From positions 11,094,235 to 11,158,234 of the forward strand of contig NC_057716.1 in assembly GCF_004010195.1 (NCBI RefSeq): a DNA stretch of 64,000 bases, given 5' to 3'. The notes under the pieces are model-generated. The model was given only the letters and a program-made list of their open reading frames with translations, was not told the DNA's origin and ran no database searches. The translations under genes and the position numbers were made by a program. Source of the DNA: Chiloscyllium plagiosum (taxonomy: Eukaryota). Shown one piece after another: positions 1 through 64,000 of the stretch; positions within the stretch are counted from its first letter, which is position 1, and each line of letters opens with the position of its first letter.

Positions 1-332
1 CCCCCCACCTTGTCTCAGTCCCAACCCTCGAACTCAGCACCACCTTCCTAACCTGCAATCTTCTTCCTGACCTCTCTACCCCCACCCCCACTCCAGCCTA
101 TCACCCTCACCTTAACCTCCTTCCACCTATTGCATTTCCAACACCCCTCCCCCAAGTCCCTCCTCCCTACCTTTTATCTTAGCCTGCTTGGCACACTCTC
201 CTCATTCCTGAAGAAGGGCTCATGTCCGAAATGTCAATTCTCCTGCTCCTTGAATGCTGCCTGACCTGCTGCTCTTTTCCAGCAACACATTTTCAGCTCT
301 GATCTCCAGCATCTGCAGTCCTCACTTTCTCC
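1..332 (+). mobile_element. Penelope-like element 3' end/pLTR (family 1) with degenerate hammerhead-like motif
   Basis: CTGAAGA-A-GGGC-TCAT-GTCC-GAAA-TG-TC at 208-235; tail ...gatctccagcatctgcagtcctcactttctcc recurs many times in the window. Confidence 0.7.
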
Positions 333-539
333 TAAACTCCAATGGATACATGGACAACTTGTCCAAACTTTCCACATCTTCAAACAACTCTAATGAAATT
401 GTCAAACATGATATGCATTTCAACAACCTATTTGATTTTGCCCAATTATATCATGATTTTCTAAATGATCCGCTCCCACCTTCTGAATAATGGATTCCAC
501 CATTTTCCCAATGACAGATATGAATCCAACTGGCTGATT

Positions 540-1021
540 GACAAATGGAAGGGGATGGAGTTGGTGGGGGAGATAGCTGAGAATGTGATAGGTAGATGAA
601 GTAGGGGTGAAGGTGATAGGTCGGAGAGAAGGGTGGAGCAGATAAGTGGGAAGGAAGATGAATAGGAAGAGCAGGTCAGGAGGGCAGTGCTGAGTTGGAA
701 GGTTGGATCTGGGATAAAGGGGGGGGAGGTGGGGGTGGAAATGTTTCTCAGATCCAACCTTCTAGCTTGGCATCATCCCCTTGACCTGTCCTACCAGTCC
801 ATCTTCCTTCCCACCTATCCGCTCTATCCTCCTCTCCGACCTAGTACCTTCATCCCTATTTCATCTACCAAGTCTCCTTGGGCCACATCCTCATTCCTGA
901 TGAAGAGCTTATGCTCGAAATGTCGATTCTCCTGCTCCCCGGATGCTGCCTAACCGGTTGTGTTTTTCCAGCACACATTCTTTGAAACCGATCTCCAACA
1001 CCTGCAGTGCTCATTTTCTCC
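540..1021. mobile_element. inverted pair of Penelope-like 3' fragments (family 1)
   Basis: About 600-720 is the reverse complement of about 745-860; CTGATGA-A-GAGC-TTAT-GCTC-GAAA at 897-920. Confidence 0.65.
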
Positions 1022-1112
1022 CAACTGGCTGATAGTTTTAATGTGAAAATGTGTTCATGCAAGCAGAGGAAGGTGATGAGGAATGGACACTGGTTGAGCT
1101 TCTTTCAAGAGA

Positions 1113-1574
1113 GAAGCCGTCAGACTTGTTTGGATGGGTTAGGGTTAGCTTTGGTTAGGGCTCTGAATTGCACATTCATCATAAAAAACGAGATCGTTAG
1201 GGTCAGGGAATGGGATACTGTTAAAATGGTGGAAGTTCGTGGATCTAGACCGGGAGAGACATAATATGGGGCCAAAAAGGAATTGGCAAAAGAAAGAAAT
1301 CCGTAATATGGCAGGAATAGCTGGAAACAGTATGTTTACCAGGAAGCCGTCAGACTTGTTTGGATGGGTTAGGGTTAGCTTTGGTTAGGGCTCTGAATTG
1401 CACATTCATCATAAAAAACGAGATCGTTAGGGTCAGGGAATGGGATACTGTTAAAATGGTGGAAGTTCGTGGATCTAGATCGGGAGAGACATAATATGGG
1501 GCCAAAAAGGAGTTGGCAAAAGAAAGAAATCCGTAATCTGGCAGGAATAGCTGGAAACAGTATGTTTACCAGGA
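1113..1574. repeat. 230-bp tandem duplication (2 copies)
   Basis: gaagccgtcagacttg... at 1113 and 1343; only three substitutions seen. Confidence 0.95.
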
Positions 1575-1775
1575 CAAACAGGTGCTGCTTATAGGTCTTG
1601 GGTCTGAGGTAGAAAAACGCTGCGCAGAATTGATCATCATGATAGATTTGAACCTGAGATAGCTGAGCGCTGCAGATTCAGAGAAAGATAATTTAGGGTG
1701 AATGAGGGAAGCAGAGAAATTGAGATCACCAGTGTCTCTCATTAGCTGGCTGTTCACGATGAAAATGTCAAAGAA

Positions 1776-2118
1776 GGGTGGCATGGTGGCTCAGTGGTTA
1801 GCACCTCTCACCCACAGCACCAGGAATCCAGATTTGATTCCAACCTCGGTCAACTGTGTTGTGGAGTTTTGCACGTTCTCCCCGTGTCTGCGTGGGTTTC
1901 CTCCGGGTGCTCCGGTTTCCTCCCACAATCCAAAGATGTGCAGGTTAGGTGAATTGGCCATGCTAAATTGTCCATAGTGTTCACTGATGTGTAGGTTAGG
2001 GGTATTAGTCAGGGGTAAAGTAGAGTAATAGAGTAGGGGAATAGGTCTGGGTGAAATACGGAGGGTCAGTGTGGACTTGTTGACCTGAAGGGCCTGTTTC
2101 CACACACTGCAGGGATTC
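1776..2118 (+). mobile_element. tRNA-derived SINE (HE1-like)
   Basis: GGTGGCTCAGTGGTTAGCAC A-box head, conserved body, CR1-like tail gtggacttgttg...gaagggcctgtttccacac. Confidence 0.85.
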
Positions 2119-3138
2119 CATAAACATTCTATGAAGTTATGAGACCAGAGAACGGCATCCAGATGGAAGAAGAATTTGGAAGAGGGAGGAGAAAGCGTAG
2201 CTCTGCACGATTGTCTCCTGGTTAAGCAGGCATTCTCTTTATTCTTTCATTTACCCCATCCCCATCCCCATTATAGATTTTATGACATGCACGAGGCTAT
2301 TAAATTTCTTTCCACATTGCATTCAGGTTCATGCTGTGATACTATTAATACTCACTGCAATGACTGCCTGCACCCACAACCTTTCTCAGTAATTTTCAGG
2401 AACTTCTCCTGGACCTCAGTGGGAAAATGCCTTCTCTCCTTGTGTACACTTCTTTCTGCATCAAAGCCTCTGGGCCTGCTTTAAGGAAGCCTGGGCCATG
2501 CTGAAGCTTTTGTGGTTACTCTCTTCTCTTTCACCACTGCCACCTCCTGCTAGTTTTATGTAGTACAGGTTATCATCAAGTAGTGCTAGACTCACACAAA
2601 CTTGGACCTCCTGCTGAGGGGTGCAGCAATTTAGCACTGAAATCCTCGCTATAATCATTGTAACTAGTAAGCATCGCTAGGAAGTTTGTCCACTGCCAGA
2701 CTTACTTTAAACATGCACATAACATCATCCCGGAGCCTGGTTTCAGGGCTTTCCATTGACTCCACGTGTATCTTCCATCTGAAGACACAGCAGCATGCTA
2801 TATATAGCACTGAGGCTGCATTTCTACAAACTGGACTAGGCAAATAGCAAGGATAGGCCAGTTAAGGTTCTTTAAAGGCCTATTCAGACCAATTTTCAGG
2901 GGCTAACTGGAATTTCCAAAAGGCATCAAGAGCTGCCTAGCTGTCTGGAGGCCGTCAAATGCCATACTGGTTTAAAAAACTAAACGTAATCTACAGGACT
3001 GCCATCTGGTCATGATTCAATGTAGTAGAAATGGGATACTGTCTAAATACAGAGTTTAAAGTTTAAAATATTGAGAAATATTTGCATTACTTAATAAAGA
3101 CGAATGGAAGACTCATAATTGTAGCAGTCAAAACTGTG

Positions 3139-3144
3139 TTTATT
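3139..3144 (-). terminator. polyadenylation signal of gamma-crystallin
   Basis: AATAAA on the minus strand 30 nt after the TAA stop. Confidence 0.75.
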
Positions 3145-3174
3145 TCTGAACCAGCATTGAGCTTGTCAAAATAT

Positions 3175-3450
3175 TTAGACATCCATTACACGGCGGAAAG
3201 ATCCAATTGTTGGGCAAGTTGCTCCCCAGTCACTAAACTTCTTGTATTCACCGGGTCTCAGGAAGTACTGTCGCCCTCTGTAATCGGGATGTTCATAGAA
3301 GATCCAGTAACCGTCCATCACATGGCAGGAATGAATGTCACGGTAACGGAAACGATCGTAGACAGATGGACAGTCATCCATGAATTCCATCATCTGCCCT
3401 CCAAAGTCAGGCCTCTCGTAAATTTTCATTCTGTAGGAGCCATCACTGGA
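3175..3450 (-). CDS. CRYG: gamma-crystallin exon 3 (Greek keys 3-4, stop); full protein 175 aa, shark gamma-crystallin S-1-like
   Basis: ctatag|TCC; [91 protein letters not shown]; matches ORF track 3175..3429; closely resembles the bamboo-shark gamma-S1 crystallin as I recall it. Confidence 0.97.
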
Positions 3451-4269
3451 CTATAGAGTTTAGAAAATCATTAAACCAAAAACACTAATGTAAATAAAAC
3501 ATGCAAATAAGAGAGAGACAAAACTTGCCAAAAACAATGTGTTGAATTTTACTTTGAAAATAAGATTTTGTTAATAACACACACCATTATTAATGCACAA
3601 AGCAACTAGCAACTTCAAGAGATTAAGAGTTAGATCATTAGCTGTGAACCTTTAGAAGGCACTGGTGCACTTATTTTACTCAATTACCTAATTTTTCATT
3701 AAACTCCCTGCAAAATGTGAGAACTGGAACTCAACCACAATGAAGTTAACAATCTCTGATCATTGTTAATGCAATGCCTCAGGGCACACACTGAACTAGA
3801 AAGGGATCAGTTTAATCGGTCCAACTTAATTCCTGAAGATAATAAATTGTAGGAGATTCTCAAAATGTCAAGTTCAAAATAAATATTTTCTTCATACTTA
3901 TTCTGTTTCTCTTTATCTACTCTTTCCCTCCATGGAAGTGGCAGACTTGGAGGTGGGAAGTGAACTTTAATTAATGGGTTGTAAGCAGACTAGTGTACCC
4001 TTTGCCACCCAGAAATTAAGTTCTAGGTGGGAAGGGTCTAGCGTCAGTTTCCCAGCTCACCTCCAACTGAGGCTCTTAAGTGATCAACTAATGACTACTT
4101 AAAGTGCTGAAACCCACATATGCTTTAAATATTTCAGCTCCAGGTAGGACAAGAAAAAGTCAACATTAAATTAAAAATGGATATTACTAAATTAAACACT
4201 GGCAAATTGATTTCAATGTCAAGAAAATTTTGGACTAAACAAGGATAAATTTGAGTACTTTCTGAGTGT

Positions 4270-4900
4270 CAAAATGCTATAGAGCGTAGAAACCAAAAGA
4301 GACTCAAAAGTCCAAGAACAAAGATCCATATAATGTGATCAACAGGCACAAATTACATTGAGAATACATGCAGGTTAAAGTTATGCTTCAGCAATGCTGG
4401 TTGGGCCATACCTGAGGTATTAGGAGCAGTTCTCGCTGCTATCCACTTTACAAGGATATTGGTGGGAGTATTTACCAAAATTTACCAAACTGACACCTGG
4501 ACTCTAAGATTATACAAATAAGATTTATTTTTATTCCCTGCAAGTAAAAGGGTTAAGGAGTGATTTAATCAAAGTTTTCCAGCTATTAAGCATAGATGCA
4601 AAGAAATTATTTCCACTGATTAAGGAGGCCAGTACTGGGGGACACAAGCCAAAAATTTGAATCAAATGTTTCATGGATGAAATTCCGAAAGATTTCTATT
4701 AACAAAGTGCTACAGAAGTTTACAACTCTCTTCAACGAACATCAATTGATGGATCCATTTTTAGTTTTAATTCTGAGCTTCATAGACTTTTGTTATCCAA
4801 CAATATTTAAGGATACTAGTCCAAGGGATATGGAGTTGGATTGCAGGTCAGACATTAACTTATTGAATGACAGAACGTTCTCAAGAGCTAAATGGTTCTG
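4270..4900 (+). mobile_element. old CR1-like LINE 3' fragment in crystallin intron 2
   Basis: Degenerate CR1 3' motifs (ggttaaggagtgatttaatcaaagtttt, gaaattatttccactg). Confidence 0.5.
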
Positions 4901-5060
4901 GCAGCTATTCTCTGAATGCAATTCCTTCAGTGTTTTGTAACCATCCATCACATCACATTACAGGGCCCGCTACATCTGATATAATAACAGATCAAGAGAA
5001 AAAAATGGAAATTCAGAAATTCAGAAAGTTCTAAAATTCATTCAAGAAATTGAAACTTAC

Positions 5061-5303
5061 ATATGAGTAAGTGCGACATGACCTAATGTTGTCATTGAAT
5101 CCCATCCAGCGCTGGTAGTCAGGGTATTCTCCTTTGGTCAGAACATACTGGTATCCCATGTAATTGGGTTTCTCATACACCACCCAGCAGCCACCCTCAA
5201 CACGGATGGAGTTACAGTGGCTGAAGTAAGGGGACAGGTCGGCACAGTCACTGCTGCACTCATAGTGCCGACCCTGGAAGTTCCTGTCCTCGTAAAAGAT
5301 AAC
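5061..5303 (-). CDS. CRYG: gamma-crystallin exon 2 (Greek keys 1-2)
   Basis: ttttcag|GTT...TAT|gtaagt, 243 nt, phase 0; [81 protein letters not shown]. Confidence 0.97.
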
Positions 5304-5387
5304 CTGAAAAAATAACCATGTCTTAGCTAAGGCTGCACATGTTCAAAGAAATTAATTTAAAATAAATCAAATATAAATTAATTTCAC

Positions 5388-5396
5388 CTTTCCCAT
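5388..5396 (-). CDS. CRYG: gamma-crystallin exon 1 (M-G-K)
   Basis: ATG GGA AAG|gtgaaat; the 9-nt first coding exon and short 84-nt intron 1 are typical of gamma-crystallin genes; TATA box about 70 nt upstream. Confidence 0.95.
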
Positions 5397-5465
5397 TCTG
5401 TCCAATTCGTGTGGATCTCAAAATTTCTGTTCCAGAGACTTCATTTGCAGTAATGTACTGGGCCC

Positions 5466-5532
5466 TTTTATACAACTCAATCAAAATGAGATGTAATGAT
5501 GGTCCATTGTTAGCATAAAACCTTTCTTTTGT
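5466..5532 (-). promoter_or_regulatory. gamma-crystallin proximal promoter: TATA box plus Maf half-site and SOX motifs
   Basis: Minus strand: TATAAAA at 5472-5466; TTTTATGCTAACAATG at 5520-5505 (AT-flanked Maf-like half site overlapping SOX AACAATG); ACAAAAG at 5532-5526. Confidence 0.7.
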
Positions 5533-5986
5533 ATGGTCAACGCAATCTGTTCTCAGAACAAGAAAATAATTCCTGATTCAACATTACAAAAAATCCATTA
5601 TCACAATTTTGTGCTGCATTGTTTTGTCAGTTCTGTAAAAATAAGCTTTTTTGTTTTGGCTTACATACAGCTGTACGTTAATCTCTTAGACAAAAGGACT
5701 TCTGAATCAACGATGTGTGACAACTGAGAGCTGATCCTGTCTAGTCTGAATGAAGGCATTCAATCATACTCTAATTTGTTTCGAAGGGGTAGTGCCCTTA
5801 TGCAATAAATGCTTGGCAAGCCTTTTTCACACTTTTTACAAAAATATTGCAACGTACAAGGCTAACGCTTCTCAGTTCTCATCGCACGTCCAGTGCCCAC
5901 AAACATTATGCAAATCAAGCTGTAATTAAAACAACACATCAGGCTCATGGCGTTTGATTGCAGTTCAAGACCCTGGATTGTGGAAT

Positions 5987-6325
5987 GGCACCATGGTTAG
6001 CACTGCTGCCTCACAATGCCAGGGATCTGGGTTTGATTTCAGCCTTGGGTGACCGTAGAGTTTGCATAGTCTCCCTGTTTCTGTGGGAGTTCCCTCCGGG
6101 TGCTCTGGTTTCCTCCCACAGTTCAAAGATTTAGATTAGGTGGATTGGTTATGCTAAATTGCCTGTAGCTTTCAAGAATATGCAGGCTATGTGGATTGGC
6201 TCTGGTAAATGGGGAGTTACAGGATGGAATGGGAATGCTGGGTCTGGTTAGGATGGTCTTCAGTGATCGGAGCAGACTCGATGGGCTGAAGGCGTCTTGC
6301 CCCACTGTAGGGATTCTATGATTAT
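5987..6325 (+). mobile_element. tRNA-derived SINE (HE1-like)
   Basis: ggttagcactgctgcctcac head; tail ...cactgtagggattctatg. Confidence 0.8.
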
Positions 6326-9164
6326 GAAGTCACGTCCTGCTGGACCTGGGCACTTACCATTGATCACTGCAAGGCTCTGTAATCTTGCTTTTACTATGCA
6401 TTCAGAGTTACATGGAGAAAAGGTGGCAACTTAAAAATGTTACTGATGAAAGAACCATTTCATGAACTGTTAAGAATACTTGAGTAGTTGGCAGTTATTT
6501 TTAAAGTATATTTTCTCATTTTACACTCAACCTTCCTTTGTGCCATTGAATAATCTGTAAATGCAAAAGTCTTTTGAGCTTTGATAGTAATTCTCTGGAT
6601 TGGAAAAGGGTAATTTTGAAGGATAATCAAAACACTCCCATTATTCTATGCCATTGAATGTATGATTTGGGTCTTATATTGGCCTCTTCATCATATGGAC
6701 ATTCATTTCTTGAATCTTCATCTCAATTCATTTACATTATGGCTGATCTTAAAATCAACTTTACATGAGAATAGACTCAAGATTTGACAAAACAAAAATA
6801 AAACATCAGAACTATAGCGATAGAAACTATGGGACAATGAAACTGATTAAATTGGTTCAGAGATACTTTTCTTATACACAGGAGTTCATTAGTGTCTAAA
6901 ATTGTATGCCATCAAATTATTAACATTCTAAACAAACTTCAGCTCCTGGTAGTTTTTGATCTTCAGCAGATATTTCTTTTCATGTGAGAAATGTTACTCA
7001 GGAACAACTGCTGACTAGAACATCCTCGCAAAATGTCATGAGTGGAAAGTAAGAATAATCAATGTGAAGCCAGGCTAAAGCAAGAAAAAGGAAAATAAAA
7101 TACTACAGAAGGTGGAAATCTGAAATACAAACATAAAATGCTGTAAATGCTCAGCTGGTCTGGCAGCACCCGCGGAGAGGGGGTAAAACTTAACATTTTA
7201 AGGACATAGTGTCAAATTAAAGGGGAGAATTTTAGTGGATCTTGGCTGGGAGTTGAAGGAAAGGAGCTGGTAAAATTAAGGGGAGCCACATCTGGATGTT
7301 TTCCCCATGCAATCCTGTTGCCAGGGCAAGACCAGATGTGGGGGAAATCAGATGCAGTGCACTGTCTCTTCCAAGGTGATGAACAGCCAGTTAATATAAT
7401 TCAGAGCCAAGTAAGGAGATGGATCCCAAATCCGTATGATCGGATTTGGTCAATAGTGGAACAGCCATCCACTGCGTGCACTGTGGATGCTAAGGGAACC
7501 AGACATTTTGGGGGAATAAGACTGTCTTGCTATTCTTATAGTGGGATGAATTTTGGGGCTATGTTGCAGGCCCCACCATTGATATCAGAAACAGGAGTGT
7601 CTTTGGATCAACGAGCTGTAAGCAATAACTCAAAAGGCTTGGGAGTCACTTACAGAGGGAGCAGATGAAAACAAGCAAACATTGACGGGCATGGGAATCA
7701 AATCAAAACATGACAGAAACCTAGCATTCTTCTTAGAGAATTGCCAGTGATCAATATATTGGAGACTGACTGTACATCTTTTGAAAAGAAGGAAAGCGGC
7801 AGAAACAATGGTGGAAGAAAGACCTTGAGGGATGCACAGTGATGCCTCTCCTCAGGCTCTCCCCCAGACTTTAAAACCAAGGGATGAGGTTCTTGTTTTC
7901 AGGGATGAAAAGATGGAAGGACACAGCAAGTAACCAAGCAATCCTGGAGAAAGATCGCAGGGAAGGTTAGCTTCAACATTCCTTCTCTTTTCTACCATCG
8001 ATGTGCTGACTAATCATGTTATGTGCACTAACACTAGTCAAGAAGGTGACTCATCATGACCTTCTCGAGAACAATTAAGGATGGGCCACAAATCCTGGCC
8101 TTGTCAGTGACATGATGACCTTTGGGGCACTTGGCTTAGAATTGGCCAACCAAACTGAATAATAGGATTTAAGAAGGCTAAGAATCTTTCAAGTACATTC
8201 TCTGCAGATCCCAGAAAGGATGCAGAGTTGATTGGGCCACAACTTATTGCTAACACAAGAGCATCCTCACTCAAGCGAGTGCTCGTGGACACAATTGATC
8301 CATGGTATCAATGGAGACAAAGGGCGCATTTGAATCCTTCTGCAGGATAGAACAGCACCAATACCATGAACAAAGGAAGGAGTGCAAATGATTAAAGGCA
8401 CCATTATTACCCCCAGAATGGAATAGCAAAACTATCGCTGATAATTATCCACTGTTCTTTGTTTTATTTTAGTGTTTAACTCACTGCCAGGGGTCTTCCA
8501 GGTATGCCCACTTCTGCTCCTCTCTCCAACAAGATTTGCACTCTAACTTTTCTTCTTGTTCTCCATCGTTAATTGTGAGCTTCCCCAGCTCAGCCAAGCT
8601 TAAGTATACATGGGAAGTATATCTGGGGAGTCTTGGACAATGTTATAATTAAATGTAATGTGGCTTGCTTATTTTAACTATTCATTCAATAAAAGTTGCA
8701 ACTGTTTTATCTGTCATCCAATTTGTGCTTATTTGTTGGCCTAGATACTATAAGATACCTGGATAAACTTGTTTAAGTGGTGTATCACAGTTGAATTGTT
8801 TGGACAAGTTGATTTATAAGACAGGGGCCTAGAAGGGATGAAGAGTGAGGTTGATATGGGAAGGTCCACCCCACATTATACTGGTTACCTTGACAGAAGG
8901 AATATTATTTTCAACAAAAGAAATTATATGAAATAGATGACATTGTCATGCTGTGGAATAACAGACTGCCAGAGCTCTCCTGTGATACAGTTAATTCCAG
9001 CACTGTCAATTTTCATGCAGGGGCAGTTGCTGCATAGAACAGATCATCTCTTTGAGTCAATGGAAGAAAGAAAAGTATTTTTTGCAACTTTGCATTAAGA
9101 TAAGGAAGTAGTGGTTTTGGGGTATTCAAACTCTACAGTTAAACACACCCAAATCTTGGATATT

Positions 9165-10080
9165 GTAAGAATTTATATAAATGATTTGAATGAGAATATA
9201 GAAGGCATGGTTAGTAAGTTTGTGGATGACACCAAAATTGGCAGCTTAGTAGACAATGAAGAAGATTTTCTAAGATTGCAAAGGGATTTTGAAAAATTGG
9301 TCAATTGGCTGGAAAATAGCAAATGGATTCAATCTGGATAAATGTAAGGGATTACATTTTGGTACAAAAAGCAAGGGTAGGGCTAAGACAATTAATGATA
9401 GGGTCTTGGATAGTGTTGTAGAACAGAGGGACCTAGGGGTTCAGTTGCATAATTCTTTGGTGTTTGTGTCACATATTAACAGGATGGTTAAAAAGATGTT
9501 TGGCACACTTGCCTTCATTGCTCAGTCCTTTGTGTATAAGAGTTGGGAAGTTATGTTGTGGTTGGACAGGGCATTCTGGAATACTGTATCTAGTTCTGGT
9601 TGCCCAGTTATGGGAAGGATATTATTGAGCTGGAGAGGGTTCAGAAGAGTTTTACCAAGTTGTTGCCAGAAATGGAAGGTTTGAGTTATCACTATATACA
9701 GATGAAGAAGGACACCACTTTGACTGGGACAACATCCATCCTAGGACAGGCGAAACAGAGACACGCACAGAAATTCCTAGAGGCCTGGCATTCAAACTAG
9801 AACTCCATCAATAAACACATCGATTTCGACCCCATTTACCAACCTCTGAGAGAAAGAACCGGAAATGACATGAGTTATGAAGAAAGGATGGATAGGCTGG
9901 CACTTTTTTCACTGAAGTGTAGGAGGTTGAGACAAAACATGATAGAAGTTTATAAAATAATGAGAGGTATAGATAGAGTTAATGGTAGTTGTCTTTTCCC
10001 TAGGATGGGGAATTTCAAGAGTAAAGGACACGTTTTTCAGGTGAGAGGAGAGAGATTTTAAAAAGACATGAGGAGCAAAT
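9165..10080 (+). mobile_element. CR1 (HER1-like) LINE RT/3' fragment interrupted by a Penelope fragment
   Basis: IYINDL...SKFVDDTKIG and LERVQKSFTKLLP motifs; interrupted at about 9687-9870. Confidence 0.85.
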
Positions 10081-10446
10081 GGTTCATGTGTCTTGGTCTG
10101 TTATGGTGGGTGATATCATTTTTGGTTCTTTTTCTCAGAGGTTGGTAAATGGGGTCAAAATCTATGTGTTTATTGATGGAGTTCCGGTTTGAATACCAGG
10201 CCTCTAGGAATTCCCATGTGTGCCTCAGTTTAGCCTGTCCTAGGATGGATGTGTTGTCCCAGTCGAAGTGGTGTGCTTCTTTGTATGATAGACCCACTAT
10301 CACTACATACAGAACACCAGTGCTTCACCGGAGTCTCACTGATGATGTAACCTAGCATGGTGATGAAACGTCTGAGAACAAACCTGCCAGCTCAGTGAGC
10401 AAACTTACAACCTGAACCTCAACCTGAGCTACAAATCTTCTCAAAA
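9687..10446. mobile_element. Penelope-like (family 3) GIY-YIG C-terminal fragments in both orientations plus pLTR
   Basis: HHFDWDNTSILGQAK..EFLEAW on + (about 9700-9870) and - (about 10080-10290); hammerhead-bearing end at 10310-10446. Confidence 0.75.
10334..10377 (+). ncRNA. minimal type I hammerhead ribozyme-like motif
   Basis: TCTCA-CTGATGA-T-GTAACC-TAGCAT-GGTGAT-GAAA-CG-TC^TGAGA: 5-bp stem I, intact core, imperfect stem II, palindromic ACGT stem/loop III. Confidence 0.7.
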
Positions 10447-10563
10447 ATTACAAATAGTATTTTCTGGCTTCATTTGATTCTGTACTGCAATGCCTGAGAG
10501 AGCTTGAACAATTTACAAGAAATACATAAATGCTACAGGACTTCTATTGATCTTCTGTGTTCT

Positions 10564-10908
10564 CTTTATCCCTTTTGTACTGTTACATTGGACAGCTAAC
10601 AATAATGGATAGAGATCGGATAATTGAGCCCAGACTTTTGAGAGTGTCTGCTTTTATTGGGCAACCTCTCATCAGTTGAGTGTTTGTTAGAGAGTTGCAC
10701 CATATTTGAAGTTATTACTCTTTTTGAATAAAAACATTTGTTTTTACCACAACAATGTACACTGAACTCTCTAACAAAGGGTCTCCTGATGAGAGGTTAC
10801 CCAATAAAAGCAAACGTTCTCGAAAGTCTGGGCTCAGTTATCTGATCTCCATCCACTATATTGTTAGTTGGCCAATACAACTGTACAAAAAGTACAAAGG
10901 GGTGAAGT
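10564..10908. repeat. long imperfect inverted repeat (MITE-like fold-back)
   Basis: Arms of about 135 bp (about 10564-10700 and 10760-10908), e.g. tgagcccagactt/aagtctgggctca and cttttattggg/cccaataaaag; about 60-bp spacer. Confidence 0.85.
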
Positions 10909-11939
10909 CAACTAAACTCTCTGTTCATGATTAGTGTAGAAACAGGTTAGGCTGATCTAAGCACTCCTGAATTGTGGGTCCTCATTACTCACATTCATTT
11001 CATGTCTTCTACAACTATTGAGGTATCTTCCTGTGTCTCTTACTAATGACATAACCCTTCACCTGTCTGCTTTATTTTGTGCTTTAAGTTAATGCTGCTA
11101 CATGTACATTGAGATACATGTCCAGAGTATTCGGGCTGTGGGTGTCTGTTCATTCACTTTTCTTTAACTTGCTTTCTCCTTATATCCAAATAGAGCTTTT
11201 CAACTCTGTATGTACTGCAACACTTATTTCTTTACATTTTTAAACAATAGGTTATGTTTATTGAAGTATCTAAGACCTCTCTGTTCACATCCCCATTCTA
11301 GATCCATGTCAGAGCCATGTGATCAGTTATATTATATTTTCTATGAATAACATGAGACCATACTATAAGCCTGGAATTTTCTTATCTTCTGAAACTCAGG
11401 CTATCCTGTCTGGCTCCTCAATTCCTCAGATGCATCTACTGCTCCCTCCAATTCGACCTTGCTGCTTGGCCATAGTTACACGTTTCACACTTTGGCTTCT
11501 TCTCCAGTTAAATTCCCTCTCCCACACTTGAAGCTCCATCAATCACAGTTGTATTTTTCCTCTCCCTCTTTCTTCTCACTCTCACTCACTTTAGCTGCTT
11601 GAGTTGTTAATGTTGGGGTTTAATGTTTAGCTCTGCCCCTCTCACTGAGTTCACTGTTGTTTGCAGCCTATCTATTACAAAGCCGGAGACTTTGTAATAC
11701 ACACACATACTTATTGTACACTAATACACTTTAATGCTGCACTTTGGACTGCTGCACAGACACTTGTCGTGCTGGGACAGGCACACAGGAGGACCAGGCT
11801 GCATCTCAGGCCTGTTCGCTTACAGTCTTAAACCTCACTCACTTTGAGGTTACCTAGATGCTCACAGCATCCTTGCCTTTTTGGACTTTATCCCCTGAGT
11901 ACTTCTGTCTTGTCCTACCTTTTAGTGCAGACACATCAG

Positions 11940-12306
11940 GGAGGTGATGGCCTGGTGGTATTATCAATGGATTATTAATCCAGAGATCAAGGTAATGTTC
12001 TGGTACCAGGGTTTGAATTCAGCCACATTTTGAATTTAATTTTTTTAAATCTAGAATTAAGACTCTAAAGGTCATTATTAGACTCTTAATTCTAGATTCC
12101 TTTTCTTGAATTCACATTCCACCACCATCAACCATGGTGGGATTTGATCCCAGGTCCCCAGAACATTACCTGGGTAACATTGCTGGTTGACTGAAAACCC
12201 CATCTGGCTCACTAATGTCTTTTAGGGAAGGAAACTGCCATCCTCAATGGTCTGCCATACGTGTGACTCCAGATCCACAGCAATGTAGTTGACTCTTAAC
12301 TGCCCT
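11940..12306 (+). mobile_element. tRNA-derived SINE with internal inversion
   Basis: tRNA-like head (gaggtgatggcctggtggtatt...gggtttgaattc); inverted copy at about 12075-12180; tail gtgactccagatccacagcaatgt. Confidence 0.55.
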
Positions 12307-12309
12307 GTC

Positions 12310-13380
12310 ATTGTTGTTAGCAGTGAACAGACGGTAGGGTGGACATGTTGCTGCACAGCTCTGCTACAGCAATTTTACATCTGCACTGTGTGCCAGCTGT
12401 GTACGCAGCCCACAGACATGTCCTTCAACCAAACAGCCATTCTCTAAGCCCAGGGGGAGTCACCTTCTTGAAAGCAAGGCGCCACCCTTCAGTCAGAGAG
12501 TCCAGGCACAGTCAGTCAAGGGCAGCAACCGAGATTAGTCTATAGTCTTGAGCATGGTCAGTCAGTCAGCTATTCTGGGTGGTCAGGTCAGAATATTCTC
12601 AATGATGGGGGTGAGGAGCTGAATATCTTGGCTCTTCCTGCCCTATTCTGGGCCGTTTTCTCCTGGACTGAAAGGAAAGGGAGGGATTGAGGAGGCTAGC
12701 ACGGCTGCTTGTGTTGGTGCAGATGGAGGTAAGGTGACCTGAGCATGTGAATAGGCAGCAAAGAGGGGCATGCCGGGCTAGCAGTGTCGGAGAATTGGAT
12801 GAGTGAGTGGAAGTGGGGGGGGGAATGAGTGAGTGGAAGTGGGGGGGGGAGGTTAGCGAATGTTGCATGTGACATTGTGAGTGGTTGAGCATGTGCCTTG
12901 CTGGGATGTTGGGTACCGTTGCAGAGTTAGAGAAAGTGGTGAGATAATGATGCAGCGCTAAACTGCCAGAATGGATCCCATGCCGCTGGGCATTCCTCCA
13001 CTTGGCTGAGAGCACAATGACCCTGGTGGTAAACATGGATCTGGTATGATACCCTCCTCTGCCAGTGCTGGGGGAGGAGGACAGAGCTCTTCATATTATC
13101 CTGCCCATCAAGATGTTGCGGTGCCTGCTCACAAAGTGGGGTGCCAACTTCCCTTCTCCATAATTTTCACAAACAGTATAGGAGATGGTGTTTGACCAGG
13201 GATCCCGGGATATCACAGCAATGGTTAGTAATTCCACTTGGGCCAGTGATAGAATTGGGCTCGCATCAAATAAGAGAGGCACCATAGGAGGCATAGTAGG
13301 TAGTTCATGAGGTGAACTTGGAATGATTAGCTTGAGCAAATTTGTTAGGCCCCATAGAGAGAATGCCAATATCTAAAAAA
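12310..13380 (-). mobile_element. degenerate PIF/Harbinger-like DNA transposon relic (Myb/SANT-like ORF remnant)
   Basis: GKLAPHF...RHRNILM remnant, similar to the remnant at 32400-32600; GC-richer block. Confidence 0.4.
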
Positions 13381-14104
13381 CGTATGCCAAGAGCAGTTCC
13401 ATGCCCACTAACTTACATATCCTTTCTATGTACCTCCATTTTAGATATTCACTAAAAATCCCATCTTACTTATATCATACCTCAGGCACATATTATCTAT
13501 CCATTGCACAGTCCCCGTTTTGCATTTTGCAACACACCTTTTTATAAATCCTATTACATAATCCCCAAATTGTGAATCCCATTACATTCCTTCATTTTGC
13601 ATATCCATCATACAACCCCACTACCATTTTGCATGTCCATTGCATATCTCTCCATATTAAACATTAACACACTTACTCATCGATCCTTCTTTTATTTAAA
13701 AACAGAATTTCAAATTACAAGTGCTCAGTTTTCCATAACATTTGATGTTGCAAATTCAGGCATATTTTATCAGCCAAACAGCTTTATAAATAAAATGTAT
13801 TTCACCATATCATTCGTAGAGGACAAAAGGTTTGCATTTTATTAAAATTGTTCATATGCAAATTTTAATTGCAATGATAAATTCTTGAGCACAGGGACAT
13901 TTTCTCTCTTTTGTCACGAATGAGAGCAAATTGATCATCTATTTCTTCCAAACTCAAGTTAGATATTGAGCTTTTCATCTTCAGGTCGGCCACTTGAATC
14001 CTGCTGGGAGAATACAGGATTCCATGATCACTGTTATAATAATATTTGAATAATATTTTGCCGCTAGGCACAACTTCGCTATTTGGCAACAAATATAAGG
14101 GAAT

Positions 14105-14320
14105 CAGTTTTGCTCAGTTGGCTAGATCGCTGGTTTCCAAAACAGTGTGATGCCAATAGTGTGGGTTCAATTCCCAATGCCGCTTTGAGGTAACCATGAG
14201 GGACTCTCCTTCTCAACCTCTTCCCTCTCCTGAGTTCTGGTGGCCCTCAGGATAAATCACCACCATTGCTTCTCTCTCTAATGAGAGAGCCGCCCCTGTA
14301 GTCTGGTAAGACTATGGTGA
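14105..14320 (+). mobile_element. tRNA-derived SINE (second family)
   Basis: gctcagttggctaga A-box and gggttcaattccc B-box; internal hairpin tctctctctaatgagagag. Confidence 0.6.
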
Positions 14321-14329
14321 CACAACAAC

Positions 14330-14505
14330 AAATACAGATAATGCTGGAAAATCTCAGCAGGTCTGAAGCATTTGTAGAGAGGAAACAGGGGTAATGTTTC
14401 AAGTCCAGTACAACTCTTCTTCAGAAGTAAGGAAGATTCTGAAGAGGAGTTGAAACACCAACTCTGTTTCTCTCTCCACAGCTGTTGCCAGACCTGCTTA
14501 ATTTG
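14330..14505. mobile_element. fold-back PLE-terminus element (family 4)
   Basis: ctcagcaggtctgaagca...gagaggaaacag paired with ctgtttctctctccacag...ccagacctgct; central ttcttcagaa...ttctgaaga. Related pieces near 7110, 23245/24110, 31570, 49930 and 50210. Confidence 0.55.
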
Positions 14506-14577
14506 TCCATAAACGTGAACTAAGGGCAAAAGGGATGTCAGCAGAGGTGATTTTTCAATAGCTCTTGAGACTGACCT

Positions 14578-14795
14578 TCAATCGGCCATCCAAAACATAG
14601 AGTCTCTGGCTGTGGTATTTACTGCAACTCCTTCAAAATCACATCTCTTCTTTAAATTCTTTGTACTGGATGTACATTGTGCATTCTGCTGCATAACATC
14701 ACAACTACCATCAGGCTGGTGAGCTGCTCGAATTGCTGTAGAAGGACCCTTAAAGTTCTGCTTTGAAGCAGTTTTTCCCACTTTAGGTTTGATAC
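14578..14795 (-). CDS. C2orf80: C2orf80 probable last coding exon (divergent C-terminus)
   Basis: ttttcttttcctaaacag| acceptor; phase 1 continues into ORF 14578..14781 (GIKPKVGKTASKQNF...WMAD*); total CDS 684 nt. No recognisable homology, so a further downstream exon is possible. Confidence 0.65.
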
Positions 14796-15920
14796 CTGTT
14801 TAGGAAAAGAAAAGTAAGCATCTAAAAATAACGCAAAATAATTGCACTGAAATGCACTGTTTGGATATTTGCACTGGTGCTCCTTCCAGTTACTGGTTTT
14901 AAACATTTTTATAAGACACGTGTAATTTATCACCTTTCTCTAGTTGCCCTGAACAACATGAGTGGCTTGTTTGAAAATGTTTCTAGCTTGGAGAAGTTAA
15001 ATAAAACTTTCCTCATTGAATGGAAGTCAAAAATGACAGATTGCGCCCATCTGTAATATTTCCAAAACAAAATTTATTTGAAGCTGTTCCAACTCTTGAC
15101 TTAATTCTCTTGTTGGACTGAATGGCTTCTTGGGATTTTATCATAAACAGCACTTTGCACCTTAATAGTAAATGCAAAACTACAGCATTGAATCAATGTG
15201 ACTGGTTGCAACATTATAGACATATAGTAGCATTCTGCTTTTGTTACTGGGTTAAGTGCCCAGATAGTCCAAGTTCAAGCACTACCTCTGATAGTTTCAG
15301 AATTTGACAGTTTAAGAAATAAGGTAATAAAATGGTGTTATCAGTAAAATAACAGATTCACAAAAGTTTTGCAGCAGCGAAGGAGACCATTCAGCCCATT
15401 GCACCTGTAACAGTTCGTTAAATGAGCATCACTATTCCATTAAATGGAAATCTCCTGCATTTTTCCCCCATACATTTGTGTGTTATTTTTATCCAAATAA
15501 TTATTCAATACCCTCTTGAATGCCTCTTGAAATAACTAGGAATTTATCAAATTTGTAAAATCTTGTCTTGTTCATTAATGTCTTTATCCAGTCTGCTCTA
15601 TATATGACTATAATTACACCTCATCAGCATGTTTAACTTTTAACTGTCCTCTGAAGTAACCTAGCAAGCTACATAATTGATTCAAGTTGCTTGCTGGTCA
15701 TTAAGGTGACCTTCTACCACTTTCTATTGGAACTAGAGATGAGCAATAAATTCTGGTCTCACCACTAGTGCCCAGATCCTGAAATAAATAATAGCAAATC
15801 AAAATTTTCCTAAGTTGGCATAGTTTCAATGACAAAAGAGAAAGTAGAGTTGCTACTTATGGAATAAATCGGACTCCAATTTAACTGTGAAGAGCTTGGC
15901 AAATGACTACTCCCACTTAC

Positions 15921-16005
15921 CCTGTTTTGTAGTATGCTTTGCTGCACAAGCAGCAGTCAGCATTGCAAAAGGGTGCAAGGAAATGCTGGATGATTGAACA
16001 TTTGT
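15921..16005 (-). CDS. C2orf80: C2orf80 coding exon 6
   Basis: ttgttttccag|ACA...CAG G|gtaagt; [28 protein letters not shown] vs human [21 protein letters not shown]. Confidence 0.92.
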
Positions 16006-17305
16006 CTGGAAAACAAAAAGGGGACATGTACCATCTAAGTATCTATTCTCTCAAAGGAACATTATAGATTCTTCACATGAGGCCCAAAGAAATAACAAGT
16101 TAATTCTGACAGATTCAATTTGTCAACACCACACATTTAGGTGAATTACCATCAAATATTAATCAATACTTGAAATTGTTTAATGCCAATTGGTATTAAT
16201 GATGAAGGCCCCAAAACAATACTAACCTGATACTCGAAATAAAGATAAAAATTTAGGTAAATATTATTCATTGGCAAGAATTGAAACAATACACCCTGCT
16301 CATTTGAGCATGTACACAAGGTCTACTCAGGCAAACTTAGCAACACAGTTTTTGTTTGCATGCATGTCAAATCTCCACTGAGTTTCTTCACAGAAAACAG
16401 GAAGAAAAGGAAATAAATCAGACTAATCTGCTCTGGTGTTGGTAAAATTTAATTAGGTGCCAAATATACCAAATATGGTAACCAGGTTCACAGTGCAACT
16501 GTTGATGAAGGTTACTTGGAGTATTTGTTCATTAGCTGCTTTACATTTAGTCAAAATAATTCAGCATTTACACAAGGCAAGTTGAGAAACATTCCAATTT
16601 TTCAATATTGTGTATCCCTGGCACTAGTGCCAATTCCAAATACTTTCCTGTGGTTGCACAACTAAAGAAAGTGGAGCTAGTTACACCAATTGTGAAGATA
16701 AAGGTACAATTGAAACATGAGAAATTGGAGCAGCTGTAATAGGCCCCTCATTGGAATGCTCCACCATTCAACAAATCCAAGGCTGATCATGGAATTCAAC
16801 TCCAAATTCTTGCCTGCTCCCCATACACTTGATTGCCTAAGAGACCAAGATCTATCTATCTCAGCCTTAAATACTTTCAACAATAGTAGAGTTTATTGTC
16901 AGGGATATCTTAATGATGGGGTAAAGAATGTTATTTTGTCACAATTTGCTATTAGGGATGCCATGAATGAGTCCAAAGGATTTAGTCATTTCTAACTAAA
17001 ATAAATAACAATTTGGTTGCTTTTAGTCAAACTGGGCAAGAGTATTGACTGAACCATTTGACCCGCCTCAAAAAGCCAACTTGAATTTCAGATAGGTCAA
17101 CAGTGAATTTGTCAATGCAGAGGTATCTTATTTGGGCTACACTGTGGGACAAGGCTAGGTGGTACCTACTGAAGTGAACATTTGGGTTCTTTAAGATTTT
17201 CAAATATGTGATTTTGTGTTGGACAGCAGGAGTGGATTCTATCTCAAGTTTATTCTGAACTGGACAGCAGGAGTGGATTCTATCTCAAGTTTATTCTGAA
17301 CTTCA

Positions 17306-17512
17306 GGAGAAAGTGAGGACTGCAGGTGCTGGAGATCAGAGTCGAGAGTGTGGTGATGGAAAAGCACAGCAGGTCAGGCAGCATCCGAGGAGCAGGAGAA
17401 TCGACATTTTGGGCATAAGCCTGATGAAGGGCTTATGCCCAAAACATCGATTCTCCTGCTCCTCAGATGTTGCCTGACCTGCTGTGCTTTTCTAGCACCA
17501 CACTCTTGACCC
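17306..17512. mobile_element. fold-back family-1 PLE-terminus element with 16-bp TSD
   Basis: Inverted arms around ctgatgaagggcttatgccc; TSD ttattctgaacttcag at 17291-17306 and 17513-17528. Confidence 0.85.
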
Positions 17513-17784
17513 TTATTCTGAACTTCAGCACTCTTATTGAACCTTGAACAGACTTGTAGATAAAACAAGTATCAAAATGCCTTTGAAAACCTGAAAGCTG
17601 TGCTGGCAACTGAAATGGTACCACCAGCACCTAATTATGCAAAACCATTAGGCTATTTTAATGCAAGGTGACAAGATTAGGATTGGCTGCTCTGTCAATT
17701 ATTTGTCAAAGAAACTGACCACAGATCAGCAAAACGTATTCTACAATGGAAGAGGAGACACTGAGTCTTGGGATGACTCTGCAA

Positions 17785-18745
17785 CATGTGACTGGAAGCC
17801 GGTGCCTAGTAGCATACCACAAGGATCAGTGCTGAGTCCTTTTTTTCATGATATAAATAAACAATATAGAACAGGATGTGCCTGCAGGGGCTGGTGAATG
17901 ATAAGTAAATTTGTAGATGGCACAAAGATTGACAGTGAGGAAGGAGGTCTTAGGTTACAGGAGTATACACAGGGATTGGTCAGATGGGCAGATAAGTGGA
18001 AGATGGAATTTAATGCTGATAAGTGTGAGGTTGTGCACTTTAGAGGAAGTAATACGATAAGGGAGTACTCAATGAATGACAGGATAGTAGGAAGCTCAGA
18101 GGTTCAGAGGGATCTTGGGATGGAGGGACAGGGTAATAGGGTAAATACAAAAGCATATGGGACAGTTGCATTTATCACTTTGGGAATTTTATTGTAAGAG
18201 CAGTTGGAGCTGTGCTAAACTTTGGCTAGGCTACAGCTAGAGTACTGCGTACAGTTCTGGTCACCTCACCATAGAAAGGATGTGATTGCACTGGAGGGGG
18301 TGCAAAAAAGATTAACCAGGATGTCACCTAGGATGGAGCATTTCAGCTATGAAAAGAAGCTGGATAAGCTCAGGTTGTTTTCTTCGGAGCAGAGAAGGTT
18401 GAGGGGAGACCTGATTGAGGGGTATAAGATTTGAGGGGCCTGGGCAGGGTGGTTAGAAAGCAGCAGTTCCTCTGGGTTGAAGGGTCAATAATGAGGGGAC
18501 ATAATGTTAAGATAATGGGCAGAGAGGGGATTTATTTTCTCACCCAGGAATGTACTGCCTGGAAGATTAGTTACGTTGTGAAACCTTACATCTTTAGAAA
18601 GTAAGATGAGCATGCGAAGGGTCATAACATAATAGGCTATGGGCCAAATGCTGGGAAGTGGGAGTAGTGTAGATCTACAATATTTTGTCATTGTGCAGTT
18701 TTGATAGGCTGAAGGTCTTCTTCTGTATCTTATGATTCTATGATT
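17785..18745 (+). mobile_element. CR1 LINE RT-3' fragment nested in the Gypsy relic
   Basis: WKPVPSSIPQGSVL, SKFVDGTKI and LEYCVQFWSP motifs; tail atgattctatga. Confidence 0.85.
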
Positions 18746-20458
18746 TTGAGATTTACACCACCAACAACTTTAAAGACATTGCTATATGGATTCCATCCCT
18801 TCAAAGTTTCTAGAAAAAAATTGGACAAGACGTAAGATTCTTTGAATGGAGCTCAATTGTCCAGCTGCATAATTTGAAAATAATTCATGTGCCTGGAAAA
18901 GAAAATATCATGTGGATGTTTTATTGAGAGCACATGTAAAGGATCCTGAGTGATATGGTGCCCATGAACTAATGTAATATAAGATTGCTGAGTAACTCAC
19001 TGCATGTTTAATGTCAACTCATTACTACTATTAGTGTAATATAGAAGTTGTGTCAAGATAATTTTTGATGATTAATGGAAGTGCTTGTGTATGTGCTTAA
19101 TTCTTCCACAGTGTGAGGTGTGATGTACAGATGTATGCAATTTTTATTTATTTTAAAACCATTCATTTGAGGTTTTTGAATTTTCAACTAGTGGCATATG
19201 AATTTTCCATGTGTCTGAAGGGACTTCATGATTAACTTGTAGGTATTTCTGTAGCCATAGGGATTTTTTTTATTTGAACAGTCTGAGATAAATAGTTTAG
19301 GCAGGCTAATTGGAAATTCTTTATAGTGGGAAAGTTTACATGCAAACAAAATAAGTAGTGTCGTGCATGATGTTTGTAGATACAAGATTCTAGAAATAAT
19401 TTTGGACTCGGGAAAACACTAATAATTTGTAAAATAAATACTTTTTTTTTAGTTTTAGGTTGCGGTAGCTTGCAGAAGTCTTGGCTGTTTGTAAGAGGAG
19501 GTAATTTAGGATTATTAAGAAGGACGTTACCTCAATCTAAAGAGTTTAATTTCAAAGTTCTGGGCCAGGAGTGTTTAACTAAAAACATAAGAAGGTTACT
19601 TGAAACTGAGAAAGTTTAAATTCTTGCATGAAGACTCTAACAAGATTCTCAAGTTGGGGTATTAATGGCATAGGTAAATTCAGCCTTACATATGTGAAAT
19701 GGAAGGTAATACTCTCCAGTGCAATGAAGGGCTTTTGGGATGGATGGGATTGCATTTTACCTTATCTTTTGAGAGCTGTATATTCATGTTCTGTGTAAAT
19801 AGTTTGATTTATTCTATTTTATCTCCATTTCTTTTACAATTTCAATTTATGTTTTATTATTAAACCTGAAATTGCAGCAAGGTGTATTCGTGTTTCAGTG
19901 AATGATCACCATGTTAAAATCAAAACAAAAGCAAAATATAATCTATCAAGCCATTTCAGTCTAGGGTTTGACTTGTCCAGTAGTAACATCGGGTAGGAAC
20001 AGAACAATATGCAGGCAGTTAGGTGGGATACAGTGATGGAAGTTTGCAAAAGCTATTTTTTAAATCTGAAGGAAATGCATTTAAAGTGATCTCATATAAA
20101 CTTTCCAAGCAGCCTTCCAAGCAGTAGAGTCCGTTAATTACTGATCCTTGGGTATGAATTCCAGGCTCCTGCACAAACAGGCCCATCGCTCTATTAAGGG
20201 TTCAGTTTTCAGTTATTTCTGAAGAGTAAAGTTGTGAAGGGTAAGCAAGCAAACACTGTCAGCACTATGCAGCAACTTCTCAGATTTACTAAGGGAGTTA
20301 AACCCAGACTTCAGATTATCTTTAGCAATTCCAGTGATTACTCTAGTTGGTGCTGAGACTTGTTATTCCAACATTTGGCCATTTACCCTGAACAGAGTTT
20401 GAGTGTTTCAATTCATGAAAAGGGCATTATGACAAGTCCATGAAAATTTGATATTGAA

Positions 20459-20770
20459 TTAGAATCCCCACAGTGTGGAAACAGGCTTTCAGCCCAACAA
20501 GTCTACACCAACCCTCCAATGAGTAACCCACCCAGACCCCTTCCCTTTACTCCTGACTAATGCACCTAATCTCTGAATACTATGGGCAATTCAGCATGGC
20601 CAATTCATCTAATCTGCACATTGTTGGATTGTGGGAGGAAACCGGAGTACCCGGAGATAACCCATGCAGTCACAGGGAAAATATGCAAATGCCACATAGT
20701 CACCCAAGGCTGGAGTTGTACAAAGGGTCCCTAGTACTATGAGGCAGAAGTGCTAACCACTGAACCACCA
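20459..20770 (-). mobile_element. tRNA-derived SINE (HE1-like)
   Basis: Reverse complement of the SINE at 1776. Confidence 0.8.
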
Positions 20771-21711
20771 TACCCACTCAGGCTTTGTTATAGTTAGTCA
20801 CAGAAACACGTGTTGAATGCACATTCTAATAAGGGCATGAAATAGGTTTAAAGCAGTTAAATGTGAGAGTCACCTGTTGCTCTTAACAAGATGGCAGAAC
20901 TGAATCATCCTGTAAATGCTGCTACCTCAAGAGTCATTATAAGATCAATCAATTCCTTAGCTTTCCACATGGTGGCATCAGTAATCTGCCATACTGTATT
21001 TCCAGATGTCAGAAAAAATGTCTTACATTTGCCTTTCTTAGTCATACTGGACAATTTTCAAAAAATGCAAGGATATAAAAGTTGAGCCCCAAACTAACTG
21101 GCAAAAGCTGTTCACGTAAAGCTCTGGTCTTACAGATCATTGGTCAGCAGGACTTCTTTAGCAAATCAAAGTTAGCAAAGATACAGTTCAAATTACTTTC
21201 CAACCAACTTTCAAATTATTTCTCCAACTCCAAGCCATCGCAACTAGTTGAACTCCTCCCATGCAAATCCAGAATGTTTCTCATTTTGCCATTAAGTTTG
21301 TAATTTTAATATAAAAATAAGTTGCAGTTATGCGCTATTGCAAAACAACTTAAGATGTATCCTTGCCATTAATCCTAAAAAGTTTTTGATCTTTTTCACA
21401 CAATTATCGAATGAATTAATGATACAAATCAATATGAAATTTTTAGGTTTGTGTGTGTGTGTATCCATATTGAACAAAGAAATGGAAAACAAAATGAAAA
21501 CAATTTATATATTTTTTTAAACTGCTAACAGTGAGTTACACTCAGTGAATGGCATTAAAAGAATAAGCTTTAACCAACATAGTTATATAATGATTCAATC
21601 TTTGCTTTTACATTGTGTTAACTGCAGCAAAGGATGATCTATTCTGTGGTCAAAGGGTGCAACCTAGTGGCAACATTAAAAAGTAATGTGCACGTTAGCT
21701 TTCAAGTTACA

Positions 21712-21744
21712 AACATGAACATGAACATGAACATGAACATGAAC
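21712..21744. repeat. (AACATG)n hexamer microsatellite
   Basis: Five-plus perfect units. Confidence 0.9.
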
Positions 21745-21994
21745 AGAGGGAGAAGAAATTCACAAAACATTTTTTCTGTACCCCTTAGAACAATGACCTC
21801 TCAGTTTCTAAAAGTTCAATGTATACTGATCACTGCAGTGAGTGCCATTTTGATATGACGACTTCATGACTTAAAAGACTAGTAAATTCCAAAAACAAAC
21901 AAAGCAAACATATGTGAAGATCTAAGGGATGACCAAGAATAAATTTCTCTTGAATTAGTTACCTTTGTCTTTATCTCTCTACAAGATATCTTAC

Positions 21995-22072
21995 CGTAAT
22001 TGTCTTACAGAACTGAGTAGTTGAGGGCCTATATCTGTAAATCTTTAGAATGTCTTCTAGTGGGATACTGTT
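21995..22072 (-). CDS. C2orf80: C2orf80 coding exon 5
   Basis: gttttcag|AAC...ACG|gtaag, 78 nt; NSIPLEDILKIYRYRPSTTQFCKTIT vs human NSIPIEEVFKIY. Confidence 0.92.
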
Positions 22073-22370
22073 CTGAAAACAGATTTTAAAAAAACGTAGC
22101 TGAATTGTTTAAAAAGAAGCATTTCATAACTATAATAAAAGTATAACTATTAAAATCACATCATGCTTGGACTGAACTAAAGGTAAATTATTTCTATGCA
22201 TTCCACTTATTTCACATTTTGACAATAATTGACAGTTAAGATTTACAGCTGGTAAAAGTATTGACTCCTGAAAATGTTTTGATTGCAATGATGGTAAATA
22301 AATGAATGGCACACCAACTTCCAGTAATTGATAGTAAAACTGAATTTCCAGAGAAAATTATTAACACCGT

Positions 22371-22656
22371 CGGTGGCACGGTGGCACAGTGGTTAGCACT
22401 GCTGCCTCACAGCACCAGAGACCTGGGTTCAATTCCGGTGTTAGGCGACTGACTGTGTGGAGTTTGCACATTCTCCCCGTGTCTGCGTGGGTTTCCTCCC
22501 ACAGTCCAAAAATGTGCAGGTTAGGTGAATTGGCCATGCTAAATTGCCTGTAGTGTTAGGTGAAGGGATAAATGTAGGGGAATGGGTCTGGGTCGGTGTG
22601 GACTTGTTGGGCCGAAGGGCCTGTTTCCACACTGTAAGTAATCTAACCTAAATCTA
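22371..22656 (+). mobile_element. tRNA-derived SINE (HE1-like), relatively young
   Basis: Intact A and B boxes (gtggcacagtggttagc, gggttcaattcc); (TAATC)-like tail. Confidence 0.88.
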
Positions 22657-23447
22657 AGTAAGTAAATTCATTATCAGTTCCTCATATCAGACTTCTGGCA
22701 TTTTATCCCATCTTGATGTTTCACAAATGCTTTGTCAAGTGTTTGGGATGACTCAAATTAATAGACTTTTCAAGTGATCTGCACTTTCAACCTAGGATAA
22801 AACATCCCAATCTTTATTTCCTATTATTTCCATGATTAAGAACTCCATTAATAGATAAGCCAAGAACTAGCAAGTCTCACCTGTGAAATCATTGAGTTCC
22901 AACATAGGTACAATTTACAATTCCAAGGTAAGTTCTCTAGTTGGAAATCCCATTCTCTGGCTATAGTAATTAGTCCTCCTTTAGTCTTGCTTACAAAACT
23001 AAATATTTCAATCCAATACACAAAGTTTTCTTGAGCATTATTGTTAAAAGAAACAACTAGTCAATGTTTTTCATCTTGCACTCATCAGGACAATTTGTAG
23101 GTAATGAGTGGAAGGCAAAAAGTGTTCACGAAATGCTTTTTTCCAGTAATACTCAAGGTTTGAACTATCAAATGTATAAAGTTATCTCATTATAAGTTTC
23201 TTTTGACACCACAATTGGTAGATTGGATTTAACTAAAAGCAAAATACTGTAGATGCTGAAGATTTCAAATAAAAACAGACAGTTCTGAAGAGACGCAGCA
23301 GGAGTGGCAGCAGCTGAGGAGAGAGAAACAGAGTTAATAGTTTGAGTCCAATATGACTCTTTTTCAGAGCTTCGCAATGGTCATAGGTACCCTCTTTGTC
23401 AAGGTTGCGGTCAGCATTAAGCTCCCCAGGCACATGACATATATAAC

Positions 23448-23730
23448 AGGTCCTGGAGCAGAGCATGGGCATTGAGCCCCAGAATAGAGCATGGGCAGTG
23501 AGTCCCAGAGCAGCGTGCAGGAACGGGTTCTGGAGCAGAGCAGGGGCAGTGATTTCCAGAATACAGCATGGGCAACGAGCCCCAGCATAGAGTATGGGAA
23601 ATGAGTCCCGGAGCAGTATGCAGGAACAGGTCCTGGAGCAGAGCATGGGCAGTGAATCCCAGAACAGAGCACGGGCAGTGAGTCCCAGAACAGAGCGTGG
23701 GCAATGAGTCCCGGAGCAGAGCATGGGCAC
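23448..23730. repeat. about 26-bp minisatellite
   Basis: About 11 degenerate copies of gagcatgggcagtgagtcccagaaca, interspersed with a variant gcaggaacaggtcctggagca. Confidence 0.85.
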
Positions 23731-25154
23731 AGGGGAGGCAGTCTTGGAACTTATCTTGGAGCAGTTAAGTGCTGGTACAGAGCAGACTGGAGGCTTGAAG
23801 CAGAGTGGCGATGGCTGTTGGACTGGGGTCTGGTGTGAGAGCCCTGCGCTCAGCTGCTGCAATGAAATGTTTGCTTGAAATTATTTTTTACCTGACTGTA
23901 ACATCAATCCTTTAAAGGTCATATTTCTAACTTATTTTTAAAACTCTGTGAAGTAATGCAACTGATTTTTATTCCTGTTTTGTATTCATGATTTATCCTT
24001 GGTGCTTGTACCTAAGATGGTACCATAAGAGGCAGACATTGTAAAAGCTTTCTCACTGTCTTCTACAATGGAGTATGTGTGACAATAAAGGATATTCTAT
24101 TCTAATTCCAGCATCCACAGCATTTTGCCTATGAATATTGTCATGTTTATTGATGTAGTCAGAGTCATATCAGAGTCAAAATATTAACTTTGTTCCTCTC
24201 TCCCCAGGTGTTGTCAGGGCTGCTGACTTTTTCTAGCATTTCTAGTCATCTTTGCTATTTTCAGGCACAATTGCAATTCTGTACTTAAATTCTCTACTAC
24301 TATTGTGAAACTTTCTTCTGTTTCAGGATGGGGCTTCAATTTGTCAACTCCCAAACCTTGACTCTGCTGTTAAATTAATTTTGGTTTATCGTATGTAAAC
24401 ATTATATACATTTTTTGGGTTAATTTTTGGGTGTCATTGCGCTCTTTGGTTTGGGTCCTTCCTTTGTTACTGAGCAATGGTTCTGTTGCTTCCAGGCTGA
24501 TTCTGGTGAGGCTATGGGATAAAACCCTCTGTTTCCTGCATTGATCAGTCAGTATATAAGGGTAGAACCTGAGAGGCATTATTGACAATCTAGGAGGACC
24601 TTTCAGTGGCATCGTGGGATCATAAGAACTGTTTTTATGTTTCTTTTTCCCGGGGCTAGATTTTCTCCCTGGCAATGGAAATTGGGAGGTGGGACTGATC
24701 CCACCTCGTGATCCTACACTCCCCACTTCTCCAGCCTGCCACAAAGTGCATTTGTGTGTAGTACCCAGAGCCTCAACTAACCTGAAGATGGGACAGTCAT
24801 GCACTCCAGCAGCCACAACCTAGAAACAGAGGTGGACTGATTTCTGGAGGGGACTCAGTAAAAGGCTTGGCATCCAAGTCTTTCCATGCAATGTATCTCT
24901 AAGGCTCTGTGACTCTAAGTCCTTATAAAACTCGTGAAGTTGGTTTGCTGAGAAATATTGACTACAGCTTGCAGTGCCAGTACCTATTTTCTGAGGTTCT
25001 CTACCACTAGGTGCCCTATATCATCTGGATGCAGTCAATAATGCCATGCGCTGGTAGGAACCTGGTGGTTGCGGTATATGAAAGTGCCATCCTGCTCTCG
25101 GAGATTCCATTGGAGGAGAATTTTGTGTCAACCCTGGCCTTGAGAAAAAGGCCA

Positions 25155-25490
25155 TGATGTGGAGGTGCCGGTGTTGGACTGGGGTGGACAAAGTTAAAAA
25201 TCACACAATACCAGGTTGTAGTCCAACAGGTTTATTTCGAAGCACTAGCTTTCAGAGCGCTGCTCCTTCATCAAGTCGATTTGGAATGGGTGGGTTGCGC
25301 TTCGGCGGGGCGGTGTGGACTTGTTGGGCCGAAGGGCCTGTTTCCATACTGTAAGTAATCTAATCTAATCACTAGCTTTCAGAGCGCTGCTCCTTCATCA
25401 AGTCGATTTGGAAGAGGATCATAAGACACAGAGTTTATAGCAAAAGATTACAGAGTCACGCAACTGAAATGATATATTGAACAAAACTGA
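25155..25490 (-). mobile_element. family-2 Penelope pLTR interrupted by a SINE/LINE tail with a 44-bp duplication
   Basis: Identical 44-mer at 25243-25286 and 25370-25413 flanks an 83-bp HE1-type 3' tail on the + strand. Confidence 0.8.
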
Positions 25491-27161
25491 TAAAAAGGGT
25501 GCCCATGACTATTATGATTCACCTAACTGCACTAACTATGAAATATCAAACAGGTCCCCAGCCAAGCTCTGGAATGATCCACAGGCAAAGAAATAAAAGG
25601 TGCAGTTTCCTTGACTGCTATTGGCAGGGCCTAGTCATGAATGGAGTGAGGTCTGAGTTCCTTATTGATGTGGTTGAAGATGTCTGTGACCATCTTCTTG
25701 GAGAGTCGCAGTCCACCCTGGCATGTTGGCTTTCTGACATGTTCAGATAGCATCATCTGTTTCAATTGATCCTGTTCTCTGAATTATCTCTGCTTCCCTT
25801 TATGGCTCTGGTACCCAGTTGTGAGCTCCTGATGCTCAGTGGCCTTTCCTACTTCTCAAACTTATGCTACAATGCTTCAAAGGCTTCCAGTTTTACTGGT
25901 GTAAGTCCATTTTCTGGACATCTCCTTCTTGTTAGCCAGGTATTATCCTAGTAGCGAAGGTACTAGTCATCTCACAATGTTTCTGGTTGTGTTCCTAGCC
26001 CAAGGTGACATGGGCTCAATCCCTGGTGCTTTGATGAGTTCCTGCAACTTTTCACTACAAATAGCGAGCCCTTTCAGCTAGTTCAAACAAGTCAAATAAA
26101 GTTTCAAAGATCTTCCTTACCAGTTAACACGCCTCGGTAGCCATTCATGCCTTCATTTTTCTCTTATTTACTCATGGGATGTGGTCAGTAATTATTGCCC
26201 GTCTCTTGTTGACCTGGAGAAAGTGGTGATGAGCTGCCTTCTTGAAGCACTGCAGACCAATATAGATTGACCACAATGCCATTGTGGGTCAATGGCTTTG
26301 GAAGGGAGGGAATTCCAGGATTTTAACTCAGCAACAGTGAAGGATTGGCAATATAGTTCCAAGTCAGGGTGGTGAATGGCTTAGAGGGGAACTTGCAGGT
26401 AGGGTGTTCCCAAGTGTCTGCTGCCCTCGCCTGTCTTTATAGAGGTGGTCATGTATTTGGAATGTCTAAGGATCCTGGGTGAATTTCAGGATATAATATT
26501 CTGGATTCATGATTATTGATCATCTCCTGGAAAATTGCAAGGCTTCTAAACTGGAGGGCCTTTATTGCAATCTCAATGAGCTTAATTGAAGCTTTAACAG
26601 CCACAATTTGCTAGCCACCTCCTTTTCAAAGCTATGCAAAATAGCAGGTGCTGGAAACAGAGGTGAAACTTTTGGCCATCTTGTTTAGCTGCCACTTTAT
26701 TTTCCATCCTGTTTCCATTCCATCATAACTCAAGATGGGAAGGCACAACCCTTAGTGTGTCGTGCACTTCTAAGATTAATCTGCCACAGTCAAGTGGGAT
26801 GTGGGAATAATGTTCTTCCAAGATAGCAGGCATATTAACATCCTATTTGGAATGGGCTCCTGAATTGGTGATTTGATGGAAGGTGCATTGAAAAACTAAA
26901 ACTTACGCTTTTTATATCATACATTTAAAACATGGATCCCTTGAAGAATAAGAGACAAAAGCTGAGCACAAAGTATCTGATCCAAGCAAACAGGATCTGC
27001 TTTAAATGATTTTAGGTCAAAATATGATGGAGTTGGGTGACTGGGACCACAGGAATGGAAGAATTCCTTAAATGGCTTTAGTTTTGTACATGTAAATGTC
27101 ATTTTCACTCATTACAATAAAAATATTATACATCCATTTACTACACTAGAAGGTGACTTGC

Positions 27162-27249
27162 CATTAGAATTCCAGCAAAGGAAGAGAGTATCATTGCTTC
27201 TCGCTCCATTTCATTTGGGTAGTTCGACCTAGCACGACGTGAAATTACC
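27162..27249 (-). CDS. C2orf80: C2orf80 coding exon 4 (GC splice donor)
   Basis: tttctag|G...ATG|gcaagt; [29 protein letters not shown] vs human [22 protein letters not shown]. Confidence 0.92.
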
Positions 27250-28642
27250 CTAGAAACGTGGTTGGGTATAGAATTAGGTGTAGCTTTGAAACATATCTGG
27301 TATTTCACAATTGCATTGTAATATTCTGAATTGAAAACTGTGGCAAAACAAATGTACAACTTCTGCTATCTACATATGAAGTTTGTGCACTGATAGAGAG
27401 AAATGCTGCGAGGTTTGGAAGGAGTGAAATTTGGAGAACACACCTCCTGCATTAAATATATTTCAATTAATCCAGTTTTCATATTCATCTAAATTTGTAC
27501 TAATTTACCAATTACTGCACTCAAGATTTCTTAAGAACATCCTTCAAAATGTTTTTGCAAAATGATATGTAATTTACAGCACCGAAAATGTAAAAAGTGC
27601 TACATTTTGCTGTTAATGCACTGCAGGATTAACATATTTCAACAGCTGATTAAACTGTAGCAGGTTGCATTACAAAATATCTTAGATCCCAGAATGACTT
27701 TTATTAAAATGAAAGTCACGTCAGTGTGTAGTATATGATTTGCATTTTCAGGTAAACAAGTTATTCACACAATAGAAATTTACATTGGCTCCATGACTAA
27801 CAATTTAAAATAATTTCAACCAGTACATCCTTGCTAGTTCTAACAGGCCCTGTTTCATTGGGGTTACATCCTTCTCTGAACACCAATTTTAATAAAAGCA
27901 GCACACTGATTGGAAGCTGGAGGGTTAAAATCTCACATAAGATGTTCGCAATACTGTTGAAAAATGAGATCAAGGGTTATGGGGAGAAAGTGGGAGAATG
28001 GGGTTGAGAAACTTATCAGCCATGATTGAATGGTGGAGCAGACTCGATGGGCTGAACGGCCTAATCTCTTCTCCTATGTCTTATGGGCTTATGGGTTTAC
28101 CGATCTGAGGATTGTTCTGAAGTTAAAGCAGTAGAGTTTAGCTTGCAGTTTCTTTTAGGTGTGTCAGAGAGAGCTACTAGCTGAAGAAAATCATTTATTG
28201 AATGACCCAGTATTCACCGGAAGGAAACTGGTTGCAGCTATGTCACCCTGAACAAGAAACCTTCACGTGGAGACGGTGGGGAATCTTCACTAGGATTTGG
28301 TGTTGGTAAGGATATTACTACAATAAAAGGAACAGTTTGAGTTGGAATCCTTTCCCTAGTGTTTGTGTTGAAATACTTCCAAACATTTTGTCTAGTCCAA
28401 TGTAGTTTTCCTCCTTGTTTGATACATTTCATTCTGTGAGTTAAAAGTACACTTGGAGATTCTTGCAAATATATTTGGTAGTTGACTTCAATGGTTGAAA
28501 AGAATTGTTATAAGTTATCAAGCCAGATTTCACCCTTGGATATAACTCATCTGGTATTAACATCAGCAAGGATCGAACCTCTTGTCTTATTGCAAAGTAC
28601 AATTTATTGACCAGTTCGTTATTGGTGACAGGTCGTACTCAC

Positions 28643-28725
28643 AATTTTTCACTTTCAAGAACTTTCTGATCTTCTTCTTCATTCAGCCAAAGCAAAGCAA
28701 CATTGATCGCCAAATCGTAATGTGC
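28643..28725 (-). CDS. C2orf80: C2orf80 coding exon 3
   Basis: acatag|GCA...TT|gtgagt, 83 nt; AHYDLAINVALLWLNEEEDQKVLESEK vs human AHYDLAISVALQWL. Confidence 0.93.
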
Positions 28726-29424
28726 CTATGTAATAAAGTTTACAACATCATTTTGACTTGTTTAATCTATTCAATAGAATTATCACAGTATTGTGTTTAT
28801 AACTATCCACTTTAGAGTGATTATTCCTGAACAGTCACTTCACAACTTTTTCTTTGTTCAGTAAACATTGAGTCCAACCACACTCATAATAGACCGTAAA
28901 GCAGCTATCTTTTTCACATATTTTATGCAAATGTCTCCACACTATTGATTTATAATATCAGTTCTGGAAAAATGTTATCACTTGACTGATGGTACATTAA
29001 AGATTTAATAAGAAATATTTAAAAACAAAGTCATGACATTAAACTTATTTTACACAATCACAAGCTCTACCATCATGAAAAGTGAGCTCAAATATAAAAA
29101 AAGCCAATATACTTCTTGCTAACTTTGAATGTTCATGTTGTGATTGACACTTTGACTATTCCTTTTGAGCCAATTGGCAACATAAGTTCACTCCAATAAT
29201 TCCAAATCAATTCAACAGGCATCATCTATTTGGAGTGACAGTAACAATTTGAGAAGCTTGTTATTGGCATACACATGTTGTTTTTGGTTAGAGATTGGCA
29301 TGGTATCTTTGGATAGTGATGGAATGGTTTTAGATGTGGGAAGCTAAAGCTAAAATAGTGGGGCTATTTTGGGAAATCAGAATGGAAAAGGATTAACAGA
29401 TGCAGATTTGGTAGATAGAATTAT

Positions 29425-29638
29425 ACACGTTCTCCCCGTGTCTGCGTGGGTTTCCTCCGGGTGCTTCTGGTTTCCTCCCACAGTCCAAAGATGTGCGGGT
29501 TAGGTGAACTGGCCATGCTAAATTGCCCGTAGTGTTAAGTAAGGGGTAAATGTAGGGGTATGGGTGGGTTACGCTTTGGCGGGTCGGTGTGGACTTGTTG
29601 GGCCGAAGGGCCTGTTTCCACACTGTAATGTAATCTAA
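29425..29638 (+). mobile_element. 5'-truncated HE1-like SINE
   Basis: Body and tail nearly identical to 22470-22650. Confidence 0.85.
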
Positions 29639-31719
29639 TTACACAATTTTGTGGCTTTTTAAAAAATTATTCACCAAGTCAAGAAAAGTGACTAACTGAA
29701 TGAATGCTGAAGTGTTCTGTATGCTAGATGCCATTTACTGGCCCAGGAGCATGAATGATACTATGATAATTTGAATTAATGACCAGCTCACATTTTGCTT
29801 TAAACTTTTTCCATCAAATAAGAAGTTAATTTACTGCAAATGCTGCATGTGTGGGGTGGAGATATCTGTGCCCACCCCAACTTGTAGAAAGAAGAGCAGT
29901 GGAAATTAATTGGGTGGGAGACAAGGTGCCAGTTTCTCAGAAGTGTGTTAAACTTTTGGTATTAATTTCTTGGAAACTCTCAAGTGGATCACCTCACCTT
30001 TTGTTTGCATTCATTAGCATGTCATGAAAACGCTAACACATTAGAATTACGTGCAAAGTCACAGTCCTTTCAGGCAAAAATGTGTGTTTATCATTCCAAC
30101 TAGAATGTTGAAATGAATGTTAGATATGTACCTGAAAGGTTTGACTTGTTTCCTTCAAACTGCAGTGAGTATAATACTTAGCTCCTTCAGAAACAGATTT
30201 TAGCACGGCCTCTTAATGTTTTGAGTGAAGGCTGGTATATGAATAGGAAGGGTTTGGAGCAATATGGGCCGAATGCTGGCAGGTGGGAATGGATTGGCTT
30301 AGGATATCTGGTCGGCATGGATGGTTGGACCAAAGGGTCTGTTTCCGTGCTGTACATCTCTATGACTGTATATTGTGCTGCTCATGACAGTCACAGGAGC
30401 TCATGTTTCCACTAGTCGTGTCTTGGTTGAAGGCTGACTGTGCCCACTAGCCAAGCTGATTTTGGTAGCGACAATGTTTAACTTGAATAAAACCAAACGG
30501 AGTGGGCAAGCATGTCTGAAATCAAAAGAGAAATCAGCTCAAAAGTGACAATGAATTTAATTGAAGTGAAATTAAAAGGAGGATCAAAATAAAAGATTGA
30601 GACAAAGGTATGTTGGCTGCAAAGGAAAGGAAGGGAATTCAACTTAACTTGCCCGATTCAGGGAATGGAAGGAGCAAACTGGCATGAAGAGGGGACAATA
30701 AGAAGTACAATGAGAATTTGGGAGCTGGATATGAAGGGTGGGGAACACATTGGCATAACTTGGTGAGGTGGCGGTAGAGAAACAGCAATGGAATTGAATG
30801 AGAGGTGTGGTAAGGATGAGGCTGAATGCCAATGGGAGTTGGAGTGTGGAAGAGAAGGAAATTGTAATTGGGCAGAGATTAGTTGGGTCATTGAAGTAGA
30901 ACAGAAGGAAACGGAGATGAATTAAGAAGGCTATCAGAAATAACGAGAGGAAAGTACACTCAAAAGGCGGAGGATACTGGAGAAAAGAATCAGACGAAAG
31001 TTGGCAACAACCACTTTCCTGTCGAGGTTCTGTGAATGTGCAATGCGAAAGTGAGCACTTTCCTCAGCCCAAGCATATCTTCAGTGCTTAGGTAGGGTGG
31101 CAACACACCCACAAGAGGAAATGGGAAACAAAACTGGAAGAAGTTTTTGCACGAGCAGTATGTTAAAACCATTCATTGAAGGAAAATACTCACTGCAAAT
31201 TGAAGGCCACTAATGGTAAACGCTAAAACCAGCTATGTGCCAGCAATTACCTGTCATTCAGTAACCTTTCACAAGAAAGCCATGGAAGATTCCCCAGCTA
31301 CACTGATGTGAGTTGGGTTGGGTTGGGGATGGTATTGTATCATACAGCCAGATGCTGAACAGGAAAACATTTTGTTTCCTCAATGTCCCGTTTGCTTGTG
31401 ACTACAGGCAACAGTTCCTACAGGTGTGCACCCACTATCCAGGGAGCAACTACGATGTGTACATTCTGCAGAGTACCCAACTTCTGTGAATTATCCCCAC
31501 CCCCAAACATCTTCCCCGCCCCAATCATTAACATACATGCCACCCTTCCCCACCACCTTCAGTACTGACTCGAAACATCAACTCTGTTTTTCTCTACAGG
31601 AACTGCCAGCTCTATTGTGTTTCTCAGTGCTCTCCATTTTTGCTCTGAAAGAGCCTGGATGGTATTGGTCTAAGAACTGGTCTGAATGCATTTGTGTCTA
31701 CAGAGGCCAGAGATGTTGA

Positions 31720-32900
31720 GCTGTTCTGCCCAGTGACAGGTACACCCTGCTCACTTCAACTCCCAGAGGGTTGAGAGTGGCAGGCATGGTGAAGGTGGAA
31801 GAGCCAGTCACCTCTGGAGTGTTCTGAAAGGAAATTGCTGAAGAGTCTGTGTGTGGTTCTCCTCCTCCTGGCACCACTCTGATTTCTCATGTGGAAGGGA
31901 CAGCTGAAGTGAGTTTAAGGTCCCTTGTCCCCCAGTGGCTTTGCTGTTGGTGCTGAGCGCCAATGGCTGGAGCGATGGAGTGCAGGTCTGTGCATAAATC
32001 CAGTGGAGACTGAGATTGCTGGGCCTGGCTGTCCATGTCAGCCAACATGTTGTCCATGAAAGCAGCCAGGTATTTGCATGCCTGAGGCAGCAAGGGCCCA
32101 ACTGCATTGGGAAGATTTGCATGAGTTGAAAGTGAGTGATTCAAGCATTAGTGCCGTAGGTTGTGGAAAAGCGGAGAGGCATCCTGAGCCACTGTGTAGG
32201 CAGCACAGAGGGTTTGCAGTGTCAGTGGGATCAGTGAATTGAGTAGGTGAGAGTGAGTGAGGGGAGATGTCGCATGCAATAGTGAAAGTGGTAGAGCATG
32301 AGCTGAGGTGGAAGGTGAGTGTGAGTTAGCTGGAAGGGGCTTGTTAGCTGAGAGAAGATGGTGGTACTTATTCAGGTGGTGCAGAGAAGGTAACTCACCT
32401 TCTTATTGCACTGCTAGGTGTTCCTTTGGATTGTTGAGACCAGACTGACCTAGTTGGGGGAACAGAATGACTGGCTCTGGTGTCTTGACTTTCTCTCTCA
32501 GTCCTGAGTGAAGAGGACATCTTTCCTCTACACTGCCCTGTTCACCAGTTCCTCCAGGTCCCTGTCCACAATGCCAATTTTCCCATGTCTGCCATGTCCT
32601 AGACAAGCATGTCCAATGATGCAGAGCAGCTCTGGACTGCCCACATTTAACCGGGTGTACTGTGGCCTTTTCAAATATGGTGCCAGAGATCTTGAGATAT
32701 CCCAGTAGTGTGAAGTACTTGAGCATGTGGTGAATGGGAGAATGGGCTGATATCAGATGAGTGGATACTATGAAGAATGGTTCCTATTAATGAAGTGAAT
32801 TTTGGATGATCTAGCAAAAAATAGTGTGGGCCTCACAACAAGAAACTCTCCACAAAACATGATGAAAATGACACAGCCAATTTCTGGTAAGATTTAGCCT
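31720..32900 (-). mobile_element. degenerate PIF/Harbinger-like relic (Myb/SANT-like ORF)
   Basis: Frameshifted DRDLEELVNRAV*RKDVLF...RNT*QCNKKV resembles the Myb/SANT protein of Harbinger elements. Confidence 0.45.
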
Positions 32901-34149
32901 CAGTGGCATTCAGTAAGATTGTCTGTATAATCGAGAACAGAGGTTTAAATTGAAGAGATTATGATAGACAATTACCTTGAAATATGAAAGAAATTGTGTA
33001 TGCTTTTCCAGAATTTGGAATTCTGTGCTGATGACAAATACTAGCAATACCCTAAAGCTCAAACTGGTTAACAATTACTTGGCTGTGGTAGAAGGCAAAT
33101 TATCAAGACTATAGGTCCAGAACTAGCTTGGTAAAGATGATATTAAGGTATTCGGGTCAGCCTGCAGCTTGTTACTAAGACCTAAGAAGCTAAAAGGTAT
33201 GTCACAATAAAATACAAGTTTTCCTGGATTCAGGAGCAAGATTTAACACAGCCAGTTCAAATATGGAGAACTGCACAAAAGGTAAATTTAACCAGGAGAC
33301 ATTCCAGAATATTTGGATAGCTTTAAAGACCAGATCTGCGTTTCCAAGCTGCCACTACCCTCTCAATGGAAAACAAGGAAACTATTTCATCAATGTCAAC
33401 TGAAAAGAATGAGATAGTTCACATTTTTGGACATGTGGCTGACTACACACATTAAGACACAAATCTATTTGAAAGGATGACTGTGAAGTATATGAGGTTA
33501 GTCTGTCAATGTACAAAATGCCTAATCCCAAATTAACATCAATAATAATGTGAATTCTAACAAGCAGTTAATGCTGAATTTCTCAGCTATAATTAAACTG
33601 CCTTCTTAATGTTATTTCGTATATCAGTTAACCCTCTCCAATAACATAAAATGTTGCTAACTGTAGTCATAAACAAATTGTTAGCTATTGACTTTGTTGT
33701 CTCCTTTAATAACTGCAAGATAATTCATTCACTCAGTATGCTGCCAACTTAAAGGGAAGTTGCTAGTGTAAATATTAAATGGGATAGACACAGAAAGTAC
33801 TTTACGTGAAAAGTTTAAGGGGGATACACATGGCAAGTACTTTACACAGAGAGTGGTAGATGCCTGGAACGCGTTGCCGGCAGAGGTAGGCACAGTAGAT
33901 TCATTTAAGCTGCATCTGGACAGATGCATGAGTAGGTGGGGAGCAGAGGGATACAAATGCTTAGGGATTGCAAGATAGGTTTAGACAGTGGATTTGGATT
34001 AGCTCAGGCTTGGAGGGCTGAAGAGCCTGTTCCTGGGCTGTAAAATTTCTTTGTTCTTTGTTCTTAAATGCTACTAGATATTAGTCCATAGTAAATTAGC
34101 AAGTTCCTATTAACTTTGAGTATATGCTATGTAGTAAACCAAGATAGTT

Positions 34150-34682
34150 ATGGAGGAAGGAGGGCAGGTCTGAAGACCTCCTCGTGGGTCTGCTCCTGGG
34201 CCTGGCCAAACTGGCCATCAACAGGTCCAGGCAGCGGGCCGTGGAGGGGGTCGTTAGGGCCGACTGCCTGCCCCTCTTCCGCGGTTACGCTAGAGCCCGG
34301 GTGTCCTTGGAGAAGGAGCACGCGGCGTCGACCAACACCCTGGAGTTGTTCAGGGAGAGGTAGGTGCCGCGGGGAGTGGAGTGCATCATTTCTCCCTCCA
34401 ATTCTATTTTGATTTAGTCCCTACCCTCCCCTTCACTGTTTTGATCACACAGCACTGCCCTTTGATGTGAAGGGCAGTGTTTGTCACTGGCCACCCGGGT
34501 GTTTTCCTATCTTCCTGGTGGTGGAAATTGAATAAAGATTCGTGCACTTTGTCTTTCACTGTGTCTCACACCTGCACACACACCATGGGTGCTGGGGATA
34601 AAATAAGCACTACCGCACTTAGGTGGTAGTGTGGGGGTTAAATAACAAAAAAGAAAGAAAAAAGAAAAAATATATTAAAAAA
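34150..34682 (+). mobile_element. 5'-truncated Tx1/L1-clade LINE with A-rich tail and 14-bp TSD
   Basis: EDLLVGLLLGLAKLAINRSRQRAVEG...FRER*VPRGVECII (Tx1 ORF2 C-terminus-like); TSD aaaccaagatagtt at 34136-49 and 34683-96; CpG-rich. Confidence 0.85.
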
Positions 34683-34914
34683 AAACCAAGATAGTTCCAT
34701 ATGAGAAGTTAAAATGAAGCAGTTAATAATTTTTCCAGTGTATTTCATTAATATTATTGGCTGAGTATTTATGCCTGCATTTTTATAAATGATAAGAAGT
34801 GTTTCAAACAGATGTCACATTGTAAATTCCTGCTAAAGAAATGTTCATTATAAATTAACATTTATTTCAGACAAACTAGTTAGTAGTAATTATCTAATTT
34901 GTTATTAACTTTAC

Positions 34915-35005
34915 CAAATCATTGAAGTAGGATGACTCCACTGATTCCACTTTACCCTTGGGATCAAAGCTGTTTTCACGAAGTCTCGTGCCAATATAAT
35001 GTTTC
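34915..35005 (-). CDS. C2orf80: C2orf80 coding exon 2
   Basis: ctacaaag|G...TTG|gtaaag; KHYIGTRLRENSFDPKGKVESVESSYFNDL vs human DYIGIRLRENEFDPKG...FLDDM; phases consistent. Confidence 0.92.
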
Positions 35006-35614
35006 CTTTGTAGAGAAACAGATGCTGATTACATAAGTATAACGGATGATTGCTACAGGTTTAATGTGCAGTTTCCTACCTAAAGAAGATTATTGAGCAT
35101 TAGTGACTAAATAAAAGCACTGCCCTATGAAACCGTAATCCAGAAAGGGAGAAGATTCTTCATTTGATTGTTGGTCTATGATGTATTAGCTGATAACAGT
35201 GGTCAATAGTTGACCTCAAGATCCTTGAATTAAATAGAAGGGCAATTACAAGTGAATAAAGCATACAAATGTCCCATCCTGATTGTTATTAATGGCCTCT
35301 GGAAAAGCATGCAAATAAAGATGTTTGCTCACAGCAACAAAAAACAGCTATAACACCCAAAATTGTCAAATGGTTTATTAAAAATCATGTCAGATCTCAA
35401 TCAGGAAATATTTTCACTTTTGCTAAGCATCAGTAAGCTGTCAGCATTTGTGGGATCTTGCCAGCACATTTTAAGGCTCACAAAATAGAAGTCATTGGCC
35501 ATTTTGTTTGGCCTTCAAATTATTTTTTCCCTCTTTCATATCCACAAGTTGTTGTTTAAATATATGTATATTAGAGACAACATTAAGAGAAGGAAACAAC
35601 AATTTGATACATAC

Positions 35615-35655
35615 AGCAATTTTTCAATTTCTTTCTTTATGTGCCGTTTTTCCAT
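35615..35655 (-). CDS. C2orf80: C2orf80 orthologue, first coding exon
   Basis: MEKRHIKKEIEKL(L)|gtatgt, compared with recalled human MERRLIKKEMKKLL; likely acceptor cctaaccttcattgcag| at 35731 makes the whole exon 35615-35730. Confidence 0.9.
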
Positions 35656-36397
35656 GTTCAGTGACACTCTTCTTCTTTAAAAAATCACTTCAGCTTTGAA
35701 GACCAGAGACTATATTCCTTAATTCATCCTCTGCAATGAAGGTTAGGTTTTTTTTTACTTACAGAATAATACTATAAAACTTACAACAGGGTTTATGAAC
35801 AAATGGTTGGAGGCCATTTTCAATTTGCATTGAATCATAAATATTTCTCTCCTAACAATGAAAATCTTGAAAATAAATGAACATTACCTGAATAATATTT
35901 CTCAAATAAAAACTTGTTGCAGGTATATAACAGTTCTTCTGTCCTTAAGAAACATGCAATAAATGTTAGACTTCCAAAAACGCAATTTAGTCACTGACAT
36001 CAAAAAGTGCTTGTAGATTAAATACTAAGAGTGAATTCAGCAGTATGTCTACAATTTCTTTGGTGCAGAAACTCAATACTCTGGTTTCCGATCTCAATCA
36101 AAAGACCAAAGTACTTTTCTTGTTGCTAGGAAACATTGGCGTAAACAGACGCCCTGGGACTGACTCTCCTGGTCTTAAATTGCATGTGTGTTTCTCACTG
36201 CATTATACTTCCAAGCAATTAGTTTGCCAGGTTACTTTCAAGTATATGACAAGTAAATAATGTCTATATTATAAATATAGGGTAGCTTACTGAAATTTTG
36301 TCTAAATGTTTATTGGTTTTGATAGAATAATGATAACACTGTGGCTCAGTTTTGTGTAAATATAGTTACTGTATTTCAAAGAGTATTTGTATCAATA

Positions 36398-36822
36398 TTG
36401 CTGTTTTCCTCTAGAGCGTTGGAGGTTGAGTGGTGACCTTATAGAATTTTATAAAATCATGAGGGACATGGATAGGATAAATAGGCAAAGTCTTTTCCCT
36501 GGAGTGGGGGAGTCCAGAACTAGAGGGCATAGGTTTAGGGTGAGAGAGGAAAGATATAAAAGGGACCTAAGAGGCAACTTTTTCACTCAGAGTGTAGTAT
36601 GTGTATGGAATGAGATGCCAGAGGAAGTGGTGGCGTCTAGTAGAATTTCAACATTTAAAAGGCATCTGGATGGGTATATGAATAGGAAGGGTTTGAAGGA
36701 TTACGGGCCAGGTGCTGACAGGTGGGACTAGATTGGCTTGGGATATCTGGTTGGCATGGAGGAGTTGGACGGAAGGGTTTGTTTCCGTGCTGTATATCTC
36801 TATGACTCAATGACTCTATGAT
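36398..36822 (+). mobile_element. CR1 LINE 3' end
   Basis: LERWRLSGDLIEFYKIMR...RTRGH...FFTQSVV..WN; ctatgact tail. Confidence 0.85.
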
Positions 36823-36934
36823 ACCAATTAAATCTGCATAAACATAACTTACTTACACGATTTAAGTTCAGTGTGCAAAAAAAAGAGGCAAAGTGGATAC
36901 AATTCAAAATTATTTAATAAAGTGACGTTTCCAT

Positions 36935-39900
36935 ATGGAATGGTTAGAGCAACAGTTAGAGGCTATGAGGAATTTATAAGACCAAGGGGATGCGATGGAT
37001 TGCAGTTATTAGAAGGGAGAAAAGTTACAGGTACAGTCACATAGATGGGTTAACTCCAGGAAAGGTAAGAGAAGTAGGCAGTTAGTGCAGGAGTCTTCTG
37101 TGGCTATCCCCATTTCAAATAAGTGTGCTGTTTTGGAAAATGTAGGGGTTGATGGATTCTCAGGGGAACGTAACACAAACAGCCAAGTTTCTGGTATTGA
37201 GACTGGCTCTAATGCAATAAGGGGTACATCAGGTTCCAAGAGAATGGTTGCGTTAGGGGACTCTCTAGTCCAAGGTACAGACAGATGTTTCTGTGGCCAG
37301 CAGCGAAAAAACAGAATGGTGTGTTGCTTCCCTGATGCCAGGATCAAGGATGTCTCAGAGAGGTTGCAGAATGTTCTCAAAGAGGGAGGGTTCAGCAGGA
37401 GCTCATCGTACACATTGGAACCAACAACATAGGAAGGGAAAAGGATAAGATTGTGAAGGGCGATTACAGAGAGTTAGGCAGGAATTTAAAAAGGAGGTCC
37501 TTGAGAGTAGTAATATCTGGATTACTCCCAGTGCTACGAGCTAGAAAGGGCAGTTATAGGTGGATAGAGCAGATGAATGCATGGCTGAGGAGCTGGTGTA
37601 TGGGAGAAGGATTCACATTTTTGGGTCATTGGATCTTTTGGGGTAGAAGTGACCTGTACAAGAAGGACTGATTGCACGTAAATTGGAAGGGAATTAAAAT
37701 ACTGGCAGGGAAATTTGCTAGAACTGCTTGGAAGGATTTAAACTAGCAAGGTGGGGACGTGGGACCCAGAGAGATATTTAGGAAAGAGATCAATCTGAGA
37801 CTGGTACAGTCGAGAAAAGAAGTGAGTCAAACAGTCAAGGCAGGCAGGAACAATGCAGAGAACAAGGTAGGAATGATAAATTAAACTGCATTTATTTCAA
37901 TGCAAGGGGCCTATCAGGGAAGGCAGATGAACTCAAGGCAGGGTAAGGACATGGGACTGGGATATCATAGCAATTACAGAAACATGGCTCAGGGATGGAC
38001 AGGACTGGCAGCCTAATGTTCCAGGATACAAATGCTACAGGGAGGACAGAAAGGAATGCAAGAGAGGAGGGGGAGTGGTGATTTTGATAAGAGATAGCAT
38101 TACAGCTGTACTGAGGGAGGATATTCCCGGAAATACATCCAGGGAAGTTATTTGTGTGGAACTGAGACATAAGAAAGGGATAATCAAATTATTGGGCTTG
38201 TATTATAGACCCCCTAATACTCAGAGAGAAATTGAAAAACAAATTTGTAAGGAGATCTGTAAGAATAATAGGGTGGTTATGATAGGGGATTTTAACTTTC
38301 CAAGCATAGACTGGGACTGCCATAATGTTAAAGGTTTAGATGGACAGAAATTTGTTAAATGTGTACAAGACAATTTTCTGATTCAGTATGTGGATGTGCC
38401 TACTAGAGAAGGTGCAAAACTTGAATACTCTTGGGAAATAAGGCAAGGCAGGTGACTGAGGTGTCAGTGGGGGAGCACTTTGGTGCCAGCGACCATAATT
38501 CTATTAGTTTTAAAATAGTGATGGAAAAAGATAGACCAGATCTAAAAGTTGAAGTTCTAAATTGGAGAAAGGCTAATTTTGACGGTATTAGGCAAGAACT
38601 TTCAAAATCTGATTGGGGGCAAATGTTCGCAGGTAAAGGGACGGCTGGAAAATGGGAAGCCTTCAGAAATGAGATAATGAGAGTGCAGAGACAATGTATT
38701 CCTGTTAGGGTGAAAGGAAAGGCTGGTAGATATACAGAATACTGGATGACTAAAGAAATTGAAGGTTCGGTTAAGAAAAGGAAGGAAACATATGTCAGGT
38801 ATAGACAGGATAAATAGAGTGAATCCTTAGAAGAGTATAAAGGCAGTTGGAGTATACTTAAGAAGGAAAACAGGAGGGCAAAAAGGCAACATGAAATAGC
38901 TATGGCAAATAGAGTTAAGGAGTATCCAAAGGGATTTTACAAATACACTAAGGACAAAAGTGTAACTAGGGAGAGAATAGGACCCTTCAAATATCAGCAA
39001 GGCGGACTATGTGTGGAGCTGCAGAAGATGGGGGAGATACTAAATGAATATTTTGCATCAGTGTTTACTGTGGAAAAGGACATGGAAGATATAGAATGTA
39101 GGGAAATAGACATCTTGAAAAATGTCCATATTACAGGGGAGGAAGTGCTGGCTGTCTTGAAATGCATAAAGATGAATAAATCCCCAGGGCCTGATCAGGT
39201 GTACCCTAGAACTCTGTGGGAAGCTAGGGAAGTGATTGTTGGGTCTCTTGCTGAGATATTTGTATCATCGATAGTCACAGGTGAGGTGCCGGATGACTGG
39301 AAATTGGCTAATGTGGTGCCACTATTTAAGAAAGGTCATAAGGACAAGCCAGGGAACTATAGACCAGTGATCCTGACGTCAGTGGTGGGCAAGTTGTTGG
39401 AGGGAATCCTGAGGGACAGGATGTACATGTATTTGGAAAGGCAAGGACAGATTCGGGATAGTCAACATGGCTTTGTGCGTGGGAAATCATGTCTCACAAA
39501 CTTGATTGAGTTTTTTTGAAGAAGTAACAAAGAGGATTGATGAGGGCATAGCGGTAGATGTGATCTATATGGGCTTCAGTAAGGCATTCGACAAGGTTCC
39601 CCATGGGAGACTGATTAGCAAGGTTAGATCTCATGGAATACAGGGAGAACTAGCCATTTGGATGCAGAACTGACTCAAAGATAGAAGACAGAGGGTGGTG
39701 GTGGAGGGTTGTTTTTCAGACTGGAGGCCTGTGACCGGTGGAGTGCCACAAGGATCGGTGCTGTGTCCTCTACTTTCTGTCATTTACATAAATGATTTGA
39801 ATGTCAGCCCAAGAGGTACAGTCAGTAAGTTTGCAGATGACACCAAAATTGGAGGTGTAGTGAACAGTGAAGAGGGATACCTCAGATTACAACCGGATCT

Positions 39901-40722
39901 TGACCAGATGGGCCACTGGGCTGAGAAGGGTGCTTTCCTGAAGGGAAAGCAAATCTTAGCAAGACTTATACACTTAATGGTAAGGTCCTAGGGAGTGTTG
40001 CTGAACAAAGGGACCTTGGAGTGCAGGTTCATAGCTCCTTGAAAGTGGAGTTGCAGGTAGATAGGATAGTGAAGAAGGCGTTTGATATGCTTTCTCTTAT
40101 TGGTCAGAGTACAGAGTACAGGAGTTGGGAGGTCATATTGTAGCTGTACAGAACATTGGTTAGGCCACTTTTGGAATATTGTGTGCAATTCTGGTCTCTT
40201 TCCTATCGGAAGGATGTTGTAAAATTTGACAGGATTCAGAAAAGATTTACAAGGATGTTGCCAGGGTTGGAGGATCTGAGCTATAGGGAAAGGTTGAATA
40301 GGTTAGGGCCCTTTTCCTCGTAGCATCAGAGACTGAGGAGTGACCTTATAGAGTTTTACAAAGTCACGAGGGGCACAGATTGGGTAAATAGACAAAGTCT
40401 TTTCCTTGTTGTGGGGGAGTCCAGAACTAGAGGGCATAAGTTTAGGGTGAGAGGGGAAAGATATTAAAGAGACCTAAGGGGCAACTTTTTCACGTAGAGG
40501 GTGATGCATGTGTGGAATGGGCTGCCAGAGGAAGTGGTGGAGGCTGGTACAATTGCAACATTTAAAAGACATCTGGATGGGTTTATGAATAGGAAGGATT
40601 TGGAGGAATATGGGCTGGGTGCTGAGCGGTGGGACTAGATTAAGTTAGGTAATCTGTATGGAATGGATGAGTTGGACTGAAGGGTCTGTTTCCATGCTGT
40701 ACACCTCTATGACTCTATGACT
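36935..40722 (+). mobile_element. near full-length decayed CR1 (HER1-like) LINE
   Basis: ORF1 SGNH esterase (GDSLV, HIGTN), APE endonuclease (GDFN, SDH), RT (NYRPV, QHGF, PQGSVL, KFADD); multiple frameshifts; (CTATGA)n tail. Confidence 0.92.
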
Positions 40723-41519
40723 CCATTCATCAAATATCAGTAGTCGGTACACCTGCCTAGTTTCTTGCCCAAGTTTCTGCCTCAGCATTTTCATACCAAT
40801 GTCATTTGATTCACCATGAAATGTCAATATCTGGAAGATTAAACTTGTTCACGTTCACGAAGGGCTTTTGCCCGTAATGTCAATTTTCCTGCTCCTTGGA
40901 TGCTGCCTGACCTGCTGTGCTTTTCCAGCACCACTTTAATCTTGACTGTAATCTCCAGCATCTGCAGGACGCACTTCTGTCCATTTGAAGAACTGTCCAA
41001 GGGTTTTTCTCCATTCTTTACAAAAGCAAAGTACCGCAGAATATCGGAAAGCTGTCTTTCACTATCCATTATATCACAAAGAAGAGGATTAGACAATGTG
41101 GATTCTATCACTTTGCTCTTTATTTTTGAGATTTGACAATTTTAGTTTTCATAAATGGGAATAAAACAACTTTTGTTTCTGGTGGATACTGAAAGTGAAC
41201 TGATCTTGTTTGAGTTTTATGACCATTGCATTCTGATTGAAGGGGGAGGAGGATGCTCAGATGAACCATGCAAATTCTCTGACAAAGAGGAAACTTATGT
41301 ATGGCATAAACACCAATCGAGACTTCTCAGCCTGAACAGAAAATAACGCATGGGGCAGAAATTGGTCACTTGGCCCTACTCCACCATTCAATAACATCAT
41401 GGAAAATCTGATTACTCCACATTCTTCCCCACCTCTTGCTAGCCTGTGATTCCTGTGTTTACTAAAACTTTATCTACTTGCATCTTAAAAGTAAGCAAGA
41501 AAAAGATTGCGAGAAAAAG

Positions 41520-42315
41520 ATTCATGCATTTGCAAAGATTAGAAGTAAGCCAGACTTTTGGGAAAGTTTTTAAAAACTAACAAAAAACAACCAACAAATA
41601 AAATAAAGAGGGAGAAGATAATCTTTGATGACCAACTTGAAGATAACATCAAGACAGAAATAATAACATTTTTTAACTACATAAAAAGGAAGACAGACGC
41701 TGAAGTTAACATACGCCCTTCACAGAACAAGGCTGGAGAAACAACAAGTGGCACCAACAAGTGGGCAGAGAAATTGAATAAATATTTTGCATCAGTCTTA
41801 ACATTAGAAGACATTAATAGTGTTCCAAACTTTTTAAATAATCATGCTCAAAGGAAGAGAGGAAATAAATACAATAACCAGCATTAGAAAAAAAGTACAA
41901 AGGAACATAATGGGCTAAAGTCCAATAGGTCTCCCAAACTTGATGAAATGCATCCTAGGCATTTAAAAGAAGTAACTCCAGAGAAAATGGATTCACTGTT
42001 TTCCCATTGTGGAAGAGCTTCAGGCCAGACGGCATAATCTTAGAATAAGGGATCACCCATTTAAGAATGAAATTTCTTCTCTCAGAAGGTAGAAAGACTG
42101 TAGGCCTCTTTACTGTAAAGCGCTACAGAGGCTGGGCCTTTAGGTATATCCAAGACTCTCATAGACAGATTTTTAAATGAGAAAGGATACAGGGTTAAGG
42201 GGCAAAGACAGGAAAGTAGAGTTGAAGATTATCAGACGAGTCACAGTCTCATTAAACACCAGAGTATACAAAGGATGCTGAATGGCCTACTTTGACTCCA
42301 ATATCTTGTGGTCTT
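41520..42315 (+). mobile_element. internally deleted CR1 fragment
   Basis: FFNYIKRK...AEKLNKYFASV, followed directly by 3'-end motifs. Confidence 0.6.
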
Positions 42316-42661
42316 AAATATTTAAAGACTCTGCTTCCACCAATTTTGGGGAGAGTTTGAATGTTCGAAGACCTTCCATGAGAAAAAGAATTCTTAACTG
42401 TCTTAAATGGATAAACATTTACTTTTAAAGTGAACCCTAGTTCTAACTTCTCCCTCAAAGTTGGTTCCTATGCTTTATAACAAAGAAATCTAAAATCGCC
42501 AAGAATGGTGTACTTACAAGGTCAGTAATAGTACAAGAAAATAGTATCAAAGGTCGACGCAGAAAACACTATTTTCTGCTAATGGCAAACACCTAAAAAC
42601 TTGTCAGATAGTCCAGTTATGATCTGTCCATTAAAATAAAAGGGTTATATTTATGGGTCGA

Positions 42662-42941
42662 CACGGAGGTTAGCACTGATGTCCCCCTGTACAAGGAGCC
42701 TGGTTTTGATTCCAGCCTTGGGTGATTGTCTGTGTGGAGTTGGTACATTCTCCCCTTTCTGCGTGGGTTTCTGCCGGGTGCTCCAGTTTCCTCCCACAGT
42801 ACAAGTATGCACAGGTTAGACGAATGAGTCATGCTAAGTGGAGGGTCACCGAGCTGGGGTGTCTGGGTGGAATGCTCTTCAGAAGGTTGGTGAGACTTGA
42901 TGGGCTGAATGGTCTCTTTCTGCACTGCAGGGATTCTATGA
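42662..42941 (+). mobile_element. HE1-like SINE (diverged)
   Basis: ggttagcactg head, conserved body, cactgcagggattctatg tail. Confidence 0.7.
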
Positions 42942-43216
42942 TAGCTAACCATCAGACACCTCTCATCAACAATGCTACTAACCAGCTTTTACAAAGCAGT
43001 AATATTCACTGATGTTCAATTTCAGTTCTGCTCAATCAACACCTACCCCGAATATAGCCTTAGTCAACACCTGATGCTTGAGGCGATAGGAGTGATTGCG
43101 GTTGACATACATACCAAAGCGCACCAACAAAATGGAAGGCCAAGGGAATTGAGGAGAAAACTCTCCACTGTTTCAAATCACAACCAGCAGAAAGGAATAT
43201 GGCTCTGGTTATTGAA

Positions 43217-43450
43217 GGAGAAAGTGAGGACTGCAGATGCTGGAGATCAGAGCTGAAAATGTGTTGCTGGAAAAGCGCAGCCGGTCAGGCAGCATCCAAG
43301 GAGCAGGAGAATCGACGTTTTGGGCATGAGCCCTTCTTCAGGAATGAGCCCTTCTTCCTGAAGAAGGGCTCATGCCCGAAACGTCGATTCTCCTGCTCCT
43401 TGGTTGCTGCCTGACCTGCTGCGCTTTTCCAGCAACACGTTTTCAGCTCT
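43217..43450. mobile_element. young fold-back family-1 PLE-terminus element with 17-bp TSD and hammerhead-like cores on both strands
   Basis: Near-perfect inverted arms of about 90 bp; CTGAAGA-A-GGGC-TCAT-GCCC-GAAA-CG-TC at 43358-85; TSD gctctggttattgaagg at 43202-18 and 43446-62. Confidence 0.9.
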
Positions 43451-46282
43451 GGTTATTGAAGGTTAATCATTTCTGCCTCAAGGCACCATTGCAGGAGTTC
43501 CACAGGCTAACTTCATGGATCCAAACACCTCAGCTACTTCAATGATCTTCCCTCCACCATAGGATCAGAAGTGGGGATGAGTACTGATGTCTACTCAGTA
43601 CTGCCGGTGTTGGACTGGGGTGTACAAAGTTAAAAATCATACAACACCAGGTTATAGTCCAACAGATTTATTTGGAAGCACTTGCTTTCGGAGCGCTGTT
43701 CCTTCATCAGGTAGCCGTGGAGTATAAGATCATAAGACACAGAATTTATAGCAACAGTTTACAGTGTGCTGTAACTGAAATTATCTATTGAAAAAGATTT
43801 GGATTGTTTGTTAAGTTTCTCATCTTTTAGAATGAACATGTTCGTTTCAGTTTTTTCATATGTATATCGCAGAACTTTTTTTAAGTTACATTCTCAAGTG
43901 AGTGTCATGTTGGCCCAGATAATGCATTGAAGGTGTGAGGTACCCTGTGTGAGACTGTCTGTGCCACAATGTTCAGACTGACTCTGATCTATGTGTGAGC
44001 GAATGAGAAAGAGCTTGTGCATGAGAGAGGGTCTGCCTGAGTGTATGGGTCTGCAGGATTGTGTGTGTCTGTAGGAGTATGTGTGTCTGTCTGTGTCTGT
44101 GTGTAGTGCAGTGGGGTCACCTGTAGTGTGACATGAATCCAAAGTCCCACCTGAGGCCATTCCCATGGGTGCCGAACTTGGCTATCTGCCTCTGCTCAGC
44201 CACTTTGCGTTGTTGCCTGTCCCGAAGTGCACCTTGGAGGACGGTCACCTGAAGATCTGAGGTCAAAGGTCCCGGATGGCTGTAGTGCTCTCCGACTGGG
44301 AGGGAACACTCCTCTCTGTTGATTGTTGTGCGGTTTCTGGATTAGTGGTGCTGGAAGAGCACAGCAATTCAGGCAGCATCCGAGGACAGGCAAAATCGAC
44401 GTTTCGGGCAAAAGCCCTTCATCAGGAATAAAGGCAGAGAGCCTGAAGCATGGAGAGATAAGCTAGAGGAGGGTGGGGGTGGGGAGAGAGTAGCATAGAG
44501 TACTTGTAGAGAGAAGAGGAAAACTTCTTCAAGGCAGGCATCCTTGCAAGAGGATTCGCAGTAGGGATTCCAGCATCTGCAGTCATTGTTTTTACCTCAA
44601 CCATAACACCACACAACCCTGTCATTGGCAACCACTGTAAGATGTGTCAGATCATTGACATGGATACTACCATTTCACATCGGGACATCACCCACCATGT
44701 ATGCGGCAGGTACTCGTGTGACTTGGCCAGCATTGTCTCTCTTGAATAAGATACTCCAAGGCATATAAGATATTCCAAGACATGGTGTATTGGCGAGACC
44801 ATGCAGACGCTACGACAACACTTGAATGGACACCGCGCAACGATCGCCAGACAGGGATGTTCTCTCCCTGTCGGGGAAGACTTCAGCAGCCAAAGACATT
44901 TGGCCTCGGATCTTCGGGTGACCATCCTCCAAGGTGAACTTTGGGATAGACGACAATGCAGAATCGCTGAGCAGAGACTGATAGCCAAGCTCAGTATCCA
45001 TGAGGACAGTCTCAACCAGGATCTTGGGTTCATGTCATACTACAGGTGACCCCACCACACTATACACTCACACACACACTCACACTCACATACAAGCACA
45101 CATACACACACAAGCACATATATACAGACATATACACACACTCTCACACAAACACACTCACACACCCACCTACTGTCACAGAGAAATACTTCATCACTAA
45201 CTTACACACTCTCTCAAGCGTGCACACAAACACACACACGTCCTTCTCCCTCACACACACACAAACACACACACGGGGTGAATTTAAATTTGCGGATTTG
45301 AGTTTGCAGATACATTATACTTTGTTCAAAAAGCACACAATCTATCGACAGTCAGTCAATGTGACAATTTTAAATTCCTACTTTGGAAATAACAACAGTG
45401 TGATTCCAGGTTGGGGACAAAACAGACTCTAACTTCACACCTTTAATGCATTGTCTGAGCTGGGCTGTCTCCTTATATTTATCTTACAAATACTGATAAA
45501 ACCTTAAATTATCTTGGGGCAGTAAATTCTGGGATTTGCATATTAATCAATCAAAACCTGCCTCACAATTCTGAGTGATTACATCTAGGTTTGTCTAATA
45601 TATTGCATCAGTTTTATGACACTGATCGTTTATAAATTCTGTGTTCTATGTATCTTTCCCCACAATCTACCTGATGAAGGAGCAGTGCTCCAAAAGCTTG
45701 TACTTTCAAATAAACCTATTGGATTATAACCTAGTGTCCACCCGAGTCCTACACCGGCACCTCCACGTCATAAGTTAGATAACAGAAACCATTTATGCAG
45801 TGACCGTTTACTTCGTTTTCTTTATGACTGATACTTCCTTTATTTTCATTAATTAGTTAGAAATACAGAAGCTTCGACTCTACTGTGATCCACAGCAAAG
45901 TGATCGGGAAACTGCCTGTGAAATCCCTTCAGTGGTGAGTAATTTAGATAATTAGCCATAACCCACAAAGGACCACAGTAGAGAAAACCATATACAGTAT
46001 ATGCTTATTTGGCTTGAGGGACACAAGTCTGCAAGCATGGGGCAAGTCGAGGAGACAGACCTCCATGAATCAGGTCTGGGACTGAACTAATACTTTTGCC
46101 ATCATTCTGCATCATATTGTAGCTATCTGGTCAACTGAGCTAATCAAACCCCTGCTGTGATGAACAAAATAGTCCACTTAACGTCTCAGCCTGGGAAACT
46201 CTTTTAATTTGTACATAATATTTGCATGTTGAGTATATTCCACGAATATTTAACTCTACAATTTATAAATCATTTTCCAATT

Positions 46283-47100
46283 NNNNNNNNNNNNNNNNNN
46301 NNNNNNNNNNNNNNNNNNNNNNNNNNNNNNNNNNNNNNNNNNNNNNNNNNNNNNNNNNNNNNNNNNNNNNNNNNNNNNNNNNNNNNNNNNNNNNNNNNNN
46401 NNNNNNNNNNNNNNNNNNNNNNNNNNNNNNNNNNNNNNNNNNNNNNNNNNNNNNNNNNNNNNNNNNNNNNNNNNNNNNNNNNNNNNNNNNNNNNNNNNNN
46501 NNNNNNNNNNNNNNNNNNNNNNNNNNNNNNNNNNNNNNNNNNNNNNNNNNNNNNNNNNNNNNNNNNNNNNNNNNNNNNNNNNNNNNNNNNNNNNNNNNNN
46601 NNNNNNNNNNNNNNNNNNNNNNNNNNNNNNNNNNNNNNNNNNNNNNNNNNNNNNNNNNNNNNNNNNNNNNNNNNNNNNNNNNNNNNNNNNNNNNNNNNNN
46701 NNNNNNNNNNNNNNNNNNNNNNNNNNNNNNNNNNNNNNNNNNNNNNNNNNNNNNNNNNNNNNNNNNNNNNNNNNNNNNNNNNNNNNNNNNNNNNNNNNNN
46801 NNNNNNNNNNNNNNNNNNNNNNNNNNNNNNNNNNNNNNNNNNNNNNNNNNNNNNNNNNNNNNNNNNNNNNNNNNNNNNNNNNNNNNNNNNNNNNNNNNNN
46901 NNNNNNNNNNNNNNNNNNNNNNNNNNNNNNNNNNNNNNNNNNNNNNNNNNNNNNNNNNNNNNNNNNNNNNNNNNNNNNNNNNNNNNNNNNNNNNNNNNNN
47001 NNNNNNNNNNNNNNNNNNNNNNNNNNNNNNNNNNNNNNNNNNNNNNNNNNNNNNNNNNNNNNNNNNNNNNNNNNNNNNNNNNNNNNNNNNNNNNNNNNNN
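46283..47100. other. assembly gap (818 N)
   Basis: Run of n. Confidence 1.
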
Positions 47101-48007
47101 CGGCAGGGCTGGGAGCTGGGAGCTGGTGTGGGTGTAGAGCTGGGAGTGGGGTCGGAGCCAGTACCTGGAGTGGGTGTGATGGTGGGGGGAATGGGGGTAG
47201 AGTCATGAGCAGGGGTAGTGTTCCCCTCGGGGTTCTGGGGGGTGGGGATAGTGACAGTGGGGTCTGTGGGGGGCGTGTCAGCAGAATGCAGGTGAGTGGC
47301 GCTGGTGGGGGCGGAATTGGTGGCAGGCACGGCAGTAGGGGTGGCGGAAGTCACTGAGGGTGTGGCATCGGCGATGATGTGAGGGCCGGAAGTGGCTGTG
47401 GGAGTGGCCATGATGGGGGCAGAAGTGACATCATCAATCAGCGTCGTGGTGGTAGCTGCATCAGCCGCATGGCTAATGGTGTTTCCGTGGCCAGGGGAAT
47501 CTTCTGGAATGTTTGAGGAGCGCTGGTTATGGAGGTGGGTGGATAAAAGTTTGTTGTACTTACAGTTTTTGATGTTTGAGATGGAGTTGAAATACTGTTT
47601 GTTGAGAGTATGGATTCTCCTGAGGATGTAGTACAGAGTGGGTCCTTTGCAATTCTGAGAGAGTGTAGCCCTCAGCTGAGGGAGGGCAGACTGTAGAGAG
47701 GTTAGGTGCCGGCGCATTGCTGCAAGCGTGGAGCGGAGGATCTTGATGGAGAACCGTTGCTGGTGTTTTTGAATCTGTAGTCTGTACTGTTTGTCCTGTT
47801 CGGGTCCGAACTCTGCTGGTTTAAAGGTGGTCTGGAGTCTGTGTGGGATGAGTTGGTTACGGAGACAGGCACTGAGGAAGCAAATGTGGCTGTGATAGTG
47901 AGTTTGTTTCAGGACATGGTTGAAGAGCTTCAGGGCTGAGGAAATGACCTCGGAGTTGCAGTGAGAGAGAGACTCCCTGAGATTCTTGTAGAGAGAGGAG
48001 GAAAACT
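47101..48007 (-). mobile_element. open N-terminal part of a Penelope-like ORF running into the assembly gap
   Basis: About 300 uninterrupted codons (FSSSLYKNLRESLSHC...HSHICFLSACLRNQLIP...) then a Thr/Pro-rich linker; the same FSSSLYK start occurs at about 44505-44560 next to a pLTR. Confidence 0.65.
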
Positions 48008-50662
48008 TGATGCTGCCTGAATTGCTGTGCTCTTCCAGCACCACTAATCCAGAATCTGGTTTCCAGCATCTGCAGTCATTGTTTTTACCTGATTGTTGTG
48101 CGGTGTCCATTCATCCGTTGCCGTAGCCACTGCTCAGTCTTGCCAATGTACCATGCCTCAGGACATCCTTGCCTGCAGTGTATGTGATAGACAACATTGG
48201 CTGAGTCGCGTGAGTACCTGCCACCCCACTGTACCACACACATACACACAGATACACAGAGACACAGAGAGATGCACACTCACAGACAGACAGACCTACA
48301 GACCCATGCACTCACGCAGACTCTCTGTCATACACAAGTTCTCTCTCATATACTCACACACACACACCCACGCACACATGCACCCTCTCACAGACTTATA
48401 CTCATTTACACTCACACGTACATACTCTCTTACAGACACTTATAACCAAACCCCAACACACACACACTCACATGCATGCACGTGCATGCGTACACACACA
48501 CACATACACATATAAGTTTGAGGGGTGAATTTGTACTTGCAGAATTTATTTTGTTTTGCTCAAAAACTGCATGAATCCATGTAAGATTCCGTAAATCCTT
48601 TCTTTAAGATTAGAATCAGTCTGAACATTGCAGCACAGACAGTCTCACACAGGGTACCTCACACCTTCAGTGCATTATCTGGGTCTACATGACACCAATT
48701 CTTAAAGTTTAAAGAAGTTCTGTGATTTACATATGAATAAACTGAAACCAACATGTTCATTGTAACTCACAAAGTAAACCTTTGCTATAATTTCTGTGTC
48801 ATATGATCTTATACTCCACAACCACCTGGTGAAGGAGCAGCACTCCGAAAGCTAGTGCTTCCAAATAAACCTGTTGGACTATAACCTGGTGTTGTGTGAT
48901 TTTTAACTTTGTACGATACTATTTGCAACTCCTTACATATTCTTCATGTACAAACAAAGCAAAATTTGGACAACATTCAACCTTGTGCTGATATGTAATG
49001 AAACCAAAGTACTCGAAAAGCTCAGCAGTTCATGCTTCTGTTATAGAAATGAGTTTCTCTGGCACTATCTGTTTTTATTTCAGACCTCCAGTATATGCAG
49101 AATTTTGTTCTTATTTGGGTTGATAAGTGCCAAGAGTCACTCCTGCTGTACACGTGCTAGATAATGGCTGTCTGCAACAAAACTATTTTCAATCATCTTC
49201 CCTTGATATTCAAGGGATTCACCATTGTTGAATCTCCCACTATCAACATCTTGGGATTTACCTTTGATCAGAAACGGAACTGAACTAGACTAATGCCTCT
49301 GACCCCTAACCCATCCATCATCTCCAAGGCGCAACTCAAGAGTATGATGGAATACACTCCTCTGGCCTGGATGATTGTAGCCCCTGACCATTCTGACTTA
49401 GAGATATATTGCCAATCCACTGTCACTGGGTGAGAATTCTGGAACTTCCTTCCTGACAGCATTATAGATGATAAGAAATAGGAACAAGAGTAGGTTGCTT
49501 GGTTCCTCAAGCCTGCTCCACTATTCAATAGATCATGGCTGATCCAACAATCCTCAAAGTGGAGCCCCTACAACCAAAGCACAGCAAGAAGACAGCTCAC
49601 CACCACCTCCTGAAACATTATGTCAATGGTAGGGGCCAGGTGTTGGAAAATGGGATTAAAATAGATGGATACTCGATGACTGTTGCAGACAGAATGGGCC
49701 AAAGAGTTTGGTTCTATGCCATAACAAAACATTTTATGAATTTTCCAGGGCAACCAGGGATAAGCAATCTTCTTCCAAACATTAATTTACACCCATTTTA
49801 CATTTCAACTTCTCTGTTGCTCAACTTTGCAATCCCATTTTGTCTTTTGCACTGGGCCTCCACATCATCTGTTTCCTCTGCTCCGTCTCTCCCTCTGTTG
49901 AAAGTATAAAAAGAAACACAATCTTTCAGTTCTGGAGATGGGTCATATTGAACACTAACTGTTAATTTTGGTTTTTCTTTCTTTCTACAGAGAAAACGTT
50001 TCTCCAGCATTTTTGTGTACTTGTTTCAGATTTCCAGCATCTACTATACTTTTCTAAATTAGTGATGAACAATAAAAATTGATCTAGCCAGTCACAGCCA
50101 CATTCTGTATCCCACTTACTATATTCCTCCGACTAATTCATTAATCTTTTAACGGTTCATGTTTGCGGGCTCTTAACCAAGTTAATCGATATTACTATAA
50201 TAAAGATCTACAGATGCTGAACACCTGAAACAAAAAAATTGAAACTGCTGGAGAACCTCAGCAGGTCTGGCACCATCTTTGGGACGAAAGTAGAGTTATG
50301 TTTCAAGTCCGTTGACTATCAATCAGAACTGTTAGTCGCTAGGAGAATGTGGTACTTATGCTGAAGTCAAAGTTGGGATGAGCGGAGAGACGACTGGATT
50401 GTTGGAGATGAAGCACACTGAGAGGAATGAAAGGGGTAGATAGACAAGGCGATTATGGACAGCAGGCCAGGACAGAATAAAAGCTGAATGAATGAAAATA
50501 AGAACTAAGAGTAAGAAAATGGTTTGGCTGTGCTGAATGTAACTCATTTAATGTGATAATGGGCATTGGAGTAAATTAATTAGTGGTAAAAGTAACCCAA
50601 ATCATAACAGCGAGAAAGACTGCAGGTGCTGGATTGGCTGAACTGGTCCTCAGATTCCTGAT

Positions 50663-50895
50663 GGAGAAAGTGAGGACTGCAGATGCTGGAGATCAGAGCT
50701 GAAAATGTGTTACTGGAAAAGCGCATCAGGTCAGGCAGCATCCAAGGAGCAGGAGAATTGACGTTTCGGGCATGAGCCCTTCTTCAGGAATCCTGAAGGT
50801 TTCCTGAAGAAAGGCTTATGCCCGAAACGTCGATTCTCCTGCTCCTTGGATGCTGCCTGACCTGCTGCGCTTTTCCAGCAACACATTTTCAGCTC
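50663..50895. mobile_element. fold-back family-1 element inserted into the hammerhead core of another family-1 copy
   Basis: TSD ctcagattc(c/t)tgatg at 50649-63 and 50893-907; host continues aagggcttatgcccgaaacgtc. Confidence 0.8.
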
Positions 50896-50974
50896 AGATT
50901 CTTGATGAAGGGCTTATGCCCGAAACGTCAATTCATTGGATGCTGTCTGACCTGCTGTGCTTTTCCAGCAAATC

Positions 50975-51370
50975 ACAACAGGACTGGGTAACAAATATGG
51001 AAAGATGGAATCAGGCTCCAAACGCGATGTTGAGTCCTGGAGGCTACAGGGTGTCCAAACTAGAAATGAGATATTGTCCGTTGAGCTTGCACTGACGATC
51101 GCTGAAACACTGCAGCAGGCCTGCAATAAATGTATGGCATGGGACAAGTAGTGTTTTGAAGTGGCAGATAACTGAAAGCGCAGGGTGACTTCTGTAGACA
51201 GAGCATATGTGTGCTGCAAAGTGGTCACCCAACCCGCGCTCCGCTTCTCCATGCAGAGGAGACCACACTGTGAACTACCAAGTCAGTGGACTCGAGTGAA
51301 TGAAGTGCATGAGGTAAATCGCAGTTGGACCGAGGTGCATCTGGGGTCTTGGATGGTGAGGAGAGGTTCT
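50975..51370 (-). mobile_element. degenerate Penelope GIY-YIG fragment
   Basis: GEAERGLGDHFAAHICSV...LSVICHF resembles a PLE endonuclease. Confidence 0.55.
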
Positions 51371-51465
51371 TTGCTGAACTCACATTGCCCCAGTTTATTC
51401 CGAGACCATCTCCACTTTTTGCTCGACCTCACCTTTGGTGAAGCGGATTACCAATCTCCTTCCTT

Positions 51466-51640
51466 AAAGTTAAAAATCACACAATACCAGGTTACACTCC
51501 AACAGGACTCCACAACCATCTGATGATGGAGCCAGCTATGAAAGCTAGTGCTTCCAAATAAACCTGTTGGACTATAACCTGGTTTTGTGTGATTTTTTAA
51601 CTTTGTACACCCCAGTCCAACACCGGGATTTCCAATCTCC
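51466..51640. mobile_element. fold-back family-2 PLE-terminus element abutting the CpG island
   Basis: aaagttaaaaatcacacaataccagg paired with cctggttttgtgtgattttttaacttt; ctgatga...gaaagctagtg core. Confidence 0.75.
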
Positions 51641-52080
51641 ATCCGGGCCGACTTTGCTAACTCCCCATTGACAGCGAACCGACCTCCTAAACCTACTGAT
51701 CCCCCCCCAACCTTGATGAGTGACAGAAAAGGCAATCCCAATCCCCTGGAGGAGGAAGGAGGCGGGGCGGAAAGGGAGAGAGCCTGCTCGGCACATCACG
51801 TGAGCAACACCAGCCCCGCCCCCCCCGCCGCCGACCGCCACGTGACCCTGTGGGGGGTGTTTGGGGGAAGGCCGACCAGGAGCATTCGCCCGCAGCCAAT
51901 GGAAACGCAGCGCTGGCGGCCTCGAGACCTCGCCCCCCCATCCAAACACATTGACCAATGAGAACGTACGCCCCCTCCAGCCGCTCGCGCCTGCGCATTG
52001 TAACACCAATCAGCGGCTGTTGTTTTTTTTTCAATCTGGTGTTGGAGGCGCGCGGTGCAGAATTCTAACCGGCGGTGAAG
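51640..52080. promoter_or_regulatory. CpG-island, TATA-less housekeeping-type promoter
   Basis: Abrupt CpG/GC enrichment; GC boxes (51764-70, 51814-22); E-boxes ATCACGTGA (51795-803) and CACGTGAC (51839-46); CCAAT at 51896, 51955 and 52006; NRF1-like CGCGCCTGCGCA (51986-97). Confidence 0.85.
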
Positions 52081-52668
52081 AAGGAGAAATATAAATATAA
52101 ATAGAAATAGAGAGCTAGAAACGGGAGGAGAGGGATAGAGATAAGTAAGGAGAGGAAGAAAGAAAGAAATAAATAGAGATAAACAGAGGTCGTGAGAGAG
52201 AAATAGAAGCGTGATGAGTTAAATAGAGATGAAGAGACAAATGTGAAAGAGGTGGAACAAGGAGAGGAATACAGAAGTGAAGGTATATCATAAGGGGACT
52301 AAAGATAGAAAGGGGTAGTAAGTTGATTGAGGGGAAGGGGTAGACAGCTGGAGAGAGGTATAAAGGACGAGGGAAAATACACTCCCCTTCGTTGCAGGAG
52401 GCAGGGATCAGGGAAGCATAGAGGAAGTAGGTGATATTAAACTGGCAGAAGGTTAGAGAGAAAATTGGTAGAAAGAGAAGAATAGGTACAACAGTGAGTG
52501 GTAGCAGGACAGGGAATGAAGACAGAGAAAGGCGGGTGGTAAAAGAATAGAGAGAGGGACTGAACTGAGAAATAGGGGAAGAGTGGAGGAAAAGCTGCCT
52601 CTGAGCAAGGAGAATATTAGTGTGTATGTGTAAACATTCAATTACAGAACCTTATCTTCAAATTTGGA

Positions 52669-52677
52669 AAGGTAAGT
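52669..52677 (+). other. consensus 5' splice donor, putative non-coding exon of the CpG-island gene
   Basis: AAG|GTAAGT perfect consensus about 600 nt downstream of the island; an upstream ttacag| at 52647 could define a 24-nt micro-exon. Confidence 0.45.
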
Positions 52678-52810
52678 GTTATTTTTCAGGTTACTATTGT
52701 TTAAATTGTAGTGGTAGTAATTTGGTGTGATGGACAGAATTTTCCAATGCAGCGAGATCGGTTAAAAATTGGACCACAGGATTGGATTGGACAGAAAAAG
52801 TCAGTTGTTT

Positions 52811-53013
52811 GGGTGGCTCAGTGGTTAGCACTGCTGCCTCACAGCGCCAGGGACCCGGGATCATTTCCCACCTCAGGCGACTGTCTGTGTGGAGTTTGTA
52901 CATTCTCCCTGTCTCTGTGTGTAAACTCCATACAGTCTTCCAAGAGTGGAATTGAACTCTGGTCCCTGGCACTGAGAGGCAACAGTGCTAACCACTGAGC
53001 CACCATGCTGCCC
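52811..53013. mobile_element. inverted pair of HE1-like SINE tRNA heads
   Basis: ggtggctcagtggttagcactg...gtggagtttg paired with aaactccatacag...cagtgctaaccactgagccacc. Confidence 0.8.
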
Positions 53014-53090
53014 TTTTAAAAATTATTCTGAAATTATTAATCCTTCTACGTACATACCTTTCCTGGCAGTGGGGAGCATTTCAGGAGTAG

Positions 53091-53677
53091 TGTTATAGAC
53101 CAGGCCAGACCCCTTCAAAACATTTCAAGAAGGTGGTCCAGACTGTAACTTTTCTAGTTGTTTTGAGCAGGTGTAGAGTGGAAATTGCAGGGGTGATGCA
53201 GCTGGTTAAAACCCCTCAGTTTTAAATAAAACAATTTATTTACAGAGTACCAAATGAAACACAAACAAAAGAGAACAGAATAACTTAACCTATCTGAAAA
53301 ACCAACAGAGTATCGTAAATTAATGATGTTGTTCCAAATTCCTGCAACAATCTCCATAGACAACTCCTTGTCAAAAAAGGTAAATTCATACACAGAGTAC
53401 TAGGAGAGAGATGGCAGAGAAAGTCAGCATGGAACACATTCCCTGTCACTGTTTCTTTGACCAGCAGGCTCAAAACCTGACTGCTTGCTCAAACCAAACC
53501 TGACAAAAGCTGTGCTGGGAGAACTGGCAACTCCCCTTTCATTGTACGTGTTTGTTTAAAAGCTTAGAAGCTTCTTCAAGTAGATAACCCAAGACATTTC
53601 TGAATCTATGCGCTTATGACCACTCTGGGGGAGAAAAAACAAGGACAACCTAACCTTGTTAAAGAAGCAGCATCATC
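53091..53677. mobile_element. possible solo LTR
   Basis: Discrete block of about 590 bp starting TG and ending CA, with an internal tttattt polyA-signal-like motif; no coding support. Confidence 0.35.
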
Positions 53678-53684
53678 ATAGTGC

Positions 53685-55155
53685 TGATCATAATACCATG
53701 GGTTTTAAGATACTCATGGATAGAGATAACAGCAGTTCTCGGGTGAAAGTGGTAAACAGGGTGAAGGTGAACTACAACAATATTAGGCAGGAACTGGAGA
53801 ATTTTGACAGTGGCCTCTATGGGTAAATCCACAGCGGGCATGGAGGATTATTTTGAACTGCAGTTGTTAAGAGTTTAAGTGGCGTGTTCTTGTCAGAATG
53901 AAGGATCGGTTTGGAAAGTTTCTTGAACCATGGATGACCAGGGTCAAATAAGTCATAAAATGATCTTGATCATAAAGAAAAGGAAGCATATATAAGGTCT
54001 AGGATGCTGGGAATTGACGAAGGCTTTAATATATAAAGAAAGTAGGAAAGAAAATAAACAAGGAATTAGAAGGACTAAAAGGGGTCATGCAAAGTCATTA
54101 GCAAACAGGATGAAGGTGAATGTCAAGCTTTTTATACATATATAGAGTCATAGAGATGTACAGCATGGAAACAGACCCTTTGGTACAACCCGTCCATGCC
54201 GACCAGCTATCTCAACCCAATCTAGTCCCATCTGCCAGCACCCGGCCCATATCCCTCCAAACCCTTCCAATTCATATACCCATCCAAATGCCTCTTAAAT
54301 GTTGCAATTGTATAAAAAGCAAGAGGGTACCTAGGAAAAGATTTAGCCACTCCAGGGCAAAGGAGGGTATCTATGTGGATCCAGAAGAGGTAGGTGAGGT
54401 CCTAAACTAATACTTTGTTAGTATTCACCAAAGAGAAGGAATTAGTGGAGAATGATTTCTAAGCCAAGTCCTATTGAAAAGTTGTTATATGTTTTAAAGT
54501 ATTAAGGTAGTTAAGTTCCTGACTCCTGATGGGATCTATCCCAGAATATTGAGGGAGGCAAGAGAACAAATTGCTGGAGCATTGACAGACATCTTTGTAT
54601 CCTCTTTGCCATAGGTGAGGTCCCAGAGGACTGGAAATTAGCCCATGTCGTCCTATTGTTTAAGAAGGGGTAGCAGGGTTAAATCCAGAAATTATCAACC
54701 TGTGAGCGTCACGTCAGTGGTATGGAAATTATTGGAAAAAGATTCTCTGGGATAAGATCTATATGCATTTAGAAGTAAATGAACTTATTAGCGATAGACA
54801 CATGGTTTTGTGCGGGGGAGGTTGTGCCTCTCCAACTTGATAGAGTTTTTTGAGGTGGTGATGAAGGGTTTGATGTCTGCGTGGACTTCAGTAAAGCCTT
54901 TGACAAAGTTCCTCATGGTTGACTGGTACAAAAGGTGAAGTCCCAGTGTCAGGGGTGAGCTGGCAAAATGGTGCAGAACTGGCTTAGTCCTAGAAGACAG
55001 GATAGCAGTGGACGGACTTTTCTGGAATGGAGGGTTGTAACTAATGGTGTTCCATAGGGACCAGTGCTAGAACCGTTGCTGTTTGTGTTTGACATAAATT
55101 ATTTGGAGGAAAGCGTGGCTGGTCTAATTAAGTTTGCGGACAATACAAAGATTCT
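53685..55155 (+). mobile_element. decayed CR1 ORF2 fragment with a nested inverted CR1 tail (54145-54310)
   Basis: Recognisable DHN, ccagaaattatcaacc, catggttttgtg and aagtttgcgga motifs. Confidence 0.8.
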
Positions 55156-55159
55156 GGAT

Positions 55160-55330
55160 ATAGGTTTGTTGCTGAGTTGGAAGGTTCATTTTCAGACATT
55201 TCCTCACCATACTAAGTAACATCTTCAGTGAGCTTCTGGACAAAGCACTGCTGATGATTCCTGCTTTCTATTTGTATGTTTGGGTTTCTTTGGGTTGGTG
55301 ATGACATTTTCTGTGGTGATGTCATTTTGG
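55160..55330 (-). mobile_element. family-3 Penelope pLTR with degenerate hammerhead motif
   Basis: Minus strand TCA-CTGAAGA-T-GTTAC...GTGAG-GAAA-TG-TC-TGA (55231-55192), homologous to 10334-10377. Confidence 0.65.
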
Positions 55331-55429
55331 GACCTGGGAAAAAGAACAGGAGGGGTCTGGGAGAGTCAGTGTGGACTTGTTGGGCCGAAGGGCCTGTTTC
55401 CACTCTGTAGGGAACCTAATCCAAAAATT

Positions 55430-58400
55430 TTGCACAGCTACTGTCTTTGCTGTTTGAGTTCAAATATCTCTGGACATCGGAGTGCCTCTGGGGAAAACTA
55501 ACAGTGAAATTCACAGCTGATCTTGGAAGAACCTGTGTGGGAGAACTCACAGCATGGGACCAGAGAAGTGCATAGTTTTTAAGTGTAACCCTGCTGTAAA
55601 TCTACAATAGCGAGTAGAGTCGGTTCTTTCTTGATCTGTCTCTTGATTTAAAGTTTAAATGTATAAGCCATAAATACTAAGTTAGCCTGGAGCAGTTTTT
55701 TTTAGAACAAAAAGATAGTTTTTTAGAATAATTAGAACAATATCTTCTGAGTCTGTAGATTGTGAATGAACAAAGATGGCCTTTAATAGAGTGATGTGCT
55801 CTTTTTTTGTTGGATGTGGGAGTTTAGGGAGAATTTCCATGTTACTGATGATTATGTCTGCAAGAACTGTCTTTTGTTGTGAATCCTATCAGATCGCATG
55901 GATCGGTTGGAACAACAGTTAGAGGCAATGAGGAATTTACACGAGCTAGGGGGTCTAATGGATGTTATTTATAGGAAGGGAGACAAGCTGCGGATACAGT
56001 CAGGTTAGATGGGTTAACTTTAAGAAAGGTAGGAGAGGGAGGCAAGTAGTGCAGGAATTGTCTGTGGCCTTGTGGCTTTCCCCATCTCAACAAAGTATGC
56101 TGTTTTGGAAAATGTAGGGGGTGATGGACTCTCAGACGAATATAGCATGAACAGTCAAGTTTCTGGTACTGAGAATGGCTCTAATATAGTCAGGTTCCAG
56201 ATGATCGATTGTGGTAGGGGACTCTCTAGTCAGAGACACAGATGTCTCTGTGGCCAGCAGCTAGAAATCCAAAATGATGTGTTGCCTTCCTGGTGCCAGG
56301 ATCAAGGATGTCTCCGAGAGGGTGCTGAATGTTCTCATGGGAGAGCAGAAGGTCATTGTACACATTGGAACTAACGACATAGGAATGGAAAAGGGTGAGA
56401 TTTTGAGGGGACAATATAGAAAGGCAGGAATTTAAAAAGGCTCTCAAGGGTAGTAATATCTGGATTACTCCTGGTGCTACGAGCTAGTGAGAGTAGGAAT
56501 AGGAGGATAGAGCAGATGAATGTATGGCTGAGGAGCTGGTGTACGGGAGAAGGATTCATATTTTTGGATCATTGGAATCTCTTCTGGGTTGGAACTGACT
56601 AGAAGGATGGATTGCACCTGAATTAGAAGGGGACTAATATATTGGCAGGGAGACTTGCTAGAGCTGCTTGGGAGAATTTAAACTATTAAGGTGTGGGGGT
56701 GGGACCCAGAGAGAGATGGAGGAAAGAGATCAATCTGAGACTGGTATAGTTGGGAAAAGGAGCAAGTCAAACGATCAAGGCAGGCAAGAACGAAGCAGAG
56801 AACAAGCTCGGTAAATTAAACTGCATTTATTTCAATGCAAGAGGCCTAACAGGGAAGGCAGATGAATTCAGGGCAGGGTTAGGAACATGGCAAATTACAG
56901 AGATGTGGCTCAGGGATGGACAGGACTGGCAGCTTAATATTCCAGGATACAAATGCTGTGGAAGGAGAGGAGGGGGAGTAGCCTTTTTGGTAAGGAATAG
57001 AATTATTGCTGTACTTAGGGAATATATTCAGGGAAGTTATTTGGGTGGAACTGAGAAATAAGAAAGGGATGATGATCACCTTGTTGGGATTGTATTACAG
57101 AACCCCCCCCCCCCATAGTCAACGGGAAATTGAGAAACAAATAATAATAGGCTGGTTATGGTAGGGGATTTTAATTTTCCAAGCATGGACTGGGACTGCC
57201 ATAGTGTTCAGGGTTTAGATGAAGAGGTTTTTAAGTGTGTACAAGAAAACCTTTTGGTTCAGTATGTGGAGGTACCTGCTAGAGAAGATACAAAACTTGA
57301 CCTACTCTTGGGGAAATAAGGCAGGGCTGGTGACTGAGGTATCAGCGGGGGAGCACTTTGGGGCCAGCGACCATAATTCTATTAGTTTTAAAATAGTGAA
57401 GGAAAAGGATAGACTGATCTAAAAGATGATGTTCTAAATTGGAGAAAGGCCAATTTTGAAGGTATTAGGCAAGAACTTTCAAAAGTAATTGGGGGCAGAT
57501 ATTTGTAGGTAAAGTGACGGCTAGAAAATGGGAAGCCTTCAAAAATGAAATAACGGGAGTCCATAGAAGGTATAATTCCTGTTAGGGTGAAAGGTAAGTT
57601 TGGTAGGTGCAGGGAAAGCTTGATGACTAGAGAAATCGAGCTGTTGATTTAGAAAAAAACGGAACCCTACCTCGGGTCGAGATCGAGTGAATCATTAGAG
57701 TATAAAGGCAGTAGGGGTATGCTTAAGAAGGAAATCAGGAAGGCAAAAAGGGGACATGAGATAGCTTTAGCAAATAGGATTAAGGAGAATCCAGAGGGAT
57801 TCTATAAATATATTAAGGACAAAAGGGTAACTAAGGAGAGAATAGGGCCCCTCATAGATCAGCAGGGCAGCCTATGTGTGGAACTGCAGAGATGGAGATA
57901 CTAAACAAGTATTTTGCATCAGTGTTTACTGTACACGAAGGACATGGAAGATATAGAATGTGGGGAAATAGATGGTGACATCTTGGAAGATGTCCATATA
58001 CAGAGGAGGTGGTGCTGGATGTCTTAAAACCCATAAGGGTGGATAAAACTCCAGGACCTGATCAGATGTACTCCAGAACTCTGTGGGAAGCTGGGGAACT
58101 GATTGCTGGGCTCTTTGCTGAGATATTTGTTTCATTGATAGTCACAGATGAGGTGCCAGAAGACTGGAGGTTGGCTAATGTGGTGTCACTATTTAAGAAA
58201 GGCGATAAGGAAAAGCCAAAGTTAAAAATTGCACAATATCAGGTTATAGTCCAACAAGTTTAATTGGCAGCACCAGCTTTTAGAGTGCTGCTCCTTCATC
58301 AGGTGGTAGTGGACAATTAAACCTGTTGGACTATAACCTGGTGTTGTATGATTTTTAACTTTGTACACCCCAGTCCAACACCGGCATTTCCAAATTAGGA

Positions 58401-59725
58401 AGAGCCAAGGAACTATAGACCACTGAGTCTGATATTGGTGGTGGGCAAGTTGTTGGAAGGAATCCTGAGGGACAGGATTTACATGTATTTGGAAAGGCAA
58501 GGACTGACTAGGGATAGTCAACATGGGAAATCATGCCTCACGAACTTGATTGAGTTTTTTTTTGAAGAAGTAACAAAGAGGATTGAGGGCTGACCAGTGG
58601 ATGTGATCTGTATGGACTTCAGTGAGGCGTTTGACATCGTTCCTCACGGTAGACTGGTCAACAAGATTAGGTCTCATGGGGTACAGTGAGAAGTAGTCAT
58701 TTGGATGCAGAACTGGCTTGAAGGTAGAAGATAGAGGGTGATGGTGGAGGGTTGCCTTTCAGACTGGAGGCCTGTGACCGGTGGTGTGCCACAAGCAACG
58801 GTGCTGGGTCCACTGCTTCGTCATTTATATAAATGATTTGATGTGGACATAGGAGACATAGTTGGTTTGTTTACGGGTGACACCAAAATTGGAGGTGTAG
58901 TGGACAACAAGGAAGGTTACCTCCGAGTACAACAGGATCTTGATCAGATGGGTCAATGGGCCCAGGAGTGGCAGATGTAATTTAATTTAGATAAATGAGG
59001 TGCTGCAATTTGGAAGTCAAATCCGGGCAGGACTTAATATAAAGGTCCTGGGGAGTATTGCTAAATAACGTGATCTTGGAGTGCAAGTTCATAGTTCCTT
59101 GAAAGTGGAGTCTCAGGTAGATAGGATAGTGAAGAGTGCGTTTAGTATGCTTTCCTTTATTGTACAGAACATTGAGTATAGGATGTGGGAGATCGTGTTG
59201 CAGCTATACAGGACATTGGTTAGGCCACTTTTGGAATATTGTTTGCAATTCTGGTCTCCTTCCTATCTGAAAGATTTACACAATTGTTGCTAGGGTTGGA
59301 GGATTTGAGCCACAGGAAGAGACTGAATAGGCTAGAGGTGTTTTTCCCGGAGCATCAGAGGCTGAGGGGTGACTTAATTGAGGTTAATAAGATCCTGAGT
59401 GACATGGATAGGATTAATGGACAATGTCTTTTCCCTGAGGTGGGGGAGTTCAGAACTAGAGGGCATAGGTTTAGGGGGAGAGGGGAAAGATTTAAAACGG
59501 ACCTAAGGAGCAACTTTTTCATGCAGAGGATGGTGCGTGTATAGAATGAGCTGCGAGGTGGACGCTGGTATAATTACAACATTTAAGGCATCTGGATAGA
59601 TTTCTGACTAGGAAGAGTTTAGAGGGATATGGGCCAATTCTGTCAAATGCGAGCAGGCTAAGTTAGGATATTTGGTTGGCATGAACAAGTTGGACTGAAG
59701 GGTCTGTTTCCATGCTGTACATCTC
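55430..59725 (+). mobile_element. essentially full-length decayed CR1 (HER1-like) LINE, same family as 36935-40722
   Basis: 5' UTR, ORF1 Cys motif (VTDDYVCKNC), esterase, LNCIYFNARGL endonuclease start, RT and 3' tail; interrupted at 58218-58395. Confidence 0.9.
58218..58395. mobile_element. fold-back family-2 PLE-terminus element inside CR1
   Basis: Inverted arms; minus-strand cctgatgaaggagcagcactc core; imperfect TSD aggaaaagccaa/aggaagagccaa. Confidence 0.75.
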
Positions 59726-60259
59726 TTGTGTTGTATATTTAAGTGTATGAACAAGTAGAATTGTCATTTCTCTATTTGTATTAGGTGAACAAATATATTT
59801 CTTTGTATCGTTTAATTGAATACTTCATATTGAGAGTGCAGGATCACATACCATTAATGTAGTGTCTCCTTTTTTAAGGAATGCAACGTTGCAGCGTTTA
59901 AATTATGGAAAGTGAAGTAATGAATGCAACCGTATCCACCAGCTATTTGGTGTTTTCTGGTAAAATGAAGGAACAACGGAATAGTATTTTGAAAAAGACA
60001 AAATACAATGCATCTTTGATTTCTAAGATTAAGACCAAAATTCTCAGTAAGTATTCTATACTCTTCTCCTTGACTTCTCATCCTATAGTGCTCGTGCACT
60101 AATCTGTTTATTGATATTTAAGTGGCTAATCTAATTGATTTTCTGTCATTCGCAATGCTAGCAGAATGTTGATGGTAAAGGATTAATTGGTGATGACCTT
60201 GAAGGCTGTGGAGAAGTCGGGAGACTGCTGTTGAAGGTGGTCATCAGAAGTGTTATGAT

Positions 60260-61250
60260 GGACAAGCAGCCATTTGGCCTATCATGGGTCCAGCATCTGA
60301 GTAACTCATTAAATATCATACTCCTGTCTTGTCCCCATAACCCTTCCTTTTTCAGTTAACTGTCTAGTTTTCTCTTGAATATGTCAATTCACCCTGCCTC
60401 CAGCACATTGAGGCCGTGCATTCCATATGTGAAAGCATATCTTTTTCTCATTACTTTTTCATGTGAATTTCTTTAAAGCTGTTCACCCTCCTCAATCTTC
60501 TCATGATTTAGAACAGTTTCTCCCAATCTCCTCTGTTCAGATTTTTGAATGCCTCCATCAGGTTTTCTTTCAGCCTTATTTTCTTCAAGAAAAACATTCC
60601 TAACTTTTCCACTCTATCTTTATAACTGCTTATCTTCATCCCTGGTATTATGCTTGTGAATCTCTTCTGTACTTTGTTCAACATAGCTTCCTTTCGGTTG
60701 TACTCTGTTAATAAAACCTAGGGCATTGTATGCTTTATTAACTATGCTGTCAACACATCATGCTGCCTTTGTTGATCTTCATCTCCACCTCATTAAAATT
60801 GCCCTTTTTTGTTTTGAAAGCATTGACTCTTTTGATTCCTTCCTACCAAAATAAATTACTTCACATTACCTGACATTAAACTACAAAGACCACCTGTCAA
60901 ATGATTCTAAATCCTTTTGAGGTTCTAGACTATCCTCCCCATAGTTCATAATGCTTCCAAGTTTCATATTGTCTGCAAATTTTGAAATTGTTTTAGGATT
61001 TCGTAGTCTAGATCATTTAATGTATATTTGGAAAGGTAAGGGTTCCAACAATGAGACCCAAGGACTGCACAATAAATGTTCCTCCAGGCTTGAAAACATT
61101 CATTTTCATCTGCTTCCTGGCACTTAGCCAAATTTATATCAGTGTTGTTGCTGTCCCTTTTTATTCTATAAACTATGGCTTTGTTCACAAACCATTTGTG
61201 TGGCACTTTAGTAAACACGTTTTTAGAAGTTCATGTATATAACATCAAAT
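60260..61250 (-). mobile_element. old CR1 fragment
   Basis: Minus strand FTKVPHKWFVNK and aatttgcagac (KFAD) remnants. Confidence 0.55.
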
Positions 61251-61727
61251 GCTGTCTCCAAAATGTGCCTGGTGTTAACTGTTACTTACAGTAAACATCC
61301 TGATTTCTGATCTTAATCATGAAGTGATGAAGTAATTGGAAATGGTTGATTTTAAGATGTACATCTTGAAAAATACAATGTTCTGAACTGAGATTAATTT
61401 CTTCCAATTGCAATCACCATTAGTACTACAGTACGAGGACAGACTCCAATCACTGCAAGTTTTCCCAATTAGCACTATATTGTGAGCAATTCTAGAAACC
61501 ACACTTAAGTACATCAAAGCTTTTGAAAGAGTGCAGAGCAGATTTAATAGAATATCAGTAATGATAATTGTCTGTCATCTGGACATTCTAGAGAAGAGGA
61601 GGAAATCTGATAATATTCAAAATCATGAATTTTATCATGATATTTCTCCTTGCTTCACTTCTACTTCCTGTGGTAGAAGGGTCAATCGCTAGGTTTTTTG
61701 AGGGTTTGGTGTACATTCAATTAACTG

Positions 61728-62590
61728 AAGGGATGCATGTGTATAGTTCCTTAAGTGGAATTGCAGGTACACAGTGAGGTAAAGGTGGCATGTGGCACAC
61801 TTTCCTTCATTGGTCAATGCATTGAGCATAGGATATGGGTGTCACGTTATGGCTGTACAGGATATTGGTTAGGTCACTATTGGAATACTGCACTCAATTC
61901 TGGTCTCCTATAGCAAGGATGATATTAAACTTGAGAGTGTACAGAAAAGATTTACAATGTTGTCTGGACTGGAGACATTAACCTGTAGGGAAGAGTTGAA
62001 TTCATTGGGGCCTTTTTCCGTGGAGTGTCGGAGACTGAGGGATTTCCTTTTTAGAAGTTTATAAAATCGTGAGGGGCATGGATAGGGTGAATACCCTAGG
62101 TCTTGTCCTGTATGAGGGAGTCTAAAGCTAGGGGACATAGATTTAACGTGAGCGAGGACGAATTTGAAAAGGACCCAAAGATCATGCAGATGGTAATACG
62201 TATATGGAACTAGTTGCCAGAGGAAATGGCAATTACAACATTTAGCAGGAATCTGGATGGGTATATGAATAAGAAGGGTTTAGAGGAACAAATGCTGGCA
62301 AATGGGCCTAGTTAGAGACAAAAAAAAACTGCAGATGCTGGAATTCAAATTGGACAGGCAGGAAACTGGAGGAGCACAGTAAGCCAGGCAACATCAGAAG
62401 GTGGAGAAGTCGATGTTTCGAGTATAACCCTTCTGGATTCTTGATGCTGCCTAGCTTGCTGTGTTCCTTCAGCCTCCGCTTGTCTCTACTATGGCAAATG
62501 GTAGTAGGTCAGTTTGAGATGTCTGATTGGAGTGGATGAGTTGGACCGAAGAGACCGTTTCTGTTCTGAATGACTCTGACTCTGACTCTA
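61728..62590 (+). mobile_element. CR1 3' fragment with a nested fold-back element (about 62325-62490)
   Basis: ttggaatactgcactcaattctggtc motif; (TGACTC)n tail. Confidence 0.75.
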
Positions 62591-62861
62591 ACTGATACAA
62601 TGATATCATGGGCAGTTGCTGTGTTCACATCTCAAGAATTTAACGTTTTTGCCCAGTAGATTAAGCATTAGTGAATGGGTTACTGGTGATATGGAATTGA
62701 TAGCACAAATGGTATTCCTTCCCACAATTTCCAGCTGATTGACAAAGGACTGACAGGGTGGGAATTCACTCTTAGATTTATCGTTTGGGAATAAGACATG
62801 CCTGGGTCCCCACATTCGTGTGTATGGATATCAATGCAACTGTATTGCATCAGCTTGGCTA

Positions 62862-64000
62862 AGACCATAAGACATAGGAGTGGAAGTAAGGCCATTCGGC
62901 CCATCGAGTCCACTCTGCCATTTAATCATGGCTGATGGGCATTTCAACTCCACTTACCCACATTCTGCCCGTAGCCCTTAATTCCTTGTGACATCAAGAA
63001 TTTATCAATCTCTGCCTTGAAGACATTTAGCGTCCCGGCCTCACTGCACTCCACGGCAATGAATTCTACAGGCCCACCACTCTCTGTCTGAAGAAATGTC
63101 TCTGCATTTCTGTTCTGAATTGACCTCCTCTAATTCTAAGGCTGTGCCCACAGGTCCTAGTCTCCATACCTAACGGAAACAATTTCTTAGTGTCCACCCT
63201 TTCCAAGCCATGTATTATCTTGTAAGTTTCTATTAGATCTCCCCTTAACCTTCTAAACTCCAATGAGTACAATCCCAGGACCCTCAGCCGTTCCTCGTAT
63301 GTTAGACCTACCATTCCAGGGATCATCCGTGTGAATCTCCGCTGGACACGCTCCAGTGCCAGTATGTCCCTCCTGAGGTGTGGGGCCCAAAACTAGACAC
63401 AGCACTCGAAATGGGGCCTACCCAGAGCTTTATAAAGTCTCAGTAGCGCATCGCTGCTTTTATATTCCAACCCTCTTGAGATAAATGACAACATTGCATT
63501 CGCTTTCTTAATCACGGATTCAACCTGCATGTTTACCTTTAGAGAATCCTCAACTAGCACTCCCAGATCTCTTTGTACTTTATGAATTTTCTCACCGTTT
63601 AGAAAGTAGTCCATGCTTGTATTCTTTTTTCCAAAGTGCAAGACCTCGCATTTGCTCACACTGAACTTCATTAGCCATTTCCTGGACCACTCTCCCAAAC
63701 TGTCTAGATCCTTCTGCAGCCTCCCCACTCCTCAGTACTACCTGCCTGTCCACCTATCTTCGTATCATCGGCAAACTTCGCTAGAATGCCCCCAGTCCCT
63801 TCATCCAGATCATTAATATATAATGTGAACAGCTGTGGCCCCAACACTGAACCCTGTGGGACACCGCGTGTCACCAGCTGCCATTCTGAAAATTAACCTT
63901 CTGTCAGACAGCCAATCCTCAGTCCATGCCAGTAGCTCACCTCAAACACCATGGGCCCTCACCTTACTCAGCAGCATCCCGTGTGGCACCTTATCAAAGG
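62862..64000 (-). mobile_element. CR1 LINE RT-3' portion (runs off the window)
   Basis: ORFs 63393..63728 and 63066..63326 ([22 protein letters not shown]); KFADD and PQGSVLG near 63770-63860. Confidence 0.92.

Follow-up and report, generated by a model that had tools for sequence, protein, structure and literature searches.

We consider it highly probable that the motif at 10334-10377 of the window (the whole 64,000-nt stretch of Chiloscyllium plagiosum DNA analysed here) is a minimal type I hammerhead carried in the 3' repeat of a truncated Penelope-like retrotransposon, and that it is a decayed relic, likely neither transcribed within an element nor selected to cut. The original prediction recognized the type of motif, but missed that it is the cargo of a Penelope-like pLTR. 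This setting is a known one: minimal hammerhead ribozymes (min-HHRs) of the pLTRs of Penelope-like elements (PLEs) are already described in the available text of PMC4209133 and PMC11167929.

Anatomy of the motif

As read from its sequence, 10334-10377 is a minimal type I hammerhead motif. Direct reading and a script both recover the five Watson-Crick pairs of stem I (TCTCA 10334-10338 with TGAGA 10373-10377), and the other parts of the original prediction are likewise in place: an intact CUGAUGA (10339-10345) and GAAA (10365-10368), an extra nucleotide after A9 (T at 10346), a palindromic ACGU (ACGT 10368-10371) that replaces helix III, and a GUC triplet (GTC 10370-10372) with cleavage predicted after 10372, which lies 28 nt from the A of an AUG discussed below. 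Residue positions follow the standard hammerhead numbering. The order typical of type I min-HHRs, CUGANGA ... GAAA ... UH, is found together with the lack of a helix III, and the extra T, an unpaired nucleotide between A9 and 10.1, is present in 62 of 65 copies. The coordinates of the motif, of its host element and of related pieces are collected in Table 1.

Table 1. Features of the hammerhead motif, its host element and related pieces in the window
Feature	Positions	Strand	Basis or remark
Further sense-strand piece of the same endonuclease end, inside another repeat	9690..9870	+	8-bp direct repeat 9682-9689 and 9871-9878
Inverted element piece, GIY-YIG endonuclease C-terminus, abutting the pLTR	10083..10287	-	71% identical to a family copy by tblastn (E 6e-24)
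3' pLTR of a 5'-truncated Penelope-like element	10309..10448	+	extends to the long end of the family, at +104 counted from the AUG
Minimal type I hammerhead motif, subfamily A of family 3	10334..10377	+	sequence reading and script
Stem I, 5' arm	10334..10338	+	partner 10373-10377; family pairs are 10336-10338 with 10373-10375
Core C3-U4-G5-A6-N7-G8-A9 (CTGATGA), intact	10339..10345	+	script, copy alignment
A9, extra U, G10.1: predicted start codon of the element ORF when the repeat is upstream	10345..10347	+	
Stem II (10347-10352 with 10359-10364) and 6-nt loop, damaged	10347..10364	+	copy alignment, folding
G12-A13-A14-A15.1, ACGT, GUC triplet	10365..10372	+	sequence reading, script
AC-rich optional tail, ~35 nt, between the family's two 3' ends	10414..10448	+	end counts; boundary 10414 approximate
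Solo pLTR of sister subfamily B, with decayed hammerhead 55192-55231	55149..55269	-	

The host element

A search of the 3.56 Gb genome with 10309-10448 gave 4,923 first-look candidates, of which 40 were scored; the 39 best besides the query itself are 91-96% identical. In a comparison of 30 loci the repeat had a sharply defined 3' end common to the copies, while its 5' ends were scattered; upstream of it a GIY-YIG endonuclease frame comes to its end. The endonuclease protein itself recovered 86,010 first-look genome candidates, a count that includes related families, and longer copies carry a reverse transcriptase (RT; Pfam RVT_1, E 1.3e-12 in locus L110). The GIY-YIG signal is weak, with all three endonuclease pieces under the Pfam cut-off (E 0.0008-0.003). 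The order N-terminal region, RT, endonuclease is seen in at least L158, L164, L165 and L175, and the complete series of repeat, N-terminal region, RT, endonuclease and repeat lies on one strand in at least L158, L164 and L175. An ORF with an RT plus a GIY-YIG domain at its C-terminus, the hallmark of endonuclease-bearing (EN+) PLEs, is found in these relatives, and the copy at 10309 keeps only the endonuclease end. The ORFs of all copies examined are broken. A search of solved structures with an RT-endonuclease piece returned five weak, unrelated matches (E 0.36-0.72). The linker between RT and endonuclease in L109, a member of subfamily D, lacks a zinc-finger motif, its only CxxC falling within the endonuclease match; by the linker criterion given in the available text of PMC8557442 this points to the Penelope/Poseidon clade, an assignment made from one copy and not from a tree.

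Of 182 copies picked without regard to the tail, 92 have their end at +65 to +79, with the A of the AUG as reference, and 73 reach +100 or further, the latter bin including copies that continue into the ORF. This two-end pattern is the optional tail, 30-40 nt long, that Penelope elements can have. All four of the structural features listed for PLEs in the available text of PMC8557442, namely pLTRs, 5' truncation, an adjacent inverted piece and the 30-40 nt optional tail, are found in the family or in the 10309 insertion. No target-site duplication longer than 5 nt was seen around 10083-10448 in the stretches compared. The second, sense piece of the endonuclease end (9690-9870) may stem from the same insertion event as the 10309 pLTR. 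That interval, 9682-9878 with its direct repeats, is a 181-nt endonuclease-end piece lacking a pLTR within a LINE-like repeat, and lies ~210 nt from the inverted copy of the same piece, to which it is 88% identical; the surrounding 9171-10082 is presumably a fragment of a CR1-like LINE. Elsewhere in the window, a minus-strand frame at ~47200-48110 resembles the N-terminal region of a Penelope-like ORF, with an assembly gap inside and no Pfam match. At two loci of the genome, L032 and L123, the pLTR region is directly duplicated in tandem, an arrangement that would put two motifs on one RNA.

Decay of the 10334 copy and its relatives

The state of the motif was judged against 65 unique copies chosen independently of it, which belong to subfamily A with a few close copies of subfamily B, and rates at G12 and other sites were taken as per-column counts. 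Stem I has three, four or five pairs in 40, 13 and 1 of the 65 copies. Hence the 'perfect 5-bp' stem I of the original prediction holds as far as the pairs go, but arose by accident in this copy, since three pairs are the family norm and four are found in a minority: 18 of 65 copies have G at 10376, which makes the fourth pair polymorphic, and a single one of the 65 has T at 10334, so that the fifth is private. Stem II has fared worse. A10349, seen in 2 of 65 copies, sets an A opposite a G, and T10364 is a CpG decay (C in 38 copies, T in 26) that turns the G10.1-C11.1 pair into G-U. In the family this pair is kept, C being the commonest base (38 of 65) and the pair itself being formed in 34 of 65. 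The script finds only two contiguous stem II pairs in the 10334 copy; its hairpin is worth -2.8 kcal/mol as against -6.7 in undamaged copies, and its pair probabilities are 0-0.44 as against 0.96-1.0 in four undamaged copies. Altogether the copy bears seven substitutions in ~140 nt, two of which weaken stem II and one of which makes the fifth stem I pair.

The ranking of this motif as the best formed in the window therefore does not stand: it took only stem I into account and left the damaged stem II unassessed. Three family 1 copies (43358, 44398-44425 and 50760-50787) have four contiguous stem II pairs with G10.1-C11.1, and these same copies have a clean core and palindrome, yet only 0-2 stem I pairs. 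Within its own family, the core is fully intact in 20 of 65 copies and the palindrome in 19 of 65, the 10334 copy keeping both, and all features are kept in 4 of 65; the undamaged 42-nt motif occurs at 26 places genome-wide. No sign of catalytic selection is seen among the genomic copies: at G12, 22 of 64 are changed, which is the ordinary rate of CpG decay (127 of 378 cells at flanking CpGs). The 10334 copy is an ordinary, mutation-worn one and is likely inactive, though residual activity under forcing conditions would still be conceivable with all of the core and palindrome retained. It is a poor test substrate because its stem II is damaged, and the 26 undamaged genomic copies are better ones.

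Families and conservation of structure

Families 1, 2 and 3 exist as originally described, each with more than 1,000 first-look genome candidates. A comparison of 201 unique strict cores, drawn from all loci and the window, showed that family 1 (64 cores) and family 2 (17 cores) have stems other than those of family 3. The middle of the palindrome is CG in families 1 and 3 and GC in family 2 (AGCT), and the family majorities are all G10.1-C11.1, CpG decay aside. Within family 3 the outer stem I pair is T-A in subfamilies A and B, C-G in C and D, and G-C in E. The homologue claimed at 55192-55231 on the minus strand does keep the layout, but is more decayed, with a 3-bp stem I, a broken palindrome (ATGT) and a G opposite G at 10.1/11.1. 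The suggestion of structure-level conservation across families was borne out, the families keeping the structure while their sequences differ. The covariation score is 0.208 on 10 copies that were hand-picked from about 245; 0 of 500 shuffles reach this value and slid controls stay at or below 0.095. With the rows related and both partners altered in only 2 of 11 pairs, covariation is supporting and not decisive for structural conservation, which reflects selection in active ancestors and not in the present copies. Family 3 is a clean series, with five subfamilies, compensatory stem changes and a common AUG in the core.

Several further observations were made on the other families. The family 1 cores in the window lie at 208-235, 897-924, 43358-43385, 44398-44425 (minus), 50760-50787 (minus) and 50804-50831. 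The region 43330-43420 of this family gave 1,561 first-look genome candidates, and 40 of 40 scored places also match the opposite strand ~40-50 nt away, forming fold-back pairs. The family 2 cores at 43686-43710 (minus) and 51520-51547 have the palindrome AGCT and a CUA triplet, with 2,018 first-look candidates. The core at 14393-14424 (minus) resembles a fourth family, with an AGTT/AACT stem I and a GUU-type triplet, of which four cores occur at other loci.

The extra nucleotide and the start codon

In the predicted AUG of the element's ORF, the second letter is the extra U that follows A9. Using the 5' end of the ORF as query, 25 loci were recovered, 13 of which carry the motif immediately upstream of where the ORF starts. 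An ATG at A9-extra-G10.1 is present in 10 of these 13 upstream repeats and in frame with the ORF in 9 of 13; its spacing to the ORF is exactly 99 nt in 6 of 13. Of 6 that were checked, 4 have a stop in the same frame shortly upstream. Four of the 13 upstream repeats are out of frame. In subfamily D the motif is upstream at 4 of 30 loci, and is in frame at 1 of those 4. The frame losses in both sets are read as the result of later indels. In subfamilies with A at position 7 the preceding ATG is lost and the A9-U-G10.1 ATG is kept. The link to the AUG is specific to family 3, because families 1 and 2 carry A as the extra base. Codon 2 of the 10334 copy is a TAA stop (10348-10350) owing to the private A10349.

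We think it possible, if doubtful, that the Poseidon-type hammerhead is a translation switch around the AUG. The A9-U-G10.1 AUG would be held inside the core and stem II, and the element's protein would promote a cut 28 nt downstream, parting the AUG from its ORF; this cut might exert negative feedback on protein synthesis, and the uncut RNA would be the form copied into the genome. If this were true, subfamilies A-E, in which the triplet is kept and N7 and the stems vary, would offer a natural test series.

Alternative explanations

The words CTGATGA and GAAA are common and the fold is unstable, so that the motif might be a mere chance match. Rfam gives such a view some encouragement: at gathering thresholds no family reached its threshold over the whole window, and at E up to 10 over 10250-10480 there were 11 chance matches, none of them to a hammerhead. 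Likewise, the hammerhead was not the fold of lowest energy when monomers were folded (z -1.0 and +0.7), a result that is expected because helix III is absent and that was not counted against the motif. Against it, the loose core pattern has 15 matches in the window (shuffle mean 5.8, maximum 12), the core plus U-H has 10 (mean 1.96, maximum 7), and a core with at least five stem I pairs and the palindrome occurs once in the window and in 0 of 200 shuffles. The position and layout moreover agree with the published PLE motif, and the shuffles together with the family-level covariation refute a chance match, whose probability we regard as negligible. A more specific competitor is a non-coding non-LTR retrozyme, i.e. 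a small tandem repeat spread via circular RNA, in place of a Penelope end. The available text of a recent preprint (bioRxiv 10.64898/2026.07.22.740005) reports that animal type I hammerheads are often found in retrozymes, which are perhaps pLTR-derived, and that one chondrichthyan genome carries them; the two kinds of motif also share a likely pLTR ancestry and dimer-dependent cutting. However, retrozymes are non-coding tandem repeats, whereas 10309-10448 is the dispersed end of a coding element: a search for a tandem array at the locus found none, the 5' ends are scattered and the 3' ends fixed, and the repeat is joined to endonuclease-coding DNA here and in most relatives. The linked ORF largely refutes the retrozyme reading, and we hold it to be very improbable.

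There is also the possibility that the 10334 copy still works, cutting a host or read-through transcript after 10372. Its core bases, palindrome and GUC are intact and its stem I is longer than that of the family. Nevertheless, stem II is damaged, the window holds no second family copy on the same strand, the only other pLTR match being on the minus strand 45 kb off, and published minimal motifs did not cleave as bare monomers in the experiments described in the available text of PMC4209133 and PMC11167929. Since single minimal motifs did not cut, dimers cut little and the hammerhead of the anole element PAc needed the element's protein, the refutation put forward with the original prediction, absence of Mg2+-dependent cleavage at GUC 10372, is unsafe and the assay suggested with it would be misleading. 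The only host gene found, by a Pfam scan that covered 65 of 127 unmasked frames, is a crystallin on the opposite strand and 5 kb off. A working ribozyme at this place is accordingly improbable, and a weak stem II, the lack of a same-strand partner in the window and the presence nearby of only an opposite-strand crystallin make it likely that the copy is silent. Matches in four runs at 97%, of which 2-6% of the raw data were covered and which may come from another organism, were partial and repeat-derived, and the three runs of RNA or possible RNA left the unique flank uncovered; these reads carry no weight for or against expression.

As regards the surroundings, the beta/gamma-crystallin gene has two recognizable exons on the minus strand, at 3178-3450 and ~5073-5309 (Pfam Crystall, E 1e-35 and 9e-33); no exon 1 could be placed, and we take the gene to be gamma-type. 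Endonuclease- and RT-like frames at 37000-39500 are presumably fragments of CR1-like LINEs, and a decayed minisatellite with periods of 26, 51 and 103 occupies 23459-23729.

Proposed history and mechanism

From published work on related elements, the following history might be envisaged for the Penelope pLTR motif. In the once-active element a tandem transcript would have carried two or more motifs, and the ACGU palindromes of two of them would pair to supply the missing helix III; alternatively, the element's protein may aid folding. Cleavage would take place after C17, 28 nt inside the ORF, and reverse transcription would begin further downstream, in the AC-rich tail. The template RNA of the 10309-10448 insertion was uncut, or had been rejoined, at the motif, because the insertion spans the cut site unbroken. 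The seven substitutions would have been gathered after insertion.

Relationship to published elements

Cervera and De la Pena (2014, PMC4209133) describe, in the available part of their report, min-HHRs in the pLTRs of metazoan PLEs, including those of the fish elements Xena, Poseidon and Neptune, and propose that these minimal motifs act as dimers via the palindrome; a single motif did not cleave, and dimers and trimers cut weakly. Family 3 shares with them the type I order without helix III and with a palindromic 15.2-16.2, a single nucleotide separating A9 from 10.1, a G10.1-C11.1 pair (at family level, the 10334 copy having lost it), a short stem I, a long stem II, the location in pLTRs, and thousands of mostly solitary copies that fall into several consensus families. 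The stems differ in length: family 3 has 6 bp in stem II and 3-4 bp in stem I, the Schistosoma families 7-8 and 4-5 bp. A search of supplement file 2 of that paper turned up no entry from a shark, and a literature search on Penelope, shark and hammerhead ribozyme gave a match (PMC6155905) whose available text uses 'shark' only in a ribozyme name.

While the single 10334 copy, one among thousands of decayed Penelope ends, matters little, the family 3 series can be used to ask what the hammerhead does for endonuclease-bearing Penelope elements, a role that the available text of PMC8557442 calls unclear. The closest functional parallel is PAc, the Poseidon element of Anolis carolinensis (Frangieh et al. 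2024, PMC11167929). As described in the available text, its hammerhead cut only with the element's protein present, cutting was dispensable for insertion in vitro, and reverse transcription starts inside a downstream AC-rich stem-loop. PAc is an expressed element and has been tested in vitro, whereas the family 3 copies examined are all broken. Compared by description and not by sequence, its layout is like that of family 3: the ORF begins at stem II, with the start codon in the same arrangement, and the cut falls 26 nt after the start codon, against a predicted 28 nt from the A of the AUG in family 3. Further, two RT starts bound the tail of PAc just as two 3' ends do in family 3. The positions differ, initiation lying 111-118 nt into the ORF of PAc and the family 3 ends at about +70 and +104.

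What the first reader, a model, noticed from the sequence alone, without database searches (positions are those of the whole stretch)
43202..43462. TSD-flanked fold-back mini-elements with hammerhead-like cores: a candidate shark 'retrozyme'-type system
Seen: at least five discrete 180-250-bp elements (17306-17512, 43217-43450, 50663-50895, 51466-51640, 58218-58395; probably 14330-14505 and about 62325-62490) made only of an inverted dimer of a Penelope terminus. Three have clean 15-17-bp TSDs. Each carries a CTGAnGA-N-hairpin-GAAA-(CG/GC)-TH motif or a decayed version, on both strands in 43217-43450 and 50663-50895. Known: PLE pLTRs carry minimal hammerheads with palindromic loop 3 that act as dimers, and retrozymes are non-autonomous hammerhead retroelements. 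Inference: these are non-coding units made by PLE RT/GIY-YIG, either a propagating family or recurrent truncation-plus-inversion products. They would give long dsRNA hairpins with opposed ribozyme cores. Caveat: stem I in family 1 is only about 2 bp.
Basis: partly seen in the sequence, partly recalled or inferred. Interest (0 to 1): 0.8.

Follow-up and report, generated by a model that had tools for sequence, protein, structure and literature searches.

The report
Two-sided Penelope retroelement insertion stubs
The short hairpin-shaped inserts are real, but they are one-off stubs left when a Penelope-like jumping gene copies the start of its own RNA into both sides of a DNA cut, not a self-spreading ribozyme element; their regular anatomy gives a testable picture of how this poorly understood class inserts.

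Summary
The hairpins and target-site duplications (TSDs) are real. The retrozyme reading is not supported. In 100 copies sampled by their 3' tail, 62 were head-to-head pairs; junctions were nearly all different, and this element's junction occurs 5 times against 21,817 tail matches. No listed element has two intact hammerhead cores, and the hairpin buries the core (41.8 kcal/mol). They are the shortest form of the known Penelope-like (PLE) layout: inverted 5'-truncated copy plus one-sided tail. The parent looks Neptune-type. The sample shows rules: one arm ends at the tail and the other about 35 nt earlier (55 of 62); sister arms share subfamily letters (53 of 56); arms stop just 5' of the hammerhead, not at its cut, at an initiator-like A often preceded by an extra G. 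Best model: both nicked strands prime reverse transcription at two staggered internal sites of one uncleaved, probably capped RNA, run off its 5' end and are joined by microhomology. That mechanism is inferred. This scan reported the same phenomenon several times on other DNA of this genome.

The parts
43202..43218 (.). left TSD copy (17 bp including bases shared with the element end)
43217..43348 (-). tail-bearing arm: family-1 PLE terminus, positions +97 to -34 relative to the hammerhead cut residue; 43217 to about 43249 is the tail
43314..43341 (-). damaged minimal hammerhead core (GAAA reads AAAA)
43345..43354 (.). 10-nt junction spacer, a slipped re-copy of nearby arm sequence; exact junction 34-mer found 5 times in the genome
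43355..43451 (+). tailless arm, about -30 to +61..+66
43358..43385 (+). intact minimal hammerhead core, 4-bp stem II, ACGT palindrome, 2 contiguous stem I pairs
43446..43462 (.). right TSD copy
50663..50899 (.). second family-1 head-to-head stub, 15-bp TSD with 1 mismatch; intact core on - strand (50787-50760); inserted at the 5' end of an older copy (50898-50971) that itself starts at -31
17306..17512 (.). older family-1-like head-to-head stub, perfect 16-bp TSD, decayed core
51466..51640 (.). family-3 head-to-head stub: tailless arm +56 to +17, tail arm from about -41 to +78; decayed core
58217..58395 (.). family-3 head-to-head stub inside a LINE fragment: tailless arm +57 to -39, tail arm +8 to +80
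62325..62490 (.). old head-to-head stub of a related family; no core found; 10-bp candidate TSD
14330..14505 (.). old weak fold-back of another family; no TSD and no core found
540..1021 (.). longer head-to-head insertion of the same kind, perfect 13-bp TSD; shows the stubs are the short end of a size continuum
1..333 (+). family-1 copy running at least 234 nt upstream of the cut site, with the TTTATC box and initiator-like TCATTCC before the hammerhead

Best explanation
These are dead-on-arrival, two-sided insertion products of an endonuclease-bearing Penelope-like element (Neptune-type). Coordinates are relative to the hammerhead cut residue (0). Model: (1) the element is transcribed from its pLTR starting near -31, so the hammerhead sits at the very 5' end of the RNA and the ORF starts near +137 [start site inferred]; (2) the protein binds the RNA just downstream of the tail and cuts both target strands about 15 bp apart [TSDs shown; both-strand cutting shown for an anole PLE in vitro]; (3) each 3' end primes reverse transcription internally, one at about +97 and the other at about +55..+72, on the same RNA or two RNAs from one source [end positions and pairing shown; single RNA inferred]; (4) both cDNAs read through the uncleaved hammerhead and run off the 5' end or stop earlier [pile-up shown; cap inferred]; (5) the two cDNA ends are joined by microhomology, often with slipped filler, giving a head-to-head hairpin; if one cDNA is lost a solo stub results, and if the RT jumps to another 3' end a short direct tandem results [products shown; repair route inferred]. 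The hammerhead is a passenger. Confidence is about 0.9 that they are one-off PLE products and about 0.55 for the single-RNA, capped run-off detail.
For: Unbiased tail sample of 100 elements: 62 inverted, 24 solo, 11 at assembly gaps, 3 direct. Partner arm ends at +55..+72 in 55 of 62 and has a tail in 1 of 62. In a second sample chosen by the hammerhead 34-mer (90 loci, 20 shared with the first), 51 of 54 inverted elements have exactly one tail, 27 on one side and 24 on the other, none has two (binomial p 3e-12). Family 3 follows the rule in 18 of 21. The tailless arm reaches further 5' than the tail arm in 36 of 60, which a single snapped-back cDNA cannot make. Sister arms agree at the C/T subfamily site -14 in 53 of 56. 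60 of 148 arms end at -35..-27, only 2 at -60..-36; 11 of 22 jump-back copies also leave from -43..-23; 7 of 12 listed joints in a DNA run land at -31/-30. The non-template base before A(-31) is G 6,718, A 3,102, T 1,230 times genome-wide (61% G); one base further in, G is 1,568 against 9,323 C/T (14%). Some ends run on into the parent's ORF leader (4 nt, 6 nt, and to +168 in L012). In vitro an anole PLE cuts and extends both strands, starts at two internal sites that bound the tail, and uses uncleaved RNA (PMC11167929).
Against: No start site was observed directly: raw RNA reads showed no place where many molecules begin or end. The G excess is partly explained by the partner arm; after removing such cases it is 12 of 21 against 22 of 81 at other positions (p 0.018), and the control is inflated by microhomology with C/T. 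13 of 148 arms extend beyond -60, so read-through or longer templates exist. Two of 21 family-3 and 1 of 62 family-1 elements have two tails. Arm concordance could also come from one subfamily being active at a time or from gene conversion. In vitro, start-site choice did not differ between strands, so pairing is not shown biochemically. L184 and L186 share a junction, and three copies with this element's junction type share a rare letter in the same arm. Samples come from the first 20 Mb of one contig and from young, exact-matching copies.
Confidence: 0.7

Rival explanations
1. A propagating non-autonomous hairpin family (retrozyme-like): master fold-backs are transcribed, processed by hammerheads and re-inserted by the PLE protein.
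For: Very high copy number (15,580 exact hammerhead 34-mers against 81 pLTR-ORF junction 34-mers). Five copies share this junction; a rare C-to-T at +13 (1 of 148 arms in the pool) lies in the same arm of L003, L013 and L012, and L012 keeps the ORF leader on its other arm. L184/L186 share a junction.
Against: 62 of 62 junction strings differ when read from the tail arm, 56 distinct coordinate pairs; 5 of 21,817 share this junction; even the 41 copies most like the query give 31 junction cores. Cores are on opposite strands and buried (41.8 against 3.4 kcal/mol in parent-type RNA). No pile-up at the cut site. The window element lacks the +13 letter.
Confidence: 0.05
2. One cDNA folds back on itself (self-priming, as proposed for rotifer PLE palindromes) and the tail is set later by endonuclease resolution.
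For: Explains sister-arm concordance and microhomology junctions. Proposed in PMC3846280; endonuclease resolution of the tail is suggested in PMC8557442. Fits the 23 of 60 elements whose tail arm is the longer one.
Against: In 36 of 60 the tailless arm reaches further 5' (31 by 8 nt or more), so the tail arm could not be copied from it. Solo copies also end at either site (9 at or before +72, 17 at +96..+103), matching two RT start sites.
Confidence: 0.12
3. Same two-sided priming, but the 5' pile-up is an RT stall at the hammerhead structure (or a processed end) on a longer RNA, and the arms may come from two RNAs.
For: The stop lies at the 5' edge of stem I in both families (family 3: 37 of 44 short arms match 9 nt or fewer upstream of the core). 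13 of 148 arms go far upstream. No start site seen in RNA.
Against: G excess before A(-31); a TTATC box at -28..-32 from that A in 55 of the 56 long copies where such a box was found, across subfamilies with unlike spacers, and TATAAA 40 nt before the core in 4 long family-3 copies; template jumps leave from the same point; two independent RNAs would not give strict one-tail pairing.
Confidence: 0.25
4. Assembly artefact: hairpin chimeras from short-read assembly.
For: 11 of 100 sampled copies abut gaps; the two-tailed L184 has no TSD.
Against: 55 of 62 inverted elements have a TSD, 52 of them 12-17 bp; the same end points appear in independent runs.
Confidence: 0.02

Closest known systems
Complex insertions of endonuclease-positive PLEs: inverted 5'-truncated copy plus 30-40-bp tail at one end (PMC8557442, PMC3846280, PMC2377424; passages read)
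   Same: Head-to-head inverted copy, tail on one end only, TSD, microhomology 5' junctions, partial tandems.
   Different: Here both copies are usually cut down to 95-130 nt, so the whole insert is a hairpin; TSDs are 12-17 bp (8-10 bp in the rotifer paper); copy number is roughly 1e5.
Poseidon of Anolis carolinensis, PAc (PMC11167929; main text and part of methods read)
   Same: Two internal RT start sites bounding the tail, both strands cut and extended, predicted dimer, uncleaved RNA as template, binding region downstream of the start sites.
   Different: The ORF starts downstream of the tail here, not inside the hammerhead; the parent has the Neptune-type linker; strict pairing of the two start sites on opposite strands and the 5' run-off were not reported there.
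Minimal hammerheads of metazoan PLEs (PMC4209133; results and discussion read)
   Same: CUGAnGA, extra base before stem II, palindromic 15.2-16.2, no helix III; pairs on opposite strands 100-700 bp apart were already noted in Schistosoma and ascribed to truncated PLEs; low activity in vitro.
   Different: Stem II is 4-5 bp and stem I only 2-3 contiguous pairs; no shark was named in the parts read.
Non-LTR retrozymes (PMC7761336 passages; bioRxiv 10.64898/2026.07.22.740005 first fifth and passages)
   Same: Non-coding, type I hammerhead, PLE-derived.
   Different: Retrozymes are direct tandem units with a hammerhead in each, giving circular RNA; these are inverted, one core per strand, with no fixed unit.
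L1 twin priming and retroviral strong-stop DNA (recalled, not read)
   Same: Second nick primes a second cDNA, giving an inversion; RT runs off the RNA 5' end after internal priming.
   Different: Arms overlap almost fully and start at two fixed sites; no poly(A), no tRNA primer.

Membership tests
EN+ Penelope-like element insertion (Neptune-type) | pLTR with minimal type I hammerhead | tested here: met
EN+ Penelope-like element insertion (Neptune-type) | 30-40-nt tail at one end of the insert | tested here: met
EN+ Penelope-like element insertion (Neptune-type) | inverted 5'-truncated copy, TSD | tested here: met
EN+ Penelope-like element insertion (Neptune-type) | parent with C-terminal GIY-YIG endonuclease and CX2-5CxxC linker | tested here: met
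   L128 reads CNRKKCKTC then an IIY..LYIG motif; Pfam GIY-YIG E 0.0055, below the curated cut-off; linker criterion from PMC8557442
EN+ Penelope-like element insertion (Neptune-type) | PLE-type RT domain in the same ORF; clade by RT tree | tested here: inconclusive
   two apparent full-length copies have about 3-kb assembly gaps over the RT region; no tree built
Non-LTR retrozyme | direct tandem units, each with a type I hammerhead | tested here: not met
   62 inverted against 3 direct of 100; short direct tandems exist but have unlike junctions
Non-LTR retrozyme | fixed unit that spreads as such | tested here: not met
Non-LTR retrozyme | ends set by the ribozyme cut | tested here: not met
   5 of 148 arms at +1..+4; those inspected have microhomology
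Non-LTR retrozyme | self-cleavage in vitro | not testable with these tools
   folding penalty only
Non-LTR retrozyme | abundant circular RNA | tested here: inconclusive
   one poly(A) single-cell run, unsuited to circles; no recurring back-joints listed for it

The most novel reading that the evidence does not exclude
These stubs are a genome-wide record of the normal PLE insertion step: a protein dimer primes both target strands from two staggered sites on one capped RNA and makes two strong-stop-like cDNAs; joining them, dropping one, or jumping to a 3' end then explains the inverted copy, the one-sided tail and the pLTR in one scheme. A further add-on (about 0.25) is that rare fold-backs which keep the ORF leader, like L012, are re-copied as hairpin RNAs and seed tiny lineages, possibly including this element's junction class.
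Probability: 0.45. Interest if true: 0.7.

Novelty: new member of a known kind. Interest (0 to 1): 0.4.

Why it matters
As a new retrozyme system it does not hold. Its value is as data on an open question: how PLEs make their tandem and inverted layouts and the one-sided tail is called undefined in PMC8557442, and the in vitro work (PMC11167929) leaves the second strand open. Tens of thousands of young stubs give exact predictions for the existing anole assay: paired start sites, one RNA, run-off at a capped end. Side effect: roughly one near-perfect 100-bp hairpin per 27 kb (7 head-to-head pairs read from 36 hits in 191,656 random bases) is a large possible source of dsRNA and of assembly gaps; expression as dsRNA was not shown.

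Tried and rejected
Rfam at E<=1 found no hammerhead model. A hammerhead-cut pile-up was looked for and not found; three apparent +1 ends in family 3 come from a GTGTG subfamily or microhomology. The first 30 loci were chosen by likeness to the query, so they were not used for frequencies. No RNA holder was listed by the run search; this is no evidence either way. Run X22 laid 0 reads (no test); X21 reads come from dispersed copies in host transcripts (94% run on unlike, both directions), so start site, editing and circles could not be judged. A full-length parent ORF could not be read: 7 stretches fetched gave gaps or internal deletions; Pfam found nothing for window 47502-47990. The templated C count before A(-31) and a wider search for the +13 lineage were not run. 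Paper searches for a prior report of paired priming, strong-stop or shark PLE hairpins found none in this open library; Repbase and subscription papers are not covered, and supplements of PMC11167929 and PMC4209133, not opened, may bear on tail pairing and on sharks.

Full report
Observation. The element at 43217-43450 is a hairpin with 97-nt arms, 96% complementary, 10 nt apart, flanked by a perfect 17-bp repeat. The left arm carries about 32 extra bases at its outer end. Read against longer copies, both arms are the terminus of one retroelement, head to head, 3' ends outward. With the hammerhead cut residue as 0, the left arm spans +97 to -34 and the right about -30 to +66. Of the seven listed elements, three have clean TSDs, three weaker ones and one none; only two hold a strict minimal hammerhead and none holds two. 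The motif itself is not chance (3 hits against 0.07).

Parent. Long copies continue upstream into a reading frame with a CX4CxxC linker and a GIY-YIG-like motif (L128; Pfam E 0.0055, below cut-off). By the criterion in PMC8557442 that is Neptune- or Nematis-type. Downstream of the tail the sequence runs into the ORF start near +137. Two copies suggest a 3.6-3.9-kb unit, but their middles are assembly gaps, so the RT was not seen. Exact-match counts are 15,580 for a hammerhead 34-mer, 21,817 for a tail 37-mer and 81 for the pLTR-ORF junction: short stubs vastly outnumber parents.

Is it a spreading family? I sampled without regard to the junction: all first 100 listed tail matches on contig C1 plus one more, giving 100 elements. 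62 were inverted pairs, 24 solo, 11 at gaps, 3 direct. All 62 junction strings differed when read from the tail arm; one pair (L184, L186) is the same when read in the same direction. This element's exact junction occurs 5 times in the genome, with the tail on the left in 3 and on the right in 2. Its spacer is a slipped re-copy that recurs with many different second joints among the 41 most similar copies (31 junction cores), as expected from microhomology repair. Longer head-to-head inserts of the same kind exist (540-1021). So the hairpins are made anew at each insertion.

Is the ribozyme used? The cores are on opposite strands, so a transcript has one. Freeing it from the hairpin costs 41.8 kcal/mol, against 3.4 in a parent-type RNA. 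Arm ends do not gather at the cut: 5 of 148 at +1..+4, against 60 at -35..-27. This fits the anole PLE, which uses uncleaved RNA (PMC11167929), and the low activity of minimal hammerheads (PMC4209133). Stem II and the palindrome co-vary between families, so the motif is under selection in the parents, not in the stubs.

Rules in the sample. First, one tail per element: the partner arm ends at +55..+72 in 55 of 62, earlier in 5, and has a tail in 1. In the hammerhead-chosen sample of 90 loci, 51 of 54 inverted elements have exactly one tail, on either side, and none has two. Family 3 agrees in 18 of 21, with 2 two-tailed exceptions. Second, either arm can reach further 5': the tailless one does so in 36 of 60 (2 set aside), which excludes a single cDNA snapping back for those cases. 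Third, sister arms share subfamily letters: 53 of 56 at site -14, and 17 shared rare variants against 4.4 in shuffles. Fourth, a common 5' limit: only 2 of 148 arms end between -60 and -36, although 13 go further. Copies that jump back into the ORF start leave from -43..-23 in 11 of 22 cases (28 distinct loci). In an independent DNA run 7 of 12 listed joints land at -31/-30, and the top 5' loose ends in RNA reads include -31.

Why -31. The A at -31 sits in TCATTCC, which fits the initiator consensus (recalled). A TTATC box lies 28-32 nt before it in 55 of the 56 long copies where such a box was found, across subfamilies with unlike spacers, and family 3 has TATAAA 40 nt before its core with 37 of 44 short arms stopping within 9 nt of the core. 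The base before A(-31), where not the template C, is G in 61% genome-wide (6,718 G, 3,102 A, 1,230 T), against 14% one base in. An extra G has been read as a sign of a cap for full-length L1 (PMC2831318, passage). The partner arm explains part of the excess; the residue is 12 of 21 against 22 of 81 (p 0.018). This is suggestive, not proof. D. virilis Penelope also starts inside its pLTR (PMC2377424, passages). No start site was seen in RNA reads.

Mechanism. The anole protein cuts and extends both strands, starts at two internal sites that bound the tail, and is predicted to be a dimer. Put together: both nicks prime on one RNA at staggered sites, both cDNAs run toward the 5' end, and repair joins them. 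A lost cDNA gives a solo stub; a jump to another 3' end, mostly +156..+177, gives a short tandem; a jump onto a full-length RNA would give the pLTR (inferred). Run-on into the ORF leader in a few copies shows the template is parent-type RNA.

Against this reading. A rare C-to-T at +13 is shared in the same arm by L003, L013 and L012, which have this or a near-identical junction, and L012 keeps the ORF leader. That fits a tiny copy-of-copy lineage; it was noticed after the fact, the window element lacks the letter, and it concerns a handful of copies. Samples are young copies from one contig region.

Prior knowledge. The layout is described (PMC8557442, PMC3846280; passages), and opposed minimal hammerheads 100-700 bp apart were noted in Schistosoma. 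Retrozymes are direct tandems that give circles, which these are not. Eight paper searches found no report of paired priming or a strong-stop in PLEs. Earlier agents of this scan reached similar readings on other pieces of this genome; my reading was entered before I saw them, and they are not counted as support.

Verdict. Real, known kind, not a retrozyme system. Interest 0.4 for the testable insertion rules.

Noticed in passing
L012 (= L154), L003, L013: Same or near-identical junction and a rare C-to-T at +13 in the same arm; L012's other arm runs to +168 into the ORF start, so it could be a template for rare copy-of-copy events.
   Followed up: partly
L184 and L186 (contig C1, 114 kb apart): Identical filled junction; L184 has two tails and no TSD, so it may be a chimera, conversion or local duplicate.
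   Followed up: partly
L141-L170: 22 of 28 copies holding the pLTR-ORF junction jump from the ORF start back to a second pLTR copy; the shortest give about 200-nt direct tandems with two hammerheads, the form a retrozyme could grow from.
   Followed up: partly
L147, L291, L292: pLTR-bounded copies that lack much of the ORF (L147 joins the N-terminal part to the endonuclease part): possible non-autonomous derivatives that keep the protein-binding leader.
   Followed up: no
window 43602-45770: Large family-3 head-to-head insertion with a nested, rearranged copy of another family at about 44335-44600.
   Followed up: no
window 46263-48110 (- strand): Open frame for the N-terminal part of a related PLE ORF (72% to L147 over 47414-48008), broken by an 818-base assembly gap.
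   Followed up: partly
window 50649-50971: The 50663 stub inserted at the 5' end of an older copy; L035 and L093 show family-1 copies inside family-3 ends, so PLE termini may be favoured targets.
   Followed up: no
window 9705-10281, 10564-10899, 52812-53004: Other inverted repeats unrelated to these families.
   Followed up: no
window 51572-52060: GC-rich stretch just after the 51466 stub, possibly a promoter region.
   Followed up: no
window 36935-40708 and 55898-59726: Two decayed LINE copies about 78% alike; the second carries the 58217 stub as an insertion.
   Followed up: no
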